Shown here one piece after another: positions 1-64,000 of a stretch of DNA of 64,000 nucleotides. Where the stretch lies: positions 17,608,001-17,672,000 of the forward strand of contig OX597842.1 in the NCBI GenBank assembly GCA_951406725.2, written 5' to 3'. The stretch is from Octopus vulgaris. Lineage: Eukaryota. Under the pieces are notes generated by a model that saw only the letters and a program-made list of their open reading frames with translations, did not search any database and had not been told where the DNA came from. A program made the translations under genes and the position numbers. Position 1 is the stretch's first letter. Each line of letters starts with the position of its first letter.

Positions 1-84
1 AAAGATCAAGTAAATTACAAAAATAATATAATGTATATAACAGGCAATATATATATACACACACATACATACACACACACACAC

Positions 85-130
<46 letters not shown>

Positions 131-133
<3 letters not shown>

Positions 134-364
134 TTAGGGAATAAATCCAAATTTACAGGGAAAAAATCAGATTTAGGATTAAATCCAATTTTATAGTAAA
201 ATATTATAAAATATTATTAGAGACAAAACCACTATTTTGCAAAACAAACAAGGAAAGACTTAATCAATACATAAAATTTTAATAAATAGTCAAAAAAACC
301 GCCACTACAATTATTTCTTGTCTTGATCGACAATCTTCAGGTGGACTTCCAATATATCAGTTTC

Positions 365-404
<40 letters not shown>

Positions 405-1480
405 CACTAAATGTTCTACTATATTATATTGTAAATCGAAAGATTTGTCCTTCAATGTATGATGAGTAAAGTTTCAGCCATTTAATTTGGGGGAGAACTT
501 AGCTATGAAATATTTTTCCATATTCCTCCTGAAAGAGGTGTCGTTCTTCGGACATTTGTAGAAGGGAAAGAACTTAAATTTTCCTTCTCCACATGTAGCT
601 AGGTGTGTGCTTAGTGGTATTTTGCGTAGTTCTTCCTGCCGAATATGTTGTCGGTGAATCCTGGCTCGCTGGCACAAAGAATTACCAGTTTCACCTACGT
701 AATTCTCCTTGCACGTGGTGAAGGTTATGCAGTATATAACGTTCTGCGTCTTGCAGTTCATATCAGCATTTATTTTGTATATGTCACCACCTTTAAATCT
801 TATCTCTCTGTTTCCCTCTGTGTATTTGTAGGTGGGGTTGCTGCAGATCCCACATCTACCATCTCCACATCTACCATCTTAGGCAAAGAATTCCGTTTTA
901 GTTTCTGAAGAGAATATCGCTCTTGTTAGGTGTTTCTTTAGGTTTTTGTCCTGTTGTCTACTGTTTTTATGCTATATTTTGGGGCATTTTGGGGCTTTGT
1001 AAGGCTATTGGTAGGTTTGAATGTATGGTTTGGAAGATGTTGGTAACTCAGGGTTGTGCGTGTTTATAAAAGGGATAATGTTTTCTTTCTTTTCTGTTTT
1101 GGGTGTCCTGAGTTGTGTGATGTCTAGTTTTAATGCTCTTGTGATTCCATTTTCTATTAGTTTAAGGGGGTATTTTTGCTCTAGGAGGAAGTTTTTGAGT
1201 TCATCTAGTCTTATTAGTCGTATTTGTGAATCCGTAACTATGCTACATATTCGTCTTGCCATACTATATGGGATGTTTGTTTTTGTGTGGGATGGGTGGC
1301 AGGAGTGGAAATTTAAGTATTGGAGTGTGTCAGTTTTTTTGTAGTGGATGTCTGTTGTGACGATGGAGTTGTGTATTTTGAAGTTGATGTCTAGGAAGGG
1401 AAATTCGTTGTGGCTAATGTGTTTTGTGAAGTTGATAGATGGGTGTAGTGTATTAGGGATGTTGTGAAATGTTCGTACGA
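131..1480 (-). mobile_element. Penelope-like retroelement, 5'-truncated and degenerate (RT C-terminus, GIY-YIG endonuclease, 3' pLTR)
   Basis: ORF 1005-1517: HPSINFT..FPFLDI..TDIHYKKTDT.QYLNFHSCHP.H; ORF 474-761: NVIYCITFTTCKENYVGET..L..R..H (GIY-YIG); hammerhead motif downstream. Confidence 0.9.
302..344 (-). ncRNA. Minimal type I hammerhead ribozyme motif in Penelope pLTR
   Basis: Minus strand reads CCAC-CUGAAGA-UUGUC-gaucaa-GACAA-GAAA-U-AAUU-GUA-GUGG: intact core, stems I and II, very short stem III with a palindromic loop. Confidence 0.8.
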
Positions 1481-1529
1481 ACATTCCACATATGTGTATA
1501 TGTATGTGTGTATGCATATATATATTATT

Positions 1530-1536
1530 TATATTA

Positions 1537-1570
<34 letters not shown>

Positions 1571-1582
1571 ATTATTATAGAA

Positions 1583-1642
<60 letters not shown>

Positions 1643-1873
1643 GTGTATAACAATATTAGTAACAATAATAAAAAAATAATAATAATAATTATATTAATAA
1701 TAATAATAATAATAATATTAAAAATAATAATAATAATAATAATAATATTAAAAGTAATGGTAATAATATTAATAATAATAATAATAGTCATAATAATAAT
1801 AATATTAATAATAAAAAAAAATAATAATAATAATAAAAATAATATTGATAATAATAATAATATTATCATTATT

Positions 1874-1958
<85 letters not shown>

Positions 1959-1965
1959 TTATGTT
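1530..1965. repeat. (TTA)n/(TAA)n microsatellite
   Basis: Directly visible trinucleotide array. Confidence 0.95.
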
Positions 1966-2131
1966 AGTCGACACCTAACTGTATTGAAAAGTAGCCATCT
2001 CCTTGGTTTCGTAGACTTCATTCACCGTACTTCACTGTGTTTCATGACATGAGTTTGTGTATTTATGCGTATATATATCTATATATACATACATATATAT
2101 ATACATATATATATACATATATCTATCTATC

Positions 2132-2185
<54 letters not shown>

Positions 2186-3870
2186 GTATGTATATATATA
2201 TATATGTATATATGTATATATAGAGGTAGGTGGGTCTGTGTGTTACTTCCTAATTACATGGATCCGGGTTCCGCCCCACAGCGTGTCACCTTGCGAAAGG
2301 GCCTCTTCTTCAGCCTCAAGTTTTTCAAATAATAATAATAATAATAATATTAATAGTAATATTAATAATAATAAGGCTTTATTTCAGAAAATTCTTAAAT
2401 CCTTTCGTGTACTCGTTGACCACACCACTTTCGATGGCATTAAGTGTAATTTATCTAATGCATGATTAAAAATTTACAGCTATCGATATATTGCCATGAT
2501 AAAATAAAATCGTTTGGCTCACCATGTATACAAACGCAGTCGACTTGTTTCAAACGTTTATTTGCTTAGATCGATGGATAGAAACAGTTGCTGTGTAAGC
2601 CCTAACAAAGCTACGGGTAAAACTGATAATTTACTTACCTTCTGAAGAGCAAAGCATTCTGGAGAGAAAGACAAACGAATATAAGACCTGCAATTTAAGA
2701 ACTTATTTAACGAAAAGTGAAATTACCTGGCGACGACTTCTTGTGTAAGAGGAAAAGAAAGTTCAAGTTGGCCATCGATTTTATAAGAATGGAAGAACTC
2801 GGGAGAGATTGTTTTAAAGACATTGTCTTTTCGAAGCCAATGCAAAAAGAAATCAAATGTGAAATATCCTGAATTTATTCTTAAATTAGCAGAACGAAGA
2901 GAATAGGAATGAATAAAAGAAAGCTTGTTTATCGAGACTAGGAAAAGGGAACATTAAAAGGCAGAAGCTTATTTTCCACAGTGGGACACGTCTTGTTGGT
3001 CGATTTTGCAACTAAAAGTAAAGTTTACTAATAGTCATGAATTTTAAAGGTAAGTGAATTAATAATATTCAGAATGAAAACAGAGATAATTACTGAAATT
3101 GTTTTTATTATTCTCTGATATAAAATACTGTAGCTGACTTGTGCTTTTATTATACTCGGTTTACCATTTTCATTTTCCACTTCCGATGAGAATGGAAAGG
3201 ACGGAGATGGATTTGTAGAAATCATGGATCGACTGGTCAAGTATCCTTTCTACACTGACTTGAACCTCAACGTTCTGATTTCGAATTTTGCTGTGATTTA
3301 GGATTTAATCTAGATAGACAGATTTAAAATAAAGAAATAGATATGAAAATTGGGTAATAAATCTTTGGATAATGATTAGCGAGTTGTTGAATATTAAAAT
3401 AAATAACCCTGGGCAATTTTTTCTTGTCTGGGGCCTGGAATATTTTAATTAATTCCAAGTGATTTTGCCTGCTAATTTCAAAAGGCACTCCAGTTTTTCT
3501 TTATCAGGTCTGGTTTTCTGACTAGACCTGATAGAGTAAGTATTTCATTCAAACAAGAGGAATATGAATCAATAAAGAGAGATTATCACTGAAATCAATT
3601 TTATAATTCTATAATATGAAATACTGTAGTTGACGTGCGCTTTTATTACATTCGGTTTACTATTATCATTTCCCATTTCCAAAAAGAATGGAAAGGACAG
3701 TGGTAGATTTGTAGAAATCATGAATCGACTGATAAAATATCTTTAGTATTCAGCCATGGAACTTTACATTTTGACTTGGAATGATTCCTAGGTCAATGAT
3801 TATGGTGCTGCTGATTAACAAATATAACTTTAGGTATTTCATTTAATAAAAATAATTATTAAACAATTAT

Positions 3871-4041
3871 AGGCGTAGGAGTGGCTGTGTGGTAAGTAGC
3901 TTGCTTACCAACCTCATGGTTCCGGGTTCAATCCCACTTCGTGACACCTTGGGCAGGTGTCTTCTGCTAAACCTCGGGCCGACTATAGCCTTGTGAGTGG
4001 ATTTGGTAGACGGAAACTGAAAGGATCCCTTCGTATATATG

Positions 4042-4127
<86 letters not shown>

Positions 4128-4368
4128 TGTGTGTATATGTGAGTGTGTGTGTATTGTGTGTCTATGTTTGTCCTCCCAACATCGCTTGACAACCGATGCT
4201 GGTGTGTTTACGTCCCCGTAACATAGTGGTTCGGCAAAAAAGACCGATAGAATAAGTACTAGGCTTACAAAGAATAAGTCCTGGTGTCGATTTGTTCGAG
4301 TAAAGGTGGTGCTCCAGCATGGCCGCAGTCAAATGACTGAATCAAGTAAAAGAGTAAAAGAGTAAAAG
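3871..4368 (+). mobile_element. tRNA-derived SINE with internal (GT)n
   Basis: A-box-like TGGCTGTGTGGTAAG, B-box-like GGTTCAATCCC, (AAGAGTA)n tail; five copies in the window. Confidence 0.85.
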
Positions 4369-4829
4369 AAAGACTTTTCTGATTTCTCTCAGAAAGGTCT
4401 CAGGCGACTTAGTCTGTTCATTTCACCTTAAATCTCCAAACGGATGTTTCTCTTGCTTTCACTTTCACTTTCTCTGTTTTTACAATTTCTTCGAAACTTA
4501 TGAACGACCTTTTGGTCCCTTTAATGATTTCAATCCACATCCCTGTCTACAATTCTTTCCTCATTCATTGACTCAATTCTTTTCGTATTTCTGAACGTAT
4601 TCAAGAAGGTTATTCTTGAACGCTTTAAAACATATGACATATGAGGTGGTTATAGCTGATAAAAATAACAGCTAATCAAGCCTTAAATCGTGCACCAAAA
4701 ATTATTTTCTTTCGTTTTTGGTTAATCGGATGAATTTCCGTATATAGAAAATAAATTCACCAAAATTATTTTAAAATTCCCCAAAATGAAAAAAACCTTA
4801 TAAAGGGTTATATATATATATGTCTCTGT

Positions 4830-4860
<31 letters not shown>

Positions 4861-4870
4861 CTTGCGTGTG

Positions 4871-4920
<50 letters not shown>

Positions 4921-4989
4921 CGTGTCTGTAGATAGATAGATAGAGATATAGATATAGATATATATATAAGAACACACAAAGACACACGC

Positions 4990-5020
<31 letters not shown>

Positions 5021-5036
5021 CATATATATGTATATA

Positions 5037-5093
<57 letters not shown>

Positions 5094-5098
<5 letters not shown>

Positions 5099-6370
5099 AA
5101 TCAAGGAACGGCCATAATAGGCCATTCACCCACTAGAAATAACAGCCAAAGCTTTAACCGCAAAATAACATTAATTCCGTAAACCAGGAAAAAATTAAAA
5201 AAACATTTACCCTGTAATTTCTTATACGATGCACCGTTTCATCTACTGTTTAATGGTAAACCAACCTGATTAAATTAAATCAAGCCAATCTTCCATAGGC
5301 CTTTAGATTCCTCAGTAAGAAATAGCCAGAACGGAACAGATATTTTCACGATGCATTTCCGTCCCTGCCTCGGCAATATCTGACCTAAAATTTTCAAATC
5401 ATCGCACTCGCGCCAAATTTATCGGCAGCAAATAAATATAAGCCGCCGATAAATTTGGCGCGAGTGCGATGATTTGAAAATTTTAGGTCAGATATTGCCG
5501 AGGCAGGGACAGAAATGCCTCGTGAAAATATCTGTTCCGTTCTGGCTATTTCTTACTGAGGAATCTAAGGGCCTATGGAAGATTGGCTTGATTTAATTTA
5601 ATCAGGTTGGTTTACCATTAAACAGTAGATGAAACGGTGCATCGTATAAGAAATTACAGGGTAAATGTTTTTTTAATTTTCTCCTGGTTTACGGAATTAA
5701 TGTTATTTTGCGGTTAAAGCTTTGGCTGTTATTTCTAGTGGGTGAATGGCCTATTATGGCCGTTCCTTGATTGTGATGTTGAACTTATAAATGGTATATG
5801 ACTATTTAATTTTTTCCCACTAGGCCGCTGGTGGCAAAAAAATTCTACAAAATTTTTTTTGGCACCCTATATTGATTAATTATGAATTTTCTGGTTGATT
5901 CCGTAATGGAATCGGCGGCTTATATTTATTTGCTGCCGATAAATTTGGCGCGAGTGCGATGATTTGAAAATTTTAGGTCAGATATTGCCGAGGCAGGGAC
6001 GGAAATGCCTCGTGAAAATATCTGTTCCGTTCTGGCTATTTCTTACTGAGGAATCTAAGGGCCTATGGAAGATTGGCTTGATTTAATTTAATCAGGTTGG
6101 TTTACCATTAAACAGTAGATGAAACGGTGCATCGTATAAGAAATTACAGGGTAAATGTTTTTTTAATTTTCTCCTGGTTTACGGAATTAATGTTATTTTG
6201 CGGTTAAAGCTTTGGCTGTTATTTCTAGTGGGTGAATGGCCTATTATGGCCGTTCCTTGATTGTGATGTTGAACTTATAAATGGTATATGACTATTTAAT
6301 TTTTTCCCACTAGGCCGCTGGTGGCAAAAAAATTCTACAAAATTTTTTTTGCCACCCTATATTGATTAAT

Positions 6371-6375
<5 letters not shown>
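5094..6375. repeat. Fold-back palindrome (~330-bp arms, 5094-5776) plus ~490-bp-period direct repeat, inserted in (TA)n
   Basis: 5094-~5430 is the near-perfect reverse complement of ~5445-5776; 5445-5880 recurs at 5935-6375. Confidence 0.92.
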
Positions 6376-6415
<40 letters not shown>

Positions 6416-6463
6416 AAACAAGTCAAAAATAGAAAATGCTAAGATGATTTTATAGTGAATCTT

Positions 6464-6504
6464 TCAGTACCGGTTTCGGTCATTTTGAGACCTTTTCAAC
6501 TGTA
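6464..6504 (-). ncRNA. Hammerhead-like motif (variant core), probable Penelope pLTR remnant
   Basis: Minus strand reads CAG-UUGAAAA-GGUC-ucaaaau-GACC-GAAAC-CG-GUA-CUG: all three stems pair, but the first core box deviates from CUGANGA. Confidence 0.55.
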
Positions 6505-6919
6505 ACGATTAAATAATTAAATTTTGAAAAATTTAGAAAAATTAGAAGAAAGGTTTTTTTAAAGGAATACTTCCATAGTAGTGTTCAGATATATGTGGCA
6601 TTCTGCCTTTCTCTGACTCCCTTGTTTGCACTTGTGTATTCGAGGTCGTTGTGATATATATATATACAAGTGGTATTCTCGAGAAAGAGAGATTCTGGAG
6701 TTGGTCTGTTGGACTAATCACGTCACTGTGGTGCTCCAGTGTGGCCGTAGTTCAATGACTGAAAGGAGTAAGCTATGATCAATAAAATCTATTTAGTAAT
6801 TACAATAATGAAGTGGCTTCAGGTGTTTGTCCAGGGAGATAACTCTCAATATAAGACAATATATAGTTGAGAGTAGCTTCCCTTAAAAAAGGCAACTAAA
6901 AGCGATCAATAAGCTTGAA

Positions 6920-7175
6920 ATGTGTGCGTGTGTTTATGTGTGTGTGCATGTATGTATGCATGTATGTATGTATGTATGTAAGTGTGTATATATGTATGTA
7001 TGCATGTATGTATGTATGAGTCTATGTATGTATGCATGTATGTATGTATGTATGTATGTATGTATGTATGTATGTAGTATGTATGTATGTATGTTTGTGT
7101 GTATGTATGTATGTATATGTGTATGTATGAGTCTATGTATGTATGTATGTATGTATGTAAGTATATATGTGTGTG

Positions 7176-7206
<31 letters not shown>

Positions 7207-7263
7207 GCATGCATGCATTTATGCATGCATGTATGTATGTGTGTATGCATGTATGTATGAGTC

Positions 7264-7294
<31 letters not shown>

Positions 7295-7313
7295 GTATAT
7301 ATGTGTGTGTATG

Positions 7314-7344
<31 letters not shown>

Positions 7345-7480
7345 GCATGCATGCATTTATGCATGCATGTATGTATGTGTGTATGCATGTATGTATGTAT
7401 GTATGCATGTATGTATGTATGTATGTATGCATGTGTCAGTGCCTGTATGTATGTATGTATGTATGTATGTATGTAGGTAG
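6920..7480. repeat. (TATG)n microsatellite; paralogous arrays at ~28860-29440 and ~54650-56380
   Basis: Directly visible. Confidence 0.95.
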
Positions 7481-7489
7481 GTACATGCA

Positions 7490-8160
7490 CATCCCTATAC
7501 CGTGCATGTATACTAACATCGCTCTTTTACTCTTGTGAAACATGGAACCTTTACAAACGTCATGCAAGTGTTCTTTAACAATTTCATCAGAGATGTCTGA
7601 GACACATTCTGAATGTTGGCTGGACCTTAAAAATTCCAGACACACATTTCTTGAGGAAAGCTGATGTCCTGAGGATTGAGGTGATGATGCAGAAGTACTG
7701 GTTACGTTGGTCTAGACTCCTTATTAGAATGAAGGATAGCAGGATCCCTAAACACATGCTATACGGGGAACGTGTGAGCGGAAAAAGTCTGTAATTTAAT
7801 GAAAGTTTCAAGTCCTCATTGAAGTCCTATGATATGCAGGAGAAAGTATAGGAGAGCAATGCTTGTCATTGCCACAGATTGAAGTAGGTTAAGGAAGGGG
7901 TCGGCACTTTGAGAGAGCATATATTCTGTATGAAGAATTTAAAGCGTGCTGTTCGAAAGCGCATGGCTGGTGTAGTGAATAGAGAATGCTTAGTTTGCAA
8001 TGTTTGCAGTCGTGTATGCTTGTCAAGAGCAGGGTTCTCATTAGCCACCAACAGAGCTGCAAATGCAAAATATAAGTTAGTCCAAGAGTGCACAATGTTC
8101 CTGAATGTCAGTAACGGTCTTCCTCAGTCACGAGTAGACGGCCATCATGTATCATCATGC
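7490..8160 (+). mobile_element. Degenerate RTE-type LINE 3' fragment (paralogs ~29450-29760, ~56390-57045)
   Basis: Paralogs translate SLYRACILT.LLYSCETWNLYKRH..VLE.F.QRCLRHILNVGW and LRW.G...RMKD.RI.KQ.LYGEL. Confidence 0.8.
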
Positions 8161-8245
8161 ATATAAATGTATATATATATATATAACTGTATATATATAA
8201 CCGTTTCTCTCCTTCTTTCTGTGTTTTTTTTTTTCTCTCTGTGTA

Positions 8246-8284
8246 TCTTTCTGTTGAAGAGCGTAGGCTCGAAACGTTAAAGAC
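8246..8284 (+). ncRNA. Hammerhead-like motif (variant core) in a short pLTR-like insert found only in unit 1
   Basis: UCUUU-CUGUUGA-A-GAGC-guag-GCUC-GAAAC-GUU-AAAGA; core position 6 is non-canonical. Confidence 0.45.
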
Positions 8285-8491
8285 TTCTTTTATTTATATT
8301 TCCTGAGCGCCATACTAATACAATTGTTTGTTTGTTTCCCACCTGCCTTCGTCTTTTCTCTATTTTCATAAAGCTTCCCGTTATATAACTGTATATATGT
8401 ATATAACTATATATATATATATATGTATATAAATGTATATATATGTATATATATGTATATAAATGTGTATATATAGAGATTCACGTATATA

Positions 8492-8522
<31 letters not shown>

Positions 8523-8565
8523 GGGTGGGTGTATATATGTATATATGTATATATACATATATATG

Positions 8566-8632
<67 letters not shown>

Positions 8633-8649
8633 TTGTATATTTTTCAGGA

Positions 8650-11600
8650 ATGGAAACAACAATTCAGTACCATCCGATTCTTCTTCTTCTGCCAGCTTTG
8701 ACACTTTTGCTTTTCGTGACTCTTGTAACTGCCGGAGAACCAACGTATAGAGATGGTCTCTTCAGAAAAACCACAACATCAAAATGCTTAACTGATCAGA
8801 ATAAAACTACTAAGTACGCGTCATCTCTTATAGGATGTTCATTTCGGTGTATTTCCCGCGATGAGTGTGAATATTTTACCTATTGTAATGGCCCGTGTTA
8901 TATGCATCGGTCGCTTCACAACGAAGAAATTAACGATCAGGATTGCACATGTTTATCGTATATTTTACTCTCCGGAAATAGTATGTAAATCACAATTTTC
9001 TGGCATATTTTTTCCATTTTCTGTATATTTTAATCATTATCCCAATTGTTTTACAAACGCATGCACACACACACATTTATGTATGTATGTATGTATGTAT
9101 GTATGTATGTATATTATTATTCAGTTTTTTTCAGGATTTGTTGCCAATAGAGAACGAACCGGTTTCTAACCTTAACCCAGGCACTTTCACTGGAATTGCA
9201 ACATCAACAACAGGGTATTTTTGTTTATAAGTTTTTATGTATGTTATGTATGTATGTATCTATGCGAAGATTTGTATGTATTATGTATGATTGCTCGCAA
9301 AGAAACGAACAAGGGACAACAATCAATGCAAGCTAACAAACTGTCCCATCCGTGACATAGATTTATGCCAACGGGTAAACTTTGTGTATAGAATACAATG
9401 TTACAAATGCAACAAGTGGGTAGTACAAAAAAACCGTTTCACGTCCGCATCAAAGAACATCTGAACACGATAGCCTCTTCCTTCAGAAAAGATGCCGGAA
9501 CACCGACAAAAGCATAACAGTCACACTTGAGCCAGTGAAAGAAATGTGGGTAATTTAAGAATTAAGGAAGCTATACTCATACGTAGACTCATACACTACT
9601 TATTATTTTAGGAAAGAATCCTTCCAGAATCCCAGTGTGTTATCCGATCATTACTTGGAACCATAGACACGATCTGCGCCAGACAATTCCAAAACAAGTA
9701 TCGAGAACAAGAAAACCACATTTTTCTTATCTTTTCTGATCTGCAAAAATTTTTTGATAGAGTACCAAGATCAGCCATATGGACGGCCCTTGATCAATTC
9801 CTTCTCCCTGATCATGCAATGGTATGATTGGACGTTTCCTTCCACGTGACGGACTCTCAAAAGAATTCCCAATTACATCTGGATTGAAACAAGTTTGCCC
9901 ACCCGTTACTATGCTTTCCTCCCGATACCTTCCTGCAATGATATATGAACTTCACTTGGATCAGCTGGGAAAGGACATCAGATATCGTTTTGATGAAAGA
10001 CTCTTCAGCTTGGTGAGGTTTCGGTCAAAGAATCTTACCAGTTCCAAGCGAATCTCAGAACTTCACTTCGTCGATGGCAACGTGGTCACGCGGTCACTCA
10101 AGCTTAGAACTGCAACGATCTGTCAGTTATTTCACCATTGCGTATCAACGTTTTGAGCTCACTGTAAATTCTAAGAAATCTCAGTTCTTCGCCTAATCAA
10201 TCCCGAATTCTGCCCTTCTGGATTTTAACATCATAATTTCAGGCACACCACTGGAACGAGTTAATCGCTTTGCATGACTTAGAAGTGTGCTTTCCAACAA
10301 ACACAATCATGAGCGAGATGTGGGACGAGGAATCGGAGCGGTTCACTCAGCTTTCTTTGAAATAAATAAATGTCTTTCCTGAAAAATCCTGGAAAATTCT
10401 GGAATGCACCTCCTTTTTCTTTAAAATCCTATTGGTGTCACAAAACTTTTGCACAGATATGACCGTCATCAGTTGAGGCTGGAGCGAAAGCTAAATTAAA
10501 TGCGCCTAAGCGTAAGCGGCCCTTATCAATGGGAGAAATCCAGTCGTAAATAGATGATTTAAACAGCGATGAAGAAGTGTTTTTCTGATTTTCTTTCATC
10601 ATCAAATAAAGCAGGTGATGTTGAAAATGATGTTTTATATAATATAGAAAAAAATAATGCTTCAACTAGCTCTGGATGGAAAAAGTGCACCGATACTTCT
10701 CCATTTGTTTAAGACCGACAAGCATTTTAGTTTTTGTGCTTAATTTAATGAAAATAAATATATAAATTAGCTTTATGAAAAAGAGATTTTTTCGATTATT
10801 GCCCGTTTGTCACACACATTCATGCAACCCTTTCCCGCCGTTTAAGGGTTTACATCTTGTTTGTATACTTACATTTTTTATTGCTGATACAGGTACAAGC
10901 TGGCAAAAAGTTTTTGAGATAACCCCAAACTCATTTAAGAAAAGCCCTATTTATTTGTACTGGGACAATTTGCCTATTGAAAAGGTAATGAATTTTTAGA
11001 ATTTCGAGATGATTCTCATTTGATAACCAATCTACATATTTGTTGCTGTTTTACAATAATTACTAGTGTTTTCTTTTAAATGTTTAATTTCAGTTTTTGA
11101 TGTTTGTTTCATTTTTAAAATCTATCTTTTTGGTTAGCAAGTTTCTTTGGCGGGTTTTCACGATAGAAGTAGATCCAGACTAATTTTCCTTCTAAATTTC
11201 AATGGAATATTGTGCAGCGTTTTCATTTGACGGCAAGAGTGTTGCTATAAATTATACACGACGCATAAAAACCTATTCCTCTCCTATTTATTTCTCCTTT
11301 TTTTCTGTTTCACTAGCGAGATTTGGGGACTAAGGTCCGGCCTTTTATTTAGATTTTTATCATTTTCGCCGTGTATCTGATTAAGGACACTGATCTTTGC
11401 TTTAATAAGGGTTTTGGAATTCAGCTTTGACTGCAATGATTTTATTACTCTCCTTGTGTACTCCCAATTGGTCGTTTGTTTCATTCATTTTTTATTTCGT
11501 CTGCTTTCAGTATTCCCAAGTACTTTTACCACTGTCCTTTCTCAACTGCTCCCATTGTTTGCCCATTTGGTATTTCAATTCCCTGGCTTCTTTCAAATCT

Positions 11601-12440
11601 TCCTCGTTTTATTTTCAATATAGCGCACTTTTCTATCCCAAATTCCATACCAACGTCATTTGAGAAAATGCGGATAATATTTACAAGATTTTCAAACTGT
11701 TTCTCATTTTTCGCATAAACTTTTGTATCGTCCCTGAAAAGGAGATGATTTATCTGACCATTTCCTTTAACCAAATCGTAAGCAATTTTCACTTTTCATG
11801 GCCAATTCGAATAGTAACGGAGATAAGCTATCACCTTGAAATATTCCACGTCTGATGTTCACTTTTCCGGGTTTTTATTTTTCTCCGATCATTTCAGTAT
11901 TCCAATGTTCCATACTTTCATTTAGCATTTTCTCCATGCTTTTTTTTTTGCTATTTCAAACCTGCTCCCTGTTTTACTATCTAACTGTGTGCTATCATGT
12001 CATACGCTTTTTTCTTATCTAACCATGCTACATTCACTCCTGCCAATCATATACCTCTGCAATTTCTAATTATCATTTTATCATCTAATAGGTGATCTTT
12101 TGTTGCCCTACTTTGGTTCCTGCATCCTTTCTGTTCTTTTGGTAATAGATTGTTACTTACCTGATGTTTGCAAGTTCCCTTTCAAGGGGTCCTTGACGCA
12201 TTAGCAGCGTTCGCTCGCTTGACATCCATGCAGGGGCGCGACCTTGCTGCAGGCAGTCGTCCTGTTGCACAGCGATCCTCTCTTCTTCTTCTTCTTCTTC
12301 TTCTTCTTCTTCCAATTCTTCTTCTTCTTCTTCTTCTTCTTCTTCTTCTTCTTCTTCTTCTTCTTCTTCCAATTCTTCTTCCAATTCTTCTTCCAATTCT
12401 TCTTCTTCTTCTTCTTCTTCTTCTTCTTCTTCTTCTTCTT

Positions 12441-12503
<63 letters not shown>

Positions 12504-57877: not shown

Positions 57878-60800
57878 ACAAACACACAGACACACACACA
57901 CATTTATATATGTATTCTATCACTCTATTATTTGTTCCAGTCATTTGACTGCGGCCATGCTGGAGTCCCGCCTTTAGTCGAGCAAATCGACCCCAGGACT
58001 TATTCTTTGTAAGCCTAGTACTTATTCTATCGGTCTCTTTTGCCGAACTCCTAAGTTACGGGGACGTGAATACACCAGCATCGATTATCGTGTGATGTTA
58101 GTGGCACAAACAAACACACACACACACACACACACTCACACACACATATATATATACGACGGGCTTCTTTCAGTTTCCATCCACCAAATACACTAACAAG
58201 GCTTTGGTCGGCCCGATGTTATAGTAGAAAACGCTTGCTCAAGGTGCCACGCAGAGGGACTGAACCTGGAACCATGTGGCTGGTAAGCAAGCTACGTACC
58301 ACACAGCCACTCCTGCGGCTATATATGTATGTATGTAAGTATATCATTATTCAGTTTATTTCAGGATTTCCTGCCAATAGAGAATGAACCGGTTTCTAAC
58401 CTAAATCCAGTCTCTTTCACTGGAATTGCAACATCAACAACAGGGTATTTTTGTTTGTAAGTTAGTATGTATGTATCTATGCGCAGATTTGTATGTTTTA
58501 TGTATGTATGCTCGCAAAGAAACGAACAAGGGACAACAATCAATGCACACTAACAAACTGTCCCATCCGTGACATAGATTTATGCCAACAGGTAAATGTT
58601 GTGTATAGAATACAATGTAACAAATGCAACAATTTCTATGTGGGTAGCACAACAAAACCGTTACACGTCCGCATCAAAGAGCATCTTAACACGATAGCCT
58701 CCTCCTTCTGAAAAGATGCCGGAACACCGACAAAAGCATAACAGTCACAATTGAGGCCAGTGAAAGAAATGTGGGTAATTTAAGAATTAAGGAAGCTATA
58801 CTCACACGTAGACTCATACACGAGACATTGCCGACCTCACGCACTTAGTGCTCTCATAATCAGTATATTCAAGAAAGGAGATAGAAAATCTTATGGAAAC
58901 CATCGTGTAATCTCGCTACTTATTATTTTAGGAAAGATCTTTGCTCCAATACCCTTGAACGACCTCCACGTCGTCGCAGAAAGAATCCTTCCAGAATCCC
59001 AGTGTGTTTTCCGAGCATTACTTGGAACCATAGACACGATCTGCGCCAGACAATTCCAAAGCAAGTATCGAGAACAACAAAACCGTATTTTCCTTATCTT
59101 TTATGATCTGCAAAAGGTTTTTTATAGAGTACCAAGACCAGCCATATGGACGGCCCTTGATCAATTTCTTCTTCTCTCTGATCATACGATGGCATGACTG
59201 GGCGTTTCCTTCCTCGTGATGGACTCTCAGAAGAATTCCCAATTACATCTGGATTGAAACAAGTTTGCGTACCCGCTACTATGCTTTACTCCTTATACCT
59301 TGCTGCAATGATCTATGAACTTCCCTCGGATCAGCTGGGAAAGGACATCAGATATCGTTTTGATGAAAGACTCTTCAGCCTGGTGAGGTTTCAGTCAAAG
59401 AATCTTACCAGTTCCAAGCGAATCTCAGAACTTCACTTCGTCGATGGCAACGTGGTCATTCGGTCACTCAAGCTTAGAACTGCAACAATCTGTCAGTTAT
59501 TTCACCATTGCGTATCAACGTTTTGAGCTCACTGTAAATTCTATGAAATCTCAGTTCTTCGCCTAATCAATCTCGAGTTCTGCCTTCTGGACTTTAACAT
59601 CATAATTTCGGGCACACCACTGGAACGAGTTAATCAATTTGCATGCCTTAGAAGTGTGCTTTCCACCAAACAAAATCCTGAGCAAGATGTGGAACGAGGA
59701 ATCGGACCGGTTCACTCAGCTTTCTTTGAAATAAATAAATGTCTTTCCTGAAAAATCCTGGAAACTTCTGGAATGCACCTCCTTTTTCTTTAAAATCCTA
59801 TTGGTGTCACAAAAAGTTTACACAGATATTACCGTCATCAGTTGAGGCTCGAGCGTCTGCTAAATTAAATGCGCCTAAGCGTAAGCGGCCCTTATCAATG
59901 GGAGAAATCCAGTCGTAAATAGATGATTTAAACAGCAATGAAGAAGTGCTTTTCTTATTTTCTTTCATCATCAAATGAAGCAGGTGATGTTGAAAATGAA
60001 GTTTTAGATAATACAGAAAAAAATAATGCTTTAACTAGCTCTGGATGGAAAAAGTGCATCGATTCTGCTCCATTTGTTTAAGACCAACAATTATTTTAGT
60101 TTTTGTGCTTAATTTAATGAAGATAAATATAAAAAATAGCCTTATGAAAAAGAGATTTTTTCGATTATTGTCCGTTTGTCACAGACATTCATGTAACACT
60201 TTCACGCCGTTTTAGGGTTAACATCTTGTTTGTATACTTACATTTTTTATTTCTGATCCAGGTACAAGCTGGCAGAAAGTATTTGAGATGACCCCAAACT
60301 CATTTATGAAAAGCCCTATTTATTTGTACTGGGAAGACAAGCCTATTGAAAAGGTAATGAATTTTTAGAATTTCAAGATGATTCTCATTGAATAACCAAT
60401 CTACATATTTGTTGCTGTTTTACAATAATTACTAGTGTTTTCTTTTAAATGTTTAATTTCAGTTTCTGATGTTTGTTTCATTTTTAAAATCTATCTTTTT
60501 TGTTAGCAAGTTTTTTTGGCGGGTTTCACGATAGAACTAGATCCAGACTAATTTTCCTTCTAAATTCCAATGGAATATTGTGCAGCGTTTTCATTTGGCG
60601 GCAAGAGTGTTGCTATAAAATATACACGACGCATAGAAAACCTATTCCTCTCGTATTTATTTCTCCTTTTTTTTCTTGGGGACTAAGGTCCGGCCTTTTA
60701 TTTAGATTTTCATCATTTTCGCCGGGTATCGGTCTGTATGTTTCTGTTTTTCGTGACATTTACACACGTGAGTTTCAGCGATTTTTCTACAACAAATTCA

Positions 60801-62461
60801 AAGCACATATTCCTCGAATAAGAACTTGGAGTGAATGATAAGGATTTTAACTTAATTGTCTGGCCCTTTTTTTGTGATTGCTTCAAGGGTTGGTTTAGTT
60901 TTGATACGGAACGTGTTTCGATGGCCGTATTTACACATGGAGTGAGAACGTTGGTTTCTGTAAACATTTGTAATACATTATTTATATGTGCCTAGCAAAC
61001 ACCTTTCCGCAGCAGCTGAACTCCTCATCTACTATTCCTTTACCGTTTCCTTTCTCATTGTCCATTTCCGGTTCAAGTCCATTTCGTTTTTTTTTCCGTT
61101 CCTATTTGATCCTTTATTCTCCCCCCGTGGTCCGGGATCATGTGGGCATGATTTCCCCATGCTTTTTTGTTTCAATTTTACCCCTGGTCGGGCTGCAAGC
61201 CCATTTGATCCTTCGTTACGCTGTCGTACTGTCAAGCGTCTCTCCGCTTTGTCATCCCTCTTTCTGGATTGTCAGCAAGTCCTTCCCTGCAGTCAGTATC
61301 TGAGGGAATTCAACCGTGTTTCGTGGTCTGCTACCACAACAGCTCCTTTATAGTATCCAGTTAGCTCAAGACATCATCAGGCGGAACCACGTCCGGTTTT
61401 GGCCCCTACTCCTCTACCGTTTTGACGTGGCGGGTCCCTCCTCTTTCGGGGGTGCCTTCAGCTCTGGTGTTGGGTTCATGTCTTCTTTCTTCTTCTTTCT
61501 TCTGTTCCCTGGCCTCTTCGATGTATCGTCAGCGAGTGTCAGCGGGCGACTGTCTTGCATTTTGAAAGGAAGAGGTGAAATGATGAAATTTAGGTCGAAA
61601 TTTGTGAATATGTAGATGGGGTAGCAAAAATAAGAATGCTTTTCCCTCGAGATGAACTTCAGAATAGGGTATAAAGTGACACTCCACCAGGGCCAAAGGA
61701 ACATGATGGACATACCAACATGAGTAGCTACTCTGGCCAGAAACTACTATCCCTCTGACATCCGTTCCACACTTCCATGAAAAATGCTGTTCAAATGTCC
61801 CGCTTCTTGACGTGACGTCACTTCCCCTTCCTTTCCTGATGTCTCCCTTCATTCCTCCACAGAATATCAATGTGACATTGTTGATGGGAGATTGATTCTT
61901 GTTGTTTTTACCTTTTGTTTTTGTCCCGGATTTTGTCAGGGTCTTCTACTTCCCACAGATGCAACGAAACTTTTTACAAAGACTCCGAAATCCCGACTCA
62001 TTAGTTATTAATCCGATTCTCTGTCTCATAAATCCAAACTCTTTCTCGCCATCTTAATCTTCCACTTCATTCGCTACTTTGTATTTCATCCTCTCACTTT
62101 CACTCCCTCCCTCCGTCTCCTCCTTTTTCACAACTTCTCTAATCTTTTTCTCTTTTACTCTGAAACTCTCTCACACTCTTCCTCCACGTTTCTTTATATC
62201 TCCTTCTCACCCTCCTACTCTCTTCCTATATAACAACCCAGTCCCCTTTCTCTTACCTCCCTTATTCTTTTAGATTCTTTACTGATCCGAGTCAACTTTC
62301 TGTTTTCAGGTGAAATTTCAGTTGAGCGGAACAATTCTAAATCGCACGTTTATTTTCAACGGCACGGAGCCGACTTCTACATCGTGGTTCAAAAAAAATA
62401 AAGTCATTTCAGGTCCAACTATCGCTTATTCACATTTAACAAGATTTACGTTCAATAACAA
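57424..62461 (+). CDS. Secreted PAN/apple-like domain protein, paralog 3 (partial); coding exons 57424-57754, 60262-60353, 62310-62461; exons 4-5 presumably beyond the window
   Basis: Exon 1 differs from paralog 2 at 4 aa. Exon 3 ([50 protein letters not shown]) is open, 152 nt, with ttttcag acceptor, AA/GTATGT donor and the same phases as the other copies. Confidence 0.8.
57925..58318 (-). mobile_element. tRNA-derived SINE in intron 1 of paralog 3
   Basis: Paralog of 31045-31437. Confidence 0.85.
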
Positions 62462-62779
62462 GTATGTATAAATTATCTTCTTACTCATTATTAACATCTT
62501 TAATGATTTAATGATAATAAAAATAATGATTTCTCTCATAGGTACAGAATCACGTATTTTAAGGCAAAGGTGAATTCGATTTTATTACTTACTTTATTGC
62601 TATTATTTTACCGACCCTAAAATAATGGAAGGCAGGTATGGCTTTGGTAGAATTTCCGCTGAAAATCTTAAGGGACGAAACTATCGCAAGGTATATTGCT
62701 TGGCACTTCACCGGTTCTCACACTCACCCAGTTCATAGTTGTAGTACTAGTAGCAGAGGTGGTAGTGGTGGCAGCGATG

Positions 62780-62780
62780 A

Positions 62781-62824
<44 letters not shown>

Positions 62825-62828
62825 TAAA

Positions 62829-62892
<64 letters not shown>
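62780..62892. repeat. (AGT)n microsatellite
   Basis: Directly visible. Confidence 0.95.
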
Positions 62893-63105
62893 CCAGTCTA
62901 CTATAGGCACAAGACCTGCAGTTTGGGGTAAGGGGGGATTGTTTATTGCTTAATTGTTACTTAATTGGTAATTAATTATTTCATCGACCTCCGAAAGGAT
63001 AAAATTAATCTCGGAGGAATTTGAACTCAGAACGTAAAGACGAGCAAATTGTTGCTAAGCATTTTGTCCGGAGTGCTAACAATTCTGCCTGCTCGCCGCC
63101 TCCTA

Positions 63106-63192
<87 letters not shown>

Positions 63193-63194
<2 letters not shown>

Positions 63195-64000
63195 TAATAC
63201 AGGCAGAGTGAACCTTTCATAAGTAAAAAAAAAGGGAAAACTATGCCCGGAGATAAAACTATCAACAAAAAAAATACAGACGAATACAGATCTGCTAGCC
63301 TTAAGAAGCTGCGCTACGAACAATGTTTACGTGCAGAGAATCCTAAACTGACAGATCCATCTCCTAATATAAGAATGGAAGCTCGTCATGCTTCAATGTC
63401 AACAAAACAACCTACAATCCGCGATGGTCGGCGAGCGGACTACAAAATACCACGTACCCGAAAATTGAACCAAAGTCTGATTGAAAAATCAGCTACTGGA
63501 TCAAATCTTCCCGACACACAGGAGCTGGACGTACCCCGCAACTGGAATATTCCAACAGATGGCCATCCATGCTCGTCACCAAACACTCAAAAGAAAAAGA
63601 AGGAAAAATGGACTAGGGAAGATAATAAAGAAGTTCTTGCGGCCTTCTACCATGCCATATATTTCCCCACAGATAAATCGAACACTATACAAACCTACAT
63701 AAACTAGAGACAGAAACACCCTGAAGTAAGACCCTACATAGACAGTAACAAACTTGCCAACGTCAGAAGAAACATAAAAAAAAATTACTGACTGAAGTAG
63801 AGGTTGATCAAATTAGACAAGCAGTAACGGATAGAATGAACGAAGCTGCAGCTAAAGAAGATAATACAGAGGAAATAATTATAGACCAGCTCAGAGCTAA
63901 TAAAAACGAAGTAAGGATTGAAAGAGTTAGTATAAGTGATAGGCAAAGTGAAATACTCCCTGAACCAAATATAAACACTAAGACAGATGAACATCAAATA
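63193..64000 (+). mobile_element. 5' end of a probable R4/Dong-like non-LTR element following (TAA)n
   Basis: ORF 63243-63707 ends KKKEKWTREDNKEVLAAFYHA; after an in-frame stop it continues RQKHPEVRPYIDSNKLANVRR; preceded by a TAA array at ~63105-63192. Confidence 0.6.

Follow-up and report, generated by a model that had tools for sequence, protein, structure and literature searches.

The 64,000-nt stretch of Octopus vulgaris DNA analysed here (the window; contig OX597842.1, forward strand, positions 17,608,001 to 17,672,000) contains three neighbouring copies of a gene for a secreted protein, units 1 to 3 (Table 1), which probably belong to a tandem, copy-number-variable family that recurrent unequal crossover and gene conversion have remodelled, with unit 2 as its youngest hybrid. 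A first-pass annotation had taken unit 3 for the mosaic, but the most recent recombinant is unit 2, and the scar apparently lies in units 1 and 2. The single breakpoint proposed for intron 2 likewise gave way to three zones, A to C, the middle one of which is a three-way patchwork. Of the further proposal that unequal crossover or conversion generates combinatorial diversity, it holds that recombination is likely and that several front/back combinations exist; selection for diversity may have favoured the shuffling.

Table 1. Features of the window (positions are those of the window)
Feature	Position	Strand	Remarks
Unit 1 gene	8650-15736	+	Coding exons 8650-8980, 10893-10984, 13882-14021, 14565-14674, 15690-15736; open 239-aa frame; back half of type Q
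LINE reverse-transcriptase fragment, unit 1 intron 2	11367-12279	-	3' side cut at the switch point
Repeat copy R1	11378-32256	+	Runs from the back of unit 1 through the spacer into the front of unit 2; both ends approximate and within zone B
Unit 2 gene	30502-38135	+	Coding exons 30502-30832, 33359-33450, 36327-36472, 36996-37105, 38089-38135; open 241-aa frame; probably the youngest hybrid
LINE reverse-transcriptase fragment, unit 2 intron 2	33835-34752	-	Same fragment as in unit 1
Repeat copy R2	33846-59137	+	Runs from the back of unit 2 through the spacer into the front of unit 3
First coding exon located for unit 3	57424-57754	+	Hydrophobic signal-like stretch and PAN/Apple domain
SINE-like insertion, intron 1	57903-58340		Ends approximate; unit 2 counterpart ~31023-31460
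Reverse-transcriptase remnant, intron 1	58830-59730	+	Ends approximate
Zone B	59138-60740	+	Three-way patchwork where exchanges fall
Unit 3 exon 2	60262-60353	+	Start of C-terminal domain
Last shared 11 nt before switch	60720-60730	+	10/11 match unit 1 11367-11377
Unit-3-only intron block	60731-61540		Low-copy 60763-60939, moderately repeated to ~61290, high-copy ~61294-61647
Old homologous part of intron 2	61551-62309		69-72% to units 1 and 2; presumably retroelement-like decayed piece, pyrimidine-rich tract
Intronic stretch	61940-62011	+	Last exon of O. sinensis model P0002; 23/23 aa identical after splice site
Unit 3 exon 3	62310-62461	+	Type Z; open frame, AG/GT ends, phases as in units 1 and 2

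The identity step along unit 3

In a masked self-BLAST of the window, positions 31023-33845 of unit 2 and 57903-60730 of unit 3 are 91% identical including gaps; in a gap-free three-way alignment the two units share 92.1-97.3% in seven 5' blocks, and their first coding exons, with signal and PAN domain, share 96% at the amino acid level. In the masked window, 60731-61540 has no match elsewhere, after which 61551-62034 is 72% identical to 13080-13553 and 71% to 35524-35994, and 62171-62411 is 69% identical to both 13727-13980 and 36172-36428. In the 3' block of the three-way alignment (865 sites) units 1 and 2 share 94.2%, compared with 72.1% for units 1 and 3 and 72.5% for units 2 and 3, the latter two remaining at about 72% across 61521-62486, and exon 3 of unit 3 shares 70-73% of nucleotides and 39-42% of amino acids with its counterparts. 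The step is thus confirmed as genuine: as had been claimed, unit 3 is near-identical to unit 2 (92-97%), then unrelated, then alignable again from about 61540 at lower identity with the intron included, and carries a very different exon 3. The reported break exists as well, but homology ends at 60730 and not at about 60724. Uniform identity along the unit, which would have spoken against a mosaic, was not seen, identity being stepped (92-97%, none, about 72%).

Misassembly is an unlikely source of this step. A contig that had jumped between paralogs at a repeat would be in keeping with the repeats adjoining both edges and with the nature of the support, which consists of contigs and not of long reads, none of the pieces listed spanning the whole stretch; however, contigs from other runs cross the edges at 60730 (run X15) and 61540 (run X14), model P0002 from O. 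sinensis has the same linkage, and two further relatives, P0034 and P0057, splice a Z exon 3 onto an exon 2 of young-like type, so that such a chimera is highly improbable. None of the 32 pieces listed bridges 61290-61470; a contig from X4 over 60701-60866 has just 30 nt left of the switch, one fewer than the cut-off requires, and was not counted as a bridge, and no bridging piece is among those listed for X1. At 60335-60340, X1 and X4 have the unit-1/2 form of exon 2 only, which is no proof of absence of the other. Introns are covered in two runs marked 'RNA?', and no exon-exon joint is found among the 15 of 314 joints listed.

Alternatively, the back half of unit 3 might owe its divergence to decay or strong selection and not to age. 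This would agree with the 33-49% amino acid identity between its exon 3 and those of the 13 named family members that possess a true one (besides the 39-42% to units 1 and 2), with the lack of exons 4 and 5 after 62465 in a tblastn search of 56 proteins against the window, which ends about 1.5 kb further at 64000, and with the skipping of the unit-3-type exon 3 by P0002. Since, however, the intron is equally diverged (72%) while the front introns of the same unit stand at 94-97%, since its frame and splice sites are intact, and since exons 3 and 4 are open in the Z-type genes P0034 and P0057, this explanation is very improbable.

Exons 3 and 4 do diverge faster than nearby introns: between units 1 and 2, 41 of 250 nt differ, compared with 3.7% in intron 2 (p = 2e-15), and 38/236 non-synonymous differences stand against 39/435 in intron 3 (p = 0.005). 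For exons 3-5 of this one pair, dN/dS is 1.97, an excess over synonymous sites that does not reach significance (p = 0.10).

Zones of exchange and the probable hybrid nature of unit 2

When informative sites are counted in the order unit 2 = unit 3 : unit 1 = unit 3 : unit 1 = unit 2, zone A gives 205:59:76, zone B 47:35:47 and zone C 20:15:176, the patterns of zones A and B being different (chi-square p = 2e-5). Unit 2 switches its sister accordingly, going with unit 3 in front and with unit 1 behind, as is to be expected of a hybrid gene, and it is about equally young with respect to both parents (mostly 95-98%, with three non-coding blocks at 91-94%). Upstream of zone B, seven of eight non-coding blocks are 95.1-97.5% identical between units 2 and 3, the lower one having 92%; in the back, six of eight are 96.3-99% identical between units 1 and 2, the lower ones being intron 3 (91%) and the start of intron 4 (94%). 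Repeat copies R1 and R2 are mostly 95-98% identical in non-coding blocks. As the front of unit 2 is about 96-97% identical to unit 3 and its back about 96-97% identical to unit 1, one gene-permuted segment appears to have been duplicated.

A single clean crossover point was not found for unit 2, the transition occupying instead a patchwork zone of 1.6 kb. Since this zone B is star-like and since a fourth donor is required for a run of sites found in unit 2 only (32559-32599), one crossover is insufficient for the whole pattern. The maximum-descent test over the whole region mainly reflects the signal of zone C; for the 5' region alone p = 0.03, and a test with unit 3 as the child gives a similar p = 0.017.

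Relatives, the switch point and a proposed order of events

Octopus proteins named 'Apple domain-containing' (O. sinensis LOC118768097-101, LOC118761432/3 and LOC118761632; O. bimaculoides LOC106867736 and LOC106879016; O. vulgaris CAI9743531.1) belong to the same family and have the same exon layout, exon 1 of units 2 and 3 being 91-93% identical to P0001 and P0002 at the amino acid level. They are automatic models only, several of them truncated or mis-spliced, and no window unit has an exact counterpart among them; gene models and orthology assignments for the cluster are unreliable. The tiny upstream exon of the O. sinensis models was not located for unit 3. In the openly accessible literature searched, no description of the family was found.

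Separate trees of the two halves, the check suggested along with the first-pass annotation, conflict in topology (AU test, p = 0.006), and the halves have different histories. In the exon-1 tree, units 1, 2 and 3 form one clade with P0001 and P0002 (100/99), whereas in the exon-3-5 tree unit 3 goes with P0031, P0034 and P0057 (95/90) and units 1 and 2 with P0013, P0001, P0012, P0006 and P0010 (88/92), and forcing units 1 and 3 together is rejected (p-AU 0.0058). In O. sinensis the same front occurs on both back types (P0001 and P0002). The last 22 residues of unit 3 exon 2 are identical to P0002 at 21 positions, and the use by P0002 of a stretch of the unit 3 intron as its last exon implies that, in another assembly or copy, a unit-3-type exon 2 is tied to the divergent back half. 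The intron phases are common to all copies and hybrids therefore stay in frame.

Of the insertions that units 2 and 3 had been said to share, the SINE-like piece, which we take to be a SINE and which has very high repeat depth in the contig data, is indeed found in these two units and absent from unit 1. The reverse-transcriptase remnant of intron 1 (Pfam RVT_1, E 2e-7) is present in all three, and the zone in which units 2 and 3 are sisters ends within it, near 59140. The Helitron-like label could not be upheld, with no Pfam match in the three forward frames of 59800-60221. Pfam gave nothing relevant in seven of seven stop-to-stop frames around the junction, and 17 of 18 frames read through stops were likewise without a match; the names Helitron, piggyBac-like, Penelope-like, RTE and R4/Dong-like are presumptive, some of them being those of the first-pass annotation.

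The 11 nt preceding the switch are a candidate microhomology with positions 11367-11377 of unit 1, which share the reading frame of the last LINE codons that can be recognised. As judged from the sequence, the scar at 60730 is likely a LINE cut mid-ORF in units 1 and 2, relatives of this LINE extending some 350-400 aa beyond the motif at which the fragment ends. An open frame of 116 codons runs across 60730, but 81 of 1000 base shuffles do as well; it is not significant and was not used to argue for continuity.

The history that we favour comprises three steps. The back-half lineages Q (units 1 and 2) and Z (unit 3) split early, about 28% of intron positions being diverged. At an intermediate time (6-9% divergence), one front half, extending from the upstream DNA through exons 1 and 2 with intron 1 to about 380 nt into intron 2, would have come onto both back halves; since it is in the Q copies that the LINE cut at the putative microhomology marks the join, the intron of unit 3 seems somewhat likelier to retain the older arrangement. 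Exchange would stop at 60730 because homology stops there. In a young step (about 3-4% divergence), a gene resembling unit 1 and one resembling unit 3 would have undergone unequal crossover, with duplication of 'back half + spacer + front half', an origin of unit 2 that we consider quite likely. Homogenisation would spread the front PAN module, and the back exons would meanwhile diversify.

The opposite direction, in which an old Z gene lost its native front to a young Q-type one through a crossover or conversion ending in intron 2 and unit 3 is the hybrid, is possible but rather doubtful. In the Z-clade protein P0031 of O. vulgaris, exon 2 is of the old type and matches the window units at 13-15 of 22 positions, P0057 combines a Z back with a PAN tail nearer to old-clade P0005 than to unit 3 (23/26 versus 21/26), and summed contig depth over the front half is roughly 3-8x that of unique parts of the Z back half, a ratio that is not copy number; the cut LINE, too, could be a simple deletion in the Q lineage that merely set the barrier. 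However, cut LINE and microhomology sit in units 1 and 2, a residue M in exon 2 is common to all four close Z copies (unit 3, P0002, P0034 and P0057), exon 2 of Q-clade P0012 is identical to that of old-clade P0007 over 22 aa, and the sister switch of unit 2 is left without an account. The exon 2 protein, in which most of the young types share 19-21 of 22 residues with several of the old ones, and the PAN tail of P0057 were set aside as direction markers, being too conserved; the tail is also ambiguous.

It is also conceivable, if unlikely, that no discrete transfer took place, ongoing homogenisation having kept the fronts alike ever since the Q/Z duplication, and the backs having escaped once transposon insertions and deletions in intron 2 broke homology. 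The stepwise gradient (97%, 94%, none, 72%), the short patchy tracts in zone B and the coincidence of the boundary with non-homologous repeats are in line with this. However, old, unhomogenised fronts (49-69% amino acid identity to the window units) persist in the same family, and as those of P0007 and P0017 lie on a contig equal in length to that of P0001 and P0002 and have locus numbers consecutive with them, homogenisation appears limited to the young clade. Continuous homogenisation is compatible with the history favoured above, and both can be true together.

Protein domains and comparison with known systems

The family is predicted to consist of secreted proteins with a PAN fold and a weakly fibrinogen-like domain, the folds being read from models of two family members, P0005 and P0014, which are not window proteins. 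PAN_1 scores 17.0 bits in unit 3 (E 0.005) and 19.8 bits in unit 2, both under the curated cutoff of 21.4, and does not match unit 1; the P0005 model (pLDDT 83.9), however, has the PAN fold, its best matches being PAN domains (Z 8.9, rmsd 2.5 over 73 residues) and its top 22 rows all PAN/apple-type domains. Fibrinogen_C matched none of 12 proteins scanned with Pfam. The C-terminal model of P0014 (pLDDT 90.9) matches H-ficolin (Z 5.0, rmsd 3.5, 112 aligned) in a tie with TLDc domains (Z 4.7-5.0), its best Foldseek match is a weak one to L-ficolin (E 0.087, TM 0.47), neither model has a Foldseek match at E<=0.001, and the Atlas TM of 0.76 to a cluster auto-named fibrinogen C-terminal is under the naming bar of the tool.

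Intron 2 falls inside the C-terminal domain, of which exon 2 codes the first two strands and a helix. The switch therefore lies within one domain, between homologous exons of paralogous versions, and is not exon or domain shuffling in the strict sense: the two backs said to be different C-terminal domains paired with one PAN domain are versions of the same domain. Extracellular binding or recognition, with a variable surface in the C-terminal domain, is the most plausible role, although short of a probable one.

Hybrid genes arising by unequal crossover between tandem paralogs are known from haemoglobin Lepore and anti-Lepore, which the octopus cluster resembles in that a gene-permuted segment was duplicated and an in-frame hybrid left between two parents; unlike them, it is repeated and layered, present in at least two assemblies, and marked at its boundary by a transposon. 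The mechanism is ordinary and well known, and the value lies in the gene family, a set of young, copy-variable, mosaic secreted octopus proteins whose back exons outpace their introns, a pattern characteristic of proteins engaged in an arms race over binding. Tentatively, it could be a secreted recognition family with a PAN and a cut-down fibrinogen-like domain, gaining diversity of binding through recurrent germline recombination under diversifying selection on the back domain, and, just as tentatively, exon 1, exon 2 and exons 3-5 could be its three recombining modules. If so, it would offer cephalopod immunology a concrete candidate for a diversified receptor, and natural hybrids with the same PAN domain and different backs would separate the roles of the two modules.

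The Sp185/333 genes of sea urchin are described as clustered secreted-protein genes among short tandem repeats, with segmental duplication, conversion, hybrids and a reported immune role (PMC5103432); the octopus family is similar in clustering, segmental duplication, conversion and hybrid genes, but its protein is unrelated. The FREPs of snails are described as a diversified family combining a fibrinogen domain with IgSF domains (PMC7588048, PMC3313920). Like them, the octopus proteins would be secreted proteins of a mollusc built from two modules, with a C-terminal domain that may be of fibrinogen type; however, the octopus front is a PAN fold and not one or more IgSF domains, the back has about 130 aa and a weak fibrinogen likeness (Z 5.0 at best), the back domain is the variable part, and the diversification seen here is that of germline DNA. 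Were the recognition reading true, the octopus family would be a cephalopod counterpart of the snail FREPs or of sea urchin Sp185/333.

Identity step in unit 3 and the reality of its junction

Self-comparison of the window, microsatellite-rich animal DNA, reveals three tandem units whose proteins have their closest relatives among uncharacterised proteins of Octopus sinensis and O. bimaculoides, which makes an octopus origin of the DNA almost certain. Five coding exons each were located in units 1 and 2 (with reading frames open over 239 and 241 aa, respectively) and three in unit 3, the exons 4 and 5 of which were not found in the window before 64000; the intron phases are identical across all three units. 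A hydrophobic leader followed by a PAN/Apple domain is specified by exon 1; for this domain, Pfam PAN scores lie below the cutoff and the structure model of the family member P0005 matches PAN domains (Z 8.9). Exons 2 to 5 together form one domain of about 130 aa, the model of which (P0014) weakly matches fibrinogen-like domains, tied with TLDc domains (Z 5.0), and similar C-terminal domains are also placed after PAN domains in other molluscs. P0016 (O. sinensis LOC118764386) has one PAN domain followed by two tandem C-terminal domains, being either a further family architecture or a fused gene model.

The identity step described in the first-pass annotation is clearly present. Up to 60730, units 2 and 3 share 92-97% identity across seven blocks, and positions 60731-61540 have no match elsewhere in the masked window. 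Within 61521-62486, the identity of unit 3 to each of the other two units is 72%, and that between these two is 94%. At the amino acid level, exon 1 of unit 3 is 96% identical to that of unit 2, and its exon 3 is 39-42% identical to those of units 1 and 2. An assembly error is probably not the cause, because related proteins join the same half types and contigs from sequencing runs bridge parts of the region. In O. sinensis P0002, exon 2 is of the unit-3 type (identity at 21 of its final 22 aa) and is followed by 23 aa exactly matching 61940-62008 within the divergent half, and in P0034 and P0057 a young-like exon 2 is spliced to a unit-3-type exon 3. Of 24 runs listed, four were compared; in X15 a 594-nt contig covers 60369-60939, and in X14 a 595-nt contig covers 61470-62061. 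A contig of X4 at the switch is one base short of the bridging bar, X1 has no bridging contig among the pieces listed, and none of the 32 pieces listed bridges 61290-61470.

Intron 1 is the boundary between the two domains, and intron 2 falls within the C-terminal domain, past its first two strands and helix. Therefore, the exchange replaces most of this domain by a paralogous version and does not unite two different domains, so that the term domain reshuffling used initially is not appropriate.

Histories of the front and back halves

Separate trees of the 5' and 3' halves, as proposed in the first-pass annotation, group the units differently and assign separate histories to front and back. 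In the exon-1 tree (22 rows, without P0031 and models having too little exon 1), units 1-3 form one clade with the O. sinensis models P0001 and P0002 (support 100/99). In the exon-3-5 tree (27 rows, without P0002 and P0017, which have intron-derived tails), unit 3, occupying only 48% of the columns, groups with P0031, P0034 and P0057 (back-half type Z; 95/90), and units 1 and 2 with P0013, P0001, P0012, P0006 and P0010 (type Q; 88/92); a constraint holding units 1-3 together is rejected (p-AU 0.0058). P0001, P0007, P0012 and P0016 were trimmed for the trees.

Sites at which two units agree against the third, counted as 2=3 : 1=3 : 1=2, amount to 205:59:76 in 46021-59137, 47:35:47 in 59138-60740 and 20:15:176 from 61520 on, the first two zones differing with p=2e-5. 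Based on these counts, unit 2 is the sister of unit 3 in front and of unit 1 behind, at about equal depth. Non-coding identity of units 1 and 2 behind is 96.3-99% in six of eight blocks (91% and 94% for the rest), that of units 2 and 3 in front 95.1-97.5% in seven of eight (92% in the remaining one), and the inter-unit spacers are collinear. The simplest reading is a single duplication of back half, spacer and front half, as would follow from unequal crossover between one gene resembling unit 1 and another resembling unit 3. The youngest mosaic would then be unit 2 and not unit 3, originally described as a mosaic. Zone 59138-60740 is a patchwork, and maximum-descent tests within the 5' region alone pick out no single child (p=0.03 and 0.017). 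The run of differences confined to unit 2 (see table) needs a further donor, and thus more copies took part in the exchange.

Removal of one repeat copy leaves two genes with fronts 88-93% and backs 72% identical, the same front-alike, back-different pair as P0001 and P0002 in O. sinensis. Past the switch point, units 1 and 2 run into a minus-strand LINE reverse-transcriptase fragment that, judged by relatives extending about 350-400 aa beyond the motif at which it ends, has lost sequence at its 3' side, an uncommon form of truncation among LINE copies. Its final recognisable codons overlap 11 nt common to units 1 and 3 (10/11 match). The switch looks like a microhomology join within the Q lineage, suggesting that the intron of unit 3 retains the older order. 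Such a join may have put a Z front onto a Q back; alternatively, a deletion inside Q might merely have fixed the limit of a later conversion. That units 1 and 2 are the derived side of this older event is slightly favoured, and the protein clues to its direction conflict: on the one side, the four close Z copies have one exon-2 residue in common and the Q-type P0012 carries an old-type exon 2; on the other, an old-type exon 2 is found in the Z-clade P0031 as well.

Further features of the window
Position	Feature	Observation	Reading
5096-6370	Unit-1-only element	460-nt direct repeat, 5421-5880 vs 5911-6370 (98%); 355-nt inverted repeat, 5096-5450 vs 6265-5911 (99%)	Young foldback-like insertion or local assembly artefact
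8650-8980	Unit 1 PAN exon	Changes vs units 2-3 clustered (identity down to 86-87% within a single 150-site window); synonymous divergence (pS 0.13-0.18) higher than in non-coding DNA close by	Tract possibly derived from another paralog
59720-60222 (unit 3); 10350-10850; 32820-33320	Intron-1 element directly before exon 2	Unit 3 copy: no Pfam match; right end resembles a piggyBac-type terminus	May be the element first termed Helitron-like
13882-14674 vs 36327-37105	Exons 3 and 4, units 1-2	85% and 82% identical; intron 2 96-97.5%	
30115-30294	Inserted 180-nt piece	98-99% to 24385-24564 and 50525-50704; inside TA microsatellite just upstream of unit 2 exon 1	
32559-32599	Unit-2-only differences	At 9 out of 10 consecutive informative positions	Short tract donated by a copy outside the window
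41682-42091 vs 43099-43509	410-nt direct duplication, unit 2-3 spacer	96%; either side of large AAT/ATT microsatellite block	
58821-58915	95-nt segment	Skipped by contigs of X1 and X4	Intron-1 structural variants among family copies
14402-14485; 61940-62008; 37337-37468; 9612-9824	Sequence intronic in the units	O. sinensis models P0001, P0002, P0012, P0017 terminate here	Mis-predicted models or genuine short splice forms

Rapid change of the back exons and comparison with known systems

Between units 1 and 2, exons 3 and 4 are hypervariable coding exons: 41 of 250 nt differ, compared to 3.7% for intron 2 (p=2e-15). The proportion of non-synonymous changes (38/236) exceeds even that of changes in intron 3, itself more diverged (39/435, p=0.005), and is not above the level of synonymous sites (dN/dS 1.97, p=0.10). 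Diversifying selection on the back exons appears likely from these comparisons, and an older converted tract may account for some of the excess. In X1 and X4, contig depths, which do not represent copy number, sum to about 1500-2800 in most front bins free of repeats and to 260-730 in unique back bins, which fits a larger array having fewer Z copies.

As the protein is secreted, combines PAN and possibly fibrinogen-like modules and has rapidly changing back exons, binding of varied extracellular targets would be the leading candidate role, held with less than even confidence. While such recombination is an ordinary mechanism, the family itself appears to be undescribed, a literature search having found no paper on it or on octopus arrays. 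The architecture recalls FREPs loosely; membership in the FREP class is not supported, no Fibrinogen_C profile match being obtained in the 12 proteins scanned and the front domain having a PAN fold in place of IgSF domains. The dynamics of the octopus family resemble those reported for Sp185/333 (PMC5103432).
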